From positions 132,353 to 196,352 of the forward strand of contig JABJOE010000007.1 in NCBI GenBank assembly GCA_018664485.1: a stretch of 64,000 bases of DNA, written 5' to 3'. The number at the start of each line of letters is the position of its first letter. The stretch's first letter is position 1. This stretch comes from Candidatus Uhrbacteria bacterium. GTDB taxonomy: Bacteria; Patescibacteriota; Patescibacteriia; UBA9934. The notes beneath the pieces were generated by a model. It worked only from the letters and a program-made list of their open reading frames with translations, was not told the origin of the DNA and did not search any database. A program made the translations under genes and the position numbers. Shown here one piece after another: positions 1 through 64,000 of this stretch.

Positions 1-147
1 GAAAAGCGCTACCAAGCCTATTACAATATTAGCGCCTACAATCTTGAAAATTTTGACGTTACCATAGACACCACCCCACTCACACTTGATGAGGTATTTG
101 AGCAAACCGTAATAGCAATCGCTACACATTTACACAGCGAATCTTAA
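1..147 (+). CDS. 3' end (C-terminal 48 aa) of a gene that begins upstream of the window. The tail (...FDVTIDTTPLTLDEVFEQTVIAIATHLHSES*) resembles the C-termini of small P-loop nucleotide kinases (cytidylate-kinase-like), but it is too short to assign.
   Basis: Open frame 1 runs from the window edge to TAA at 145-147. Composition is protein-like. The short DT/LTLDEVxE motif pattern is typical of NMP-kinase C-termini. This is inference only. Confidence 0.3.
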   Translation, partial: EKRYQAYYNISAYNLENFDVTIDTTPLTLDEVFEQTVIAIATHLHSES

Positions 148-162
148 GAAGCCAGTATCTTT

Positions 163-585
163 ATGGATTTCCTTGTTCTGCTCTGCATAATACTGTCGCC
201 GATTGTATTGTTCGCGATAAGCACACTTATAGTTAATAGGTATAACTTTCAGCTCGGTTGGACGCTGCCCTTTCCAGTAATTTTAGGCTTTTTCTTCATG
301 TACTTTTTGGATCATTCTGCAGGAGTATCTGGAGGGCCGGCCGCAATTGCAGCATTTATATCCCTCCTTTTACTTATTCAGATAGCTGGAATGTTTGTTT
401 TGTCCTTTGTTTTATTTATCGAGCAGAGCAACAAGGCTTTTCAATTAACTCTCATCGCCATCCTGGCGGGTGCATCCCTTGGGATGATATACGACAGAAT
501 CTTTATTGAGCCTCACGAGATAGGAGAAAAAGGCAATTCCTCGATCCAAGCGCAATATCCAGATTGGAGGATTTTAGATAACTAG
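163..585 (+). CDS. Hypothetical integral membrane protein (about 4 TM helices).
   Basis: 140-aa ORF with four long hydrophobic segments. I recognise no conserved motif. Confidence 0.5.
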   Translation: MDFLVLLCIILSPIVLFAISTLIVNRYNFQLGWTLPFPVILGFFFMYFLDHSAGVSGGPAAIAAFISLLLLIQIAGMFVLSFVLFIEQSNKAFQLTLIAILAGASLGMIYDRIFIEPHEIGEKGNSSIQAQYPDWRILDN

Positions 586-687
586 CTACTATATAGTTTA
601 AGTCTCATTTTCAAAGTCCAACATTGAGTAGCGAGACCTTGACAAAAAGAGCGTTTTTTCCTACAATTCTGCCGTCTTAAGAAATAC

Positions 688-1302
688 GTGAAAGAAAGGC
701 TTAATCCTTTCCTCTGGCGGCAAAATCACATTTTTATGTCTGATGAAGAGAAGAAAGCCGACGAAGAGGTAAAAGAAGTTGTTGCTCCAAAGCCTGAAGC
801 GGCTGTTGAGGAAAAAGCGGCTGAAAAGGCTCCTGAAGCTCCTGCCGAGGCAAAAGCTGACGAAGCTACCGCTGAGGTTTCTCAGGAAGAAATCACTGGA
901 CGTGCTGAATCAACTGAGGTTGAGGAAGAAGTTACTCCAGACCAGGTTGAAGAGCTCCCATATACAGACATTCGGCCAGGAATGGAAGTACGAGTCCACG
1001 AGCGTATTCTCGACGTATCACCAAAAGGTGAAAAGCGTGAGCGCGTTCAGATCTTCCAAGGAATGGTTATTGGAATGAAGAGCGGTGGAGTTTCTCGAAC
1101 AATGACTGTACGAAAGGATTCGAAAGGTTGGATGGTTGAAAAGATCTTCCCTCTCTCATCTCCTAACGTTACAAAGGTAGAAGTTGTGAAGAAATTCCGA
1201 GTACGACGTGCAAAGTTGAACTTCCTACGTAAGAGCACAAGACGTAAGGGAGGTAAGAAGCGATTCAAGCGAAAGATGCACGAGATCAAAGAGTCAAAAT
1301 AG
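688..1302 (+). CDS. rplS: 50S ribosomal protein L19, with an N-terminal acidic/Ala-Glu-Lys-rich low-complexity extension.
   Basis: The C-terminal 115 aa match the L19 family pattern (IRPGMEVRVHERI...ERVQIFQGMVIGMKSGGVSRTMTVRK...GVEKIFPLSSPNVTKVEVVKKFRVRRAKLNFLR). The ORF-track start at 688 is GTG. An in-frame ATG at 736 (MSDEEKK) is an equally plausible start. An intrinsic terminator follows. Confidence 0.9.
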   Translation: MKERLNPFLWRQNHIFMSDEEKKADEEVKEVVAPKPEAAVEEKAAEKAPEAPAEAKADEATAEVSQEEITGRAESTEVEEEVTPDQVEELPYTDIRPGMEVRVHERILDVSPKGEKRERVQIFQGMVIGMKSGGVSRTMTVRKDSKGWMVEKIFPLSSPNVTKVEVVKKFRVRRAKLNFLRKSTRRKGGKKRFKRKMHEIKESK

Positions 1303-1315
1303 AATAGAATAAAAA

Positions 1316-1342
1316 GTAGGCCCCAACGGGTCTACTTTTTTT
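1316..1342 (+). terminator. Rho-independent terminator of rplS.
   Basis: Stem GTAGGCCC (1316-1323) / GGGTCTAC (1328-1335) with one G-U pair and loop CAAC, followed by a T7 run (1336-1342). Confidence 0.6.
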
Positions 1343-1689
1343 CACGAAGCAAGATCGATGTATTACCTATCACTACAGAACCTGTTCGCTGCTCCAGCGG
1401 CAGCTCACCTAGCGCTTCGGCCTGTTTCCCCGTCTACGCCGGGGACCAATCAAACAGACCTTAGAGCTTTCTGAAGTGATAACTAATAATCTCCAGAGCA
1501 ATAAAGCAACTAATCGAATGCCCAACCTTTATTTGTCATATCTTTAATTTTAAAAGAAGAGAGGTGGAAAACAAATTGTCCTTCGAGATACCTGTAAGTA
1601 GACTGTTTCTTTTTCCAAAAAATATAAAACAAATTTTTATAGCGCCCAACCTACGATCTTCTTTTTATTTCAAAGAAAAAGAGAGGGGG

Positions 1690-1738
1690 GATAAAGAGAA
1701 AACAAGCGCGCACCCGGATCCAGGAGGACCGGGTGCGC
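1690..1738 (-). terminator. Putative terminator for the minus-strand ORF 1777..2298.
   Basis: Perfect 10-bp inverted repeat GCGCACCCGG (1708-1717) / CCGGGTGCGC (1729-1738). On the minus strand it is followed by a U-rich stretch (GCTTGTTTTCTCTTTATC). It lies 40 nt downstream of the ORF stop. Confidence 0.45.
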
Positions 1739-1776
1739 AACGAAGTTGCTGAGGTTGTGCGAGCTGACTGTGACCT

Positions 1777-2298
1777 TCAGGCCCGTCGAGCCTGTTCCGC
1801 AGCCATCTGTGCAGCGGTCTCTGCGTGTCGGGCGTCAGTCCTGGCGCACTTCCACGTGAAGTACTCATCCTTCAAAGTGGTGTCACTCAGGAACGGCAGC
1901 AGGCCCCACTGAGCTGGAGCCGTCTTACGAATCTCATCTGCCAACGAATCTTCCGTCAGACTGCAGAACGGCATCTGGAAGTCTTGATGCGCAACCCTGA
2001 AGCCGAGCCTCTTGAGCTTTTTGAGAAGCGCTTTGAAATCATCTTCATTACCATGGATGCGGCCACGAATGTCTTCACCGGTGATAGCCAGCAAAGCATG
2101 TGAACGAGAGGTAATTCCTTGGCGGAGATTTCCATATGCCCAAATACTACTACTCAGCCAGACCGGAATTCCGCGCGTATCCTCTTGGCGACGCCCCTTT
2201 GGATCTCCAATCGGATTCGGCTTGATCGCCCATACTCCAGCATTGGCGTGCCAGATGAAGTGGGCAGTCTCGGGGTCCACGTATTTTCCTCGTCCCAT
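1777..2298 (-). CDS. Hypothetical protein (173 aa) in a local high-GC patch. No family recognised.
   Basis: Long ORF in a GC-rich block (~1740-2400), with a hairpin terminator downstream. The codon usage differs visibly from the neighbours. Overlapping plus-strand ORFs (1825..2103, 2012..2413, 2119..2538) look like high-GC antisense artefacts. Confidence 0.5.
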   Translation of the reverse strand: MGRGKYVDPETAHFIWHANAGVWAIKPNPIGDPKGRRQEDTRGIPVWLSSSIWAYGNLRQGITSRSHALLAITGEDIRGRIHGNEDDFKALLKKLKRLGFRVAHQDFQMPFCSLTEDSLADEIRKTAPAQWGLLPFLSDTTLKDEYFTWKCARTDARHAETAAQMAAEQARRA

Positions 2299-2569
2299 GT
2301 TAGTTCCGATGACGGCAAGCCGTCATTTTGTTCAAGTCACCTCTCACACACAACGCGTGCGCAAGTCAGCTCTCGAACGCTACAGATGTTGCCACCTGAT
2401 TGGGCGATCATAGCACTTTTTTGCCCTTTTGTCAAGGGTACGTGGCTAATATTAGCTAAATTATTTCGCTCAAAACTGATCAAAAAACTAAATATATATA
2501 AAGTAAACATATGGCCCGTACTGACCTTATGTTTGTAAAAAACAGGCCTTGCGGCCCGTTCTTTATATC

Positions 2570-5476
2570 CTATTTCTTTTTCGTCTTTGCTTTCGTTTTC
2601 TTGACTGGTGCCTTCCGAGCCGCAAATGCAAGCTTAAGCGCTTTCCCAGTATGCGTCTTATGCTTTGCGATATCTTTTGGCACACCGTTACCGACAACCA
2701 AGCCACCCTTCACACCACCTTCAGGCCCCATATCTATAATCCAATCAGATGACTGCATCACATCGGTATTATGCTCGATCACCAGAACCGTATTCCCCTT
2801 CTCAACTAAAGCATGCAACACTCCCAACAACTTACCAACATCATCAAAGTGAAGCCCCGTAGTTGGCTCATCTAAAATATACAATGTCTTTCCAGTTGCT
2901 CGACGAGAAAGTTCTGTTGAAAGCTTCACACGCTGCGCCTCACCACCCGAAAGAGTAGTTGCAGACTGTCCAAGTTTCAGATAACCAAGTCCAACTTCAT
3001 GAAGTACATTGAGCTTGTCATAAATGTTCGACCGATTAGCAAAGAACCGGCGAGCTTCATCAACCGTCATGTCCAGAACATCCGCAATATTCTTCTGACG
3101 ATAATGAATCTCCAACACCTCCTGCACATACCTACGACCTGAACACTCAGGACAATCCGAATACACATCAGGCATGAATTGCATCTCGATCCGAATTTGT
3201 CCGTCACCTGAACAGTTCTCACAACGTCCCCCACCCTTTACGTTGAAACTGAACTTTCCAGCGTCGTATCCACGAAGCTTAGCCTCGGGAACCTCTGTAA
3301 ACAAATCTCGAATAGCCGTGAACACACCAGTATATGTCGCCGGGTTCGATCGTGGAGTACGCCCAATTGGAGACTGGTCAACTGTTACAACTTTATCGAT
3401 GTTCTTAAGCCCCTTAATATCTTTATGCTGTCCGGGATATGCCTTGGCACGATAAAAGTGCTTTGAAAGCGCACGCCCCAAGATATCTAAAATCAATGTA
3501 GACTTTCCAGAACCTGATACACCGGCCACACAAACAAGCATTCCAAGTGGAATATCAACCGTAACGTTCTGGAGGTTATGCTCTTTAGCTCCAACGATTG
3601 TAATCTTCTTCTTATTTCCAGGGCGAGGCTTCTTCGGCGCAATTAGCACCTTCTGCCCTGTTAGATACTGCCCAGTCAGTGAATCTTTATTCTTCTTAAG
3701 CTGTGCTGGCGTTCCGTGAGCCACGATCTGTCCACCATATTCTCCAGCACCCGGACCGATATCAAATACATAGTCGGCAGCTTCGATCATCTCCTCATCA
3801 TGCTCTACAACCAAAACTGAGTTTCCAAGATCACGCAGACGTTTTACCGTTGCGATCAAGTGACCGTTGTCGCGTGGATGCAAACCGATAGAAGGTTCAT
3901 CTAAAACATAAATCACACCAGACAACGCCGCACCAAGCTGAGTTGAGAGCCGTACACGTTGAGACTCACCACCTGACAACGACATAGCGGCCCGATCCAA
4001 TGTGAGATATCCAAGTCCAACTTCCACAAGGTGCTTAACGCGGTCGTGAACCTCTCGAGCAACACGCTCAACAACTTTCTGCTCACCATCTGAAAGCATC
4101 TTTTGCCCCTTATTCCCTTTACTTCCCTTTTTTGCAGTCTCTAAAATCTCGTCAAAGAACGAAACAACGTCCTCAATAGGGCGCGACACAACGTCAGCAA
4201 TCGATGTACCACCGATCGTGAACATGAGTACCTCTTTACGCAGTCGTTTACCATTACAATCCGGACAAATCATCGAACGCATATAGCTCTCAAGCTCTTT
4301 GCGAACATATTCACTACTTGTCTCCTTATACTTAGTCTCAAGCATCCCAAGCACGCCAGGGAATGTCACTTCCTTCCCGGAAACGACGTAAACAGTGTCC
4401 CCTGTTCCATTGAGCAGAGTATCCATCTTCTCCGCACTAAAGGTATCCAACTCTTTATTCAAACTAAATTTCTTTTTCTTCGCAACCGCCTTTAACATCT
4501 CGATATAACTGTTCTGATTCCCAGCAATACGACTCCATGGCTTCACAGCACCCTGCTCGAGAGTAAGACGTTTGTTTGGAATAACCAGATCTGCTTCCAA
4601 AACCAATTTCATTCCAAGGCCAGTACAATCAGGACATGCACCATGTGGGGAGTTGAAAGAAAAAAGACGAGGTTCCGGCGTTGGGATCCGCATTCCACCC
4701 GGAAGATTGTATCCACGAACCAACTCAACCTCGTCACCAGTATCATCTCGATACATTAAAAGCTCATCGTTCCCCATATCAAGTGCCTGCTCGAGGATAA
4801 CGCGCATGCGCTCGATTGGAATATCTTGTCCGCCATCAAAACGCTTTGAAAGTACTTCAATTGTATGTTTCTTACTCTTCTGTTTTTTCATCGCAATAGC
4901 CTCATCCAAATCCATTGTAAGACCATCGTATCGAACTTCCTTAAACCCAGCGTTCTGTGCTGCAACCAAAACCTGATTATGCTCACCCTTCTGATCTTTG
5001 ACCATTGGCACAAACAGCATCACCTCACCTAACTTCACAGCAGCAATAATTTCCTCGGCCAAGTCATCGATAGAATTTTTCCGAATCAAGTCACCAGTCT
5101 CTGGGTTGTGAGGCTGTGCAACGCGAGAAAAAAGAACACGCAGATAATCATAAATCTCCGTCACAGTTCCCACGGTAGATCGCGGATTATGTGAAGAAGA
5201 CTTCTGGTCAATTGCAATTGTCGGTGAAAGTCCGACTATCTCGTCGACGTCAGGCTTATCTTGTAACTCAAGGAACTGTTTTGCGTAAGACGAAAGCGAC
5301 TCCATGTAGCGACGCTGTCCTTCGGCATAAATGGTGTCAAAGGCGAGAGACGACTTCCCTGACCCAGACAACCCCGTGAAGACTACGAGCTTATTTTTTG
5401 GAATGTCGCAGTTAATATTTTTCAAATTGTGAACCCGCGCACCGCGGATCGAAAGGGACTCATGTTGCACAAGCAA
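2570..5476 (-). CDS. uvrA: Excinuclease ABC subunit A (UvrA).
   Basis: 968 aa with two ABC ATPase modules: Walker A GLSGSGKSSLAFDTIYAEGQRRY and a second GVSGSGKSTL. Signature LSGGE appears twice. Zinc-finger Cys clusters (CPDCNG, CENCSGDG) are present. The start is the classic UvrA MLVQHESLSIRGARVHNLKNI. Confidence 0.97.
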   Translation of the reverse strand: MLVQHESLSIRGARVHNLKNINCDIPKNKLVVFTGLSGSGKSSLAFDTIYAEGQRRYMESLSSYAKQFLELQDKPDVDEIVGLSPTIAIDQKSSSHNPRSTVGTVTEIYDYLRVLFSRVAQPHNPETGDLIRKNSIDDLAEEIIAAVKLGEVMLFVPMVKDQKGEHNQVLVAAQNAGFKEVRYDGLTMDLDEAIAMKKQKSKKHTIEVLSKRFDGGQDIPIERMRVILEQALDMGNDELLMYRDDTGDEVELVRGYNLPGGMRIPTPEPRLFSFNSPHGACPDCTGLGMKLVLEADLVIPNKRLTLEQGAVKPWSRIAGNQNSYIEMLKAVAKKKKFSLNKELDTFSAEKMDTLLNGTGDTVYVVSGKEVTFPGVLGMLETKYKETSSEYVRKELESYMRSMICPDCNGKRLRKEVLMFTIGGTSIADVVSRPIEDVVSFFDEILETAKKGSKGNKGQKMLSDGEQKVVERVAREVHDRVKHLVEVGLGYLTLDRAAMSLSGGESQRVRLSTQLGAALSGVIYVLDEPSIGLHPRDNGHLIATVKRLRDLGNSVLVVEHDEEMIEAADYVFDIGPGAGEYGGQIVAHGTPAQLKKNKDSLTGQYLTGQKVLIAPKKPRPGNKKKITIVGAKEHNLQNVTVDIPLGMLVCVAGVSGSGKSTLILDILGRALSKHFYRAKAYPGQHKDIKGLKNIDKVVTVDQSPIGRTPRSNPATYTGVFTAIRDLFTEVPEAKLRGYDAGKFSFNVKGGGRCENCSGDGQIRIEMQFMPDVYSDCPECSGRRYVQEVLEIHYRQKNIADVLDMTVDEARRFFANRSNIYDKLNVLHEVGLGYLKLGQSATTLSGGEAQRVKLSTELSRRATGKTLYILDEPTTGLHFDDVGKLLGVLHALVEKGNTVLVIEHNTDVMQSSDWIIDMGPEGGVKGGLVVGNGVPKDIAKHKTHTGKALKLAFAARKAPVKKTKAKTKKK

Positions 5477-5560
5477 ATTCCGTTATTGAGTGAATCTTGC
5501 GTCTGATGTGAAATTGTATCGAGATACATGATCTCAAAAGCGTGTCGGAGCATATCACTT

Positions 5561-5596
5561 AAAACGCCACCTGGCAAGAGTGCTAGGTGGCTTTTG
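5561..5596 (-). terminator. Hairpin terminator (usable in both directions) downstream of the Cys-rich gene 5720..7348.
   Basis: GCCACCT (5566-5572) / AGGTGGC (5585-5591) 7-bp stem with a 12-nt loop. T4 follows on the plus strand and an A/T run flanks it on the other side. Confidence 0.4.
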
Positions 5597-5719
5597 AAAA
5601 CTTTTGGCGAAGGTCGGGCACATTCGTACACCACAAACTATCTTTGCAGCATGCACCTATACAAATTTATAAAATTTTGAATTCCGCGACAGTACAACAA
5701 TATTCAAACAGAAAACTTA

Positions 5720-7348
5720 CTACCAAGTCGGATTACAATCTACTTCATTCCCTTCTACATCCTTACAGTAAAACCAACCAAATGCTGACGTAGAGTTTGC
5801 ACAGTTAGCAAAGCTGTCAGCCTGCAAAGCACCCAGCCAATCCAACACAACGTCGCCGGCAAGAGCTACTTCCATCTCTGCTATCTCGAGCGCACTCATA
5901 TTATCCAATGCCTCCTGCGAGATATCATCAACAGATGTAGCGTTTGTGAACACTTTACATCCTTCCCCACCGGCAGGTGCGAGTCCACATGGATCGCTAT
6001 CACATAAAGCGCTCAAGAGCGGAAAATCATCATCGGCGCCTGTACGATCATCAACTTCATTATCATATTGATATTCATACTCATACTCAAAGACTGTGTC
6101 ACCTGCCTCATATACAGATTCAACAAGATCATACGCTCGACACCCCATACTCTCGTCAGCAAGAGCATCTTGTCTCAACGTGTCGCAATCAAGCGTATCG
6201 CCATCAGCCGGGTATACAAGCTCGCTGCAAGCATCAAAGCTTGTGTCTAAAACCGGAGCATCATAATAAAGACAGTATAGTTTCTCTCCAGTAATAGACG
6301 ATGCAGCAGCAGCATCTAACACATCCTGCTCATCCTTATCTACAAGGTATCCGCACATCGAGCTCGATGGCGTGGCACCGCTCACACTGGCTAACCCTGA
6401 AAATACCTCTTTACAACGCAAACATGCAAAACCATTTTCACTCTCGGCAGATGCAGCACACACTTCATACGCAGTATCACATCCACTATAGAAACACTCG
6501 TCTCCAACTTGGATAGTGGCTTCGGTATCTCCAACGTCATCAACAGTTCCTTTATTTCCACAATCTTCCTGTCCTGAAATCTCAGGGGTAATAGTAAGCC
6601 CCGCAACTTCCATCGCTTCACAGGTAGATTCAGGATCAATGAACACAACCGTACGAATGGCTGGCGGTGTTAGGCGGTTCAAGTTCGTAAGATTCGGATC
6701 TACCATCTGCCCCATAGCAACTGCTGACAGCAAAAGCACAAGACCCGTTACTGCATTTTTAACTCTCTCCTTAGCTCTTCCGATACGTCCACTATCCCCT
6801 CGAGCCAACATCCACTGTAATCCCCCTACCATTATGACAAGCACAACAAGTAATGAAGCTGTGGGAAGTAAAAAGTTGTATACGACGTTAATATAATCCG
6901 GAATACTATCCACCTCCTCGGCAGATCCAATTACAATACTTAAGTCCACTGCCTCTGGTGGTCGGTAACAATAATGCTCACCTGGAATACAATCAGCTGG
7001 CTGGCCCTGATCCCACTCATAGGGAACTTCCTCCCCATCAATCTCTGTTAAGTTATTTTCACATTCATATTGAGACCAACATTTATCATTATCTGCCGGC
7101 GTTGAACCCGTCGTATAGCAAGCCATGTAATTTGAGCCTGCATCACTACACGCGGTACGACAAGATGCAGTATCTTCTAGATTCGACTCCGATAGCTGAG
7201 TAGCTCCGGCAGAAGTCTTGCACCAACAATCACAACTAGCCTCCGAATCCTCAGCAAAAACAAAACCAACCGAGCCAAAAAGCATTGAAACGGTTAGGAG
7301 CGAAATAAAAATGGCTGTTATCCTCCGCATACACAAATATGAACTCAT
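5720..7348 (-). CDS. Secreted or membrane-anchored Cys-rich acidic protein with an internal two-helix pilin-like (VirB2/TrbC-like) hydrophobic hairpin.
   Basis: N-terminal signal peptide (MRRITAIFISLLTVSMLFGSVGFVFA; the likely start is the internal ATG around 7330). More than 40 Cys residues in Asp/Glu-rich extracellular regions. The central segment LLPTASLLVVLVIMVGGLQWMLARGDSGRIGRAKERVKNAVTGLVLLLSAVAMGQMV is TM helix - basic loop - TM helix. No enzymatic motif is present. Confidence 0.6.
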   Translation of the reverse strand: MSSYLCMRRITAIFISLLTVSMLFGSVGFVFAEDSEASCDCWCKTSAGATQLSESNLEDTASCRTACSDAGSNYMACYTTGSTPADNDKCWSQYECENNLTEIDGEEVPYEWDQGQPADCIPGEHYCYRPPEAVDLSIVIGSAEEVDSIPDYINVVYNFLLPTASLLVVLVIMVGGLQWMLARGDSGRIGRAKERVKNAVTGLVLLLSAVAMGQMVDPNLTNLNRLTPPAIRTVVFIDPESTCEAMEVAGLTITPEISGQEDCGNKGTVDDVGDTEATIQVGDECFYSGCDTAYEVCAASAESENGFACLRCKEVFSGLASVSGATPSSSMCGYLVDKDEQDVLDAAAASSITGEKLYCLYYDAPVLDTSFDACSELVYPADGDTLDCDTLRQDALADESMGCRAYDLVESVYEAGDTVFEYEYEYQYDNEVDDRTGADDDFPLLSALCDSDPCGLAPAGGEGCKVFTNATSVDDISQEALDNMSALEIAEMEVALAGDVVLDWLGALQADSFANCANSTSAFGWFYCKDVEGNEVDCNPTW

Positions 7349-7512
7349 TCTAAAAACAACTTTAGAGAATTTCTTAGAATATGTTTAGCGAAAACGTTGA
7401 AACGTGATGGAGGCATAGCCGTAGCTACGTCGACGAACGTTGAAGCGTTTGCAGCAAAGATAGACAATAAATTCTCAAAGTTTGTCTTTATTATGAGTTC
7501 ATCATATCATGG

Positions 7513-7541
7513 TTGACAGAAACATCCCTCACTGTTAGAGT
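7513..7541 (+). promoter_or_regulatory. Sigma-70-type promoter of secG (TTGACA-N17-TAGAGT).
   Basis: TTGACA at 7513-7518, a 17-nt spacer, TAGAGT at 7536-7541. ATG of secG lies 10 nt after the -10 box, so the transcript is near-leaderless. The ORF-track TTG 'start' at 7513 is actually the -35 box. Confidence 0.5.
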
Positions 7542-7551
7542 TTCTCGCGTT

Positions 7552-7761
7552 ATGATATTTGACATTATCCAACTTATTTTAGCCCTACTACTAACAGGGG
7601 CAATCCTCATGCAATCAAGCAGTGCTGGTCTTGGTGCTGTATTTGGAGGAGACGCCGGTGTACAGCGCACCAAACGTGGAGTAGAGAAGAAACTACATCA
7701 CACAACTATTATACTTGCTATTCTTTTCCTGGGTGTAGCCCTTGTAAACGTTTTGAACTAG
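7552..7761 (+). CDS. secG: Preprotein translocase subunit SecG.
   Basis: 69 aa with two TM helices flanking a Gly-rich loop (ILMQSSSAGLGAVFGGDAGVQ), matching the SecG LLQ-x-KG-G-x-FGG pattern. Start reassigned to ATG 7552 (MIFDIIQL...). Confidence 0.75.
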   Translation: MIFDIIQLILALLLTGAILMQSSSAGLGAVFGGDAGVQRTKRGVEKKLHHTTIILAILFLGVALVNVLN

Positions 7762-7904
7762 GGTCCGCCCCCTATAACTAGTCGTCACATACTCTTCTGA
7801 GTTTACGGCAAAAAATTGAACATCTTTCCAAACGCCTAACTAGTAGATGGCGTAAATTTTCTAATCGTTCTTCTCGCGCTAAACGTGCGAATACGAATTT
7901 AGCG

Positions 7905-9818
7905 ATGGCACAAGTAATAGGTGCACGCGAGACTAAAAAACTCCCAAGCAAAGAACAAATCAAATACCTCCCTCTTCTACTTTCAAAGCGTGAACGAATC
8001 ATCGCGAGTGTAGCGATCATTATAATAATCGTCGCGAGCGTTTTCCTTGTTCGTCACCTTATAAATGCACAACGCGTAACTATCCCTGCAGTGGGTGGTG
8101 AATATACCGAAGGAGTCGTTGGATCTCCTCAATTGATCAACCCTCTCTATACAGGTATCAGTGATGTCGACGCAGATTTGGCTCGCCTCGTGTACAGTGG
8201 ACTGATGACCTTTGACGCTAACGAAGGACTCACAACAGACCTAGCAGAATCCTACGAAATTTCAGAGGATGGCACACAATACACTTTCACACTACGAAAT
8301 GACGCTCGTTGGCACGATGGTCAACGTGTTCAGGCTGACGATATTATCTTTACTATAAGTGCGATGCAGAACATGGACTACCGCAGTCCACTTGAAGCAC
8401 ATTTTCAAGACGTAATCGTAGAACAGATTGACGATCGATCTGTACGCTTCACAATTGACGAACCTTTCGCCCCATTTATCTCTTACCTCACAGTAGGTAT
8501 TCTTCCGTCACATATTTGGCAGGAGATTCCGGCGGTAAACGCTACTTTAACCGAGCTCAATACAAAACCGATTGGTTCTGGACCTTATCAGTTTGAAAAA
8601 TTAGTAAAAGACTCTAAGGGATCCGTCATTAGCTACTCCCTGACACGGCATGATGGATATCACGGCGAGTCACCTTATCTTGAAACGATAACTTTCAAGT
8701 TCTACCCAAGTAATGAAGCTGCTTTGGACGCTTTGCGAAACCACAACATCCAAGGTGTCGGTTTTGTACCTGCGCCTCTCGTTGATGAGCTACAAGAAGA
8801 TGTAAACGGAACACTCGTAACTCCAGGGATGACTCAGTACACTGCCGCGTTTTTCAATCTAGACGAAGATATACTCTCAGATGAAGACGTTCGAGAGGCT
8901 CTAGTTCATGCAACGGATACACAAACTATCATTGATGAAGCGTTATTTGGATATGGCGCACAAATCAATTCATTCCTAGTTTCCGGAATGCTTGGTGAAC
9001 ATCCTGACCTTGAATCTGTATCCTACGATGTATCTGCAGCTCAAGAATTACTGGTAAGTGCCGGATGGACCCTACCTTCTGAGGAAGCTGTTGAGGAAGT
9101 CGTAGAAGAAGCAGTCGAAGAAACTGCGGATGAATCGTCAGACGAAGCTGATATTTTAGATAGCGCAGAGACTACTGACGATATTTCCGACGAAGAGGTA
9201 CTCGCAGAAGATATCGTAGAAGAAGACGTAGTGGTGGAAGAAGAAACTCCAGCAGAACCTGTTGAAGTGTCTACAATTCGAGAAAAGAACGGTACAGCCC
9301 TATCACTTGAGCTCGTTACTTTAAACACCCCAGAGCTTGTTGCAGTATCTGAGTTACTGAAAGCCCAGTGGCTTGAAATTGGTGTGCAAGTCGATGTTAA
9401 AACAGTCGACAGCAGTACACTTCATTCAGATATTCTGAAAAATCGATCTTACGACATCTTACTTTCAGGTGAGCTCTATAGAATCGATCCAGATCTCTAT
9501 GCTTTCTGGCACTCTTCACAAACTAGTTACCCTGGGCTGAACTTGTCAGGCTACGAGAATTCGAGCGTCGATGAATTGATATTGCAGGCCCGCACCAGCA
9601 CAGATGAAGTAGAGCGTGCCGACCTTTACCGTGAGATTCAGGAAAACGTTCTTGCCGATACACCTGCTGTATTCCTATACCAACCTCTGTATACATACTT
9701 CGTATCTGATGAGCTTCAGGGCGTTGAGCTCTCGACTGTAGTCAGTCCATCAGACCGTTTCTCACAAGTAAATGAGTGGTATATAAAGACCCGAAAGGTT
9801 CTTCGAGTGAACGAATAA
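7905..9818 (+). CDS. ABC transporter substrate-binding protein, family 5 (OppA/DppA/NikA-like). It has an N-terminal membrane anchor and an internal acidic low-complexity insertion.
   Basis: SBP_bac_5 signature region (LAESYEISEDGTQYTFTLRNDARWHDGQRVQADDIIFTI). N-terminal TM IIASVAIIIIIVASVFLV. A roughly 70-aa Glu/Asp/Val-rich insertion (about 9040-9260). No permease or ATPase genes are adjacent, so it is an orphan SBP. Confidence 0.85.
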   Translation: MAQVIGARETKKLPSKEQIKYLPLLLSKRERIIASVAIIIIIVASVFLVRHLINAQRVTIPAVGGEYTEGVVGSPQLINPLYTGISDVDADLARLVYSGLMTFDANEGLTTDLAESYEISEDGTQYTFTLRNDARWHDGQRVQADDIIFTISAMQNMDYRSPLEAHFQDVIVEQIDDRSVRFTIDEPFAPFISYLTVGILPSHIWQEIPAVNATLTELNTKPIGSGPYQFEKLVKDSKGSVISYSLTRHDGYHGESPYLETITFKFYPSNEAALDALRNHNIQGVGFVPAPLVDELQEDVNGTLVTPGMTQYTAAFFNLDEDILSDEDVREALVHATDTQTIIDEALFGYGAQINSFLVSGMLGEHPDLESVSYDVSAAQELLVSAGWTLPSEEAVEEVVEEAVEETADESSDEADILDSAETTDDISDEEVLAEDIVEEDVVVEEETPAEPVEVSTIREKNGTALSLELVTLNTPELVAVSELLKAQWLEIGVQVDVKTVDSSTLHSDILKNRSYDILLSGELYRIDPDLYAFWHSSQTSYPGLNLSGYENSSVDELILQARTSTDEVERADLYREIQENVLADTPAVFLYQPLYTYFVSDELQGVELSTVVSPSDRFSQVNEWYIKTRKVLRVNE

Positions 9819-9865
9819 TTAACCTATAAATAAAGGCTAAACGCATCAAAAGTAGCCCAGAGAGG

Positions 9866-9894
9866 TTGACAGCAAAGGCTATATATGGTAGAGT
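9866..9894 (+). promoter_or_regulatory. Putative promoter (TTGACA-N17-TAGAGT) about 575 nt upstream of rnj.
   Basis: TTGACA 9866-9871, a 17-nt spacer, TAGAGT 9889-9894. The box arrangement is identical to the secG promoter. Confidence 0.4.
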
Positions 9895-10468
9895 GAGTTC
9901 TTCTACAAACGTTACCGATATCGTTTTTACAGAAAGAAGTAGCTTTACAGATACGACCCTTCACAATATTAAAAAGAATATACATTCACCACCACGTTTT
10001 TATATTCATGGAAATATTTCTGTGATGACCGACGATTGAAGCCTAAGCTAAAGCACAAAGTAACACTTAGACCACAACCGGCGATCACCACCTCTTACCT
10101 CTCAAGTTCTTGTATGATACGGTTCGCAGAGAGTACAGAGAAACGACGAAAGTTTACAACAGACATGAGAATTCGACTTATTAGATTTTGGAATTACTGC
10201 ATGAATACACTGTAAATACCAGTCGTGATGGATTTCATCACTGGAATCCATTCGACTGATTATAGACGTCAAAGCGACAACACATCTTCCGAAGTTTCAT
10301 TACCAATTAGGCGTATAGATGACCGAGAGAAAGCACATTATGGTGCCCTACGCTCTTTATCATCGACAGCGCCCAAATAGTTTCTAAAACTTTTTGAAAA
10401 TTGAAACGTCGTACTGATTTCTAAATATTTAGTTCATAAGTCAATAGATAACGAAGGTCGAGCAACGC

Positions 10469-12475
10469 TTGACCGGCACTCGCATAGCGGCCGTGACAGG
10501 GCCCTATCTGAGGCGAATGAATAATATTCGAGCCGGATCCAAGTACTTGCAATGGCCCCCAACACATATGGTGCAAAAAAGACGTACCACGACGCATAGC
10601 AATTCACGCAATCGTCGTCATATTAAAAAAAGTTCAGGTAGCCCAGCAAAACCTCGAACAAGCAGCGTAGCTAAAGCTGGAACAACTAGTAAGGCGAAAG
10701 CTGCAACGAAGCGTCCAACTACCGCTCGCTCAACTTCTGCGCGTTCAAGCGGACGACCGCATACCAAGTCGAAAACAACAACGTACAAAACTCCATCAGG
10801 AGATTCTGTTCGAGTGATTGTACTTGGAGGCCTCGAAGAGGTCGGTCGTAACTGTACCCTCATTGAGTACAAGAACGACATTATTATAATCGACATGGGA
10901 CTCGAGTTCCCAGAAGAAAACATGCCTGGAGTTGATTACATCATCCCAGACATGACATACCTCAAGGGCAAAGAAAAGAATGTCCGAGGAGTTATTATCA
11001 CCCATGGTCACTACGACCATATCGGGGCAATCCCCCACACTATTCCAAACATCGGGAACCCACCAGTATATGCGCTTCCGATTGCAGCTGGAATTATCAA
11101 AAAACGTCAGACAGACTTTAAAACTCCTGCAATCAATCTTAAGCAAATTACAATTGCTGACGAGTTGCAGCTTGGTGTATTTAAAGTTCATTTCTTCCAC
11201 ATCAACCACAACATTCCAGACTCAGCCGGAATCGTGATCGAAACTCCTATGGGAACGATCTGTCACACCGGTGACTGGAAGTTTGATTACCACCCTGTTG
11301 GAACTGAACCGTCTGATTTCCACAAGATCGCGCGCGTTGGTGAAGCTGGAGTTGCCCTACTTATGGGAGACTCTACAAATGCCTGCATGCCAGGACACCA
11401 AACATCAGAGCGTGTTATTGGTGAGGAAATTAAGGGTATTCTGGAGCGTGCAAAGGGACGAGTAATCGTCGGAACCTTCGCGTCTCTACTTTCACGAGTG
11501 AAGCAGATTATTGAAATCTCAGAAACTCTAGGGCGTAAAGTTGCGCTAGACGGATACTCGATGAAAGCCAACGTTGAAATCGCTCGAGAACTTGGATTCA
11601 TCCACGTGAGCGACAAAACAATGATCACAACAGATCAAATTAAAAACTATTCTGACGACAAAGTTACAGTTATCTGTACTGGAGCTCAGGGAGAAAAACG
11701 TGCAGCACTTTCACGAATTGCAACCGATGAACATCGTTCAATCCGCATGAAGCCGACTGACACTGTAATCTTCTCAAGTTCTGTTATTCCAGGTAACGAA
11801 GCTTCTGTTCAGCGACTGAAAGATACTTTCTACCGCAAACGAGCAACTGTGATCCATAAAGACATCATGGACGTTCACGCAGGTGGACATGCAAAGCAAG
11901 AGGATATTAAGCTCATGCTTTCGCTCTTCAAACCTACGTACTACATGCCAATTGAGGGGAACCACTTCCTACTACGTGAAAACGCAGAGGTCGCCTACTC
12001 AATGGGGTGGAAAGAAAAGAACGTTCTCGTTGCCGACAATGGTCAGGTGATCACTCTGTCAAAAGACAAGCGATCCGGAGAGCCTATCGTCAACATGACA
12101 AAAGAAAAGGTACCTACAAATTACGTCTTCGTTGACGGACTAGGTGTAGGAGATGTGTCTGAAGTTGTGTTGCGAGATCGTCGAGCGATGTCAGAGGACG
12201 GAATGATCGTAGCGATTTTCCAGATCGAGAAAAAGACTGGAAAGCTAGTCGGTAATCCAGACCTTGTGAGTCGAGGATTCATTTACATGAAAGAAAACCG
12301 AAAGCTTATCGGTGCTGCAATGACTGTAGTCCGAAAAGCTGTGGCTGATAGCGATCCTAAATCCGCAGCAGATCCACATTACATCAAGGGAAATGTGCGA
12401 GATGCTCTTGGAAAATTCCTATACAAACAAACTGAGCGTCGACCTATGATCCTCCCTGTGATGATTGAGGTGTAG
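10469..12475 (+). CDS. rnj: Ribonuclease J (metallo-beta-lactamase / beta-CASP family) with an N-terminal basic low-complexity extension.
   Basis: Core from VRVIVLGGLEEVGRNCTLIEY...; MBL motif GVIITHGHYDHIGAIPH; beta-CASP and C-terminal domain conserved (...HAGGHAKQEDIKLM...). The first ~110 aa are Lys/Arg/Ser/Thr-rich. In-frame alternative starts at 10517 and 10573 are possible. Confidence 0.9.
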   Translation: MTGTRIAAVTGPYLRRMNNIRAGSKYLQWPPTHMVQKRRTTTHSNSRNRRHIKKSSGSPAKPRTSSVAKAGTTSKAKAATKRPTTARSTSARSSGRPHTKSKTTTYKTPSGDSVRVIVLGGLEEVGRNCTLIEYKNDIIIIDMGLEFPEENMPGVDYIIPDMTYLKGKEKNVRGVIITHGHYDHIGAIPHTIPNIGNPPVYALPIAAGIIKKRQTDFKTPAINLKQITIADELQLGVFKVHFFHINHNIPDSAGIVIETPMGTICHTGDWKFDYHPVGTEPSDFHKIARVGEAGVALLMGDSTNACMPGHQTSERVIGEEIKGILERAKGRVIVGTFASLLSRVKQIIEISETLGRKVALDGYSMKANVEIARELGFIHVSDKTMITTDQIKNYSDDKVTVICTGAQGEKRAALSRIATDEHRSIRMKPTDTVIFSSSVIPGNEASVQRLKDTFYRKRATVIHKDIMDVHAGGHAKQEDIKLMLSLFKPTYYMPIEGNHFLLRENAEVAYSMGWKEKNVLVADNGQVITLSKDKRSGEPIVNMTKEKVPTNYVFVDGLGVGDVSEVVLRDRRAMSEDGMIVAIFQIEKKTGKLVGNPDLVSRGFIYMKENRKLIGAAMTVVRKAVADSDPKSAADPHYIKGNVRDALGKFLYKQTERRPMILPVMIEV

Positions 12476-12684
12476 GGAGATCTCTTCAGCCAACCGTTGT
12501 CCCTACTTCATTTAACCCCTGTCTGGCTACAGCTCGCCCATGACTCGTTGCCTTAGATCCACTAAGACTCCTCGTCCTGAACGCGCTTCGCCAACGACAG
12601 TCGTTAAATGACTACGAAACATGGACGATCGGAGAGATCTGGACGAAAAGATCGAAATAACTAGGTATATCGCCTGCCAAACTA

Positions 12685-12705
12685 CCGCCGAAAGGCGGTT
12701 TTTTG
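12685..12705 (+). terminator. Rho-independent terminator about 210 nt downstream of the rnj stop.
   Basis: CCGCC (12685-12689) GAAA GGCGG (12694-12698), followed by T7. Confidence 0.6.
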
Positions 12706-12869
12706 GTATACTCTCTCCACGGAAAGAAATAGTCCCTAGGGCTGATCTCATTTGAGGCTAGTTCTAGGCGCGGGGGAAACGACAAGGAGCCGTACTCAAG
12801 TGTACGGTGACGAGTCGTGGGGCCCCGCAACACAGAAATAGCCCAAATGAATAAGTCCTAGAAAGATAT

Positions 12870-13850
12870 ATGCGAGTACTTACTGGAATACAGCCAACAA
12901 ACTTTCTTCACATTGGAAACCTCTTTGGTGCGCTTCGGCCAGCCATCGATCTTCAACGTGAAAATGATCTCTTCATGATGATCGCCGACTATCATGCGAT
13001 TACAGCAGAGCATGATCCAGTCAAACTTCATGACAACATCCTCTTCACTGCAGCGTCCTACATTGCAGCTGGAATTGACCCTACAAAGACAGTTCTCTTT
13101 CAGCAATCTCAAATCCCAGCACATACTGAATTGGGATGGGTTCTTCAAACCGTTGCGCGAATGGGTGAGGCGAAACGCATGACTCAGTTTAAAGATAAAT
13201 CTGGATCCAACGAAGATAAGGTGTCTGTCGGGCTCTTCACCTACCCTACCCTCATGGCTGCCGACATTCTTCTCTATGATGCAGAGAGCGTTCCAGTTGG
13301 AGATGACCAGAAACAACATATTGAATTTACACGAGACTTAGCACAACGTTTTAACCGTGATTTTGGTGACACTTTCGTCGTTCCAGAACCTATGATTCGA
13401 AAACATGGTGCTCGACTGAAGTCACTTACAGAGCCTGAAAAGAAAATGAGCAAGAGTGCACCAAGTGCTAAGAGCTACATATCTCTTACTGACGATCCAG
13501 ATATCATCGCAAAAAAAGTACGGAGTGCTACAACGGATTCAGAACCCGGCATGACCTTCTCAAAAGATCGACCAGGTCTTCACAACCTCCTTACAATTTT
13601 AAGCTTAATCGAAGACGCACCTGGCGACGAACTCGCTAGCCGTTACGATGGCATGGGCACAAAAGCACTAAAAGATGACCTTACAGAACGTCTCGTAGAG
13701 CATCTTCGACCAATTTCCAAAGAGGCCCAAAATCTCGTAGACAATAAAGACGAGCTAATCCGAGTGATTGCGAACGGAACTGCAGCGGCCGCGAAAGTAG
13801 CAAATGCCAAGATCGCAGAGGTCAGAGAGCGAATTGGAGTCGCCTTGTAG
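12870..13850 (+). CDS. trpS: Tryptophanyl-tRNA synthetase.
   Basis: Class I aaRS. HIGH-type motif (TGIQPTNFLHIGNLFGA), KMSKS motif (KMSKSAPS), length 326 aa, and TrpRS-specific conserved blocks (GLFTYPTLMAADILLY, VPVGDDQKQHIEFTRDLAQRFN). Confidence 0.93.
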   Translation: MRVLTGIQPTNFLHIGNLFGALRPAIDLQRENDLFMMIADYHAITAEHDPVKLHDNILFTAASYIAAGIDPTKTVLFQQSQIPAHTELGWVLQTVARMGEAKRMTQFKDKSGSNEDKVSVGLFTYPTLMAADILLYDAESVPVGDDQKQHIEFTRDLAQRFNRDFGDTFVVPEPMIRKHGARLKSLTEPEKKMSKSAPSAKSYISLTDDPDIIAKKVRSATTDSEPGMTFSKDRPGLHNLLTILSLIEDAPGDELASRYDGMGTKALKDDLTERLVEHLRPISKEAQNLVDNKDELIRVIANGTAAAAKVANAKIAEVRERIGVAL

Positions 13851-13873
13851 GACTCAAAACCGTTAACCTTCGA

Positions 13874-13902
13874 TTGACAAACAGCGCCAGACATGATAGT
13901 CT
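13874..13902 (+). promoter_or_regulatory. Putative promoter (TTGACA-N17-TAGTCT) for the high-GC ORF 13975..14772.
   Basis: TTGACA 13874-13879, a 17-nt spacer, TAGTCT 13897-13902. Same architecture as the backbone promoters. Confidence 0.45.
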
Positions 13903-13974
13903 CGCGCTGTCTTGCTATCCGCTCGACATCACTGTTCGCTGAGAGAAAAACCCTGAGACTGAGGCTCTTTACTG

Positions 13975-14772
13975 ATGACTACCGCCCCCTGGAAAACAAC
14001 GCTGCTCGCGCGCCACATTGACGCCGAAACAGCTCACCGCACTGCCATTGAAGACATGTTGACTGCCGCTCCCGACCAGATGACGAGCGATCGCATCCAT
14101 ATCGTGGATCGCTTGATCTCCTGGATCAAGGCAGACGCCAAGACCCTCCCAATCGCGGGCGCGGTCACCAGACTGCTGGCATTCAGCACCCACCGCTACA
14201 CCGAACTTCGCTGGCAAGTGATCGATCAGATTCCCCAGGGTGACATCCCAACCCTGCGTGACATGATCACCACCCTGCCCGGCCCCCTGCGCGCAGGGGT
14301 GTTCACCACGAAAGACATCGAGGCCGCCCGCATCAGCGTGCTCGCCGAACATGTCCTCACTTCGGCCAATGGCGACTGGGACCTCTTCTGCCGACTGACC
14401 CAGACGAACGGCTTCGACAGCCCAGAACAGGCCTGGAAAATGGTTCCTGTGGACCAACGCGTGGATTTCGTCAACGGCGGGAAGCGGCGCATGCTCGAGG
14501 CTGCCAGAAAGGGCGCTCAGTTCTTCAGCGGCGGACCATCTGCCAACGCGGAGTTCTGGAATCGTCTGCTCGCGCAGGTCCAAAACCTCGACTTCCCAAC
14601 CTGGGAGCACTTCTGCAATGCTGTGCCTTCGCACACGCACACTACGCTCGGTATCTCTGCGACTACTGCAGCACCAAACAAGCGTCGCGAACCCATCACG
14701 ATTGATTCCGACGACGTCTTCGTCGAGGCTTCTACCGTGTCTGGTGACAGCTCCATTGCCGACTGGCGATGA
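13975..14772 (+). CDS. Hypothetical protein (265 aa) encoded in a high-GC insert. No family recognised.
   Basis: A stop-free 800 nt in GC-rich DNA is very unlikely by chance. It has a protein-like composition and its own promoter. The antisense ORFs (13969..14640, 14226..14492, 14517..14756 minus) are Arg/Gly-rich artefacts typical of the opposite strand of a GC-rich gene. Confidence 0.5.
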   Translation: MTTAPWKTTLLARHIDAETAHRTAIEDMLTAAPDQMTSDRIHIVDRLISWIKADAKTLPIAGAVTRLLAFSTHRYTELRWQVIDQIPQGDIPTLRDMITTLPGPLRAGVFTTKDIEAARISVLAEHVLTSANGDWDLFCRLTQTNGFDSPEQAWKMVPVDQRVDFVNGGKRRMLEAARKGAQFFSGGPSANAEFWNRLLAQVQNLDFPTWEHFCNAVPSHTHTTLGISATTAAPNKRREPITIDSDDVFVEASTVSGDSSIADWR

Positions 14773-15166
14773 TCTGCACTAGCAAAACTCGGACTACATA
14801 ACTTAAACCTAAGTCATGCAGTCGACCCTATCCCTGCCCCGGTACGCCGGCGGTGGGGATATTGTGCATCTAGATGGCATTCATTCAATCCCCAACGTGT
14901 GTTCATAAGAAATTACAACCGAGAACATCTAGGGCTAATATCCGGCAAATAATATAATCATCCACCCTAGCCGCAATCGTAGGGTTTCTTCAATAAAAAG
15001 CTTCCGATGTTTGTTGAAGAATATTTGGCAGAAATATCGATTAACGAAACCGCCTCCGTTGCATCCGCCGTAATATAACAACGGACGATCGGTTTTGTCG
15101 TTATTTCTGACGAATACATTCCTTCGACAAACGAGGCGCTTTTTACTTGAAGGAACCCGTAGATCA

Positions 15167-15195
15167 TTGACAAAGGCTTAATTACGTGATAGCAT
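15167..15195 (+). promoter_or_regulatory. Promoter of rnpB (TTGACA-N17-TAGCAT).
   Basis: TTGACA 15167-15172, a 17-nt spacer, TAGCAT 15190-15195. The predicted TSS is about 15202, at the start of the RNase P RNA P1 helix. Confidence 0.5.
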
Positions 15196-15201
15196 TCGGA
15201 C

Positions 15202-15657
15202 GTTCGGGATACGAGACAGTCGCCCTGCGCCCAGCGCTCAGGGAGGAAAGTCCGAACACCGCGTAGGCAGCAATGTTTACGGATACAGAACGTCGCTAAC
15301 GGCGACCGGGATATAGCATTATCAAACGAGGAATGAATTCGTTCTTTCCTCGAGCCATGAATTTAGGTTCACGGCCACACCAATGTAAACCTAGGGAAAG
15401 TGCCACAGAGACAATACTAGTTTGGCTCCGGTCAAACAAAAGGTGAAAAGTGATTTGAGGTTTGAGATCAGATGATCTAGGTAACTGTTACCAACAAGCC
15501 ACATTTCTCGCCCCACGGTGACGTGGTGGCGTGGTAAACCCGTTCTGGTGCAAGAGCAAGTTTGGTAGCTCGCTCGACCGGCATAGCAATATGTCGGCTA
15601 GATAGATGACTGTCGCCTCGCAAGAGGATACAGAATTCGGCTTACAAGTCTCCCGAC
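15202..15657 (+). ncRNA. rnpB: RNase P RNA (bacterial type A).
   Basis: Universally conserved P4 strands are present: 5' GGGAGGAAAGTCCGAACACC (15241-15260) and 3' ACAGAATTCGGCTTACAAG (about 15630-15648). The 5' AGACAGTCGCC and 3' TAGATAGATGACTGTCGCC segments match E. coli M1 RNA positions. It is a GC-rich island with a promoter upstream and a terminator downstream. Confidence 0.85.
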
Positions 15658-15668
15658 GAACATCAAGA

Positions 15669-15699
15669 ACGATTCGCTAACGCGAGTCGTTTTTGTTTG
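15669..15699 (+). terminator. Rho-independent terminator of rnpB.
   Basis: ACGATTCGC (15669-15677) TAAC GCGAGTCGT (15682-15690) with one G-U pair, followed by TTTTGTTTG. Confidence 0.55.
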
Positions 15700-15723
15700 A
15701 ATAATGCGCTATAATCCCCTCAT

Positions 15724-17124
15724 ATGAATAGAGCAAATCTCTTTTTCACAGCCGTTCTTGTACCGCTAGATTTTATTACCCTCATAGCGGCAGCAACGGC
15801 AGCTTATAGCCTTCGTTTCTCAGAATCGATCCAGGGCATTCGGCCGATTATATTCGAGCTTTCTTTTCAGCAATATTTCGATGCTGCAATATCGTTTTCT
15901 CTAGTATGGCTTTTGATCTTTGCACTTGCAGGCCTTTACGCTGTCCGCCCACATCGACTCGCGGTTGAAGCGACTCGTGTACTACTTGCCTGCTCCGCCG
16001 GAATCGCGGTTGTGCTCGCCATCGCCTTTTTCTCACGCGAATTATTCGACTCACGTTTCATCGTAATTGCCGTATGGGTCCTTGCAGTTATATTTATTGT
16101 TATTGAAAGGCTTCTGGTGCGTGCAATCCAGCGATCACTTCGACGATACGGAATCGGCATGCAGCGCGTTTTGATAATTGGTAAAACAAAATCCGGTCAG
16201 GCCCTTCGAAAATATTTTGAAGCGTATCCTCGTCTTGGCTATGAAGTCATCGGACATGCTGCACTATTCAACGAATCAACAAAAGACAAAATCCTTGCTC
16301 TAAAAAAGCGTGAAATGGTCGACATGGTCCTTCTTGCAAACGGGGACGCTGATCGAAAAGAGGTACAAGAGATTAAAACTTTTACAGATATTGAACATCT
16401 CGGATTCTTATATTCTGCGGAGCTCGTTCCAGGATCTGGAGCGCGGCCAATCGTCCATACACTTGCAGGGCAACCCGTAATTGAAATCCCAAAAACACCA
16501 CTAGATGGTTGGGGCGCTATCTACAAGCGTGCTTTCGATATTATCGTCTCACTTATTTTGATAATTTTGACACTGCCAATCCAACTTATCGCAGCAATTG
16601 CGATTATCATTGAAAATCCAGGCCCTATTTTGTTTGTACATAAACGAGTTGGCCAAGGTGGCCGGATCTACAACCATGCTAAGTTCCGGTCAATGATTAA
16701 AGATGCCCACAAATATCGCTTCGATCCTGATTTTATAAAGAAATACGGAAATGAACGTGAGGGCACTCCCCTTTTTAAACTTGAGCATGATCCACGAATA
16801 ACACGCGTCGGTGCGATAATGCGAAAACTCTCCATCGATGAAATCCCTGAATTCTACATGGTACTTTTTGGAAAGATGAGCTTGATCGGACCACGACCTC
16901 ATCTCCCTGGAGAGGTAGAACAATACAAGGATCAACATAAACGAGTCCTTACAATCAAACCCGGCATTACAGGTATGGCACAGGTCGGAGGGCGTGCTGA
17001 CTTAAACTTCGACGAAGAAGTTCGGCTCGATATGCACTACATTGAAAACTGGAGCCCTTGGCTCGATCTCGTTATCCTTATAAAAACACCACTAGTCGTA
17101 TTTTTTGGAAGAGGCGCGTACTGA
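15724..17124 (+). CDS. Polyprenyl-phosphate glycosyl-1-phosphate transferase (WbaP/CpsE-type 'bacterial sugar transferase'); initiating enzyme of a glycan pathway.
   Basis: N-terminal multi-TM region plus the C-terminal sugar-transferase domain (ILFVHKRVGQGGRIYNHAKFRSM...PGITGMAQVGGRADLNFDEEVRLDMHYIENWSPWLDLVIL). TATAAT at 15710-15715 lies 8 nt before the ATG, so the mRNA is leaderless. Confidence 0.9.
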   Translation: MNRANLFFTAVLVPLDFITLIAAATAAYSLRFSESIQGIRPIIFELSFQQYFDAAISFSLVWLLIFALAGLYAVRPHRLAVEATRVLLACSAGIAVVLAIAFFSRELFDSRFIVIAVWVLAVIFIVIERLLVRAIQRSLRRYGIGMQRVLIIGKTKSGQALRKYFEAYPRLGYEVIGHAALFNESTKDKILALKKREMVDMVLLANGDADRKEVQEIKTFTDIEHLGFLYSAELVPGSGARPIVHTLAGQPVIEIPKTPLDGWGAIYKRAFDIIVSLILIILTLPIQLIAAIAIIIENPGPILFVHKRVGQGGRIYNHAKFRSMIKDAHKYRFDPDFIKKYGNEREGTPLFKLEHDPRITRVGAIMRKLSIDEIPEFYMVLFGKMSLIGPRPHLPGEVEQYKDQHKRVLTIKPGITGMAQVGGRADLNFDEEVRLDMHYIENWSPWLDLVILIKTPLVVFFGRGAY

Positions 17125-17201
17125 CAAAAACCAATAAGATGCAACGACACCCGTCGGATCGAGGTCCAACGGGTGTTTAAGTTCTAGGAAGATCAGCAAG
17201 C

Positions 17202-17786
17202 TCAAGGAGCGAGCTGGCCCCATGGGAAGTGGGTGACATCGAGGTCTAGGTCTATGCCAAGACTATCTCGGAGAAACACTCGAAGTGCATCGAATGTCCT
17301 TGGTCCGAATCCCACCATCTTCGTACCCGAATCGGTGATAGTCCGTATGGTTGGCATTTCTCGGCGCGTACCCGTACGATGCCGTACCCAGAATCCACCT
17401 TTCCCCTTGTAGATCAAGAGAAGATCTGCGACATGAGTAATTCCATGATCTTGAGAGCGATTGAATATCGCTGTCGGAACGTCATCGAGTTTATCAATCA
17501 GCTTGAACAAGTTCGGATTCCATCTTGGCTCAGGGTCACGCAGAAGCGCCTCGGTAAGCTCGCTCGCTGGACACACGATGGTCAATTCTGCCCCCTCTCG
17601 TTCCCAGTCGTGGGCAACCGAGGTGAATCCCTCGAACAAAAACGCAGTATTCTCGCCTGCTCCGCCGGTATAAATGAATGACTCAGCTGAACGATTGCGC
17701 GCAAGGACCATGAGCTCAGAGGCTGTGGGCTCGCGTCTGATCGGACTGGGACCATTACCATCTTGTAGGTCGATGAAAATCTTCAT
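17202..17786 (-). CDS. Hypothetical protein (194 aa) in a high-GC insert.
   Basis: ORF in a GC-rich block. A weak Rossmann-like G-rich motif (FIYTGGAGENTAF) is not enough to assign a family. Confidence 0.45.
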   Translation of the reverse strand: MKIFIDLQDGNGPSPIRREPTASELMVLARNRSAESFIYTGGAGENTAFLFEGFTSVAHDWEREGAELTIVCPASELTEALLRDPEPRWNPNLFKLIDKLDDVPTAIFNRSQDHGITHVADLLLIYKGKGGFWVRHRTGTRREMPTIRTITDSGTKMVGFGPRTFDALRVFLRDSLGIDLDLDVTHFPWGQLAP

Positions 17787-18003
17787 GAAAGCTCCCCTGT
17801 GTGGATCTGCACGTTATCAAGATCTTCCGTTTTTTTCAATAAATACAGGTTATACATCTGCTGAAGATTTGAGCCTTAAGTTATCCTACTTTTTATAATC
17901 TCAATATATATCAGGCGCTCAATCCTTCTGATAAATTTTTTCCACACTCAAACCCCGCGCCATAGCCCGGCGCGGGGTAAGTTTGATCGTAGCCAGTTTT
18001 CAG

Positions 18004-18441
18004 CTAGATCAGAAAGTTGATTGCAAGTCTTGATACCACTGGCACCGTCCACCCAACGCACAACACGCAAGTGACAAGAAGAGCGTCACGCTCAACGAAG
18101 TCCCAATCAGCCACGCTCTTTCCGTAGTTTTTCTTTCGTGCCGTGTATCCGACAAAAAAGAAAAAACAAACGAGGCAGATGGCAATTGCAGTTAGCTCGG
18201 CCAGGGAATCATCAGCGTACAGTGAGACTGTTGCAAACGACAAGTCCAAATACAGGCAGGCGAATATGCCGATCGGAATCAAGGTCCAATACTTCGCAAT
18301 AATGGACCACCTGTTTGAGATCGCGAGCTCAACAGCCGAAACCAATCTAAATATGGCTATAGCGACCATCAGCTTGATCCGATACCTTAGAGTTCCTCTC
18401 GCCAAAATGCACCTCCAAACGTTGTAATTTTCGCTGACCAA
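18004..18441 (-). CDS. Hypothetical small membrane protein (145 aa, 3-4 TM).
   Basis: Hydrophobic segments. No conserved motif recognised. Confidence 0.45.
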   Translation of the reverse strand: MVSENYNVWRCILARGTLRYRIKLMVAIAIFRLVSAVELAISNRWSIIAKYWTLIPIGIFACLYLDLSFATVSLYADDSLAELTAIAICLVCFFFFVGYTARKKNYGKSVADWDFVERDALLVTCVLCVGWTVPVVSRLAINFLI

Positions 18442-18566
18442 AGATCAACGAGCCAGTTAAACAGATTTACAGCAATAAGTCAATAGTCATAGCCTAAAAT
18501 AGATGTTGCACAAACGCCCACCCAGGAGTTCCCGGGCGGGCATCGGACGTCGTCAGTCAGTAGCGA

Positions 18567-20024
18567 CTAGCAGATCTTGCGAAAAGATATGGTGCCATCA
18601 CCAACGTGACGGACTGTACACACCCCGTTACCTACAGAGACGAGGTCTTTCACCGTTGTATTCCCTGCGCGCACTCGAGTACGAATCAAACCATCCCAGA
18701 CTGAATCTATGCTAGTTGATCTGGTAAGAACCGAGAACACGGGGATTGCACGCCCGCTATCCTCCCTCACCTCTCTGTCATCTTGCCAGTACAGAATCAA
18801 ACGGTCACCAACGCGACGCATACTGCTACCGCGAGTCCGCAGTACGATTTCGTCCAGACCATCAATCAACTCACCGCTCGCACTGTCGATGAACACAAGT
18901 CGGTCAGTTTTCTCGAACGTAATCAACGCGGCGAGAGTCCTGTCGTTGAGCACTTCGATTTGCCTGAATGTATAGCCCTGAGGAAGAAGAAAGGACTTCA
19001 TTCCACCTTGGAATCTGAATTCAACGATTCTCTCCCGTGATTCAGCCCCTTCGGAGACCACGAAAAAAACACGATCACCCCCTCTACACTGCCTACCTGC
19101 ACGAATGTCCACTTTACCATCGATAGTGATCTGTCCGATGGTGCCATCAATGGTCATCAGAAACACTATCGAGCCACCTCCACGGGCCGGGAAGGTTTCC
19201 AGCCACTGTCGGTTTCCCTCTACCTCTCGTAAAGTACCAAACAGCGCCTGCCCACCATTGCCCGACTGACGCATACCGCCCCAAATGACAGAGTTGAGTC
19301 GACGAATGCCGATGACCGGGAATGCACCCATAGCGCCAAGTACATACGCACCTTCAGCACTACAAAGCTCACGGTGAGTTTTATCCGATCCTTTTGCACG
19401 CCACAAATGAAGTACGCGGCAGACGCGATCTTGCGAGATTTGAACCGCCATATGCCGTGCACCCTCACTATCCTCCCAAAGCCAAGGGAGAAACTTCCGA
19501 TTGAAGAGCGCCTCTTCTCCCTTATTGTAGCCCTGACGATGCGTGACGAGATACTCTGGCGCAAGCTCTACACTCCAATCACCCCACACGAGATGATACA
19601 AGCCCCTATCGTCACGGTAGGAGAATGAAATTTCCCCACGCTCCCATTGAAGATGACTCACGTTGAAATGCCCTCTATCCGATGGCGCATTCTTGCTCCA
19701 GTCACCGTAAGGAGCGGACCTGTCTAGAATCTCAACACGACCATGACCATCAGCCCCCCGAGCACTCACGGCAATCGTACCGTCAGCGGCAACTGCAATA
19801 TCATGCACCTGCAGTATCCGACATTTGATCTGACCACTCTCACCCGATGCGAGGGTTGTAGGGTTGCCACGGAGACCCTCATGGGCACGCTCAAGGCGTG
19901 GGTTGTCGAAATCACCAGTACTAATGGCTGTAGCTATTTCCACAAGCATACCGGCGAACACACTTCTCAGACTTTCTGACATCATGTACTCCATTCCTAA
20001 AATGATGCAACGCGGATCAACCAA
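18567..20024 (-). CDS. Hypothetical protein (485 aa) in a high-GC insert; possibly a beta-rich/propeller-like fold.
   Basis: Long ORF in a GC-rich block with recurring DG-T/S-I and GxVxI strand-like repeats. No catalytic motif recognised. The start is uncertain (MVDPRC... or an internal MEYMMSES). Confidence 0.5.
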   Translation of the reverse strand: MVDPRCIILGMEYMMSESLRSVFAGMLVEIATAISTGDFDNPRLERAHEGLRGNPTTLASGESGQIKCRILQVHDIAVAADGTIAVSARGADGHGRVEILDRSAPYGDWSKNAPSDRGHFNVSHLQWERGEISFSYRDDRGLYHLVWGDWSVELAPEYLVTHRQGYNKGEEALFNRKFLPWLWEDSEGARHMAVQISQDRVCRVLHLWRAKGSDKTHRELCSAEGAYVLGAMGAFPVIGIRRLNSVIWGGMRQSGNGGQALFGTLREVEGNRQWLETFPARGGGSIVFLMTIDGTIGQITIDGKVDIRAGRQCRGGDRVFFVVSEGAESRERIVEFRFQGGMKSFLLPQGYTFRQIEVLNDRTLAALITFEKTDRLVFIDSASGELIDGLDEIVLRTRGSSMRRVGDRLILYWQDDREVREDSGRAIPVFSVLTRSTSIDSVWDGLIRTRVRAGNTTVKDLVSVGNGVCTVRHVGDGTISFRKIC

Positions 20025-20198
20025 ACCTTTTTGGCTAAGAAGATTGCTAACATCAAATCGGGAATTATGGATTGACAGGCATATGCCCGGCCGTCGAGTG
20101 ACGGCATCTCAAACTATCACTTTAAAGTACTATTCGTCAATCATTTCAACATAAAAGTACGTATTGCGCAGCCTCGCCTTTCCTGGTAAGTTCCTCTT

Positions 20199-21314
20199 AT
20201 GAAAGTCGCACTTATTCACGACCATCTCATCCAAAGCGGTGGAGCCGAACGGGTTCTTGAGGCTATGCAGGATATTTGGCCGGATGCTCCAACGTTTACG
20301 CTGCTATACGATCCTAATCGTATGGACGGCACTTTTGGACATCGCGACATTCGAACATCGTTTTTACAAAAACTCCCGGGCGCTACATCTGCACCCCGAT
20401 GGCTCCTACCTCTCATGCCAATGGCGACTGAGAGTTATGACCTTTCTGGATTTGATGTCATCGTGTCGTCAACCAGCGCATTTTCAAAGGGCATTATTCC
20501 ACCACAAGATGCAATCCATATTTGCTACTGTCACACGCCAACGCGATACCTTTGGTCTGACACCCACAGTTACGTCGAGAGCTTAAAAGTTCCCACCCCG
20601 ATCAAGTACGCACTTCGACCACTACTTACAAAACTTCGAACATGGGATCGCCTGGCTGCAGATCGCGTAGACCATTTCATTGCAAACAGCCAAACTGTCT
20701 CAAGCAGAATCGATCGCTACTACGATAAAGACAGCGACATCATTTTTCCACCGGTAGATATCGATCAATTTTCTATCTCAGATCGTCCAAAAGAGTACTA
20801 CCTAATCGGTGGACGGCTAGTGGACTACAAACGATACGACTTAGTCGTGGATGCTTTCACAAAACTTGGCTTACCTCTTAAAATATTTGGATCTGGTCCA
20901 ATTGAGGAAGACCTTCGTGCACGTGCTGGAAAAAATATTCAATTCCTAGGACGAGTTTCAAACGAAGAACGTGCTCACTTATTCTCAAACGCAATCGCTT
21001 TCCTGCACCCACAGGAAGAGGACTTTGGAATCACGCCAGTTGAATCCATGGCTGCAGGCCGACCTGTAATCGCATATCGAAAAGGTGGAGCCCTTGAAAC
21101 TGTAATCGAAGGCAAGACAGGTACATTCTTTGATTACCAAGAATGGGAAGAGATAGCCGACACGGTTATGCGTTTTAAACACGAAGAATTTGACCCGCAA
21201 GCAATCCGAGAACACGCCAAACAATTCTCAGTAGAGAAATTTCACAATAATCTTCGATCTTTCGTTGATAACACCTGGAAAGACCATCGTCAAAAGCATT
21301 TAGGACTTTTATGA
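20199..21314 (+). CDS. Glycosyltransferase family 4 (GT-B fold, retaining).
   Basis: N-terminal MKVALIHDHLIQSGGAERV and a C-terminal GT1/GT4 nucleotide-sugar binding region (FLHPQEEDFGITPVESMAAGRPVIA). It overlaps the next gene by 4 nt (ATGA), so the two are in one operon. Confidence 0.85.
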   Translation: MKVALIHDHLIQSGGAERVLEAMQDIWPDAPTFTLLYDPNRMDGTFGHRDIRTSFLQKLPGATSAPRWLLPLMPMATESYDLSGFDVIVSSTSAFSKGIIPPQDAIHICYCHTPTRYLWSDTHSYVESLKVPTPIKYALRPLLTKLRTWDRLAADRVDHFIANSQTVSSRIDRYYDKDSDIIFPPVDIDQFSISDRPKEYYLIGGRLVDYKRYDLVVDAFTKLGLPLKIFGSGPIEEDLRARAGKNIQFLGRVSNEERAHLFSNAIAFLHPQEEDFGITPVESMAAGRPVIAYRKGGALETVIEGKTGTFFDYQEWEEIADTVMRFKHEEFDPQAIREHAKQFSVEKFHNNLRSFVDNTWKDHRQKHLGLL

Positions 21315-22399
21315 AGATCGCGATAGACATACGACATCTCGGCGCACCGCATCAAGCTGGGGTCGGAAAATATACGCTCAAACTAATTTCTGAGTTAGCT
21401 CAATTGGCACCCGATGACCAATTTTTTCTATTTGCATCTGGTAGACCGCAAACACTAGCCTATCTACCAAAGTTCACAGCACCAAATATTACTGTGATCG
21501 AAAAAAATATTCCAAATCGATTACTGTTTCTACTATTTCTTTTAAAAATCAAAACAATCGAGTCTCTTCTTCCTGAGCAACCAGATATCTGGCTATTTCC
21601 AAATCATAATATTATACACACCAAAATTCCCTACGCACTCACTGTGCACGACATTAGCTTTGATATTTTTCCTGCTTTTTTCACGCTTAAAGACCGGCTG
21701 AGGTACAAACTTGGAAGAGCAAAAGAATTCACACAAAAAGCAAAACATATCTTTGCAGTATCGGAGTCAACAAGGCGTGACCTGATTGACCGTTGGAATA
21801 TCGATCCTTCCAAAGTAACCGCAACCCCTCTTGGCGTTGATTCCAAATACAATGGGAAAGAATTGCCTTCGGACAGCTCTTATCTCTCACTGCATAAGAT
21901 TCGAGGCGAATATCTACTATGCCTTTGTACCCGAGAGCCTCGCAAGAATCTCGAAGCGGTTATCGAGGCTTATGCCAGTTGTGACAACCTTCCAAATCTA
22001 GTAATTGCCGGAGGTCGTGGCTGGAAATCTAAAACCTTGGACGAAGTTATCAAGAAATCTGGGGTGAAACATCGAATTCAAGTAATCGGATACGTACCCG
22101 AAAAACATAAACCAGCGCTATACCGTCATGCAAAAGCTTTTCTCTTCCCATCGTTTTATGAAGGCTTCGGACTTCCCGCCGCCGAGGCAATTGCGTGTGG
22201 CACGCCAGTTATTGCGAGCTCAACAGGTTCACTGCCTGAGATAGTCTCCAAAAATGCCATACTAGTAGATCCGTTTAATGTGACCGACCTGGTACAGGCG
22301 CTGAAGATGGTGAATGAAAAAAAGACTCAAGATAAACCCGAGCATTCCTGGAGCGACACCGCAAAACGCACATACGAAATTTTGAAAAATCTTTCATAG
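21311..22399 (+). CDS. Glycosyltransferase family 4.
   Basis: EX7E-type motif region (EPRKNLEAVIEAYA...FPSFYEGFGLPAAEAIACGTPVIAS). Confidence 0.85.
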   Translation: MKIAIDIRHLGAPHQAGVGKYTLKLISELAQLAPDDQFFLFASGRPQTLAYLPKFTAPNITVIEKNIPNRLLFLLFLLKIKTIESLLPEQPDIWLFPNHNIIHTKIPYALTVHDISFDIFPAFFTLKDRLRYKLGRAKEFTQKAKHIFAVSESTRRDLIDRWNIDPSKVTATPLGVDSKYNGKELPSDSSYLSLHKIRGEYLLCLCTREPRKNLEAVIEAYASCDNLPNLVIAGGRGWKSKTLDEVIKKSGVKHRIQVIGYVPEKHKPALYRHAKAFLFPSFYEGFGLPAAEAIACGTPVIASSTGSLPEIVSKNAILVDPFNVTDLVQALKMVNEKKTQDKPEHSWSDTAKRTYEILKNLS

Positions 22400-22434
22400 G
22401 CCATCGGATCAAGACATAGACTCTAGAAGAGTGA

Positions 22435-22458
22435 ATACGCAACCCGGTTGCGTATTTT
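22435..22458 (+). terminator. Rho-independent terminator of the GT operon.
   Basis: ATACGCAAC (22435-22443) CCG GTTGCGTAT (22447-22455), followed by TTT. Confidence 0.55.
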
Positions 22459-22481
22459 GCTATATGGGCACAAAGCACATT

Positions 22482-22509
22482 GGACCGGCTCCCAAAAAGG
22501 GGCCGGTCC
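22482..22509 (-). terminator. Convergent hairpin terminator for the minus-strand ORF 22522..22896.
   Basis: GGACCGGC(T)CCC / GGG(G)CCGGTCC, about an 11-bp stem with an A5 loop, 12 nt past the minus-strand stop. Confidence 0.4.
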
Positions 22510-22521
22510 ACGACGCTGCTC

Positions 22522-22896
22522 TCACGAGTTCTCCAATTTTACACTCTTGATGTCCATACGGTGTCTAGAAGCCCACTCAGTGACTACGACTACACCTACT
22601 CCCTTGATAGAGATCCGCCCATTGCAGAGCTTCACAAGCCACGCGTTTACAGTGTAGCGCTTGCCATCAAATTCAAATGACGTCATGTATACAGCGATGT
22701 TAGCCACACACTGAGGCTCGCCACCATATGTAGTAAGACATGCAATCACAGAGCCGACGCTGTGACCAATATTCTTCACCTGCACCACCTTGCCCGACGG
22801 CAACCCTACAAGGAATACCGGGACTGTCGTTCTGTCTGGTACAAAGTTGTACCGGATTCCTTCGAATGAAAGTTTATACACTCCTACTTCCATCAA
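22522..22896 (-). CDS. Hypothetical protein (124 aa), opposite strand, GC-rich, inserted between glycosyltransferase genes.
   Basis: ORF with its own downstream hairpin and back-to-back convergent terminators. No family recognised. Confidence 0.4.
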   Translation of the reverse strand: MMEVGVYKLSFEGIRYNFVPDRTTVPVFLVGLPSGKVVQVKNIGHSVGSVIACLTTYGGEPQCVANIAVYMTSFEFDGKRYTVNAWLVKLCNGRISIKGVGVVVVTEWASRHRMDIKSVKLENS

Positions 22897-23108
22897 TCAC
22901 CTCCCGAGATGTTTTAGCATACATAAATTAAACAAGGAAGCCCGCTCTTAGCACATCTCAAATCCCGCAAAACTTTTTTAAGAATCACACCCTCCATGCA
23001 TTATCGTGTAACTAAATTGTTCACCTGATTTTTCACTGTACACAAAAGATAACGTTATCCACTTTTCGCATATTTTAGCTAAAAAACAACTACCCTGCGT
23101 GGTATAAT

Positions 23109-24248
23109 GTGTGCATGAGGATTGGTATCGATGCACGATTTTACGGTCCACGTTTTGGAGGTGGCGGCCTTGGTCGTTACGTCTCCGAATTAGTGACTCA
23201 TCTTCAGCTCATCGATACAGACAATGAATACGTTTTGTTCTTGCGAAAAGAAAACTTTCACGAGTGTGAAATTGTAAATCCTCGCTTCTCAAAACGACTG
23301 GTAGATATACCCTGGTACACAGTTCAAGAGCAACGACAAATGCCTGGCCACGTACGCCGAGCACGAGTCGATGTCATGCACTATCCTCACTGGAACATCC
23401 CGGTGTTTAGCAAAACTCCGTTCATTGTAACGATCCACGATCTCATTCTCCTACAAGATAAGGCGAGCGCAAGGAGCTCAACGCGACATCCGCTGATACA
23501 CGGTTTCAAATATGCAGGCTTTAGAACGGTTCTGGAAAATGCGATCCACCGATCAAAACACATCATCTCAGTTTCACAATATACAAAAGACACAATCCTA
23601 GACCACTTCGGACTTCACTCAGACAAAATCACAGTCGTTCCAAATGGAGTGATCCCGCAACGTGAATCTCGAGGGGTGAACCTAACAGCACTTGGTGTTT
23701 ATCAGCCATACTTCCTGTACGTCGGTAATGCATACCCGCACAAGAACCTCGAGATGATGATGCATGCATTTGCGCAGTTCCACCCACATCACCCACATGT
23801 ACAACTCGTAATTGCAGGCCGTCGTGACCTTTTCTCGCATAATCTTGAAAAAGAAGCTTCTGAGTTAGGTCTTGCACCCGGAGCCGTACGATTCGTTGAT
23901 CTACCAACCGATGAAGAGGTCGCCGCATTATACAAAAACGCTGCCCTATTCATCTTCCCATCGCGCATTGAAGGATTTGGAATCCCTCCGCTGGAAGCTC
24001 TCTCATACGGAACACCAGTAGCTGCGGCACATAGCGCATCTCTACCTGAAGTATTACGCGACGGTGCTCGATACTTCGATCCAGATGATATCGAAAAGTT
24101 AACGCTCCTAATGCGTGATGCCACAGAAGCACCTCATCGATTTGATGACTCGATCCATGCCGGAAAAAGCCAGGTAGATCGCTTTACATGGATGAAAAGT
24201 GCCAAACAAACTCTAAAAGTTTACAACGAGCTAAGTTTGCTCGATTAG
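23109..24248 (+). CDS. Glycosyltransferase family 4.
   Basis: Motifs (YPHKNLEMMMHAF...FPSRIEGFGIPPLEALSYGTPVAA). Extended -10 TGGTATAAT lies immediately upstream at about 23100. Confidence 0.85.
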   Translation: MCMRIGIDARFYGPRFGGGGLGRYVSELVTHLQLIDTDNEYVLFLRKENFHECEIVNPRFSKRLVDIPWYTVQEQRQMPGHVRRARVDVMHYPHWNIPVFSKTPFIVTIHDLILLQDKASARSSTRHPLIHGFKYAGFRTVLENAIHRSKHIISVSQYTKDTILDHFGLHSDKITVVPNGVIPQRESRGVNLTALGVYQPYFLYVGNAYPHKNLEMMMHAFAQFHPHHPHVQLVIAGRRDLFSHNLEKEASELGLAPGAVRFVDLPTDEEVAALYKNAALFIFPSRIEGFGIPPLEALSYGTPVAAAHSASLPEVLRDGARYFDPDDIEKLTLLMRDATEAPHRFDDSIHAGKSQVDRFTWMKSAKQTLKVYNELSLLD

Positions 24249-24277
24249 TAATCACCCCGTAATCACCCGGAAGTCCC

Positions 24278-26917
24278 ATGCCTTCTTCCTCAAAAAAACG
24301 TAACACCTCCCGCTTGTCATCACGAGCTTCAAAGGGAAAGAAAAAAACTGATACACAAAAAGTATCAATGCTTTATGATGCGTCATTGCCAATTAGCCTC
24401 AAAAAGAAAGGCGTTGAGACGTCAAAAGGCTTTTCAATAAAACCTCGCACGCATCAAGCGAGCCCATCACCTTACATCGTGCATCTGTCGCACGAGAAAG
24501 AAGTTGCCAAGCCGGTTTCTGCAGCGCAACGCATCGATCAGCTAGCTAAAGAACTAGTTATTGACCACGCATACGAAGAAACAGTGTCTGAGGATGAGGT
24601 AAACGAGTCTTTAACAATAACCCTAGACGATTTATCAGCACAGCTGCGTGAACCGGAAGTGAACATCAGTTCAAGCTCACTTAAGATCGAGCGAGCTGTA
24701 ATTGAGCATGCTGTTATCGAGCCATCACGCGCGCCAGTGCAAGCAGTACAGCCAATTATCTTATTTGAGCAGGAAAATGTTATAGCACCTGTTGATGAGG
24801 TCATAATTATCCAAGAGGTCGAAGAAGAGCGAACGAAGGAACCGATTCGTCTTCGTCTTCCAACCATTTCATTACCAAGTTTTCAAAACATAGCAGCACG
24901 CCTTCCAGGATTACTACCAACGCAGGTTCGTCACAGAGCGATCGCATCATTCGTTGTACTTTCGATGGTTGCAGTCCTCCCTCTTCACGCCATGCAGTCA
25001 ATCGTGAACGTAACGGACACAAAAGACGACATCACTTCAATCGGAACACAAGCAATCGATGAGCTGAGCCGTGGAGCACATGCAGTTGAAGCGCAACGAT
25101 ACGATGTAGCACAGTCAGACTTTACGCGTGCCGGAGAACGATTCGCTGAAGCTCAGGATTCTCTACAAGACATGCATCTCGCTGTATCTGCACTAGTTAA
25201 CCTCATCCCACAGACCGACAGAACGTACGAAACAGTGCGTGGACTTGTGGTTGCAGGAAAAGAACTATCGACTGCAGCTTCCCTCTTCGCACAAGCGGCG
25301 GATGACCTAGCAAACAAAGATAGCATCACACTCACAAGTAAAATCAATCTACTTTCAGCGTACATCGCATCAGTACAACCGCATGTTCAGCTAGCACGAG
25401 AAGCGCTTGAAAATGTTGATCCAACTCTAGTGCCAGATGATCAACAAGAGCGAGTAACGGAGCTACTCCTCACCGTCCCGCAGCTCGAAGAGTCTGTTAA
25501 AGAATTTCTTACATTCTCAGAAACTTTGGTTCTCATCCTCGGTGATGAACAAAAAATGCGATACCTTGTAAGTTTCCAAAATAACACCGAGCTTCGTGCT
25601 ACTGGAGGATTTACTGGTAGTTTTGCAGAAATGGACCTCCTAAACGGAGAAGTAGAGAGCGTTTACATCCCAGAGGGTGGAACATACGATCTTCAAGGTC
25701 AGCTATCAAGTTTCGTTGAACCACCACAGCCACTCAGCTTACTTAACAGTCGCTGGGAATTTCACGACGCAAACTGGTTCCCTGACTTTGGAGCTTCTGC
25801 TTCTAAAATGATCGACCTCTATACTGATGCCGGAGGACCAACGGTTGATGGAATGGTCGCAGTAAATGCAACTCTACTACCTAAACTCCTTGAAATCACC
25901 GGGCCGATCGAGATGCCGGAGTATGGGCGCACAATCGATGCGGAGAACTTCCTATTTGAAACTCAAAAGATCGTCGAATACGAATACGAGCAGTATCAAG
26001 GCGTTGATGGACGTGAGGAAGATGCTCCAAAACAGTTTATTGGAGACCTTGCTCCAAAAGTTCTCGAGCTACTAGCGCAAGGTGACATGGAGACGCTACT
26101 TTCTGTCGCAGACGTGCTTGGGTCAGCACTCAACGAAAAAGATATCCAAGTCTATTTCCAAGACAACGACATCCAACGTGAAATCGAAGCATTGGGTTGG
26201 TCTGGATCAATGAAGCAAACTTCCGGCGACTATCTCATGGTAGTAAATACAAATTTGGGAGGTGGAAAGACAGACTCTGTCATCGGTCAAGACATCATCG
26301 TAGATATCGATATCACAGAAGCTGGTGAAATCATCAATACAGTTACTATTACAAAAGAACATCACGGTCTGCGCGATGCAATCTTCGAGGGAGCAAACAA
26401 CGTAGACTATCTCCGGCTCTATGTTCCAAACGGTAGCGAGCTTATTGAAGCTAGCGGATTCGAAGTACCTCCGTCCGACCTATTTGAAACTTCAGAATTT
26501 CTCCTAAACCAAGACGAGGACCTTGAACTTATGACGGCGGGCTTCTGGCATGATCCAGAATACGACGTTGATGTTTGGCAAGAGTCTGGAAAGACTGTAT
26601 TTGGATCTTGGATGCAAACAGCACCTGGCGAGATCGAAACCGTAACGTTCCGATACAAACTTCCATGGACAGTAGATCTATCTTCGCCAAACGACCTTCT
26701 ATCAGCCGCAAAAGAACGACTTGGTCTACGTGACCTTGAGAGCTACAGCCTACTGCTACAAAAACAATCCGGAGTAGAAACTCGCAATACATCAGTATTC
26801 CTACACCTTCCAGAATCAATGAACCTTCTGTGGAGCTCACACGAAGGACTGCGTACCGATGGCGTTGATCTTACAAACAAACAGGACGTATTCGTGCATT
26901 TCCTGATGGAACGATAA
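24278..26917 (+). CDS. DUF4012-like membrane-anchored protein, of the kind found in polysaccharide-synthesis loci of CPR and Actinobacteria.
   Basis: Basic N-terminus, a single TM (IASFVVLSMVAVLPL), a long extracellular region, and the central block MRYLVSFQNNTELRATGGFTGSFAEMDLLNGEV characteristic of DUF4012, as I recall the family. Confidence 0.55.
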   Translation: MPSSSKKRNTSRLSSRASKGKKKTDTQKVSMLYDASLPISLKKKGVETSKGFSIKPRTHQASPSPYIVHLSHEKEVAKPVSAAQRIDQLAKELVIDHAYEETVSEDEVNESLTITLDDLSAQLREPEVNISSSSLKIERAVIEHAVIEPSRAPVQAVQPIILFEQENVIAPVDEVIIIQEVEEERTKEPIRLRLPTISLPSFQNIAARLPGLLPTQVRHRAIASFVVLSMVAVLPLHAMQSIVNVTDTKDDITSIGTQAIDELSRGAHAVEAQRYDVAQSDFTRAGERFAEAQDSLQDMHLAVSALVNLIPQTDRTYETVRGLVVAGKELSTAASLFAQAADDLANKDSITLTSKINLLSAYIASVQPHVQLAREALENVDPTLVPDDQQERVTELLLTVPQLEESVKEFLTFSETLVLILGDEQKMRYLVSFQNNTELRATGGFTGSFAEMDLLNGEVESVYIPEGGTYDLQGQLSSFVEPPQPLSLLNSRWEFHDANWFPDFGASASKMIDLYTDAGGPTVDGMVAVNATLLPKLLEITGPIEMPEYGRTIDAENFLFETQKIVEYEYEQYQGVDGREEDAPKQFIGDLAPKVLELLAQGDMETLLSVADVLGSALNEKDIQVYFQDNDIQREIEALGWSGSMKQTSGDYLMVVNTNLGGGKTDSVIGQDIIVDIDITEAGEIINTVTITKEHHGLRDAIFEGANNVDYLRLYVPNGSELIEASGFEVPPSDLFETSEFLLNQDEDLELMTAGFWHDPEYDVDVWQESGKTVFGSWMQTAPGEIETVTFRYKLPWTVDLSSPNDLLSAAKERLGLRDLESYSLLLQKQSGVETRNTSVFLHLPESMNLLWSSHEGLRTDGVDLTNKQDVFVHFLMER

Positions 26918-26958
26918 GGAAACGGGCGTAGATGCAACAGATACTTATCATCCGATGA

Positions 26959-28857
26959 ATGCGCAACACCAATCAAACCGAAAGCAGCTTCAAATGTGCA
27001 ACTTTCCAAAAAAATATGACACATAAAAAAACGTCCCACCGTAAACGTGCACACAAGAAAAAGCCTTCACGAGAAGAAGAGCAAGAGCTCCTCATGGAAG
27101 AAGGTCTTGAAGCTATTTATGGAAAGAAGGAGGACATCGACTTTTCAAAACTCGACCACGATCAGGATCGTTTAACTAAACTCCTGATTCGTTTAGTTGT
27201 CGGTCTGGGTCTAGTAGCTACTATGGCTTGGAGCGGCTTTTTTGTCTTCATGAACTATGTAAACCCGCCACGAGATGAAACATTCACTCTGGAAATCTTG
27301 ATGGATGAAACTTTGGTTAGCGGAGAGGCTACAACGATTGAAATACTTTACACAAATCCAACCACCGTCCCTATCGCTGCCCTCTCGATCGACGTGAACC
27401 TTCCATCTTCCTTTGTAATAAGCCAAACCAATCAGCCACCGACAGATACGGATCAACTCATTTGGGATCTTGGAGAACTGACTGGCTTAAGTGACAATCA
27501 TATCGTAATTGAAGGAACTTGGTTTGCAGACACGCCGTCTGAAACACCCATACAGGCCTACGCGACCTACCGACCAGGTAATTTCAACTCTGAGTTTGAA
27601 GAGATTGCTGTAGCATATGTGACCAGCCTTTCAAGTGTCTTGGAGCTAAGTGTAGACGGTCCTGAGGAGCTTGCTCCTGGTGAAACTGGTGCCTACGCAA
27701 TTACATTGATAAACAATGGTGAATTGGCATACGAAGAAGTGGATATTTCGTTAGATTTGCCCGATGGTTTTTATCTTGAAAGTAGTGAACCTGAGCTTGA
27801 AGCCGGCTCACCTGCAAACTGGACAATTGAAACAATTGACCCCGAACTCGAAACGACTATTCTCTTTGAAGGTTCCTTTGCGGCCGACATCGAAGGTTTC
27901 CAATACTTTGATACCTTGGCCTACATGCAAATTGATGGACGTGAGCTTTTGCAAACGCAAGTACAGAACTATACAGACGTATTACGGAGTGATGTTTCCG
28001 TATCCCTCGCAGCCAATGGTGCGACAGACACCGTAGCACTCGATCAAGACGGCACATTACGCGTCAGTTTAGGTCTTGAGCAGTCAGGAAGCGAGGATCT
28101 AGAAGACTATTCCGTCCTATTGAGTTTTGAAAGTGAAGACAGCTTCCCAATTAACTGGAGCAGCTCACAGCTAGACGGAGGTACGCTTACACAAGACGGA
28201 ATCGCGTGGAGCGCTGAGGACATTGGAGCGATGGCGTCGGGTGTAAAAGAACTTCTCAACCTCTCATTCCCTATTGAAGCTATCGGATCTGGAGATGCTG
28301 ATCAATTTGAAATAACCGCACTCTTTACAACGGCTGACGGTACAGTTCGTTCGTCACCAATCACCGTATCGATAAACTCAGAGGCAGAACTCGCGACATC
28401 TGTTCGTTACTTCAACGAAGAGGGGCAAGCACTTGGATCTGGACCAATCCCTCCAGTCATCGATGAGGAAACAAGTTACCGGGTGTACTGGGTTTTGGAA
28501 AACGACCTACACACCCTCAAAGATATTCGCGTGAGCGCTACCCTACCACCACATGTAACGTGGTCTGATAAAGTAAATACTGATCTGGGTGATATAACCT
28601 TCGACAGCGGAAGTAGTACAGTGAGCTGGACTGTCGCAGAGCTCTCAACTGCAATCAGTCATCTGGAAGGCTACTTCACCATCTCTATCACACCGGACGT
28701 GGACGATATCGGATCTTTTGTAAAATTAACCTCGAGCACGGATTTGCTTGCGACAGACACAGTAACTGGTACACAGCTTCACCGGGCACAGGACAATCTC
28801 ACTACCGAGGCGCCTGATGATGAGTTTGCAAGCGGGCAAGGAATTGTTGTAGAGTAG
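26959..28857 (+). CDS. Membrane-anchored surface protein with repeated beta-sandwich (DUF11/CARDB-like) domains.
   Basis: Basic N-terminus, one TM (LLIRLVVGLGLVATMAWSGFFVF), then repeated ~100-aa acidic Thr/Ser-rich modules. The start is uncertain: in-frame ATGs at 26959 and 27016 are both possible. Confidence 0.5.
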   Translation: MRNTNQTESSFKCATFQKNMTHKKTSHRKRAHKKKPSREEEQELLMEEGLEAIYGKKEDIDFSKLDHDQDRLTKLLIRLVVGLGLVATMAWSGFFVFMNYVNPPRDETFTLEILMDETLVSGEATTIEILYTNPTTVPIAALSIDVNLPSSFVISQTNQPPTDTDQLIWDLGELTGLSDNHIVIEGTWFADTPSETPIQAYATYRPGNFNSEFEEIAVAYVTSLSSVLELSVDGPEELAPGETGAYAITLINNGELAYEEVDISLDLPDGFYLESSEPELEAGSPANWTIETIDPELETTILFEGSFAADIEGFQYFDTLAYMQIDGRELLQTQVQNYTDVLRSDVSVSLAANGATDTVALDQDGTLRVSLGLEQSGSEDLEDYSVLLSFESEDSFPINWSSSQLDGGTLTQDGIAWSAEDIGAMASGVKELLNLSFPIEAIGSGDADQFEITALFTTADGTVRSSPITVSINSEAELATSVRYFNEEGQALGSGPIPPVIDEETSYRVYWVLENDLHTLKDIRVSATLPPHVTWSDKVNTDLGDITFDSGSSTVSWTVAELSTAISHLEGYFTISITPDVDDIGSFVKLTSSTDLLATDTVTGTQLHRAQDNLTTEAPDDEFASGQGIVVE

Positions 28858-29147
28858 TAGACTCCTGTAACAGCCATTGTCCTGACTTCATTCGCTGTCT
28901 GTTGGGCTACAACAAGCTCCAACCTCGTTAGCGTAGCCCTGCTATGCTTCCTTGATTGTCATTTGTTTCGCCACAACATCCACTCGAATGAATCTAGAAC
29001 ATGACCGTCACAGGAGTCTTTCGCTTTCAATTTTCAGATACAAACCAATACACAGTTTTATAATAATCAATAGACACTCGCAACCTCACACTCTTTTTAA
29101 TCGATAAGCTGCGGAGCGTTTTCTTTTACAGGGAGAGTAGATCTGGT

Positions 29148-29324
29148 ATGCTATTTACGCCATTTGGCATCAACCTGATACCCGGAAACATCGTGAACAA
29201 CATCATTGCAGGCGGCGGATACGGCTATGTCGTCACAGACGGAGGCAGCCTCGGCGTCAAGAACGGAAGTACCCTCGTGACCATTGGCGGCCACGGTCAG
29301 TCACCCCAGCTCATGGAGAAGTGA
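29148..29324 (+). CDS. Small Gly-rich peptide (58 aa), MLFTPFGINLIPGNIVNNIIAGGGYGYVVTDGGSLGVKNGSTLVTIGGHGQSPQLMEK; missing from the ORF track because it is under 60 aa.
   Basis: GGAGAG sits 10 nt upstream of the ATG. A hairpin terminator lies 40 nt downstream. Composition resembles Gly-rich bacteriocins/microcins. It sits in a high-GC insert. Confidence 0.3.
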   Translation: MLFTPFGINLIPGNIVNNIIAGGGYGYVVTDGGSLGVKNGSTLVTIGGHGQSPQLMEK

Positions 29325-29366
29325 CCGTCACCTCCACCGCGTAGCGTCAACTCTCGGCGCCTTGGA

Positions 29367-29400
29367 CCGGTCAGCTCTGCTGGCCGGTTCCTTCGTTTTC
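29367..29400 (+). terminator. Intrinsic terminator after the 58-aa peptide gene.
   Basis: CCGGTCAGC (29367-29375) TCT GCTGGCCGG (29379-29387) with one G-U pair, followed by TTCCTTCGTTTTC. Confidence 0.4.
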
Positions 29401-29480
29401 ACGCCACAATACCCTTTACATAATAGACCTTTCTGCTATGCTAATCAGGCTCATCTCCGAGCTCCAGCAAGAAGGTACCC

Positions 29481-29615
29481 ATGAACTACGAACTCATCTC
29501 CGGCGAACTCCAAGGAGCACCACCCGACGGCGTGCGTGTCCCTGTCGGTGGTGGCCGAAAACGCTCACTCTCCATCGTGCATCGCGGCGAAAACGGCATC
29601 GTCTCGACCGTCTGA
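29481..29615 (+). CDS. Small basic peptide (44 aa), MNYELISGELQGAPPDGVRVPVGGGRKRSLSIVHRGENGIVSTV.
   Basis: ATG preceded by AAGGT. TTTACA-N17-TATGCT lies upstream at 29415-29443. A perfect 8-bp hairpin follows (29679-29700: ATCCGGCC / GGCCGGAT, then T-rich). Confidence 0.25.
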   Translation: MNYELISGELQGAPPDGVRVPVGGGRKRSLSIVHRGENGIVSTV

Positions 29616-29812
29616 TGGATACCTCCATCGACGAGAGCGCGTGCGTCTAGGTGGCCTGAAGTCACCAATACGCTTCTGATCCGGCCCCTTGTGGCCGGAT
29701 CTTTGCATTGTGGATATTTATTGTATTCACCTCTCAATCATGCTATCGTATATTAGAACTTTGACTTGTCATCCAGACACTTCGGGTTCGTGCTCCACGC
29801 TTTGGACACATC

Positions 29813-29944
29813 ATGGAACAGCCGCTGACCGCCATCCCACCCGCCGCCGCTTTCGACCACACCGCCGACCATGCCGACTGCGACGCCGCGGACACCGTGC
29901 ACACCGCCTACACCGACGTCAACAACGAAGCCGCCGCTGGCTGA
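29813..29944 (+). CDS. Small acidic peptide (43 aa), MEQPLTAIPPAAAFDHTADHADCDAADTVHTAYTDVNNEAAAG.
   Basis: Third small ORF in the same high-GC insert. It is followed by hairpin CCTGG-ATAAA-CCAGG plus T6 at about 30030-30050. Confidence 0.2.
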   Translation: MEQPLTAIPPAAAFDHTADHADCDAADTVHTAYTDVNNEAAAG

Positions 29945-30068
29945 GACCGCGCAAGACGCGCAGTCTGAGTCAGTGAGTCTGGGCGCGATCGGAACTCCGA
30001 TCGCGCCCGCTTGCTTTATACAAAAACACCTGGATAAACCAGGCGTCTTTTTTATTACAAATTTATTA

Positions 30069-31019
30069 CTACAGCCGAATCCTCAACCGTCTTAAAACAC
30101 GGACTGTGCGGTATGCTCCGTACCACAAATGCTTCACTGGTAAATCAAACGTACCAGGATGCTCTACAACCTCACCTGAAAATCCATATTTATATCGAGA
30201 TATTCCAGACCACGCATGTTTCTTTGAAGCACCAACTGGAGCCACTCCCCAAAAATCAAACCACTTCATATCTTTTTCTATAGCATCAGCTATCAAATGC
30301 CAATGCAGCGCGTAGGGCGCCATAACGTTACGATGCAAATTACTAGATGCGCCGTGCAAATATGTTCTCACTCCAGCAAAATCGATCATTATGTTTGCGG
30401 CCAGTGGTCTCCCTTCATAAAACCCCATAGCAAGGTATGCCTTCGCCTCCCCATTCAACGTATCGAGCATCTTCTGATAATACGCATTTGGGTGTCCTGA
30501 AAACTGATCACGATTAGTTGTCTGGTCAAGCAGCCTCACAAAATCTGGGAACCTCTTTCGTGGAACTATTTTAGACTCAACCCCCTTTTTCAAACCTAAA
30601 CGAATATTATAACGGGTTTTCGATTTACACTCCTTAAGTAAAGTCTCCTCGCCCTTAGACAAATCCAGCATAACCGTCGTTGCAGGTTGCATATGCGGAA
30701 CTTTCAACATACGCCCACCCTCACCGGGTTCAATACGCAAAAACATGGCTTCTGGCAGCTGTTCGCGGAGCACCTCAACCTGCCGTTCGATAGACGCATT
30801 TCCAAACGGCCCCTTTGGCACGTACCAGTAAAACTGACCAGCGGGCAAAGGGATCTTAACCGCTTGAGCCATAACTACCCCCTGCATATCAGACACATAG
30901 ACGCGCTCAACCTCACGCCCTAGCGCACGCTGAAACTCACCCCACTCCCATGAGTGTAAAAACGCACCGAATCGAGGAGCGTACCGTTTAACCGCATTGT
31001 TCCATTCTGTGTGATTCAT
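30069..31019 (-). CDS. FemAB-family peptidyltransferase (peptidoglycan interpeptide-bridge formation; GNAT-like fold).
   Basis: 316 aa with FemAB/FemX-type N-terminal (MNHTEWNNAVKRYAPRFGAFLHSWEWGEF) and C-terminal acyltransferase regions (FDFWGVAP...KYGFSG). Confidence 0.65.
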   Translation of the reverse strand: MNHTEWNNAVKRYAPRFGAFLHSWEWGEFQRALGREVERVYVSDMQGVVMAQAVKIPLPAGQFYWYVPKGPFGNASIERQVEVLREQLPEAMFLRIEPGEGGRMLKVPHMQPATTVMLDLSKGEETLLKECKSKTRYNIRLGLKKGVESKIVPRKRFPDFVRLLDQTTNRDQFSGHPNAYYQKMLDTLNGEAKAYLAMGFYEGRPLAANIMIDFAGVRTYLHGASSNLHRNVMAPYALHWHLIADAIEKDMKWFDFWGVAPVGASKKHAWSGISRYKYGFSGEVVEHPGTFDLPVKHLWYGAYRTVRVLRRLRIRL

Positions 31020-31046
31020 GAAATATAACTAATTGCCTTCTAGTTT

Positions 31047-31589
31047 TTATGACCCCAATAACTTAAGAGCCTCCCGAATTCTGTCGTCTGTTGTTTCGGC
31101 CGTAAGCTCCGCAACGACCAACTGAGCATCCTGACGACCATACCCCAAGCTCATCAAAGCATCGACAGTCTCGTAATCACTTGATGTTTCCTCCTGCGTA
31201 GTTACAAGCACACCCTGTAACTCAAGGATAATTTTTTGAGCAGTCTTCTTCCCAACACCCGGAACCTGCGTTAGGAATGCTACATCACCCTTTTCAATAT
31301 GTGTGTGTAATTGGGCTCTTGGAGCAGCTCTCAAAATCTTCTGAGCCATTTTTGGACCAATCCCAGATATATCAATCATCTTTTCAAAAAGAGTGCGCAT
31401 ACCCTCGTCTACAAATCCAAACAATTCATGTCGATCCTCGCGAATATAGTCGTAAATATGTAGACTTAATACCTCTCCAGCTACTGGGTTGGCGTCGGTA
31501 TAATAAACACTATAACCAATACCACCTACTCGTAACACAATAGAGTCTACGCCTACGTTTTGAACATTCCCTTCAAGAAAAGCAATCAT
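31047..31589 (-). CDS. ruvA: Holliday junction DNA helicase RuvA.
   Basis: N-terminal OB domain (MIAFLEGNVQNVGVDSIVLRVGGIGYSV), two helix-hairpin-helix motifs (ISGIGPKMAQKIL, VPGVGKKTAQKIILEL), and a C-terminal RuvB-interaction domain. Confidence 0.85.
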   Translation of the reverse strand: MIAFLEGNVQNVGVDSIVLRVGGIGYSVYYTDANPVAGEVLSLHIYDYIREDRHELFGFVDEGMRTLFEKMIDISGIGPKMAQKILRAAPRAQLHTHIEKGDVAFLTQVPGVGKKTAQKIILELQGVLVTTQEETSSDYETVDALMSLGYGRQDAQLVVAELTAETTDDRIREALKLLGS

Positions 31590-31610
31590 ATAGTATTTAT
31601 TGTCTACAAA

Positions 31611-32810
31611 TTACCCTCTTTTGCTTGATTGGTAAAGCGCCCGTGCACGGGTAATCCCATTTAAAATCTCGGTTGGATATTCATCAATTGATACCTCGGC
31701 ATGACTATGCATTACCAGTCTTCGTATATCCTCTAAAACCTCTGCCCGCACATGACCAACTGGAAGCTTCAATAACTCAATTACGCTAATCGCATCAATC
31801 CCGGCACGTTCCGTAGCACTTTTCAGCTCACGAGCCTCGCGCAATCGAAGCCTTTCGTGCCTTCGGTCCAAACGATCTGGCGCCCCCTGTTGCTCGCTCT
31901 GCAGGAACCCGACAAAAGGGCCTATATCCACCGATGTCTTTCCATCTTTATAATGTAATGAACCTATCGCTGTGTCCAAAAGCAGTACGGCAAGCTGTAA
32001 ATCTAAAATATTGTTCCCGTCCAAACCTACTTTCTGTGACCGCTTTAATAAAACATCGATCTTTGCAGGATCCGCTCCATCTTTGAAGAATTTTATTACA
32101 TCGATGTGAGAGCGAACGAGTAAAGCCAACACTTCCCGATCCCGATCTCCCAAACGAAACAGATCCGACAATGAATCGCGCGCGTGTTCAAATCGATCCT
32201 CCATAGCACCTTGTGCATGTCCATAATAATGAACACGAGCACTGGTCTGATCATAAAACTTCTTCAGAGATTCCGAGATATCCAGTGAATCATCAGACGC
32301 TTCAACTGAACGAACAAGTTTAGAATACCGTTGGCTCAATGTATCTACATCCAGCCTAGACCCCTCAATAAAGCCTTCTGATGCACCAACGGAACCTTCT
32401 GTAGATGTAAATGAAACCGTGCTGGACTTTGCTAAATCGTGAATAAAAACAAAAGCCTCAAGTGTAGCCGCATATTCCCGCATGGTCTCCTCCAGCTCTC
32501 GAAGCTGCGGATGCCAGGACTGTTCTCTAGCAAATTCTTCAATATCCAAAAGTGATGCGCCCTCAATAATGGCAAAAAGCCCGGTCAACATTCGTTCAAG
32601 ATGATCCATTACCATCAAGCCCTCGCTGTGATATGGCGGAGACTGAACGACTGTTCGAAGCGCTGTGACTTCCGGAGCAACAGCCTCTGCTTCAAATATC
32701 ACGTCCCTCACACTTCTCATTACAGATTCAGATTTTTGAGCATTTGAAATCCAATCTTCAAAAAAGACCGTTTCCGACTGACTTCTTTTTGTTTCAAACG
32801 AATCCCACAT
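31611..32810 (-). CDS. HD-domain-like hypothetical protein.
   Basis: His...His-Asp metal-binding pattern (YHSEGLMVMDHLERM ... FIHDLAK). The rest is unassigned. Confidence 0.45.
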   Translation of the reverse strand: MWDSFETKRSQSETVFFEDWISNAQKSESVMRSVRDVIFEAEAVAPEVTALRTVVQSPPYHSEGLMVMDHLERMLTGLFAIIEGASLLDIEEFAREQSWHPQLRELEETMREYAATLEAFVFIHDLAKSSTVSFTSTEGSVGASEGFIEGSRLDVDTLSQRYSKLVRSVEASDDSLDISESLKKFYDQTSARVHYYGHAQGAMEDRFEHARDSLSDLFRLGDRDREVLALLVRSHIDVIKFFKDGADPAKIDVLLKRSQKVGLDGNNILDLQLAVLLLDTAIGSLHYKDGKTSVDIGPFVGFLQSEQQGAPDRLDRRHERLRLREARELKSATERAGIDAISVIELLKLPVGHVRAEVLEDIRRLVMHSHAEVSIDEYPTEILNGITRARALYQSSKRG

Positions 32811-32959
32811 ACCCCTTTATCTTTGATTTTACAGATCAATTTTATCACATCTGTGTAAATCAAGGCCCCATTCTCTGCATGGCGGTATAGACATACAACA
32901 ATACTTCTGTTTCAAACAAAATAACCGCCCAGATACTCCAGACGGTCATTCTATAGAAT

Positions 32960-33706
32960 TTACTTTTTGTACGGTGTCGCTGTGCTCCAAGCCGTGTTGA
33001 ATAACACACGCATAGTATCGGAGAAAATCTGCTGCTCAATGATTACCGTCTCCATGTCCCCTATCAAATTAATCATCGCAACACGATCAGCATATATCCA
33101 GATAATTCCAACAAAATCACCAAAAGCTTTATCAATTACTCTAGCCTCTACGCCGGCACTCATATTTCGTGGCTCCCCCTGTATAAGAACACGAATTGGT
33201 ACATGCTTGAAATGTTCTGTTTTTCGAAGATCTAGCAAAACAGACTCGTCTAGCTGATCATAAACCGTATCGATGTTAGCCACCTCCAAAAGCTCGTCAC
33301 TCTTAACCGAAACAACATCTCGGAACAACGCACGCAGTCCCTGTTCACCCGTATAAAAGCGAACTCGTGGACGGCCTCCTCCAACGCTCATTACGCGAAG
33401 TTCCGGCATGAGACGCTTCAACACATCAAGCTGACCCTTCATCTCAGTCATCCGACCTTTGAAATAGTCATCTAGCTTGTCAGGATCTTCTGCACTAAAA
33501 AATTTCTTCTTTCCACGCTGGAACGAACTGGCCAATCCCTTGTGCTGAAGAGCTCCGATGAGATCATACGCAGCAGTTCGTGATACTCCAGCTTTACGCG
33601 AAATATTCTGAACGCTCTCCGGACCAAGCGTAAGCATGGCCAAATACATGCGGGTCTCGGTATCAGTCAGGCCAAGTTTTGTTAGTACTTCCTTAAGATC
33701 TTTCAT
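32960..33706 (-). CDS. TrmB-family (sugar-specific) transcriptional regulator.
   Basis: N-terminal winged HTH typical of TrmB (MKDLKEVLTKLGLTDTETRMYLAMLTLGPESVQNISRKAGVSRTAAYDLIGALQHKGLAS), plus a C-terminal effector domain. Confidence 0.7.
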   Translation of the reverse strand: MKDLKEVLTKLGLTDTETRMYLAMLTLGPESVQNISRKAGVSRTAAYDLIGALQHKGLASSFQRGKKKFFSAEDPDKLDDYFKGRMTEMKGQLDVLKRLMPELRVMSVGGGRPRVRFYTGEQGLRALFRDVVSVKSDELLEVANIDTVYDQLDESVLLDLRKTEHFKHVPIRVLIQGEPRNMSAGVEARVIDKAFGDFVGIIWIYADRVAMINLIGDMETVIIEQQIFSDTMRVLFNTAWSTATPYKK

Positions 33707-33876
33707 ATAACTAAATCTAAACTAATGGTTTCATCTCGATTAATAACCTCCATAACCTAGGACGTTTATATTTGAGATCAATTTCGGTGCCTGCCTGCCG
33801 GTAGGCGGGCACGGGAAGTCCAGCTTAGCTGGATCGGGACCCGTAAGCCGAAAGTGGACCAAATACAAATGTCCTA

Positions 33877-34716
33877 CTAAGATTCTAACACTGTCTTTAT
33901 CACTTCGTCGACCACTGGAAGCACTTGGCCACCCTCAACCAATACACCCCAGCACTTTTCCTGACCGAATAGGAATCCTCCGAAGCGTTCATGTAGGCGT
34001 CCGGCAGCATCGGTATCTTGTACATATATTCTACGATTTCCCTGACGAATCAGCACAGGTCGTGGCTCATCGAATGATTTTGCGACAAGATAAGAAAGTG
34101 CGTCGCGGAATCCAACATCTCCCACTTCACTCTCAACGATGAGAAGCCCATCTTGCTCGCGTCGACCCTCCCACGCCTCGCGTGCGACCGCCTCTTCACG
34201 GGCACGACGCTCAGGTCCGAGCTCCATTGTAAATTCACGGTAATAATCCATCACCTGCTCCTGCTGCTCCTTCGTGATAGGTTCTCGCTTGAGCTCCCAT
34301 AAAAATCCGCGATCAATAGCAGCTACTCCGCGTACCATCACTGGATCAAATCCAAATTCAATCAATTTAGCGTCGTCGAGGCTAAATGTAACAAGAAATT
34401 GCTCAAGCGAACTTGTGTCGTGAGTCCGATCAAGGTCATCGTAACGGTGATGATCGATAATAATAACTTCATAGCCATCGGACTTAAGCGTATCCTCTAC
34501 TTCAGGCCCTGGAATCTCTACAATCACAATTTTCGTTGCATCTGGATTTGTACTCTTTAGACGCTCTAAGAGTTTTTCTTCTCGCTCAAGCTTAGCGCCA
34601 TGTGGCTGATCAGAAATCAAAGTCGATATACCAAAAGCCGCTGAGATTTTTAAAATCTGCAGCGACTCTTCATCGTTCTTCGGACACACTAAAATCGTTT
34701 TATCAAAATTTTCCAT
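33877..34716 (-). CDS. Hypothetical protein, possibly a DHH-like phosphoesterase.
   Basis: Contains IIIDHHRYDD (a DHH-like motif). The other DHH motifs are unclear. Low confidence. Confidence 0.35.
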   Translation of the reverse strand: MENFDKTILVCPKNDEESLQILKISAAFGISTLISDQPHGAKLEREEKLLERLKSTNPDATKIVIVEIPGPEVEDTLKSDGYEVIIIDHHRYDDLDRTHDTSSLEQFLVTFSLDDAKLIEFGFDPVMVRGVAAIDRGFLWELKREPITKEQQEQVMDYYREFTMELGPERRAREEAVAREAWEGRREQDGLLIVESEVGDVGFRDALSYLVAKSFDEPRPVLIRQGNRRIYVQDTDAAGRLHERFGGFLFGQEKCWGVLVEGGQVLPVVDEVIKTVLES

Positions 34717-34718
34717 AA

Positions 34719-37607
34719 TTAGAATCCAATTTCGATATCAAACTCAGATGCGCGGAAAGATGACGACTGTTTGGTGTCAGGCTTTTCAAACGCAACAGAT
34801 GATGAAAGTGTGCCGTCCCCAATCGCAGTATTGTGCTCATCAAACATCTTCTTCACCTCTGCATTGTCTGAGTAAACGAATAGATCAATCTTGTCCTCTA
34901 TCGTGAGGCCTGCCTCTTTGCGTAGCTGGTTAACTTTTCGTACAACCTCACGAACCAAACCTTCTCGAATAAGGGCAGGTGTAAGCTCAGTATCTAACTC
35001 TACTTTTAAATCTCCTTCAGCTACAACTACTTCTTTCACGTTTACCTCTTGTGCTATCACTTCTGAGTAACCCTCACCCATACTTCCTGACGGTACGCTC
35101 ACCTTCATAGATGCGAGCGGCTGCTTAATTGCACGTCCAGCTTCTTCTCGAGCGTCAAGTGCGCGACTCACAAGTGCACGAGCCTCTCCCATTTTCTCAA
35201 TAACACCCTCATCAACCGCATCGGCAACTGGCCAGTCTGTAAGATGCACACTCACTCGCCCTTCTTGCGCTCCATATCCACCATCAACTGACTGATAAAT
35301 ACTCTCAGCTAACATCGGCATGAATGGCGCGATCATCTGCGCAAATGTATCTAGAACATGTCGCAAAGTAGCAAGTGCCTCGGTCTGGTCAGCACCCTCC
35401 TGCTTAAATCGGTCACGTGAGCGACGGATATACCAGGTTGAAAGATCGGTTACGAACGGTTGTAATACGCGAGCGGCCGTTTGAAGATCATAACCTTCCA
35501 TAGCCTCTGTCTGCTCCGTAAGCACAGTATTAAGACGAGCCAGAATCCATCTATCCAACACATGCTCACCTGATGGTGATCTTCCATCTCCACTATCCTT
35601 ATAAAGATTGTAGAAAGAAACAACGTTGCTCAAAATATTTATGAACTGCTTTGAAACATCCTCAACACCCTTTTCGTTGAAGCGAAGATTCTCAGCGTGC
35701 ACGACTGGTGACGACATCAGATAATATCGAATTGCATCTGACCCAAAACGTTCCATCACTTCCATCGGATCTGGATAGTTCCGTAACCGTTTAGACATCT
35801 TCTTACCGTCTTCCGCAAGAACAATTCCGTTTACAATTACATTTTCGTACGCCGGCTTATCAAAGAGGATTGTAGCGATCACGTGAAGCTTATGGAACCA
35901 CAAACTTGTCTGATCAGCGCCCTCAGCAATGAATTTAGCCGGGAAACCTTTTTCAAACAGCTCTTTATTTTCAAACGGATAATGGTGCTGAGCATACGGC
36001 ATAGAACCTGACTCAAACCAACAGTCTAACACTTCAGGAACACGCTTATATTCTTTTCCATCCTTATTAAGAGTGAGTCCATCCACATACTGCTTATGAA
36101 GGTTGTCGATCTTCTCACCGGAAAGCGTCTCCAACTCCTCAATTGATCCAACACATAGGATGTCTCCATCTTCTGCACGCCATAATGGAAGAGGCGTTCC
36201 CCAATAACGTGATCGAGAAACCGACCAATCAGGTGAGGATGCCAATCCCTTTCCAAACCGTCCTTCTTTAATGTGTTCAGGCATCCAGCTGACCCCAGCG
36301 GCATTTTTTGTAAGTCGATCAACTATTGAACTCACTGACACAAACCAAGAAGTTGTGGAGTAGTTAATAAGAGGAGTGTCACAGCGCCAACAGTGAGGAT
36401 AACTGTGTTCGATTTTCTGCTTTGAGAAAAGCTTTCCTGCGTGTGCTAAAGCCTTGATGATCTCAATATCAACCTTTGTATTGTCGTCCTTGGTCTTTAC
36501 CGGCACGCCCTCAACTTTATAGCCAGCTTCCGAAAGTGGCTTTGCAACCTCATCAACAAATATTCCATTCATCTCAACGTGCATGATAGGTGCCACCCCT
36601 TCCTTCTCACCGAGAGCCTTATCATCATCTCCAAACCCAGGAGCAATATGCACTACACCGGTTCCATCCTCAACAGTTACAAAGTCGGCAGACACGACGC
36701 GGAATGCATTTTTATGATCAGCGAAATATGGAAATAGAGGTTCATACGTAGACCCTAGAAGGTCCTCAGTCTTTACCGGCCCCTCAACGGTATACTGCGA
36801 ATCAGCAAATACATTTTCAACCAACTCCTTTGCCATTATAAACCTTCCTTCTTCTGTCTTAACTAAAACGTAATCAATATCCTCACCTATAGCGAGCAAT
36901 ACATTTCCAGGCAAAGTCCAAGGTGTTGTAGTCCATGCCAGAACATTAACTCCTTCATACTCACCGCTGGTCAACTTAAATTCTGCAATAACTGAAAGAT
37001 CCTTAACATCCTTATACCCTTCGTTAACTTCAAACTTTGATAAAACAGTTTCACAACGTGGGCATACATGCAAAGACTTATTCCCCTCGTAGATAACTCC
37101 CTTATCCCACATCTGTTTGAAAACCCACCACACAGATTCCATGAAATTCAAATCCATCGTCTTGTAATCATTCTCCATGTCTACCCAGCGGCCAAGTCGG
37201 CGGACAACTTTCTTCCACTCCTTCGCATACACCATCACCTCTGAGTGACAGCTATCGTTAAACTTCGCGACTCCCATCTCTTCAATCTCTTTCTTGGAGT
37301 TCAACTCAAACTTTTTCTCGACAATGTTCTCAATCGGAAGACCGTGACAATCCCACCCCCATTTTCGATCAACTTTATACCCTTTCATTGTCCAAAAACG
37401 AGGAACTACATCCTTCATAACACCGGCGACGATATGACCATAGTGAGGAAGTCCGGTTGCAAATGGAGGTCCATCGTAAAAAGTAAACAATTCAGCATCG
37501 CTTCTTTGCGCGATTGAACGCTCGAAACAGCCATGTTCATCCCAATATTCTAGGACTTTATTTTCAACATCTGAGTGAGTTTCTCGTTTCGACATATAAT
37601 TATTCAA
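34719..37607 (-). CDS. ileS: Isoleucyl-tRNA synthetase (type 2, archaeal/eukaryote-like form).
   Basis: 962 aa. HIGH motif PHYGHIVAG, KMSKS variant KMSKRLRNYP, the CP1 editing domain, and the tRNA-synt_1 anticodon-binding region. Confidence 0.95.
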   Translation of the reverse strand: MNNYMSKRETHSDVENKVLEYWDEHGCFERSIAQRSDAELFTFYDGPPFATGLPHYGHIVAGVMKDVVPRFWTMKGYKVDRKWGWDCHGLPIENIVEKKFELNSKKEIEEMGVAKFNDSCHSEVMVYAKEWKKVVRRLGRWVDMENDYKTMDLNFMESVWWVFKQMWDKGVIYEGNKSLHVCPRCETVLSKFEVNEGYKDVKDLSVIAEFKLTSGEYEGVNVLAWTTTPWTLPGNVLLAIGEDIDYVLVKTEEGRFIMAKELVENVFADSQYTVEGPVKTEDLLGSTYEPLFPYFADHKNAFRVVSADFVTVEDGTGVVHIAPGFGDDDKALGEKEGVAPIMHVEMNGIFVDEVAKPLSEAGYKVEGVPVKTKDDNTKVDIEIIKALAHAGKLFSKQKIEHSYPHCWRCDTPLINYSTTSWFVSVSSIVDRLTKNAAGVSWMPEHIKEGRFGKGLASSPDWSVSRSRYWGTPLPLWRAEDGDILCVGSIEELETLSGEKIDNLHKQYVDGLTLNKDGKEYKRVPEVLDCWFESGSMPYAQHHYPFENKELFEKGFPAKFIAEGADQTSLWFHKLHVIATILFDKPAYENVIVNGIVLAEDGKKMSKRLRNYPDPMEVMERFGSDAIRYYLMSSPVVHAENLRFNEKGVEDVSKQFINILSNVVSFYNLYKDSGDGRSPSGEHVLDRWILARLNTVLTEQTEAMEGYDLQTAARVLQPFVTDLSTWYIRRSRDRFKQEGADQTEALATLRHVLDTFAQMIAPFMPMLAESIYQSVDGGYGAQEGRVSVHLTDWPVADAVDEGVIEKMGEARALVSRALDAREEAGRAIKQPLASMKVSVPSGSMGEGYSEVIAQEVNVKEVVVAEGDLKVELDTELTPALIREGLVREVVRKVNQLRKEAGLTIEDKIDLFVYSDNAEVKKMFDEHNTAIGDGTLSSSVAFEKPDTKQSSSFRASEFDIEIGF

Positions 37608-37789
37608 ATTTTCTATAAAAAAGGCCCGCTCTCGGCAGGTTTTTCGTGCAAACAGATCATCGAAAAAACCCCGCCATTTAAAGGCGAATGATTGTTTCTA
37701 TAATAATCTGAGAACTTTTCATAACAGTGATAGCTTAGCGAAATTAGGCACAGGAGTCAATCTCCTCTATTGCTGTATAATGCCATCAT

Positions 37790-38893
37790 ATGAACCAGAC
37801 TATTTACATCGGTGCAGACCATGCAGGCTTTGATCTGAAAGAAATTCTCAAAGAGCATCTCGAATCAAACGGCTATCATGTTGAAGACCTCGGAGCATAC
37901 TACCTAGACCCGGCGGATGACTACCCACGTTATGCAAAAGAAGTCGCATCAGCCGTAGCCGAGCATCCTGGATCCCTCGGTATTCTTTCATGCGGAAACG
38001 CTGAGGGGATCTGTATTGCCGCAAACAAATTTGACGGTATTCGTGCTGGAATCGGTTACTCCACAAAATCAGCAGAGACAATGCGGGCTGACGACAACGC
38101 AAATATCATCTGCATTCCGGGCAGACTCAAAACGCCAGACGATCCGCTTGTAATTGCAGAAGCGTTCTTGGGAACCCCATTCTCCAAAGCCCCCCGACAT
38201 GTACGCCGACTAGGATCACTCCACGCCATCGAGCATGAAGACGGTCCACTCACAACCGTAGTACCGGCATTACTCGTGCAACACGAAAATGAATTTCGAA
38301 AAAAAATAAACCATGCAGGACTACGTCAAATTGCCCCGCTATGGCAAATCGATATAATGGACGGTACACTCGTTGATCCTGTTTCCTGGGCAGACCCGCG
38401 AGTTATCAAAACAATGGGACAACTTCCAAACTTTGAACTGCATCTAATGATAGAAGATCCATTGCCGACAATCGTAGCTTTCAAAGAACAAATCCCTACC
38501 CTTACTCGCGCAATCATTCACGCCGAAATTCAAGAACCACTCAAACCTCTGATAACAGCCATAAAAGATCTGGACATTGAAGTCGGTATCGCGCTAAATC
38601 CTGAAACAAAAATCAGAAAACATCTCACTGATATCGAGCGATGCGATCTACTCCTTATTATGGGCATACATCCTGGGGCATCAGCACAACCATTTCTAGG
38701 ACGTAAAATCCTGCGGAAGATAAAACGAGCTCGCAAACTCGCCCACCACATTCCAGTTGCAATCGATGGTGGCGTAAATATGAAAACAGCTCCTAAAATA
38801 GTAAGTGCGGGCGCACGACAGCTATGTACAGCGTCAGCTATATGGAAAGCAGAGGATCCAGTTGAGGCCTACCGCAATTTCCAGCACTTATAA
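37790..38893 (+). CDS. Fusion protein: N-terminal ribose-5-phosphate isomerase B (RpiB/LacAB) plus C-terminal ribulose-phosphate 3-epimerase (Rpe).
   Basis: Residues 1-150 match RpiB (IYIGADHAGFDLKEILKEHLESNGYHVEDLG...GILSCGNAEGICIAANKFDGIRAG...DNANIICIPGR). Residues ~170-367 match Rpe (IDIMDG...HLMIEDP...GIALNPET...LLIMGIHPG...AIDGGVN). The gene is leaderless: TATAAT 37776-37781 lies 8 nt before the ATG. Confidence 0.85.
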   Translation: MNQTIYIGADHAGFDLKEILKEHLESNGYHVEDLGAYYLDPADDYPRYAKEVASAVAEHPGSLGILSCGNAEGICIAANKFDGIRAGIGYSTKSAETMRADDNANIICIPGRLKTPDDPLVIAEAFLGTPFSKAPRHVRRLGSLHAIEHEDGPLTTVVPALLVQHENEFRKKINHAGLRQIAPLWQIDIMDGTLVDPVSWADPRVIKTMGQLPNFELHLMIEDPLPTIVAFKEQIPTLTRAIIHAEIQEPLKPLITAIKDLDIEVGIALNPETKIRKHLTDIERCDLLLIMGIHPGASAQPFLGRKILRKIKRARKLAHHIPVAIDGGVNMKTAPKIVSAGARQLCTASAIWKAEDPVEAYRNFQHL

Positions 38894-39000
38894 GCTAAAC
38901 ACATTCCCCAACCCCCCTTTAAATCAAAAAACACCCGTGTTATACTCGTTTTGTACATAAGGAACTCTACAAGAAGTAGAATCCATAATATTTTTCACCT

Positions 39001-39810
39001 ATGCGAATAGCTCTACACTTTAAGCAGTTAATTATTGCTTTCTTGGCACTTTCCATCGCTTTTGTCGGCGTTATGGTCGCACACGAAGCACAGGCACTTA
39101 CAGATATCGACGATGTCGGTTCTGACTCACTGATCCGAGGTGAGACTTTTTCTGCCGTTTACTACATGGGTGCTGACGGATTCCGATACGTTTTCCCGAA
39201 CTCAAACACATACTTCACTTGGTATGACGATTTCGATGCAGTTAAGATGATCTCTGACTCTGATCTCGCTACTATCCAGATTGGCGGAAACGTAACTTAC
39301 CGACCAGGGTCAAGCATGATCAAGATCCAGTCTGATCCAAAGACTTACGCTGTAGCTCAAGGAGGAACGCTCCGACACATCGACTCAGAAGAAGTTGCTG
39401 TAGCTCTATACGGATCAGCTTGGAACACTCACATTGATGACGTTTCAGACGGATTCTTCACAAACTACAACATTGGAGACGTAGTCGAAGATGCAGATGA
39501 CTACTCTATTTCTGACGAACAGGATGCATCAGACAGTATCAATGATGACAAAGGACTTGAGGAACCAGAGTTGATCGAGCTCACATCTGATGGATTTGAT
39601 CCAATTGATGTCACAATCGACGCTGGGCAGGTAGTACAGTTCATCAACACTGATACTGAGAAGCACTCCGTTACTGCTGACGACCTATCATGGGGTTCTG
39701 GAACTATGCAGTCAGACGGTGAGTACGTTCACCGCTTCGAAGAAGAAGGAACTTACACATTCTTCGATAGTTATGACTCTTCAAACACAGGAGCGATCTA
39801 CGTAGAGTAG
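39001..39810 (+). CDS. Secreted hypothetical protein with a C-terminal cupredoxin-like beta-sandwich that lacks Cu ligands.
   Basis: Signal peptide (MRIALHFKQLIIAFLALSIAFVGVMVAHEA). The C-terminal IDVTIDAGQVVQFINTDTEKHSVTADD...GEYVHRFEEEGTYTFFDS...GAIYVE follows a plastocyanin-like strand pattern without Cys/Met ligands. Confidence 0.45.
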   Translation: MRIALHFKQLIIAFLALSIAFVGVMVAHEAQALTDIDDVGSDSLIRGETFSAVYYMGADGFRYVFPNSNTYFTWYDDFDAVKMISDSDLATIQIGGNVTYRPGSSMIKIQSDPKTYAVAQGGTLRHIDSEEVAVALYGSAWNTHIDDVSDGFFTNYNIGDVVEDADDYSISDEQDASDSINDDKGLEEPELIELTSDGFDPIDVTIDAGQVVQFINTDTEKHSVTADDLSWGSGTMQSDGEYVHRFEEEGTYTFFDSYDSSNTGAIYVE

Positions 39811-40091
39811 AGCACCACAGAGCAGCGTCCTTCGAACTTCTCGTCATAATCCTTCGTCACCGTACAGTTAGTACGACTCCTCGGATTACTCCTCGAGCGT
39901 CCGAATGACATCTACTCTGAGGAGTTTACAAAAATTCAAGCAACAAAAGATGCGGCTAAGTGCCGTGTCTTTTGTTATACTGAGACTACAATCATTAGAC
40001 AGCAATCAATCGAAATTGCTTTAGATACCGGTACGTCACGAGGCGGTCACGACAAGCCGATATATGAAGTAATTTTAAAAGATGAAACACT

Positions 40092-40469
40092 ATGAAAACA
40101 ATTCACTGGATCCTCTTTACTATCTCCTTCTGGATTATCCTTGCGCCATTCATTGGTGACGATATCCTCGTTCTATTTTTCGGAGAATTATTTGATCAAG
40201 ACCAGATAGTGAGTCTGCTTCGTTGGGACGACCTCTTCCTCGGACTCGGTATTACAGTCCTAGCGCTCGTTGCAGTCACGATGGAACAAGGCTCAAAAAA
40301 ATACCCTGGCCTCAAAGCAATGCACTGGATGCAGGTAATGCTTGGTACCTGGATTGCCGTTGCGCCATTCGCACTTAACTTCACCTACGAGCAATTCACC
40401 TGGTCACACCTTGTAACCGGTATGCTCGTGACGACATTCGCGCTGATGCACATAACCTACGAACCATAA
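40092..40469 (+). CDS. SPW-repeat-like small membrane protein (an APF variant of the SPW motif).
   Basis: Two repeats: W-I-I-L-APF-IG and LGTWIAV-APF-ALNF, each embedded in TM helices. They resemble the LGxWLxxSPW pattern of the SPW_repeat family. Confidence 0.45.
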   Translation: MKTIHWILFTISFWIILAPFIGDDILVLFFGELFDQDQIVSLLRWDDLFLGLGITVLALVAVTMEQGSKKYPGLKAMHWMQVMLGTWIAVAPFALNFTYEQFTWSHLVTGMLVTTFALMHITYEP

Positions 40470-40497
40470 AAACCGTCTCCTAAACTTGATCATATAT

Positions 40498-41376
40498 ATG
40501 CCATCTGTACGAGACATACCCTCTATTACTGACAAAAAGCTTCATTCACTGGAGAAAAAAGCGAACTTGATTCGCCAAGATGTTTTAAAAATGCTCCGCG
40601 AAGCCGGCTCTGGTCATAGTGCCGGACCACTCGGACTTGCCGATATTTTTACATCTTTATATTTTCACGTACTCAAACATGACCCTAAGAAACCAGGCTG
40701 GAGCGATCGTGACCGTCTATTGCTTTCATGTGGCCATGTAGTTCCTATTCGTTACGCTGCAATGGCGCATGCCGGATACTTCCCAAAGAAAGATCTGATG
40801 ACATTGCGAAAGCTTGGATCCAAACTTCAGGGACATCCGGAAGTGACACAGATGAAATCGCTCGAAAATACGTCTGGACCACTCGGCGACGGTGGACCTC
40901 AGTCCTGTGGAATGGCTTACGTTGCAAAAGCAGACAAACTTCCTTGGCACACATACTGTGTACTTTCTGAGGGAGACTTGGAAGCAGGAATTACCTGGGA
41001 GGCTGCGATGTTCGCCGGTAAAAATAATCTCCACAATCTCACATGGATAATTGATCGTAACAATATTCAAATCGACGGCTACACAGAGGACATCATGCCC
41101 CTTGAGCCATTGGCAGATAAGTTTGCAGCATTTAATTGGACCGTCATTGAAATAGATGGTCACAACATAATGCAATTCGTTGACGCATGTCGTTACGCAC
41201 AGACAATCTGGGAGAACCCGGTCGTAATTATCGCCCACACAGTCCCAGGAAAAGGAGTAGACTTCATGGAGTTTGAACCAGGGTGGCACGGAAAGCCTCC
41301 GGGAAGCGATGAGCTACGTGATGCATTACGTGAATTACGAACACTCGGAGGAACTATTGAAAGTGAATCAGAATAA
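40498..41376 (+). CDS. Transketolase, N-terminal (thiamine-diphosphate-binding) subunit of a split enzyme.
   Basis: GHSAGPLGLADIFTSLYF...DRDRLLLSCGHVVPIRYAAM...GPLGDGGPQSCGMAY...NLTWIIDRNNIQIDG. The ORF-track start at 40486 is TTG; the ATG at 40498 is the likely start. Confidence 0.9.
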   Translation: MPSVRDIPSITDKKLHSLEKKANLIRQDVLKMLREAGSGHSAGPLGLADIFTSLYFHVLKHDPKKPGWSDRDRLLLSCGHVVPIRYAAMAHAGYFPKKDLMTLRKLGSKLQGHPEVTQMKSLENTSGPLGDGGPQSCGMAYVAKADKLPWHTYCVLSEGDLEAGITWEAAMFAGKNNLHNLTWIIDRNNIQIDGYTEDIMPLEPLADKFAAFNWTVIEIDGHNIMQFVDACRYAQTIWENPVVIIAHTVPGKGVDFMEFEPGWHGKPPGSDELRDALRELRTLGGTIESESE

Positions 41377-41377
41377 T

Positions 41378-42280
41378 ATGAAAAATGTAAAAACAATTTG
41401 GATCTGGGTTAGCTCCATAATCATCATCCTATTAGCTGCAATCATACTTGTCTCTCTACGCGGAGCGAGTACATCATCAATGGATCCCGTATATATAGAT
41501 TACGGCTACGATGAGGTATTCATGGAATCAGAATTCGCAGAGTCTGCTGCATCATCGCTGTACCTTGCCGATGGTAGCCTTGATAGGAGTTACGATGACG
41601 ATGTTTCTGAACAAAATTATATTATTAAAACTGGAAGTATTGAGATGCGAGTGGATTCCGTTGCAGATGCCATGGAACAGCTCGAGACTACAGCGGCAAC
41701 ATACGCTGGCTACATCCAATACAGTTATATTGATCGATCCGATGAATTCGTTGACGGGTTCGCAACCGTTCGTGTGGACGCTTCAGTATTCGCTGCTGCC
41801 ATGGACGATATTCAGGGACTTGCAACCGCAATTCACTACTCACAAGTTTCAAGCGACGATGTTACGGAACAGGTTTTCGACATCCAAGCACGACTCTCAA
41901 ACGCTCAAGCAGAAGAAGAGAGCTATCTAGAAGTCCTTAACATCGCAACAAGTGTAGAAGATATCCTAGACGTCAGACGCTACCTCTCACAGGTGCGTGA
42001 AACGATAGAACGTTACGAGGCACAACTTGAATACTACGAAACAGCTACGTCTCTTGCCACGATCAGCGTTGAGATGACTGAAGAGACCTCTATCTTGTTA
42101 GACTCAGATACTTTTAGACCTAGTCAGTCCGTAGTAGAAGCAGCACAGACAGTTGTGTCACTAGCACAATCTCTAGTGATCGCAGTGATATGGATCATCA
42201 TCGTTGGAGGAGGAATCCTCATCCCTATCGCTATCTTCTACTGGCTTGCAGGTAAGGTATATAGACGACTGAAAAAATAG
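41378..42280 (+). CDS. DUF4349-like membrane protein (N-terminal TM, acidic and coiled-coil middle, C-terminal TM pair), inserted between the two transketolase halves.
   Basis: The likely start at ATG 41378 (MKNVKTIWIWVSSIIIILLAAIILV) lies 2 nt after the tktN stop. The C-terminal TM is VIAVIWIIIVGGGILIPIAIFYWLAG. The gene ends 2 nt before tktC. I recall this architecture as DUF4349, with moderate certainty. Confidence 0.5.
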   Translation: MKNVKTIWIWVSSIIIILLAAIILVSLRGASTSSMDPVYIDYGYDEVFMESEFAESAASSLYLADGSLDRSYDDDVSEQNYIIKTGSIEMRVDSVADAMEQLETTAATYAGYIQYSYIDRSDEFVDGFATVRVDASVFAAAMDDIQGLATAIHYSQVSSDDVTEQVFDIQARLSNAQAEEESYLEVLNIATSVEDILDVRRYLSQVRETIERYEAQLEYYETATSLATISVEMTEETSILLDSDTFRPSQSVVEAAQTVVSLAQSLVIAVIWIIIVGGGILIPIAIFYWLAGKVYRRLKK

Positions 42281-42282
42281 AT

Positions 42283-43272
42283 ATGAAAAAGGAGCAACCA
42301 AAACTAGCAAGAAGCTGGAAAAATCCAAGTCGTCTTAAGCTAATCCCTACCCGTAATGGTTTCGGTGAGGGATTAGTCGAAGCTGGAAAGGCTGACAAGA
42401 ACGTAATGGTGATCTCTGCTGACCTTACAGACTCAACAAGGGCAAGCTACTTCAAAGATGCCTTCCCTGATCGGTTTGTTCAGTTCGGAGTTGCAGAGCA
42501 AGCGATGGCAGCAACAGCGGCGGGTATGGCTCTCGCCGGAAAGACGGTTTTCATCGCAAGCTACGCCGCATTTTCACCTGGACGAAACTGGGAACAGATT
42601 CGAACAACTGCTTGTCTACAAAAAGCTAACGTAAAAATAGCTGGAGCGCATGCTGGGATCTCCGTCGGTCCAGATGGTGCAACTCACCAGATGGTTGAAG
42701 ACATTGCAATTACGCGTGTACTCCCTGAAATGAAAGTACTAGTACCATGTGACTCAATCGAGACTCGTAAAGCGACGATTGCTGCAGCAAAAATGAAAGG
42801 ACCGGTATATGTCCGCTTTGCAAGATCATCAAGCCCTGTCTTTACAACAAACGCAACTCCGTTTGCCGTTGGTAAAGCGCAGGTCTTCCGTGACGGATCC
42901 GACCTTGCCATCATCGCCTGTGGACCTCTTGTATATGAAGCCCTGATGGCGGCAGAGGAACTTTCAAAGCTCGGTATCGAAGCTCGAGTTATCAATAACG
43001 TGAGTGTAAAGCCGATGGACGAGAAGACAATCGTGCAAGCTGCAAAAGACTGTGGTGCGATCGTCACAATAGAGGAAGCTCAAGCGGCTGCCGGAATGGG
43101 TTCAGCGGTATGTGAAATAACATCGCAACACTTCCCCGTCCCAGTAGAACGTATGGGCATGCAAGACCGCTTCGGTGAATCCGGAGAGCCCAACGAGCTA
43201 CTAGAGCACTTCGGATTAACTGCTCCGTATATTGTAAAAGCAGCCAAACGAATAATGAAAAAGAAGAAATAG
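42283..43272 (+). CDS. Transketolase, C-terminal (pyrimidine-binding plus C-terminal domain) subunit.
   Basis: NGFGEGLVEAGKADKNVMVISADLTDSTRASYFKDAFPDRFVQFGVAEQAMAATAAGMALAGKTVFIASYAAF... Confidence 0.9.
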   Translation: MKKEQPKLARSWKNPSRLKLIPTRNGFGEGLVEAGKADKNVMVISADLTDSTRASYFKDAFPDRFVQFGVAEQAMAATAAGMALAGKTVFIASYAAFSPGRNWEQIRTTACLQKANVKIAGAHAGISVGPDGATHQMVEDIAITRVLPEMKVLVPCDSIETRKATIAAAKMKGPVYVRFARSSSPVFTTNATPFAVGKAQVFRDGSDLAIIACGPLVYEALMAAEELSKLGIEARVINNVSVKPMDEKTIVQAAKDCGAIVTIEEAQAAAGMGSAVCEITSQHFPVPVERMGMQDRFGESGEPNELLEHFGLTAPYIVKAAKRIMKKKK

Positions 43273-43341
43273 TCATAGGCTCAATTTTGACAGAAAAGGG
43301 GTAAAACAAGGCTTTTTACCTCTTTTTTTGTTCATTGGCAC

Positions 43342-43370
43342 TTGACAAAAGTGCTATTTTGTGCTACTAT
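43342..43370 (+). promoter_or_regulatory. Promoter (TTGACA-N17-TACTAT) at the head of the cassette-like array.
   Basis: TTGACA 43342-43347, a 17-nt spacer, TACTAT 43365-43370. Confidence 0.5.
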
Positions 43371-43376
43371 GTGAGG

Positions 43377-43498
43377 GTAGTTAAATTTCAAGTCTCTTTA
43401 CAATTTAGTGAATGTGAGCCCACGTTGATATTTTGGGTGATGCCTCTAGGCTCACTCTACCCCCAGCTATAGCCTATGAGTTATAGCTATTTTTATTT
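43377..43498 (+). ncRNA. Candidate small structured RNA or attenuator leader of about 120 nt (promoter to intrinsic terminator).
   Basis: Closing helix GGGTAG / CTACCC. Internal hairpin GTGAGCC...GGCTCAC. Terminal hairpin AGCTATA (43465-43471) / TATAGCT (43483-43489), followed by ATTTTTATTT. Confidence 0.4.
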
Positions 43499-43585
43499 GG
43501 GAAAAAGATGAAAGGACAGGCCTTTTCATCTCGGTCTCAAACCGAGTGTTCACACAGCTCTCGTTAGCACGAGAACACCCAATAC

Positions 43586-43684
43586 ATTCTCGGTAATCAC
43601 TGAGTGAGGGTGGCAAGCTGTACAAGATGTCCTGGCGCCTATGTCATGGACAGCTATCCCGACCATGGGATAGGAGAACATACA
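43586..43684 (+). repeat. Array repeat copy A (M2-type module only), immediately upstream of ORF1.
   Basis: ...GAGGGTGGCAAGCTGTACAAGATGTCCTGGCGCCTATGTCATGGACAGCTATCCCGACCATGGGATAGGAGAACATACA-ATG is homologous to copies B, C and D. The SD (AGGAG) is embedded in GGGATAG, which can pair with the upstream CTATCCC. Confidence 0.6.
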
Positions 43685-44047
43685 ATGGAAGAAAAGCTTG
43701 CAACCGATCAGAAGCGCCTCTCAAATGAGTTCCTGCTTGAATTCTTGAGTGCGACTAACAATGACGAGCGCTGCAAAGCGCTTATCAAGGAGTCATACCG
43801 ACTCTGGCCGAACAGGGATGGAAATCTCTACGATGGAGCCGACCACCCGTACTGTGTCTGGGAGAACAATGCCACAACTGCCGTTTCACGCGAGGAGAAT
43901 GCAAAGATCTGTCTCCAACACGCGAAATATGCAGACAGCAACTGCCCGTTCGCAGATGGCGGAGTCCTCTACGACTTTGTCACAACTAGTGTACTTCTGT
44001 GGGAGCCAGAAAAAGCCCGCATCAAAGAAGTTTACGAGTCACTGTAG
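43685..44047 (+). CDS. Cassette ORF1: hypothetical 120-aa soluble protein.
   Basis: Start ATG 43685, with GGAG 8 nt upstream. The ORF-track start at 43604 would read through the repeat. No recognised family. Confidence 0.5.
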   Translation: MEEKLATDQKRLSNEFLLEFLSATNNDERCKALIKESYRLWPNRDGNLYDGADHPYCVWENNATTAVSREENAKICLQHAKYADSNCPFADGGVLYDFVTTSVLLWEPEKARIKEVYESL

Positions 44048-44058
44048 TTCTACTATCT

Positions 44059-44269
44059 CCCCAAGCAACTCGCTTGGGGCTCCGCAGAGCACATCACACA
44101 GTGGTGGATTCCGCAGAGCAGGAATACTTCCCGCTTCAATACAGCCCTCGACCAACGAGGACATCTAATACATTCCCGGAGACTACCGGGTGAAGATGGC
44201 AGTCTGTGTAATATATCCTGACATTTGTGTCATGGATAACTATCCCTTGGTACGGATAGAAGTATACAT
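44059..44269 (+). repeat. Array repeat copy B (modules M1+M2) between ORF1 and ORF2.
   Basis: M1 contains hairpin CCCCAAGC-AACT-GCTTGGGG (44059-44079) and a direct repeat CCGCAGAGC x2. M2 contains CCTCG-ACCAA-CGAGG, CCGG-AGACTA-CCGG, the GGATAACTATCC palindrome, and CTATCC-CTTGGTAC-GGATAG just before the ATG. Confidence 0.65.
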
Positions 44270-44656
44270 ATGAGCGCGATCCTCTTTCTCCTGCTTTCAA
44301 GTCTCCTAGCACACGCAGACGACATCGTCACTACAACAAGGGCCGAAACGGTTGTCGGTTATAGTGACGAGACTCTGATCTCCATAACTTCCGAAGTTGG
44401 AAGAGAGTGCTACGCCGCACGAAAGTGGCGACACTCAACTCTCGTATGCAGCGACATAGCAGTCTACACAATCCTTACGCACTCAGGTACATCATTGAAA
44501 AGTGTCAGTGTACCCATGTCGGCAACGACCTGGAATACTGCTCCGGTACCTGGTAGCCGAATCGAAATTAGGTGCGAAGTAACAGTAGATGAGTACAACA
44601 ACACAAACGGGTACCCGCTATTCATCCGGCGCCTTGATGAGTGCTGGGCGAACTAG
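44270..44656 (+). CDS. Cassette ORF2: hypothetical secreted 128-aa protein (signal peptide, 6 Cys).
   Basis: MSAILFLLLSSLLAHADD signal peptide. No recognised family. Confidence 0.5.
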   Translation: MSAILFLLLSSLLAHADDIVTTTRAETVVGYSDETLISITSEVGRECYAARKWRHSTLVCSDIAVYTILTHSGTSLKSVSVPMSATTWNTAPVPGSRIEIRCEVTVDEYNNTNGYPLFIRRLDECWAN

Positions 44657-44751
44657 TCAAACCCTTCTCCCCCTGGTACTAACCGGGGGCTCGATATAGA
44701 GCATGACAGAATCGTGCCTTGCGTCGAGCTAGATCATATCTGGCCTACATG

Positions 44752-44876
44752 CAGCCCTCGACCAACGAGGACTTCCAATAATCCGGATTTCCCGGTGAGG
44801 ATGACAAGCTGTACTAGATATCCTGCCCCTCGGGTCATGGATAGCTATCCCTTGGTACGGATAGAAGTAATAAGAG
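44752..44876 (+). repeat. Array repeat copy C (M2 module); the preceding M1 is replaced by a different GC hairpin (44669-44689).
   Basis: GCCCTCGACCAACGAGGACTTCCAATAATCCGGATTTCCCGGTGAGGATGACAAGCTGTACTAGATATCCTGCCCCTCGGGTCATGGATAGCTATCCCTTGGTACGGATAGAAGTAATAAGAG-ATG is about 95% identical to copy D across M2. Confidence 0.65.
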
Positions 44877-45404
44877 ATGCCAGAACATCAGAAAACTGAG
44901 GCTATGCTAAAAATGATGGCCAGCCGGACGGCAAAGGAGCTTCCGCCCCTTCCAGATGGATCCAAAATCATTCTGGAAGACGCACCTTCCGGACTCGTTC
45001 TAGCCAGAAACAGTCAGCGAGGAGGAATGTTTAGAAGGTGGAACGATGACAGAGGTCTTTTTCGCCGATTACTAGATCTGCTTCTTGGGTACAGTAGGAA
45101 AGGAGTACCCGTTCGACTGTTCGACCTGACCTGCTCAAACCAGTTCGACCTAGTTGAGTCAGAGCACGTCATAAAGGAAGCGTACATGGAGCTTCGGTGC
45201 ATCATCCAAACAAAGCCCAAACAGGTCTACCGAGAACTGTTTGGTAAAGCTGCACCTCCTCACTGGTCAAATAAGGAGGAGATGTGTATGCATAGACTAA
45301 ATGATGCATTCAAAATCAATCAACGGAACCGCACTGATCTCTCTGGGGTCTTCGCGATCCGGTATGCGTGCGAATGCGCCATAAAAGCAAGCTACCCACT
45401 CTAG
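44877..45404 (+). CDS. Cassette ORF3: hypothetical 175-aa protein.
   Basis: ATG directly follows repeat C. No recognised family. Confidence 0.5.
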   Translation: MPEHQKTEAMLKMMASRTAKELPPLPDGSKIILEDAPSGLVLARNSQRGGMFRRWNDDRGLFRRLLDLLLGYSRKGVPVRLFDLTCSNQFDLVESEHVIKEAYMELRCIIQTKPKQVYRELFGKAAPPHWSNKEEMCMHRLNDAFKINQRNRTDLSGVFAIRYACECAIKASYPL

Positions 45405-45410
45405 TACCTT

Positions 45411-45610
45411 CCCCAAGCTCTAAGCTTGGGGCTCCGCAGAGCACATCACATCGTGGTGGATTCCGCAGAGCAGGATAATATCCCGCTTAAATACAGCCCT
45501 CGACCAACGAGGACTTCCAATAATCCGGATTTCCCGGTGAGGATGACAAGCTGTACTAGATATCCTGCCTCTCGGGTCATGGATAGCTATCCGGAAGGAT
45601 AGTGGTAGTC
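45411..45610 (+). repeat. Array repeat copy D (M1+M2) between ORF3 and ORF4.
   Basis: CCCCAAGCT-CTA-AGCTTGGGG (45411-45431), then CTCCGCAGAGC...TTCCGCAGAGC, then M2, ending with the GGATAGCTATCC palindrome and CTATCC-GGAA-GGATAG. Confidence 0.65.
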
Positions 45611-45886
45611 ATGAAAATTCAAACAAAAACAGCTAAAGCGTTCCTTGAAGATAAAGTTGGCACAGCCACCATCCAGCTAATGTGGCTCCTGTTCACAGTC
45701 GAATGGGCATGGATGTTCTCTGGTGTAGCAGAGTACATGATCGCAGCACCAATCGGTGGAACGATCGTAACCTTTATTATCGCCGCGGCAAGTGAAAGCC
45801 GCGAGCAAGCAGAGGCCAGACAAGTGTCGCTAATGTTCCTCGCCTCTCCGCTTGCGTTCGCTATCTACGTCGTCCCTATGTTTTGA
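45611..45886 (+). CDS. Cassette ORF4: hypothetical 91-aa membrane protein (2-3 TM).
   Basis: Start ATG 45611 (MKIQTKT...). The ORF-track GTG at 45602 lies inside the repeat. An intrinsic terminator follows at 45913-45962. Confidence 0.5.
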   Translation: MKIQTKTAKAFLEDKVGTATIQLMWLLFTVEWAWMFSGVAEYMIAAPIGGTIVTFIIAAASESREQAEARQVSLMFLASPLAFAIYVVPMF

Positions 45887-45912
45887 TGAGCTTCACACCT
45901 CTTCAATTCCCT

Positions 45913-45962
45913 CCCCCGCGCCATCTGGTATAGCGGGGGTTTGAGTTTGGGCTTTATTTTTT
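45913..45962 (+). terminator. Rho-independent terminator ending the cassette-like array.
   Basis: CCCCCGC (45913-45919) / GCGGGGG (45933-45939) with a 13-nt loop, followed by TTTGAGTTTGGGCTTTATTTTTT. Confidence 0.55.
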
Positions 45963-46032
45963 ACCAATAAACTGCGTGAGCTCAGCAAATTAAGGTTGAT
46001 TTCATTACCTATAGCTGTTTGCGTGAACTGCG

Positions 46033-46758
46033 TTGTTAGCGTACGATACGCCTATTATGCGACTGAATAAATATATTGCTCAATCAGGATACTGTTCACG
46101 CCGAAAGGCTGATCAGCTAATTGAAGACGGTGTGGTGACCATCAATGGGAATCCATCAGAGGTAGGTCAAAAAGTGGCCCACAATGATGTTGTTGCAGTG
46201 AACGGTCAAAAAATAGAAATAAACGAAAAGGAAGTTTATTTAGCTTTTCACAAACCATTTGGCGTAATCTGTACCGCTGACGAAAAAGCCGACAATACTA
46301 TTTACGACTACCTTCCTACTGATCAACGACTTCTGTATGTTGGTAGACTCGACGTTGAATCAAGTGGACTCCTGATCATGACAAGCGACGGGAATGTTGC
46401 AAACGCGATTGCGCACGGAAGCGGAAGTCACGAAAAAGAATACATCGTAACTGTCGACAAACCGATCAATCGAGCATTCGCTAAAAAAATGCGTGACGGT
46501 GTAATCATCGAAGGAGAAAAAACAAAACCAGCTCTTATCAAAAAAATGCGAGATGACCGATTCTCTCTCATCATCACACAAGGACGCAACCGACAGGTCA
46601 GAAAAATGTGTGAAGCTTTTGGATACAAAGTAAAAACACTTCGACGCGTTCGCGTTATGAACGTAAAGCTAGGAGCGCTTGGCGAAGGAAACTACCGGCC
46701 ACTTACAAAAAATGAACGCCGAGGACTTTTGGCATCGCTAGGAATGAAACAAGCTTAA
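46033..46758 (+). CDS. Pseudouridine synthase, RsuA/RluB family (S4 domain plus catalytic domain).
   Basis: S4 RNA-binding N-terminus (RLNKYIAQSGYCSRRKADQLIEDGVVTING). Catalytic-Asp motif region (LLYVGRLDVESSGLLIMTSDG). C-terminal ...RQVRKMCEAFGY. Confidence 0.85.
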   Translation: MLAYDTPIMRLNKYIAQSGYCSRRKADQLIEDGVVTINGNPSEVGQKVAHNDVVAVNGQKIEINEKEVYLAFHKPFGVICTADEKADNTIYDYLPTDQRLLYVGRLDVESSGLLIMTSDGNVANAIAHGSGSHEKEYIVTVDKPINRAFAKKMRDGVIIEGEKTKPALIKKMRDDRFSLIITQGRNRQVRKMCEAFGYKVKTLRRVRVMNVKLGALGEGNYRPLTKNERRGLLASLGMKQA

Positions 46759-46794
46759 GGCCGGTTAATTTCGTTTTCCACTAACTACAAGTAT

Positions 46795-47382
46795 GTGATG
46801 AATAAACGGACGGTACAAATCATTGATTTTTTGAAAACCATTGAGGCTTTTAAAACGATTGAGCGAGAAATCCCAACGTCAGCCGGGCGACCAGAGAGCG
46901 ACGCTGAGCACTCTTGGCACCTAGCCATGTTCCTTATCGCCTTTCAAGCAGAACTACCACCAACCCTCAACATGCAACGAGCACTGGAACTCGCACTCAT
47001 GCATGATCTTGTTGAAATCTACGCAGGTGATACCTTTGCTTTTGATATTGAAGGTCGTAAAACAAAAAAGGACCGAGAAGAACGAGCAGCTGTTCGTCTT
47101 TTTGATAAACTGCCAGACGACATCAAAGAACGTTTTACAAAATTATTCCGAGAATACGAAGACCAAACCTCAATCGAAGCACAAATCGTAAAGGCACTCG
47201 ACAAATTGCAGCCAAGCCTCGTAAATTCTCAACTTGAAGGTGGCACTTGGGCAAAGCATGATCTTTCATATGAGAAAATCATGAAATACAAACGCCAATA
47301 CGTAGAGCCATTTCCGTTCATCGAATCACTAATGGACGACATACTACAGGGCTCTGTAAACGAAGGACATCTTAGTCCGTAA
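46795..47382 (+). CDS. HD-domain phosphohydrolase (YfbR-like 5'-deoxynucleotidase family).
   Basis: SDAEHSWHLAM ... ALMHDLVEIYAGDT: a His, HD, Asp metal-site pattern of the HD_3 / YfbR type. Confidence 0.75.
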   Translation: MMNKRTVQIIDFLKTIEAFKTIEREIPTSAGRPESDAEHSWHLAMFLIAFQAELPPTLNMQRALELALMHDLVEIYAGDTFAFDIEGRKTKKDREERAAVRLFDKLPDDIKERFTKLFREYEDQTSIEAQIVKALDKLQPSLVNSQLEGGTWAKHDLSYEKIMKYKRQYVEPFPFIESLMDDILQGSVNEGHLSP

Positions 47383-47390
47383 ATTCTCTT

Positions 47391-47912
47391 ATGATCAAAA
47401 CTATCATTTTAGCTTTTCTCTGGGCAGTTATCGCAACAGCTGCCTGGGCTGGATGGTCCGCAGCACCTTGGGTTCCGAGCAAAACGAAATATAGAAGATT
47501 GTTTTTAGGCCGAATTCCAATAAATGAAGGAGATACCGTTTATGATCTCGGTTGTGGAACCGGAACCGTTTTAATCGATGTACTTGAGAAATATCCAAAT
47601 ACCAAAGCAATTGGCGTTGAAATATCAATCATTCCCTACCTCGTAGCGAAATTCAGGTCATTAACGCGACCCAACATGCAAGTGCGTTACGGGAACCTTT
47701 TTCGGACAAACCTAGCAGACGCCGATGTTGTTTTCATATACCTTCTGGAAAAAGCGTATCCAAAACTGCTCAAAAAACTCCGTGGTGAGCTTAAACCAAC
47801 CTCCTTACTCGTACTTGAAGCCTGGCCTTTCAAAGGAATCGAACCGTGGAAAATAATCAAAGAACAGGACACCCTTCCAATCAATCTATATCGAGGAGAA
47901 GACCTTCAATGA
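47391..47912 (+). CDS. Class I SAM-dependent methyltransferase.
   Basis: Motif I VYDLGCGTGTVLIDVL and the downstream acidic residue pattern. The substrate is unknown. Confidence 0.75.
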   Translation: MIKTIILAFLWAVIATAAWAGWSAAPWVPSKTKYRRLFLGRIPINEGDTVYDLGCGTGTVLIDVLEKYPNTKAIGVEISIIPYLVAKFRSLTRPNMQVRYGNLFRTNLADADVVFIYLLEKAYPKLLKKLRGELKPTSLLVLEAWPFKGIEPWKIIKEQDTLPINLYRGEDLQ

Positions 47913-47940
47913 AATAGGCTGAAGATGATACAATGTACGT

Positions 47941-48915
47941 ATGTATAATCTTCTTACCGTAGGCGACATCAAGCTCGATACCTTTATTTCTATCCCAAAG
48001 GCGAGTGTTCAATGTCAGCTGAAAATGCCGGCCTGCCAACTCTGTATTGAGTATGGTAAAAAAATTCCTGTACACAATATCGTTACCCAAGTTGCAGGCA
48101 GCGCTCCAAATGTAGCTGTTGGAATTGCTAAGATGAAGAAAACCGTCGCTGTGAGCAGCATAATGGGAAAAGACGCTACAAATGTTCTCGCTCTAGATTT
48201 TTTAAAGGAACACAAGGTCGATACAAAATATATTAAGGCTGATCCAAAGCACAAAAGTAGTTTTGCTGCAGTATTGAATTTTAAAGGAGAGTCTACTCAG
48301 CTCGTATCACACGGTGATGTTGAATACCGTCTCTCAAACCGCACACCAAAGAGCGAGTGGATCCATGTATCGGAACTCGGTGGAGGATACGAAAAACTCT
48401 ACAAAGATCTTGTAGTCCTGCAAAAGAAACGGGGTGTAAAAATAAGCATCAACCCGGGTGTGATCCAGATCGAAGAAAGAAAAAAGGAATTGCTCGCCCT
48501 TTTAAAAGTTACTGAGGTTCTATTCGTGAACCGACGTGAAGCAGGGCAACTAATCGGCAAAAGTCACAAAAACGATGTCCGTAAAATAATGACAGGACTT
48601 AAAGACCTTGGACCAAAATACGTAGTAATGACAGATGGACGCGACGGGGCCTACGCATACGACGGTGAGCAGTTAGACTTTGCCCCAATGTTCCCAGGAA
48701 GGCGTGTAGAGGCAACTGGAGCCGGTGATGCATTCACTACAGGGTTCTTGGGTGCAATGATACATGGGAAAACACACCGTGAATCACTAACCTGGGGTGC
48801 TGTAAACGCAGCATCAGTAGTATTCCATATCGGACCCACAGAAGGACTACTTACACATACACAAATCCGAAAACAATTACGAGAACGCCCAAAATACAAA
48901 ACAAAAGAACTGTAG
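47941..48915 (+). CDS. PfkB-family carbohydrate/nucleoside kinase (ribokinase-like).
   Basis: PfkB signature 2 ...ATGAGDAFTTGFLGAM, plus an N-terminal GG-containing lid region. Confidence 0.8.
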   Translation: MYNLLTVGDIKLDTFISIPKASVQCQLKMPACQLCIEYGKKIPVHNIVTQVAGSAPNVAVGIAKMKKTVAVSSIMGKDATNVLALDFLKEHKVDTKYIKADPKHKSSFAAVLNFKGESTQLVSHGDVEYRLSNRTPKSEWIHVSELGGGYEKLYKDLVVLQKKRGVKISINPGVIQIEERKKELLALLKVTEVLFVNRREAGQLIGKSHKNDVRKIMTGLKDLGPKYVVMTDGRDGAYAYDGEQLDFAPMFPGRRVEATGAGDAFTTGFLGAMIHGKTHRESLTWGAVNAASVVFHIGPTEGLLTHTQIRKQLRERPKYKTKEL

Positions 48916-48919
48916 ACAT

Positions 48920-49846
48920 ATGCCTCTAGTCACCCTTAAAAAAGTTCTCACAAAAGCCAACAAGCGTAACTATGCGGTTGGAGCTTTCAATATCAACAAC
49001 CTTGAAATGTTGCAGGCCATAATGGAAGCTGCCGAGGCTGAACGCTCTCCGGTAATTATCTCTACAAGTGAAGGGGCGATTAACTACGCTGGTATGATGG
49101 AGCTAGGTTCTTTGGTCCACATTGCGGCAAAACGCTCAAAGCGTCCCGTTGTCTTTCACCTAGACCATGGAAAGAACTACAACCTAGTTGTAGAAGCTAT
49201 CAAAAGTGGGCTCTACACCAGTGTAATGTACGACGGCTCTTCTCTACCCTTCGAACAAAACATTAAAAAGACAAAAAAACTTGTTGCGATGGCACATAAG
49301 CGAGGAATTTCGCTCGAAGCTGAATTGGGATCTATCGCAGGAATTGAAGACTTCGTATCAGTAGAAGAAAAGGACGCTCATCTTACAAATCCAGATCAAG
49401 CGAAAGATTTTATAAGGCGGACCGGATGCGACGCATTGGCAATCGCTGTGGGAACAAGTCACGGTGCATACAAATTCTCAGGAGCATCTAAATTAGACCA
49501 GAAACGCCTCACACAAATCAAACTACTCACAAAGATGCCGCTAGTATTACATGGCGCTTCGGGAGTGCCATCAAATATCAAAAACCTCTGCATTAAATAC
49601 GGATGTAAAATCGAAAAAGCAAAGGGTGTATCTGACGCGAGTATCAAGAAAGCTATTTCAAACGGTATCAACAAAATTAACATCGACACGGATTTACGCA
49701 TCGCATTTGATGCCGGCATCCGAAAGTTTCTCAAAGATAATCCAGAGGTAATTGATCCACGAAAAATACTTACTCCAGCAAAGGAGCTAATTACAAAAGT
49801 CGTTCGACACAAGATGAAGATGTTCGGAAGTAGCAACAAGGGATAA
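48920..49846 (+). CDS. Class II (metal-dependent) fructose/tagatose-bisphosphate aldolase.
   Basis: MPLVTLKKVLTKANKRNYAVGAFNINNLEMLQAIMEAAEAERSPVIISTSEGA...LDHG...HGASGVP are typical FbaA/GatY-family blocks. Confidence 0.88.
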   Translation: MPLVTLKKVLTKANKRNYAVGAFNINNLEMLQAIMEAAEAERSPVIISTSEGAINYAGMMELGSLVHIAAKRSKRPVVFHLDHGKNYNLVVEAIKSGLYTSVMYDGSSLPFEQNIKKTKKLVAMAHKRGISLEAELGSIAGIEDFVSVEEKDAHLTNPDQAKDFIRRTGCDALAIAVGTSHGAYKFSGASKLDQKRLTQIKLLTKMPLVLHGASGVPSNIKNLCIKYGCKIEKAKGVSDASIKKAISNGINKINIDTDLRIAFDAGIRKFLKDNPEVIDPRKILTPAKELITKVVRHKMKMFGSSNKG

Positions 49847-49874
49847 GTACTGGATAAACACGGGGCAAAACCTC

Positions 49875-50888
49875 GTGTTTTGTTATACTGTTATTGAACC
49901 CAAATATACTATGTACGATGTAATAACTATAGGATCAGCAACAAAAGACATCTTTTTAGTGTCTAAACATTTTCAAATAATTCAGTCTGAGCAATTCGCC
50001 ACTGGATATGGAGAGTGCGTTGCTTTCGGATCAAAAATTGAAATCGAAAAAGCGATAATGACGACTGGTGGTGGTGGTACAAACGCAGCTGCAACATTCG
50101 CACAGCTTGGATTTAAAACCGCCGTCATAACTCGAATTGGAGATGACTCTTCGGGACGAGATGTATTAGAGGACTTGAAGTTAGCAGGCGTAAAGACAAC
50201 GCTAGTACAAAAAATTAAAGATGGACAAACCGGTCTCGGAGTTCAGCTCACAGCAAAAGACGGTGAACGATCCGTACTTGTAAACCGAGGTGTCTCAAGT
50301 TCGTTTTCTCCAAAAGATATTCCATGGCCCAAGCTGAAATCAAAATGGATCTACATGACTTCCCTTGCCGGCAACACCGCGCTCGCAGCGCGCATTGCAA
50401 AACACGCAAAAGCAAATAACATTAAGATTGCGTTTAATCCTGGCTCAAAAGAATTAAAAAAAGGTCTACGTGGAATGAAGTCTATAATGGCCAATCTCAC
50501 ACTACTAAACCTCAATCTTGAAGAAGCTCAGCTACTTGCAGGCTCTAAAACAAAAGAGGTCGATGCACTTTGTAAAAAGATCGGACGAGAAGGGCTGACA
50601 CTTATCATTACAGACGGCCCTCGTGGCGCATATGCTCATCAAAACGGAGAAACCTGGTTTGTACGACCAAGCCCTACCAAGGGAATCTCGCGAACAGGGG
50701 CTGGAGACGCTTTCGGATCAGGGCTCGTTGCGAGTCTTGCGAAGGGTAACGATATCCCACACAGCCTTCGTGTCGGAGTCGAAAATGCAGAGTCTATCAT
50801 CCAATCATATGGTGCAAAAATCGGAATTCTCAAAAAGTGGCCAACAAAATCAAGGCTAACTCGATATAAAGTCCGTAAACTTTCTTAA
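49875..50888 (+). CDS. Second PfkB-family carbohydrate kinase.
   Basis: ...RTGAGDAFGSGLVASL signature. The likely start is ATG 49911 (MYDVITIGSATKD). Confidence 0.8.
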   Translation: MFCYTVIEPKYTMYDVITIGSATKDIFLVSKHFQIIQSEQFATGYGECVAFGSKIEIEKAIMTTGGGGTNAAATFAQLGFKTAVITRIGDDSSGRDVLEDLKLAGVKTTLVQKIKDGQTGLGVQLTAKDGERSVLVNRGVSSSFSPKDIPWPKLKSKWIYMTSLAGNTALAARIAKHAKANNIKIAFNPGSKELKKGLRGMKSIMANLTLLNLNLEEAQLLAGSKTKEVDALCKKIGREGLTLIITDGPRGAYAHQNGETWFVRPSPTKGISRTGAGDAFGSGLVASLAKGNDIPHSLRVGVENAESIIQSYGAKIGILKKWPTKSRLTRYKVRKLS

Positions 50889-50889
50889 T

Positions 50890-51579
50890 ATGAACGCACG
50901 ACAGCCGCAGGCGCATAAACATCACAATGGAATTCTAATAGTTCTGGTCATATGCTGTCTATCTCTCTTTATTACTATATTTGGACTTATCGCAATTGAT
51001 CTTTTTGAGACAGAAACCGAAGTACCGTCAGAAACTGTGACCGAAGTTACTAGCGATGAAGATGACGTCGAAGATGATGAGTCAGTAATTGAAATAAGTA
51101 TATTCGATAGATTTGGATCATTGCCTGATTTTGAATACCCATCATCATGGCATATGGTCATAAATGATTACTTCTTCGAAGGAGACAAGACCCAAATACT
51201 AGACATGAGCCCACAACCAATGTGGTTTTGTGAAGGGTGCGACGGACCATACACGCCAATTACAATAACCTCACAAGACTCAGATGCAATTATCAGTAAT
51301 CACGAATCGTTCCTGGCGTTTGTAGAAGCTCGATATGCAGACGAGATGTTTTATACCGATGTTGTAGTAGTGGAGCTAAGCAATGAGCACGGTGATCTTT
51401 ATCAAGTTAGCGGTTCATTTGACGCTCTCGGCTCGGGAACCTTCGATGAACTTGTTTTTGATAACGGAGACCAACTTATAATAGTTAACCTGATGCTTCT
51501 AAGCGGCCTCGAAGAATCTTCCGAATCCGCTGCCTGGGACATCGTTTCATCTTCAATCGACTTTAGTAACATCAACTAA
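50890..51579 (+). CDS. Hypothetical membrane-anchored acidic protein.
   Basis: N-terminal TM (ILIVLVICCLSLFITIFGLIAI), then an acidic Ser/Thr/Glu/Asp-rich extracytoplasmic region. Confidence 0.45.
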   Translation: MNARQPQAHKHHNGILIVLVICCLSLFITIFGLIAIDLFETETEVPSETVTEVTSDEDDVEDDESVIEISIFDRFGSLPDFEYPSSWHMVINDYFFEGDKTQILDMSPQPMWFCEGCDGPYTPITITSQDSDAIISNHESFLAFVEARYADEMFYTDVVVVELSNEHGDLYQVSGSFDALGSGTFDELVFDNGDQLIIVNLMLLSGLEESSESAAWDIVSSSIDFSNIN

Positions 51580-51581
51580 AT

Positions 51582-52571
51582 ATGACTAAAATTTTCATCA
51601 CTCGAGACATTCCTGATGAAGGGATTAAAATGCTAAAAAAGCGTAAGAGTATAAAGCTCGATATCTATAATAAGGATACAAAAATTCCTCGACGGGAATT
51701 ACTTAAGCGAGTACGTGGCTGTGACATCATACTGTCTATCCTTACAGAGAAGATCGACGCAAAAGTAATGGATGCAGCAGGGCCTCAGCTTAAAATGATC
51801 GCTAACTATGCTGTAGGATTCAACAACGTAGACCTGGCAGCTGCAAAAGAACGTGGCATCGTAGTTACAAATGCTCCAGGACCTGAAATCGTAGAGTCTG
51901 TAGCTGAACATGCGATCGCCCTTATCTTTGCGCTTGCTCACAGAGTCGTTGAAACCGACAAATTTACTCGAGCCGGAAAATATCATGGATGGGGACCAAA
52001 ACTTCTCCTTGGATCCGACGTCTCGGGGAAAACTCTCGGTGTTATCGGAACTGGTCGGATTGGAAAAGGTCTCATCAAGCGGATGTACGACGGTTTCGGG
52101 GTAAAGATTATCTATAACAACATCAGTCGTGACAAAGCGTTGGAGAAAAAGTACAAAGCAAAATATCGAACGAAGATGCAACTCCTCAAAGAAGCAGACT
52201 TCGTAAGCCTCCACGTACCGCTCTTAGACTCAACTCGACATCTTATTAGCACGAAGGAGCTCAAGGCCATGAAGAAGACCGCTTTTCTCATAAACACCTC
52301 ACGCGGACCGGTTATCGACGAACTCGCGCTTACAAAAGCACTAAAAAGAGGTGAGATCGGAGGAGCCGGCCTCGATGTATATGAATGTGAGCCACTCACT
52401 GACTGCAATCCGAGAGATAGCTACCAGCTTCGAAAGTTATCCAACGTGGTCTTAACACCTCATACTGCATCTGCTACGGTGGAGACACGACAAGCAATGA
52501 GTAGAGTGGCAGCGAAAAATATCTTAGCCTTTTTGGATGGGAAACGACCGCCAAATAGGATAACCAAATAG
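51582..52571 (+). CDS. D-isomer-specific 2-hydroxyacid dehydrogenase (glycerate / hydroxypyruvate / phosphoglycerate dehydrogenase family).
   Basis: NAD-binding GxGxxG (LGVIGTGRIGKGLIKRM) and the catalytic region (...RGPVIDELAL...LDVYECEP...TPHTASAT). Confidence 0.88.
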   Translation: MTKIFITRDIPDEGIKMLKKRKSIKLDIYNKDTKIPRRELLKRVRGCDIILSILTEKIDAKVMDAAGPQLKMIANYAVGFNNVDLAAAKERGIVVTNAPGPEIVESVAEHAIALIFALAHRVVETDKFTRAGKYHGWGPKLLLGSDVSGKTLGVIGTGRIGKGLIKRMYDGFGVKIIYNNISRDKALEKKYKAKYRTKMQLLKEADFVSLHVPLLDSTRHLISTKELKAMKKTAFLINTSRGPVIDELALTKALKRGEIGGAGLDVYECEPLTDCNPRDSYQLRKLSNVVLTPHTASATVETRQAMSRVAAKNILAFLDGKRPPNRITK

Positions 52572-52574
52572 TAT

Positions 52575-53285
52575 ATGACAGACCCTATGCCAAACGGAGC
52601 GCAGTCAAAGAAAAAGACTCATAACCTCATAATCGGGATTCTGGCGATTATCGTAGTTATACTTCTATTCTCTTGGCTTAACGAAGAGTCAGAGGAGATG
52701 TCAAACGACATTTCTGATAATGAGGAAGTTGTAAACGATGATACAGCTGACGAAAAACCAGAAGTTACCGGATCAAATTTTGACGGTATTAGTCCAAGTG
52801 ACTGGGAATTGACAGAGCGTGCAGAGACTGGAATTTCCTCGCTCACATCTGGGCAGCAAATTGATTTCTATGTAATGCCAGATCCTTCAGACGAGAACGT
52901 AGTATACTTTGCTGCAAGCGCATATGACGAAGGTGATGATCAACAGATGATCGGAATCTATAAATATAATACTGACGACTATAATTTCGAACGAATTTTC
53001 CGACGATCTTATGACGCCGGAGATATCGAAGGACTTCCTGAGGAAGCTCGACCTGTTATCCGAGTTGTAGGAGTTGACGACGGACGGCTTGTTCTACTAG
53101 TACAGAGCAACGACGATTCTCCAGGACCATGTTCACAGCCACTTCTGCTCGCTGACTCAGATGGTCGGCTAATGTGGAGTATGAGTGTGTCGGATCCATA
53201 TGGTGGATTTGAAGAATACGTACTTGATGAAGAAGTTCGTGCGGATGCAGAGTTAGCACAAGCAACTTGCGAAGAAGCTTTCTAG
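52575..53285 (+). CDS. Hypothetical membrane-anchored acidic protein.
   Basis: N-terminal TM (LIIGILAIIVVILLFSWL). No motif recognised. Terminator at 53310-53352. Confidence 0.45.
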   Translation: MTDPMPNGAQSKKKTHNLIIGILAIIVVILLFSWLNEESEEMSNDISDNEEVVNDDTADEKPEVTGSNFDGISPSDWELTERAETGISSLTSGQQIDFYVMPDPSDENVVYFAASAYDEGDDQQMIGIYKYNTDDYNFERIFRRSYDAGDIEGLPEEARPVIRVVGVDDGRLVLLVQSNDDSPGPCSQPLLLADSDGRLMWSMSVSDPYGGFEEYVLDEEVRADAELAQATCEEAF

Positions 53286-53309
53286 GCGCCACAAGCCCGC
53301 AAAGCAAAG

Positions 53310-53352
53310 CGACCGCCAGCCCGACAAAATGGGCGGCGGTCGTTTTAGTTTT
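53310..53352 (+). terminator. Rho-independent terminator.
   Basis: CGACCGCC (53310-53317) / GGCGGTCG (53335-53342), followed by TTTTAGTTTTC. Confidence 0.55.
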
Positions 53353-53450
53353 CATAACTGCTCATGGAGATAATAAAGGAGTTTAATCGTACTATTAACC
53401 CATCTACAAAACAAAACATCCTGACCAGCAAAATTGATCAGAATGCTTCA

Positions 53451-53527
53451 TGGTGGACCCTAAGGGATTCGAACCCTTGACCCCCTGCTTGCAAAGCAGG
53501 TGCTCTAGCCAACTGAGCTAAGGGCCC
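53451..53527 (-). tRNA. tRNA-Ala (anticodon UGC), with CCA encoded.
   Basis: The reverse complement, GGGCCCTTAGCTCAGTTGGCTAGAGCACCTGCTTTGCAAGCAGGGGGTCAAGGGTTCGAATCCCTTAGGGTCCACCA, folds as a cloverleaf. Anticodon loop TTTGCAA (TGC). T-arm GGGTTCGAATCCC. It has the G3:U70 wobble pair that is diagnostic of tRNA-Ala. Confidence 0.93.
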
Positions 53528-53613
53528 ACATTCTTGAGACAGTATCTCAAAGCGACAATAGCATACGTTTATAGCGTAAAACTGTCAATAAGGGCAGGGA
53601 TATATAGGGCTCC

Positions 53614-55011
53614 ATGTTACAATATCGTCATATGAAAAAAGTTATATTACTGGCATTTATATTAATTTTTGCGCCAGTTTTCACGTTTGCAGCTCAAGAA
53701 GACAGCGATCAGATCCAAGCTCGCCTATTTTCCACAGATGGTGCCATTACGGGGTCTTTCACGCCTTTTGATGAAGATTATCGTGGTTCAGGCAGCATAG
53801 CTACAGCTGACCTTGGTAATGACGGGATTTCGGAACTTATCATAGGTGCCGGACCCGGCCTTACCCCTGACGTCATGATCTATCGGCAAGACGGGACAGA
53901 AATCGGATCGTTCCTAGCATACGAGGAAACATTTGATCGCGGAGTAAATGTTGCGGTATGCGATGTCGACAATGATAGTGAAATGGATATTATTACAGCT
54001 CCAATGTTTGGCGGCGGTCCGCATGTTCGCATATTTAATACTTGGGGCGAACTTAAATCCGAATTCTTTGCGTACGACGAAACATTTTTGGGTGGCGTAA
54101 ACATTAGTTGCGGAGATGTAGACGGCGATGGTTTTGACGACATAATTACTGGCCCCGGAATTACAGGCGGTCCGCATGTTCGTATTTTTTCAAATGACGG
54201 TACACAACTTTTTGAAATGTTTACCGGGAGTGCTGATGACAACACAGGAATCACCGTTGCAGCCGCTGACTTAAACGGAGACGGAGATGCAGAAATAATT
54301 TCTGGCCGAGCCGGTTACGGAAACCCGACAGTTGTAGTTCTCGATCTCATAAACGGTCAACTTCGTTTCGTTCTTTCACTAGATGCATTCGATGATTATC
54401 GAAACGGTATCCAAGTTTTTTCAGGAGATATTGATCAGGATGGAATGGATGAAATTGGTGCCACAACTCAAGGTGGATACGAAACTTCCATAGCATTATT
54501 CGAAATGACTGGAGCGAAAGCGCTCTCGCTTACGACCGACGGAGAAAGTACAGAACACGGTATCGTGGCATCATTCATTGAAGATGATGACCCTACACTT
54601 TTTACGCTAACATCAGAGCAAAAAACGCAAAATGAAACAGGTCAATATATTCTCGTTGACCTCTCTGAACAAACACTTTATGCATACGAAGACGGGGCGC
54701 TTGTACTCGCTTCCCTGGTATCAACTGGTAAGTATTACTATCCGACACCCCAAGGTAGAACTGAAGTATCTGCAAAACTTTTGTGGCATGATTACGTGTG
54801 GTCATACGGTGAAGATGACCCAAGTAATTACAGTTTACCTGATGTAAAATACAACATGCGTTTCCGTTCACACTACTATTTACATTACGCATACTGGCAC
54901 AACAACTTCGGAAATAAAATGAGTCACGGTTGTGTGAATATGCCTTACGATGAAATTGAATTTGTTTACAATTGGGCAGACGTCGGAGTTGGAGTAGAAA
55001 TTGTAGAGTAG
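53614..55011 (+). CDS. Secreted FG-GAP (integrin-alpha-like) repeat protein with a C-terminal L,D-transpeptidase (YkuD) catalytic domain.
   Basis: Signal peptide MKKVILLAFILIFAPVFTFAAQ; the likely start is 53632, which is leaderless (TACAAT at 53618-53623 lies 8 nt before that ATG). Repeated D-x-D/N-G-D-G FG-GAP units (DLGNDGISELIIG, CDVDNDSEMDII, GDVDGDGFDDII, ADLNGDGDAEII, GDIDQDGMDEIG). C-terminal ...SHGCVNM... is the LDT catalytic-Cys motif. Confidence 0.8.
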   Translation: MLQYRHMKKVILLAFILIFAPVFTFAAQEDSDQIQARLFSTDGAITGSFTPFDEDYRGSGSIATADLGNDGISELIIGAGPGLTPDVMIYRQDGTEIGSFLAYEETFDRGVNVAVCDVDNDSEMDIITAPMFGGGPHVRIFNTWGELKSEFFAYDETFLGGVNISCGDVDGDGFDDIITGPGITGGPHVRIFSNDGTQLFEMFTGSADDNTGITVAAADLNGDGDAEIISGRAGYGNPTVVVLDLINGQLRFVLSLDAFDDYRNGIQVFSGDIDQDGMDEIGATTQGGYETSIALFEMTGAKALSLTTDGESTEHGIVASFIEDDDPTLFTLTSEQKTQNETGQYILVDLSEQTLYAYEDGALVLASLVSTGKYYYPTPQGRTEVSAKLLWHDYVWSYGEDDPSNYSLPDVKYNMRFRSHYYLHYAYWHNNFGNKMSHGCVNMPYDEIEFVYNWADVGVGVEIVE

Positions 55012-55235
55012 AAAATTTTATTGTTGTGCATAACTTTCACGTTTTTGTTTTTTTTATTGCACAAACAACGATATACTTTAAACAGAAGCATTTTTGTTTC
55101 TTCGTTGTATGGTGCACGCACGTGCGCATGATGCAGTGAAAAAAATTTGCGCGACGATCAAAAAAAACTTTGCTGTCGACAAAGTGATCGACGTGACATA
55201 TGACATTTCAATTGTCACTAGAAAGGGTACAAAAT

Positions 55236-55526
55236 ATGCCTGCTAAAAAACGAAAGCCAGCTAAAAAGAAAGTAGCTAAGCGAAAGCCTGCGAAACGCAA
55301 AGTTGCGAAACGTAAGCCAGCTAAGCGAAAGGTTGCTAAGCGTAAGCCTGCAAAACGAAAGACTGCAGCAAAGCGTAAACCAGCTAAAAAGAAAGTAGCT
55401 AAGCGAAAGCCTGCGAAACGCAAAGTTGCGAAACGTAAGCCAGCTAAGCGAAAGGTTGCTAAGCGTAAGCCTGCAAAACGAAAGACTGCAGCAAAGCGTA
55501 AACCAGCTAAACGTAAAAAGCGTTAA
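55236..55526 (+). CDS. Histone H1-like / Hc2-like basic repeat protein (AKRKPAKRKV repeats, 96 aa).
   Basis: MPAKKRKPAKKKVAKRKPAKRKVAKRK... is almost pure Lys/Arg/Ala/Pro. RBS-like AAAGGG lies upstream. Start ATG 55236 is preferred over the ORF-track start at 55200. Confidence 0.7.
   Translation: MPAKKRKPAKKKVAKRKPAKRKVAKRKPAKRKVAKRKPAKRKTAAKRKPAKKKVAKRKPAKRKVAKRKPAKRKVAKRKPAKRKTAAKRKPAKRKKR
55258..55503 (+). repeat. Perfect 123-bp x 2 tandem duplication inside the histone-like gene.
   Basis: 55258-55380 is 100% identical to 55381-55503, verified base by base. Each unit encodes 41 aa and itself contains roughly 30-nt sub-repeats. Confidence 0.9.
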
Positions 55527-55782
55527 GCTAACGGTATCTCTGCGGAATCATGTCCCGAGATCAAAGTTAGATAATTTCAATCAAAGAGAAGAAAGATTGA
55601 TAAAGCGATGCATGAGCATCGGTGAAGAAATCTGACGAAGTCTTTGGAAGAAAGGATCGCTTTTATCCGGTACAAGATTCTGTAGAGGTGCCGCAACAAC
55701 AAAATACCCGCCGTTCCAGGAGGACTCCGTAGGAGGAATCAACTTGGGACGTGCGGGAATTTTGTTTGAAAATTTTGTATAC

Positions 55783-57162
55783 CTAACTACGTCGAACAAT
55801 CGATGTAACCGAACCAATACATAGCCCCAATAAAGAACCTGCCATACCTTTTACTATTAGCGTTGGTTCAATCCCCGCACCAAGAATATCAAGAGTTGAA
55901 ATTAGCAAGAGAAACACCAATCCGACAACCAGCGTTATCTCAATAGTTAATCTTTTAATACTCGGCCGTACCCAGGTGGCAATTACTGGAACAGCAAGAG
56001 CTGCAGCGAACGCGACAAACAAATATGTAGTAACAATAACGCTTGCAAGTAGCAGTGCTACGATAGTGCAGATTACGACCATTACAGCGATAAAAATACG
56101 TGTCAATTTTACAACCTTCCGTTTTGAATAGTCGCGCGACAAATAGTCTTGAACGAAAGACGACGCTGCAGTAAATGCATACGTATCCATAGAAGACATG
56201 AATGCTCCGAAGAACACGATCACTGCTAAGCCTCCGAACCCTACAGGTAGTAGCTGCGTAAACCCTTCAATTATAGCCGTATCAGGGTCCAAACCTGGTA
56301 ACGCCGACTTAATCGCAAGACCGACGAGCGTTAAAATCGCTCCAACGACAACATATATAATGATTGAATAAAAAATGCTCTTGCTCATCGTATCGGTATC
56401 TTTCATTGCATAAACCCGCTGCCAAAGGTCTGGTGACGCAAACGGAAGCAAAAATCCCATCAACAAGAAACCTATGATCGTCTTTGCACCAGCCGAGACG
56501 ATGTTCATATCTCCAACCTCAAATCCCCCACCCATCATTAACGTTCCCGCGAATAACGCTAGGATGAATACTATTACCCCATACTGCAATACGTCCGTCT
56601 TAACTACAGCCTTGAAACCTGCAAGAAGCAAATATATCAAAACCACAGAAGACGTAAGAATTGTTGCCACCGTATAATTGATACCCGTATATAAGTTGAT
56701 TACCTTCGCAGAACCAACTAAACTTGCCACAAAAAATCCAACCATCATAATAATATTGATGCTAGATGCCAGCTTCGCCGATAATGGACTGAACTTTTTC
56801 CGAAAATAATCCCCAAGAGTATAAAATCTTCCCTCAGATATCTTACGTAACTTTTTAGCAAATGGAATAAATGCAAAATATCCCAAACCTATTCCAATGA
56901 AAACCCAAAAAGCTGAAATGCCATAAAAATACAATAACGCTGTATACGCCAGCAGAATTCCGCCGGTCTTAGTCGCATTGATCGTGGCAATTCCCGACAA
57001 AATACCTAGCTTTCTGTCAGCAATTAAAAAGCTCTCCTCTGTTTCACGCTTGGAAGCTACATAACCGATCGCAACAACGAGGATAAGATATATAGCTATG
57101 AAGAAATAATCTATTGGTACAAACATATAAGTAATAATTTTATAGAAAGAGAATACCAACAT
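55783..57162 (-). CDS. Sodium:solute symporter family (SSF) transporter.
   Basis: 12-13 TM helices with the SSF-like N-terminal region (ILVVAIGYVASKRETEESFLIADRKLGILSGIATINATKTGG). The likely start is ATG 57126 (MFVPIDYFF). Confidence 0.65.
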   Translation of the reverse strand: MLVFSFYKIITYMFVPIDYFFIAIYLILVVAIGYVASKRETEESFLIADRKLGILSGIATINATKTGGILLAYTALLYFYGISAFWVFIGIGLGYFAFIPFAKKLRKISEGRFYTLGDYFRKKFSPLSAKLASSINIIMMVGFFVASLVGSAKVINLYTGINYTVATILTSSVVLIYLLLAGFKAVVKTDVLQYGVIVFILALFAGTLMMGGGFEVGDMNIVSAGAKTIIGFLLMGFLLPFASPDLWQRVYAMKDTDTMSKSIFYSIIIYVVVGAILTLVGLAIKSALPGLDPDTAIIEGFTQLLPVGFGGLAVIVFFGAFMSSMDTYAFTAASSFVQDYLSRDYSKRKVVKLTRIFIAVMVVICTIVALLLASVIVTTYLFVAFAAALAVPVIATWVRPSIKRLTIEITLVVGLVFLLLISTLDILGAGIEPTLIVKGMAGSLLGLCIGSVTSIVRRS

Positions 57163-57265
57163 TGAGGATAAAATGGGCTAAGATATAGACAAAATTGGCT
57201 AACTTTGGTATAAAATCAGCACAAATCAAGATAAATATTGTCAACGGTTTTCTGACAACTTAGAT

Positions 57266-58015
57266 ATGACTGGAAAACAACTACTAAAAAGGCTGGGCCT
57301 TAACAAACGTGAAGTAGAAGTCTACTTAGCCGGATTAAGCGCCGGACCATCAACGGCACGTGCGTTATCACAAAAAGCAAAGCTCGGTCGCCAACTAACC
57401 TACAACGCCCTTACTTCCCTTCAAGATAAGGGGCTCTTAAGTACATCCGGGCCAAAGTACAAAACAGTTTTCATAATGGAGTCTGCAGATAAACTCGCAA
57501 AGTTGATTCACAGAAGGCGGATGGAGCTCGAAACAATCGAAAACAATCTTGACCAGCTAGCTGGACTGCTAGAGAAACCGAAAAAGAATGCCAACAAGTC
57601 AAATGTCCGTGTCTACACTGGTATAGAAGGACTCAAACAAATCGCTATGGAGTCAACTGAATCAAAAGAAAAAGTCGTACGCTCTTTGGTTTCGATAAAG
57701 CATGTTACAGATACTATAAGTCGATCTTTTTTATCCAGTTGGATTGGAGAAATTCGAGAGCGTAAAATCAAAAGCAAAAGTTTGTGGACAGTGGAAAATG
57801 TCGATCCGATATATCAAACCGGTTTTCGAAATCTGCGTGTTATTCCAAAAGGTATGAAGCTTCCAGCAGGTCTGCTAATTTACGACAATACAGTAATGAT
57901 CTTCACGCCTAAACCAGATGTAATGGGGATAGTTATTGATAATAAAGAAATCGCGCAAACCATGAAAACGATCCACGATAGCATTTGGAAACAGTCATCT
58001 CCTCCCAGGAGATAG
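57266..58015 (+). CDS. TrmB-family transcriptional regulator (second copy).
   Basis: wHTH LLKRLGLNKREVEVYLAGLSAGPSTARALSQKAKLGRQLTYNALTSLQDKGLLS, divergent from the SSF transporter gene. Confidence 0.7.
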   Translation: MTGKQLLKRLGLNKREVEVYLAGLSAGPSTARALSQKAKLGRQLTYNALTSLQDKGLLSTSGPKYKTVFIMESADKLAKLIHRRRMELETIENNLDQLAGLLEKPKKNANKSNVRVYTGIEGLKQIAMESTESKEKVVRSLVSIKHVTDTISRSFLSSWIGEIRERKIKSKSLWTVENVDPIYQTGFRNLRVIPKGMKLPAGLLIYDNTVMIFTPKPDVMGIVIDNKEIAQTMKTIHDSIWKQSSPPRR

Positions 58016-58046
58016 TCGTGTACCTGTAAATTTAGTAATAAGACTT

Positions 58047-58571
58047 ATGAACTACCCAATACTCATTACAGGAATCGCTGCATCAGGAAAAACAACGGTC
58101 TGCAAAGAATTGAAACGGCTAGGATATAACGCTGTAGACATAGAACGAATAGAGGGAATGTTTACAAAAGTAGTTCGATCAACGGGAGAGCCGTATACTG
58201 GTCCCGATAAAAACAGTATTGCTGTCGTGAAGCGAACAGACTGGATTTGCGATAAGACCAAACTTACTACCTTTCTGAATGATCAAGAAGGGATTATTTT
58301 CTGTGGTGGTGTCGCCGCCAATATAGAAGAAATCATTCCACTTTTTAAAAAAGTAATTCTACTAACGGCAGGTCGTGAAACTATTGGCGAACGACTGCAA
58401 ACTCGTACCGGAACAGGTTTTGGAAAAGATCCGGAAGTTCAAGAAATGATTCTTGGACAAATCGACTCTGTAAATCAAGATATTGTAAGTAACGGCGCAG
58501 TTACAGTTGACACCGATCGACCACTTAACGAAGTTACAGAAGAAATCCTAGGAAAGACAAATTTACATTGA
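58047..58571 (+). CDS. P-loop NTPase, small kinase-like (AAA_33 / nucleotide-kinase-like).
   Basis: Walker A ILITGIAASGKTTVCKEL. 174 aa. No further specificity determinable. Confidence 0.55.
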   Translation: MNYPILITGIAASGKTTVCKELKRLGYNAVDIERIEGMFTKVVRSTGEPYTGPDKNSIAVVKRTDWICDKTKLTTFLNDQEGIIFCGGVAANIEEIIPLFKKVILLTAGRETIGERLQTRTGTGFGKDPEVQEMILGQIDSVNQDIVSNGAVTVDTDRPLNEVTEEILGKTNLH

Positions 58572-58639
58572 TTACCTATAAGTAAAATCAGTAACTCTAG
58601 TCGCTCTTTCCAATTAGATTCACATGATATAATTTACAC

Positions 58640-58918
58640 ATGAAAAATGACCCAGCATACAAAACGTTGCTTCAGGCAATCATTGATGAAGAGGCTAAGC
58701 AGACAGGTAAAATGTATGTAGGGATACTTGCATCAAAATTTGGAATCGAGGTAGATTTCGACTTTAAAATTAAGAAATACTCAGGTCACGGACAAAAAAC
58801 TGCAAAACAGTTAGTTACAAGATTTATCGATTTTGGAGGAGAGGCTACACGAATCAAATTAATAAAAGCGACACAACCTGTGCTAGATGCCAACCCAAAA
58901 ATAAAACTAAATATTTAA
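58640..58918 (+). CDS. Hypothetical protein (92 aa).
   Basis: ORF only. Confidence 0.35.
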   Translation: MKNDPAYKTLLQAIIDEEAKQTGKMYVGILASKFGIEVDFDFKIKKYSGHGQKTAKQLVTRFIDFGGEATRIKLIKATQPVLDANPKIKLNI

Positions 58919-58919
58919 T

Positions 58920-59213
58920 ATGATTTTGTACGAAATTTTTCCAAACGCAATTGCCGCCACACTATCTTTAGTGGCGATAATTATGCTATTTAAATTCGCT
59001 CAAAAAATGAAGGGCGGTAAACTTTCAGAGGTAATAAACTATCTGGTAGTTGGAATACTGTTCTCAGTTACTATCCATGCGGTTTTTGAACTATTGCATG
59101 CAATGGAATTGATAAGTGCCGAGGCACTATTACCTATCATGGGAGCTCTACTTTCAATAGGATCTGTCAGTTTTCTCATTGCAGGATACAAAGGACTAAA
59201 GGCACTGAAATAA
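58920..59213 (+). CDS. Hypothetical membrane protein (97 aa, 3 TM).
   Basis: Hydrophobic helices. Starts 2 nt after the previous stop. Confidence 0.4.
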   Translation: MILYEIFPNAIAATLSLVAIIMLFKFAQKMKGGKLSEVINYLVVGILFSVTIHAVFELLHAMELISAEALLPIMGALLSIGSVSFLIAGYKGLKALK

Positions 59214-59223
59214 ATTACTCTTT

Positions 59224-60468
59224 TTACACCGGGAGTCCTTCATCGTCATTAAAAATCTTCACTTTTCCAAATACACCGTCATAACCTGGGCGAATGTGTA
59301 GCTGCCCTGCCCGCATACGTCGAATTGCTTCGGCGATTGCCGGCGTAGAGCCTTTTTGAATCTCATCAATCGGGACATCAAGTAAAATTGTAAACTCGTC
59401 AGCAATATCTGCAATCATTTTCTCATACATCGCCTGAACTTTCTTTCCATTTGTTAGTTTCATGCCGAGCCCCTCTGCCACGATCTCCTGCAAAGGCACA
59501 ATGGACTTAAACGGAACCTGTCCCTTAGGAATTTTTTTAATATCTCGATCGGCAAGTTCACGCACTCTCGACAACACACCAATTGTTAAACCTTTTCCGC
59601 ACATCTTACATTTACCGCTAAGCTTCGCAGTTTCACGAGGCTCACACCAAAATCCACAACCTGAACATCCATCTGCATAATACTTTCCTTCCTCGGGATG
59701 AAACTCAATCGTGTATTTAAATTTATCCGTATCACGCTCTCGCAATATTCGTACGAACTCATCAAAATTTATTTCATCCGGCTCGAGCTCAAATACATTT
59801 GCTTCACGTCCAAAGTTGCGCGGCGAATGAGCGTCGGAATTTGAAATTAACATTACGTTATCAAGAGCCGAAAGCTGGCGGTTCATCAACGGGTCAGATG
59901 ATAATCCAGTTTCAATTGCGTAAATATACTCAGACATCTCTCCAAAACATTCTTCAATCGAATCGAACCCGGACTTCGATCCAAAAATGGCAAACCAAGG
60001 GGTCCATGCATGTGCCGGAATAATAATGACTCGATCATCAATATCCTTCAGTCGTTTGTACAATTCCTCTGAATCAAGTCCCAAAATCGGTCGGCCATCG
60101 GCCTTCAAATTAAACCCCTGACCAGACAACCACTTATTAATCTTACGTACCGACTCAAGTGAGGGTGCCATCACAATATTATGAACGCGTCGTCCTTTAT
60201 CGCCACGGCGATACATCTGTGAGAGCTCTGTCGTGAACATGTAGCGCATCTTAGCGTATGCACCAGACTTCAAGCGATACATTCCTGGCTCAGCCTCCTC
60301 AAGACCTTCCTCGAGTTCCTTAAACCATGTGGGATGAGTAAAATCAGCAGTCCCTAAGACGTTCACGCCCTTCTTCTCACACCATAAAGCATTATTCTCT
60401 AACGTAAGCTTCTTTGAGCAAGCTCTTGAGAATCTAGAATGAAGATGCCAATCTGTTATTACTCGCAT
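59224..60468 (-). CDS. PHP-domain protein with a Zn-ribbon; Endonuclease Q (EndoQ)-like.
   Basis: N-terminal PHP motif DWHLHSRFS. An internal Cys4 cluster (CSGCGFWCEP...CKMCGK). Length about 414 aa. This matches the architecture of archaeal/bacterial EndoQ as I recall it. Confidence 0.5.
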   Translation of the reverse strand: MRVITDWHLHSRFSRACSKKLTLENNALWCEKKGVNVLGTADFTHPTWFKELEEGLEEAEPGMYRLKSGAYAKMRYMFTTELSQMYRRGDKGRRVHNIVMAPSLESVRKINKWLSGQGFNLKADGRPILGLDSEELYKRLKDIDDRVIIIPAHAWTPWFAIFGSKSGFDSIEECFGEMSEYIYAIETGLSSDPLMNRQLSALDNVMLISNSDAHSPRNFGREANVFELEPDEINFDEFVRILRERDTDKFKYTIEFHPEEGKYYADGCSGCGFWCEPRETAKLSGKCKMCGKGLTIGVLSRVRELADRDIKKIPKGQVPFKSIVPLQEIVAEGLGMKLTNGKKVQAMYEKMIADIADEFTILLDVPIDEIQKGSTPAIAEAIRRMRAGQLHIRPGYDGVFGKVKIFNDDEGLPV

Positions 60469-60488
60469 ATCTTGTTAGAAAATTTCAG

Positions 60489-61136
60489 CTATGAAACCAC
60501 TACCACCGGCTTCTCGTTTTGCAATTTTCTCTTGCGAGTATACGGGCTCATTTTAAACAAAGACCAAAATGTCAGAAGAGCATCTGCACCCATAAATATC
60601 ATGAACGATCCGAGTGTAATATCTTGGTGAACTGTTGCGTCTAAAACATCTGGCGCGTTCATCAAAAATGCCAAAATGACAATTACAATCAGTAGAATTC
60701 TCCATCGTCCAACATAATAAATGCGAGATAATAAAGTGATGATCACTTGTAAAGGCAATCTAATCATTGCAGCGGGTAGTGCAGTAATAAACAGCAAAGT
60801 AACTCCGATCAATTCGGCAATCTGTAAACACCAACGCTTTGCCCTTCCCTGCAGTGAATGTAAAGCCAGTGCTCCGACAACAAGAATGACAACCATAATC
60901 ATTAATGTTCTTCCAGATGATATTGCATCACCTGTGACGGTACCTATTCCTCGAGCACCCACAAGAGCATCAATTAGACCACCGAACACAATTATCGTAT
61001 ATGGAACACCGACACCAACGATCACAGAGACAGCGACCAACCCCAAGAAAAACTTTACTGACGCACCCCAAAGCATCTCACCGGTACCCCTCAACCTAGT
61101 ACTATATTGCTTAATTGCCTGTAGTATTTCATGCAT
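60489..61136 (-). CDS. Hypothetical integral membrane protein (about 6 TM).
   Basis: Hydrophobicity pattern only. Confidence 0.45.
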   Translation of the reverse strand: MHEILQAIKQYSTRLRGTGEMLWGASVKFFLGLVAVSVIVGVGVPYTIIVFGGLIDALVGARGIGTVTGDAISSGRTLMIMVVILVVGALALHSLQGRAKRWCLQIAELIGVTLLFITALPAAMIRLPLQVIITLLSRIYYVGRWRILLIVIVILAFLMNAPDVLDATVHQDITLGSFMIFMGADALLTFWSLFKMSPYTRKRKLQNEKPVVVVS

Positions 61137-61222
61137 ATCAGTGTTTATTAGATGAATCCAATATGTACCTATTTTATCAGAAAATAAAAAGAAGCGCTTA
61201 GCGCGCCCTCTTTATTTTATAT

Positions 61223-61966
61223 CTAGCCAAGAAGCTTCTCCGCTGCAGCTAAATCTTCTGGAGAATTCACGCCGACAACCTCAAATGGATCTGCGGTAGC
61301 TGTAACGATATCAGCGCCTTCTTCGATTGCCATTTCAATCAAGTCCGTCAAATAATACTCTCCGCTAGCATTTTTATTTTTGATCTCAGGCAAATGTTCC
61401 CAAAGCCACTGAGCACTAAAAGCGAATAGAGATGGATTTACTTCTTTGATATCTAATTCCTCCTCGCTTGCATCCTTAGCCTCACGAATTGCGAGGATAC
61501 GTCCTGTTGAATCCCGCACAATACGCCCCCACGTTTTAAATGTTGTGTAATCTTTTTTATAATTCGGAACCTTGGTGGTGATCATTGCAATAGCTGTCTC
61601 GTGCTCCGCATGCAGGTCATTGAGCTTATTCAGAGTCTCTCCACTAATAAATGGATGGTCACCATTGAGTACTATTATTCTCTCAGCATCGTTTGCAGCA
61701 TCTTGCGCACATGAAACTGCATTTCCAGTTCCGAGCTGCTCAGCCTGAACACTGTACTCACAACGGTCTGCACAAATCGTGTTGAAATCCTCAATCGTAT
61801 CTGGTGCGACTATTACTATCGGTCGCGAATCAATTCCGGAATCTTCAATGCCGTCGAGCAGGTGTTCAATCATCGGTCTGCTGGCGATTTCTACAAGAGG
61901 CTTGGCAACATCTGCCCCCATTCTCTTACCTTTTCCAGCTGCCATTACAATAATACGTGTACCCAT
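61223..61966 (-). CDS. Sugar-phosphate nucleotidyltransferase (GlmU N-terminal-like / NTP_transferase), without an acetyltransferase domain.
   Basis: IIVMAAGKGKRMGADVAKPLVEIASRPMIEHLL is the canonical (L/M)AAGxGxRM NTP_transferase motif. Its promoter TTGACT-N17-TACAAT is on the minus strand (plus coordinates 61998-62026). Confidence 0.75.
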   Translation of the reverse strand: MGTRIIVMAAGKGKRMGADVAKPLVEIASRPMIEHLLDGIEDSGIDSRPIVIVAPDTIEDFNTICADRCEYSVQAEQLGTGNAVSCAQDAANDAERIIVLNGDHPFISGETLNKLNDLHAEHETAIAMITTKVPNYKKDYTTFKTWGRIVRDSTGRILAIREAKDASEEELDIKEVNPSLFAFSAQWLWEHLPEIKNKNASGEYYLTDLIEMAIEEGADIVTATADPFEVVGVNSPEDLAAAEKLLG

Positions 61967-62046
61967 ATACTAGATCTAATATCATTACTTCGGAAAAATT
62001 GTAGCCAGATTCGACAATAAAGTCAATAAATGGTTAGATTATTAGG

Positions 62047-62340
62047 TTCTAGGAGATTACAAAGGGACTGGTGTCCTCCGCATCATCGAAAAGCGTGTTC
62101 TCTCGATAATGAAGTTCAGGCCCGAAGATTTACGTCCATTTAATCTGTCGGGACCCGCTCTGCGTGACACCGCAGTCACGTTGGAGGACATCTCCACCCA
62201 TTCGTTTACGTGGGTGCGTCTGATGACATGCGCGACCGTAGCTGAGCTCACGCCCAGATGCGAACGCAAGTCTCGACGTACCCACGACAATCACAAGCAC
62301 TAAACCCGCCGATGTCTCGCATCAGCGGGTTTATCTTTCT
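62047..62340 (+). ncRNA. Candidate GC-rich structured ncRNA of about 290 nt, with its own promoter-like element and intrinsic terminator; class unknown.
   Basis: TCGACA (62011-62016), an 18-nt spacer, TAGATT (62035-62040). Multiple nested helices (GGAG[GGAC-TGGT-GTCC]CTCC; CGTGAC-ACCGCA-GTCACG; TGGAG-GACAT-CTCCA; CGTGGGT...ACCCACG). Terminal AAACCCGC (62303-62310) / GCGGGTTT (62325-62332), followed by ATCTTTCT. The overlapping ORFs (62057..62290 minus, 62109..62303 plus) are Arg/Cys-rich and implausible. Confidence 0.4.
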
Positions 62341-62357
62341 AAAACTCATCCTACCTT

Positions 62358-62975
62358 TTACTTATAAATACCGAGCACAGCAAGCCATGTAAGTCCTGAC
62401 TCACGAACAAATCTCTGCGTCCGTACAGAAACCTTGGTGCCCCACGAATACTGACTACGATCGATACTTCCACTTAACTCTGCCGGGAAGCCGTATCCAT
62501 CTATACCCAGCTTGTTGCACTGATAGATTGCTCTAGGAAGATGAAAATCTTGCGATACAAAAACTACTGACAGATCGATCAAATATTCATGACTATCGGT
62601 ATCGCATGAATCGGTCGTCACGACAGCCGTAGTGTCTAAGATAATAGAATCCTCTGGCACATTTCTTTCTGTTAAATATTCCATCATAACTAGAGCAGCA
62701 CTTTCAGTATTTGATACAACTAGCCTTTCAACCATCCCATTTTCATAAAGTAAAATACCCGCCTCCAAGCGTTCTTTTAAAAGGGGTGTCGGCAATCCAT
62801 CAGAATCTACATGCGCCCCTAGGATTAGGGCAATGTCAAAATTACCTTCTGACACAATCCTCTTGGAAGAAATGCCGCCGACAACCATTCTGGGCGCGAA
62901 AAAAAGCACACAAAGCAAAAGAATAGCGGCAAAAAATCGTTTTAACTTATTCAAAAACACTAATAATAACACCAT
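62358..62975 (-). CDS. DUF218 / YdcF-SanA (ElyC) family protein.
   Basis: N-terminal TM, then ILGAHVDSDGLPTPLLKERLEAGILLYENGMVERLVVSN, which matches the DUF218 core. Confidence 0.65.
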   Translation of the reverse strand: MVLLLVFLNKLKRFFAAILLLCVLFFAPRMVVGGISSKRIVSEGNFDIALILGAHVDSDGLPTPLLKERLEAGILLYENGMVERLVVSNTESAALVMMEYLTERNVPEDSIILDTTAVVTTDSCDTDSHEYLIDLSVVFVSQDFHLPRAIYQCNKLGIDGYGFPAELSGSIDRSQYSWGTKVSVRTQRFVRESGLTWLAVLGIYK

Positions 62976-63669
62976 AATCTAAACCTTCATCAAATCTATT
63001 TATTTCCGGTGCATACGTTTGCGATATGTACCCATCAAGATAAAGCGCATCTACACACCCCGTATCTAGCAAGAATGAAGAAAAGTCATAAAAAGAGATC
63101 TCTTCATTTGAGATAGCAAACTTCAATATTTCGCCATCTAAACAAACGCCACTTCTAATAAAGACATTGTCCGAACTTTCATTGAAGGCTTGATTTATCT
63201 GACCGTCAATTATCAACATTGGCCCAGATTGTGTTGCAAAAATTGGATCAATCTCCGCTAACAAAAATTCATCAGTTGTCAGAATAGAATATCTATCACT
63301 AAAAATACTGAAAACGCCGTTTGGTTCAATGAAAAAATTTCCCTCCCCTTCACTTACGTTTAGTTCCGAAAAGGTTAAACCATTTTCAACATACAGCCCA
63401 ACCGGATCCTTAGAAACATGAAACATCCCACCATTCGTAGCAAAGACCATCCCTGCATCAGGTCTAGAAGATGCTAGGTTTGAAAAATTATTATAGAGAT
63501 CTCCGGTAGAATCCTTCCAAGACATCGTCACCTCTGTTAACTCTTCAATCACATACAGGTCGACTAGTTGAACTGCATCTTCTTCCGTTTGATTCAAGTT
63601 ACGCCCTCCTATAAAAATATAAGCCAAGATAGCGAGTGATAACACTGCAAGTTTTAGCCAAGGAAACAT
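62947..63669 (-). CDS. Phosphodiester-glycosidase-like (DUF2233 / NAGPA-domain) protein.
   Basis: Signal/TM N-terminus. Conserved ...ATNGGMF... and ...CVDALYLDGYIS... blocks resembling DUF2233. Confidence 0.55.
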   Translation of the reverse strand: MFPWLKLAVLSLAILAYIFIGGRNLNQTEEDAVQLVDLYVIEELTEVTMSWKDSTGDLYNNFSNLASSRPDAGMVFATNGGMFHVSKDPVGLYVENGLTFSELNVSEGEGNFFIEPNGVFSIFSDRYSILTTDEFLLAEIDPIFATQSGPMLIIDGQINQAFNESSDNVFIRSGVCLDGEILKFAISNEEISFYDFSSFLLDTGCVDALYLDGYISQTYAPEINRFDEGLDYGVIISVFE

Positions 63670-63825
63670 AACTTAACTATATCAAATCCGGTTGTAAAAA
63701 CGAACGTATTAGTTCGGATGAGGTATCTACGACATCCGGCATCGAAGTAAGGAGTATATACAATATGTTGTCGGAGATAAGTAAATTTACTAAATTGTGT
63801 TAGATGTAGCGGCGTGACGAGGAGC

Positions 63826-63851
63826 AGAGTAAAACGTACTTACGGTACGTT
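63826..63851 (-). terminator. Terminator of the rRNA operon (after 5S).
   Basis: Palindrome AACGTAC (63833-63839) TTACG GTACGTT (63845-63851), followed on the minus strand by UUUUAC. It lies about 70 nt past the 5S 3' end. Confidence 0.45.
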
Positions 63852-63921
63852 GTCGAGCACCACAGTCACAACGCTACAGATGACGTGATTTAAAAATTTT
63901 GTATCAAAAAATCTTCATGAT

Positions 63922-64000
63922 TCTGGCGCCCACCTACTCTCGCGCGTCTGCACTACCATCGGCCCTAAAAGCTTAACTTCCGTGTTCGGGAAGGGAACGG
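63922..64000 (-). rRNA. rrf: 5S rRNA, partial: the 3' ~78 nt. The 5' part and the rest of the rRNA operon lie beyond the window edge.
   Basis: The reverse complement, CCGAACACGGAAGTTAAGCTTTTAGGGCCGATGGTAGTGCAGACGCGCGAGAGTAGGTGGGCGCCAG, aligns with the bacterial 5S consensus (CCGAAC...GAAGTGAAAC...GCCGATGGTAGTG...GCGAGAGTAGG...GCCAGG). Confidence 0.8.

Follow-up and report, generated by a model that had tools for sequence, protein, structure and literature searches.

A repeated, structured intergenic module precedes four orphan genes in a Candidatus Uhrbacteria genome

Described systems and the tktC–rluB locus

In the polycistronic mRNA of the early genes of phage T7, conserved hairpins processed by RNase III recur from one intergenic region to the next; they are protective and influence downstream translation. 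In SD-sequestering riboswitch platforms and in RNA thermometers such as ROSE and fourU, a conserved hairpin is found just 5′ of the start codon with a multi-helix domain ahead of it, as at the locus analysed here. The SAS (GGGATAGGAGCCC) and ESAS inverted repeats of cluster K mycobacteriophages constitute a private motif placed 3–7 nt before the ATG of many unrelated genes, mostly of unknown function, and about half of the SAS-bearing genes have a preceding inverted repeat with a variable spacer of 4–13 nt (PMC3203893; PMC12699233). The function of SAS is thought to be expression-related, and the authors of the ESAS work found RNA pairing unsupported (PMC3203893; PMC12699233). In T4-type phages, PeSLs are cassettes of a promoter and a polyG/polyC-type stem-loop that extend from the stop codon of an ORFan to the next start codon in hyperplastic regions, and recombination between PeSL copies shuffles genes (PMC2839356; PMC4122927). 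For integron arrays, our attC test asked for an imperfect hairpin of 57–141 nt flanked by R″ (RYYYAAC) and R′ (GTTRRRY) cores; a CALIN is by definition without an integrase.

The window, i.e., the whole stretch of DNA analysed (64 kb), contains a 2.7-kb block of four ORFs (A–D) between tktC and rluB of an Uhrbacteria (candidate-phylum) genome. A summary of its features is provided in Table 1. The same junction was compared in 13 loci of relatives, and in those with a TktC of 78–85% identity, rluB either follows tktC immediately or is separated from it by different cargo. One relative (L070) has a homologous promoter (ACTTGACAAAA...TGCT..ATGT.AGGG) at this junction with other cargo 3′ of it, namely a GC-rich sigma factor. 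The GC3 of the four ORFs is 0.51–0.58, compared with 0.37–0.43 in the flanking genes. The block is thus an insertion and, judging from its sequence, appears to have been acquired horizontally.

A sigma-70-like promoter is the sole plus-strand promoter-like site found for the block, and the promoter scan found no such plus-strand site within M1 or M2, the two repeated intergenic elements. Between this promoter and M2 copy A lies a structured leader that can be aligned to the beginning of M1; it contains a terminator-like hairpin with a T-run (43465–43498), an M1-like CCCCCAGC start and two more hairpins. The block is closed by an intrinsic-terminator-like hairpin, which was missed by the terminator scan owing to its loop of >8 nt and has the CCCC..GGGG style of the post-stop hairpins of M1. 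The single upstream plus-strand promoter and a terminator only 3′ of ORF D were counted as support for one transcription unit, and we infer that the four ORFs would be transcribed as one mRNA.

The ORFs have no similarity to each other, and Pfam, PHROG and PADLOC returned no match for them. No homologs of ORFs A, B and C were found; ORF D was covered by the family-library and viral scans only. Apart from the protein itself, the search with ORF A gave weak matches to the Cys-rich repeats of large proteins; of these, only the best (P0123) carries Frizzled (Fz) domains. A scan of a viral collection with ORFs A, B and D found no viral relatives for these three. The AlphaFold models of ORF C (pLDDT 46) and ORF A (pLDDT 52) were of too low confidence for fold searches. 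ORF D is probably located in the membrane. Of note, gene callers start ORF A at an in-frame ATG at 43646, within helix P4 of M2, which yields a protein of 133 aa.

Table 1. Features of the four-ORF block, in window coordinates
Feature	Position	Strand	Details
Sigma-70-like promoter	43342–43370	+	TTGACA, 17 nt, TACTAT with TG; directly 3′ of tktC terminator
Structured leader, promoter to first M2 copy	43377–43552	+	MFE −50.3 kcal/mol, z = −2.9
M2 copy A	43553–43684	+	Core P0–P3 43553–43622; P4 43628–43652 (ATGTCC.../...GGACA); P5 43654–43673; 140.8 bits
AT(A/G)TCC, copy A	43627–43632		
Elements, copy A			GGACAG 43648–43653; CTATCC 43654–43659; GGATAG 43668–43673; ATG 43685
ORF A	43685–44047	+	120 aa, cytoplasmic-looking, 4 Cys, orphan
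M1 copy B	44048–44139	+	Post-stop GC hairpin 44058–44078; long imperfect hairpin; small GGAA..TTCC hairpin
M2 copy B	44140–44269	+	Core 44140–44208; P4 44214–44238; P5 44240–44259; 148.4 bits
AT(A/G)TCC, copy B	44213–44218		
Elements, copy B			GGATAA 44234–44239; CTATCC 44240–44245; GGATAG 44254–44259; ATG 44270
ORF B	44270–44656	+	128 aa, signal-peptide-like N-terminal segment, orphan; self is sole match
M1 copy C (divergent)	44657–44749	+	Post-stop hairpin 44669–44689
M2 copy C (copy of the preliminary description)	44750–44876	+	Core 44750–44813; P4 44819–44843; P5 44845–44864; 138.9 bits
AT(A/G)TCC, copy C	44818–44823		
Elements, copy C			GGATAG 44839–44844; CTATCC 44845–44850; GGATAG 44859–44864; ATG 44877
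ORF C	44877–45404	+	175 aa, orphan; self is sole match
M1 copy D (close to B)	45405–45491	+	Post-stop hairpin 45411–45431; small GGAT-AAT-ATCC hairpin
M2 copy D	45492–45610	+	Core 45492–45555; P4 45561–45585; P5 45587–45602; 126.6 bits
AT(A/G)TCC, copy D	45560–45565		
Elements, copy D			GGATAG 45581–45586; CTATCC 45587–45592; GGATAG 45597–45602; ATG 45611
ORF D	45611–45886	+	91 aa, small, hydrophobic
Intrinsic-terminator-like hairpin	45913–45962	+	CCCCCGC...GCGGGGG, then T-rich tail; direct reading of sequence

Fold of the repeated intergenic unit

M2 is a leader of ~130 nt that precedes each of the four orphan genes. Its six helices, with 37 pairs, comprise a core arranged as a three-way junction (P0, P1, P3–P2), followed by the hairpins P4 (10 bp) and P5 (6–7 bp), which have UAUCC/GGAUA in common in their lower stems. 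In the four-copy alignment, 95.7% of the cells are paired, compared with 33–41% when the partners were slid, and six pairs are changed on both sides, compared with 0–2 in the slid controls, with the structure partly derived from the same four sequences that were used to score covariation. The covariation score exceeded those of all 500 shuffles, albeit on a thin base: one near-clonal population supplied the four copies, which effectively amount to three independent ones. The terminal loops vary, and the junction residues AAUA, UGA and CA are invariant. Two upstream stems proposed in the preliminary description were recovered in this supported fold, CCTCG/CGAGG as P1 and CCGG/CCGG as P2.

That description had also taken the variable loops of P5 as the signature of a selected RNA structure. 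Selection on structure is backed by the M2 helices with their six double-sided changes, whereas the loop variation shows merely that both P5 arms are conserved; the P5 stem never varies and therefore contributes no covariation. On the evidence of the alignment, M2 has the appearance of a single strand whose structure is under selection. The sense strand folds at −28.1 kcal/mol and the antisense strand at −25.5 kcal/mol (alifold), with G–U pairs in only 6 of 132 cells, and this near-equal folding of both strands is compatible with a role as single-stranded DNA.

The consensus fold of M1 (copies B, C and D) has 26 pairs, six of which are changed on both sides. With 6 + 6 double-sided pair changes, the alignments support the reading of M1 and M2, i.e., the whole ~210-nt intergenic unit, as one structured single strand. 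Placement is strict, with a hairpin right after the stop codon and P5 8–12 nt 5′ of every ATG. A coding explanation of the repeat was rejected, as the frames are not kept across copies, which differ by 1-nt and 5-nt indels. For stability or insulation alone, a leader of ~210 nt with nine helices would be over-elaborate, which counts against the explanation preferred below.

Elements before the start codons and searches for further copies

The preliminary description had proposed a three-element switch, in which CTATCC would pair either with a GGA(T/C)AG that precedes it or with a GGATAG that follows it. The layout itself is present in all four copies, with the consensus GGA(T/C)A(G/A)-CTATCC-loop-GGATAG followed by 8–12 nt (11 in A, 10 in B, 12 in C and 8 in D) and the ATG. 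The P5 arms, which in copy A read CTATCC(C)...(G)GGATAG, are 4, 6 or 8 nt apart. Their loops, described as completely different between copies, indeed differ in A (GACCAT, with a 7-bp stem) and D (GGAA), and B and C share CTTGGTAC. The sequence GTCATGGATAGCTATCC occurs four times in 64 kb with ≤3 mismatches, compared with 0.12 expected, these occurrences being copies of one repeat and hence not independent.

A fourth complementary element, AT(A/G)TCC, lies 15 nt 5′ of the first GGATAG and had been overlooked. It is the partner of this GGATAG in P4, and copy A alters both sides (ATGTCC/GGACAG), a T>C change (alignment column 102) being compensated by A>G (column 80), so that P4 is kept and the palindrome pair 102/107 is broken. 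Moreover, the first GGATAG abuts CTATCC with zero loop, which limits the palindrome to ≤4 bp in a single strand. The upstream pairing of CTATCC is not supported, in view of both the hold of P4 on its supposed partner and the compensatory change. The energies agree: P4 was computed at −8 to −11 and P5 at −7 to −8 kcal/mol, together about −15 to −18 kcal/mol, compared with −1.8 to −3.0 kcal/mol for the palindrome mini-hairpin, whose pair probability was ≤0.005 from 10 to 50 °C.

For copies A and B, the MFE fold and the ensemble alike contain P4 and P5, at probabilities of 0.91–1.00. In copy D, P4 reaches only 0.29–0.49, and in copy C, P5 has a probability of 0.00–0.55 with 30 nt of the ORF included, a value that varies with the ORF length added. 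At 50 °C, the model predicts P5 at ≥0.98 in copies A, B and D. Mutual exclusion of two hairpins, as proposed, is not supported here, since P4 and P5 coexist in the MFE fold and the palindrome would need both of them melted.

The downstream GGATAG had further been said to carry the SD purines. Only copy A has AGGAG (43672–43676), which overlaps the P5 stem by 2 nt; copies B and C contain no 4-mer of the AGGAGG core. In the host, such a 4-mer was found upstream of 4 of 45 genes, the 3′ end of its 16S rRNA lying outside the window, and the upstream regions of host genes are A/T-rich. In such an SD-poor setting, control would plausibly act through local structure and not through the strength of an SD.

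Further copies were sought in several collections. Rfam gave no match at E ≤ 1 for positions 42000–47000, and only RNase P, tRNA-Ala and 5S were recognised across the whole window. The covariance model of M2 (R1), run unfiltered on the 64-kb window, found none outside the 2.7-kb block (next best 12 bits, E 0.34), and no match was obtained in the 13 related loci with the same junction. Pattern scans for the P4/P5 junction returned four single matches in GTDB genomes of unrelated organisms and five in JGI metagenomes, none of which aligned to the repeat with blastn. The 44 pattern matches in IMG/VR, apparently one locus, were taken as chance, as the motif that was checked (L006) sits in coding ATG-GAC-AGC-TAT-CCC. 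Two more viral scans with core patterns yielded nothing, and the block DNA had no match among phage and plasmid records. A 34-aa ORF opposite M2 copy C (minus strand), itself spurious, was tried as a handle for other copies and led back to its own locus only. No homolog of the RNA was found in the searched collections, and its restriction to a single known locus in a single near-clonal population puts comparative proof out of reach at present and limits its practical value.

Readings of the module and its known counterparts

We regard M2 as a private intergenic module with a structured fold, rather than as a demonstrated riboswitch. Our preferred explanation, to which we assign a tentative probability of about 0.4, is that M1 and M2 form an RNA module transcribed between the cistrons of a block of four orphan genes that was itself gained horizontally. 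This module would serve stability, processing and translation setting as well as recombination between its copies, for which it would be a substrate, and would not act as a ligand- or heat-driven switch. The block would be read as one mRNA from its promoter, with the GC hairpin of M1 capping the upstream cistron after each stop codon and the compact fold of M2 forming before each start codon. P5 would end within the ribosome footprint, leaving an A-rich single-stranded spacer before the AUG. Most likely, the module would insulate each cistron, protect the 5′ and 3′ ends of processed fragments (the genome encodes an RNase J at 10469–12475) and set a uniform, damped translation initiation. Possibly, a trans-acting factor would read the invariant twin GGAUA/UAUCC helices.

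The copies are mosaic. Their identity over the M2 core and P4 is 66–97%, and across P0–P4, C equals D at 95 of 98 positions; across P5 and the spacer, C equals B at 29 of 35 positions and D at only 21 of 35. In M1, B is close to D and unlike C. One switch in relatedness falls inside CTATCC, adjoining the centre of the 12-bp palindrome, and a SNP in one population variant (44828 C>T) turns copy C into the copy D state. Recombination between the copies accounts for this make-up within the preferred explanation, and it is also central to the somewhat unlikely alternative that the repeats are chiefly DNA-level joints of a gene-cassette system, which captures and shuffles genes behind a resident promoter, the RNA folds being secondary. 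Recombination would then be homologous, as in the PeSLs of T4-type phages, or site-specific on a folded single strand, as at integron attC sites. A single promoter ahead of four short orphan ORFs on the same strand, which have no promoters of their own and a foreign GC3, suits such a system, as does the relative with the same promoter and junction and different cargo, next to others with yet other cargo or none. However, Pfam annotation of the 64-kb window, tyrosine recombinases included, revealed no integrase, recombinase, transposase or reverse transcriptase, and the cassette order is one and the same in all sampled contigs. Neither M2 copy A nor the repeat-bearing regions 5′ of ORFs B, C and D contain attC cores; the sole GTTRRRY match, at 43380, falls in the leader just 3′ of the promoter and outside M1/M2. 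The variable gaps between the P5 arms are unfit for a duplex core site, and a ~210-nt multi-branched unit is unlike attC and is without the promoter that defines PeSLs.

A more specific proposal is that M1 and M2 are the joints of an integrase-independent cassette system in a CPR bacterium, with the tktC–rluB promoter as the expression site, orphan genes arriving or being shuffled as repeat-bounded units, and the repeats then providing ready-made mRNA leaders and trailers to genes devoid of expression signals of their own, in an SD-poor host; this we consider improbable.

Ongoing gene conversion would fit the mosaic copies and the near-identity of C and D over ~100 nt, and there is no demonstrable function, so the repeat might be a non-functional by-product, either of serial duplication of a gene with its leader or of a selfish MITE/REP/BOX-type element. 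This is very improbable in view of ORFs that lack mutual similarity, 12 pairs changed on both sides with helices intact, the strict placement of the post-stop hairpin and P5, and the confinement of all copies to this block across the 64-kb window, the 13 related loci and the pattern scans.

The reading that we regard as most improbable takes M2 for a translational riboswitch or an RNA thermometer, with CTATCC toggling between two GGATAGs, so as to hide or expose the SD purines, under a sensor (P0–P3) common to the four ORFs: the core is aptamer-like in its junction, covarying stems, variable loops and conserved junction residues, P5 lies within the ribosome footprint and the AGGAG of copy A overlaps its 3′ arm, but the first GGATAG is locked in P4, the alternative pairing is not viable energetically, the AUG lies outside a hairpin that is predicted to persist at 50 °C in three copies, the host is SD-poor, and neither an Rfam match, ROSE and fourU included, nor a second locus in the searched collections was found.

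If functional, the preferred RNA module would show a reduced, SD-poor CPR genome giving acquired orphan genes a standard, portable expression context, and its undescribed ~130-nt fold would join the small set of structured RNAs from CPR organisms. It also conveys a caution, in that what looks like a tidy switch of three elements falls apart when folding energies and a fourth complementary element are considered.

Among known systems, riboswitch platforms and thermometers differ in that the hairpins here are not mutually exclusive, have no viable alternative pairing and are predicted to withstand 50 °C, with the AUG outside the hairpin, an SD that is marginal and present in one copy, an SD-poor host, and neither an Rfam family nor a phylogenetic spread. 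SAS/ESAS share a private repeated motif with an inverted repeat 5′ of the ATG of unrelated genes, and copy A (GGGATAGGAGAAC) has two mismatches to SAS GGGATAGGAGCCC at 5 nt from the ATG. Copies B, C and D have 5–6, and the window contains one SAS match with ≤2 mismatches, compared with 0.70 expected by chance per 64 kb. Membership was rejected because B, C and D fail the mismatch limit and the host is not a mycobacteriophage; in addition, this is a bacterial chromosome, the arms measure 6–7 nt rather than 17 bp, and the neighbouring helices covary. PeSLs resemble the unit as repeated composites between an ORFan stop and a start codon, and a post-stop stem-loop is present here. Membership was likewise rejected, as M1/M2 contain no sigma-70-type early promoter; the unit is also much longer and multi-helical and resides in a CPR chromosome. 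As to shuffling by recombination, the copies are mosaic, and the sampled contigs show one gene order, with neither rearranged variants nor circles seen.

Integron arrays and CALINs with attC sites are similar in their short, same-strand, promoterless orphan cassettes, structured repeats, one promoter and variable chromosomal spot. Here, in contrast, there is no IntI, the repeats are devoid of R″/R′ cores and form a ~210-nt branched structure instead of a 57–141-nt hairpin, and a repeat stands ahead of the first ORF while none follows the last. REP/BIME, ERIC, BOX and MITE elements occur as many scattered copies; in the 64 kb scanned with the unfiltered covariance model, M2 is seen in the 2.7-kb block only. 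Finally, P4 and P5 fall short of the usual length of RNase III substrates, and no sequence relation to those of phage T7 is known; M1/M2, which may be processed in turn, share with the T7 hairpins the recurrence of similar structured elements between successive genes.

Folding of the intergenic repeats

M2 is a ~130-nt repeat whose four copies (A–D) each end immediately 5′ of the start codon of a small plus-strand ORF, positions 44752-44876 being one of them. The second module, M1, lies directly 5′ of M2 before ORFs B, C and D and starts with a GC hairpin a few bases past the preceding stop codon, so that M1+M2 constitute a ~210-nt intergenic unit. At 43646-43684, gene callers place the start of ORF A at an ATG within the 3′ arm of helix P4 (CATGGACAG), yielding 133 aa. 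This ATG is in frame in copy A only and the equivalent one is out of frame in copies B, C and D, which makes 43685 the likelier start.

Positions of the block ORFs and flanking genes (window coordinates) and of the M2 helices (columns of the four-copy alignment)
Feature	Position	Strand	Description
tktC (transketolase C-subunit gene)	42283-43272		flanks four-ORF block
ORF A	43685-44047	+	M2 directly upstream
ORF B	44270-44656	+	M1 + M2 upstream
ORF C	44877-45404	+	M1 + M2 upstream
ORF D	45611-45886	+	M1 + M2 upstream
rluB-like pseudouridine synthase gene	46057-46758		flanks four-ORF block, other side
P0	columns 4-9 with 68-73		closes junction
P1	columns 10-14 with 21-25		CCUCG/CGAGG
P3	columns 27-31 with 59-63		leads to P2
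P2	columns 40-44 with 51-55		CCCGG/CCGGG
P4	columns 79-88 with 93-103		first hairpin
P5	columns 105-110 with 119-124		second hairpin, closest to ATG

The four M2 copies were aligned and an explicit structure was scored on the alignment. With only three effectively independent sequences, from which the structure had partly been read, standard pairs filled 95.7% of cells, compared with 33-41% in controls whose 3′ partners were slid by 1-3 columns. Six pairs had changed on both sides, versus 0-2 in the slid controls, a count reached by 6 of 500 shuffles, and the covariation score exceeded that of all 500. Terminal loops vary freely across copies, and the junction residues AAUA, UGA and CA are invariant. 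The M1 consensus comprises the post-stop hairpin, a long imperfect hairpin and a small GGAU..AUCC-type hairpin, with six pairs changed on both sides in three copies. Pairing and both-side changes in the two modules thus indicate that the whole unit behaves as a selected single-stranded structure. G-U pairs account for only 6 of 132 paired cells, and the antisense strand folds nearly equally (alifold -25.5 vs -28.1 kcal/mol for the sense strand).

Rfam contained no match to M2 at E ≤ 1. The M2 covariance model, run unfiltered, scored the four copies at 127-148 bits and the next-best match at 12 bits (E 0.34), with no match in 13 related loci. Scanning GTDB genomes, JGI metagenomes and IMG/VR for patterns gave chance matches only, and collections of phages and plasmids held no blastn match to the block DNA. 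The fold is known from one locus only, which is covered by 16 contigs from several samples at 99.96-100% identity. In IMG/VR, 44 contigs (39 from sample 3300045988) carry CATGGACAGCTATCCC, a 10-nt loop and GGGATAG, with 23 nt identical to the P4/P5 junction of copy A (e.g. L006, 3834-3866). This motif was judged a chance likeness; in L006, the sole contig checked, it forms the start of a coding ORF (MDSYPLL...).

The acquired block and its surroundings

The window is part of a 986-kb contig from a Candidatus Uhrbacteria bacterium, which belongs to the candidate phyla radiation. The tktC-rluB junction was compared in lineages whose TktC is 78-85% identical. In L071-L079 rluB starts 4-50 nt after tktC, and L080 and L081 have a 365-nt spacer. 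L070 holds a sigma-70 gene of ~65% GC, with a promoter homologous to that of the window (ACTTGACAAAA...TGCT..ATGT.AGGG), and L082 a thymidine kinase gene plus one unknown gene on the opposite strand (junctions at 43273-43400 and 45960-46060 in the window, 4003-4996 in L070, 5693-6705 in L082 and 10994-11358 in L080). Among related Uhrbacteria this junction is a hot spot of variation and, given these differing arrangements, the 2.7-kb block is a lineage-specific insertion.

GC3 is 0.51-0.58 in the four block ORFs vs 0.37-0.43 in the flanking genes. Their proteins are unrelated to one another, and none matched Pfam, PHROG or PADLOC. ORFs B and C matched only themselves among 5.8 billion proteins, and ORF A only itself and spurious Cys-repeat proteins among 1.8 billion representatives; no viral relatives were found for ORFs A, B and D. 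A single strong sigma-70-type promoter (43342-43370) precedes the block, and beyond ORF D there is a terminator-like hairpin whose tail is T-rich (45913-45962); the repeats contain no plus-strand promoter-like sites. Genes for an integrase, recombinase, transposase or reverse transcriptase are absent from the window. These findings support a structured, repeated intergenic RNA module within an acquired orphan-gene block. We tentatively read M1+M2 as an RNA module placed between the cistrons of a single operon (probability roughly 0.4).

Several neighbouring features were recorded. A structured leader of ~175 nt (43377-43552; z = -2.9) separates the promoter from the first M2 copy; it has no Rfam match, contains a terminator-like hairpin and T-run at 43465-43498, and might attenuate the entire block or be a small RNA. 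An HD-domain (YfbR-like) gene (46795-47382), between rluB and a methyltransferase gene, is missing from all relatives examined, in which its two neighbours are adjacent or overlapping, with a maximum distance of ~75 nt in L080/L081; it is a second small lineage-specific insertion adjoining the block. A DUF4349 gene (41273-42280), overlapped by the end of the N-subunit ORF, separates the genes for the two transketolase subunits (N- and C-terminal), an arrangement kept in most relatives examined and missing in L070 and L082. Elsewhere in the window, the RNase P RNA match (15204-15660) spans 457 nt against a 367-position model, suggesting that this CPR version carries insertions, and the gene next to uvrA (5720-7348) encodes a 542-aa protein that carries a type IV secretion pilin-like domain.

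Exchange between copies and pairing near the start codons

Across P0-P4, copies C and D are identical at 95/98 positions, and their identity to B and A is 66-73%; across P5 and the spacer, C matches B at 29/35 positions and D at 21/35. Within M1, B and D are alike, with C the divergent copy. One switch in relatedness falls inside CTATCC, right beside the palindrome centre. This mosaic shows exchange between copies and is the main evidence for a rival view, in which the repeats also, or mainly, serve as recombination joints for cassette shuffling; we consider this explanation less likely than the RNA-module reading, with which it is partly compatible. In one population variant (contig L049), a SNP (44828 C>T) converts the pair that closes the apical loop of P4 from C-G to U-G. 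At this position copy C thereby equals copy D, and the SNP may be a gene-conversion footprint.

The preliminary description proposed that CTATCC toggles between two GGATAG hexamers, one of which carries the Shine-Dalgarno (SD) sequence. The string does occur in 4/4 copies, with the spacing and loops described, and the 17-mer around its palindrome is found four times vs 0.12 expected, these instances being copies of one repeat and not independent. The toggling was not supported. The partner of the first GGATAG in P4 is a fourth element, AT(A/G)TCC, situated 15 nt upstream. These two elements read GGACAG and ATGTCC, respectively, in copy A: the U-to-C change at column 102 is matched by A-to-G at column 80, which preserves P4, and column 107 is still A, which breaks its palindrome pair with column 102. 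Since the hexamers abut, the palindrome can form at most a 4-bp stem with a 4-nt loop; this mini-hairpin (-1.8 to -3.0 kcal/mol) requires opening of both P4 (-7.9 to -10.8) and P5 (-6.9 to -8.0). Partition functions were calculated at 10, 25, 37 and 50 °C for each M2 extended by 30 nt of ORF; the probability of palindrome pairing was ≤0.005 in all copies and that of strand-swapped outer pairing ≤0.035. Both P4 and P5 reached high occupancy in copies A and B, and P4 had a probability of ~0.3-0.5 in copy D. In copy C, P5 competes with pairing into the ORF that is not conserved in A, B and D, and its probability (0.00-0.55) depends on the length folded.

In the downstream stem, the 12 P5 positions are invariant in all copies, which argues for constraint on both arms and gives no covariation. 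Arm separations of 4, 6 or 8 nt are more in keeping with a hairpin than with a duplex binding site. The AUG lies outside P5, 8-12 nt beyond its end. Of the four copies, A has AGGAG, which shares 2 nt with P5, and D has AGGA where loop and stem of P5 meet; copies B and C have none. Among host ORFs in the window, 4/45 have an AGGAGG-core 4-mer at -20 to -4, at or below chance. Host upstream regions are A/T-rich (66%), and TATAAT-like boxes 6-8 nt before several start codons (e.g. 15724, 23109 and 37790) suggest leaderless mRNAs. Such rare SD use makes SD sequestration no natural control point in this organism; a hairpin within the 30S footprint could still lower initiation. The switch is unsupported, its defining mutually exclusive helices having been tested and not found, and a riboswitch or thermometer is highly improbable.

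Proposed role and known systems

For the intercistronic RNA module, we infer the following function. The M1 hairpin would shield the 3′ end of the upstream cistron, and M2 would supply a compact 5′ domain to each downstream one, its twin hairpins P4/P5, with their common helix UAUCC/GGAUA, adjoining an open A-rich initiation region. In a genome that encodes RNase J and makes little use of SD sequences, the module might set mRNA stability and initiation rate uniformly for the foreign genes. That the twin helices are invariant points to a shared factor that recognizes them.

T7 RNase III sites provide a functional analogy for M1+M2. SD-sequestering platforms and thermometers are defined by mutually exclusive helices, which M2, when tested, lacked. 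Integron attC/CALIN arrays share the array logic, but the repeats have no core motifs, the window has no integrase, and repeat size and shape differ. The SAS/ESAS of cluster K mycobacteriophages are private start-adjacent repeats of unknown function, many with an upstream inverted repeat and a variable spacer (PMC3203893; PMC12699233). Copy A has 2 mismatches to the SAS consensus, 5 nt from the ATG, whereas copies B, C and D have 5-6, and one match per window is expected by chance; the relation is one of analogy, not membership. In T4-type phages, PeSLs mediate shuffling; they are repeated regulatory cassettes that run from stop to start codon around ORFans (PMC2839356, PMC4122927). M1/M2 share the stem-loop and ORFan context but lack the PeSL-defining promoter. 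The module is an undescribed fold of a kind already known, namely repeated regulatory cassettes between orphan genes.
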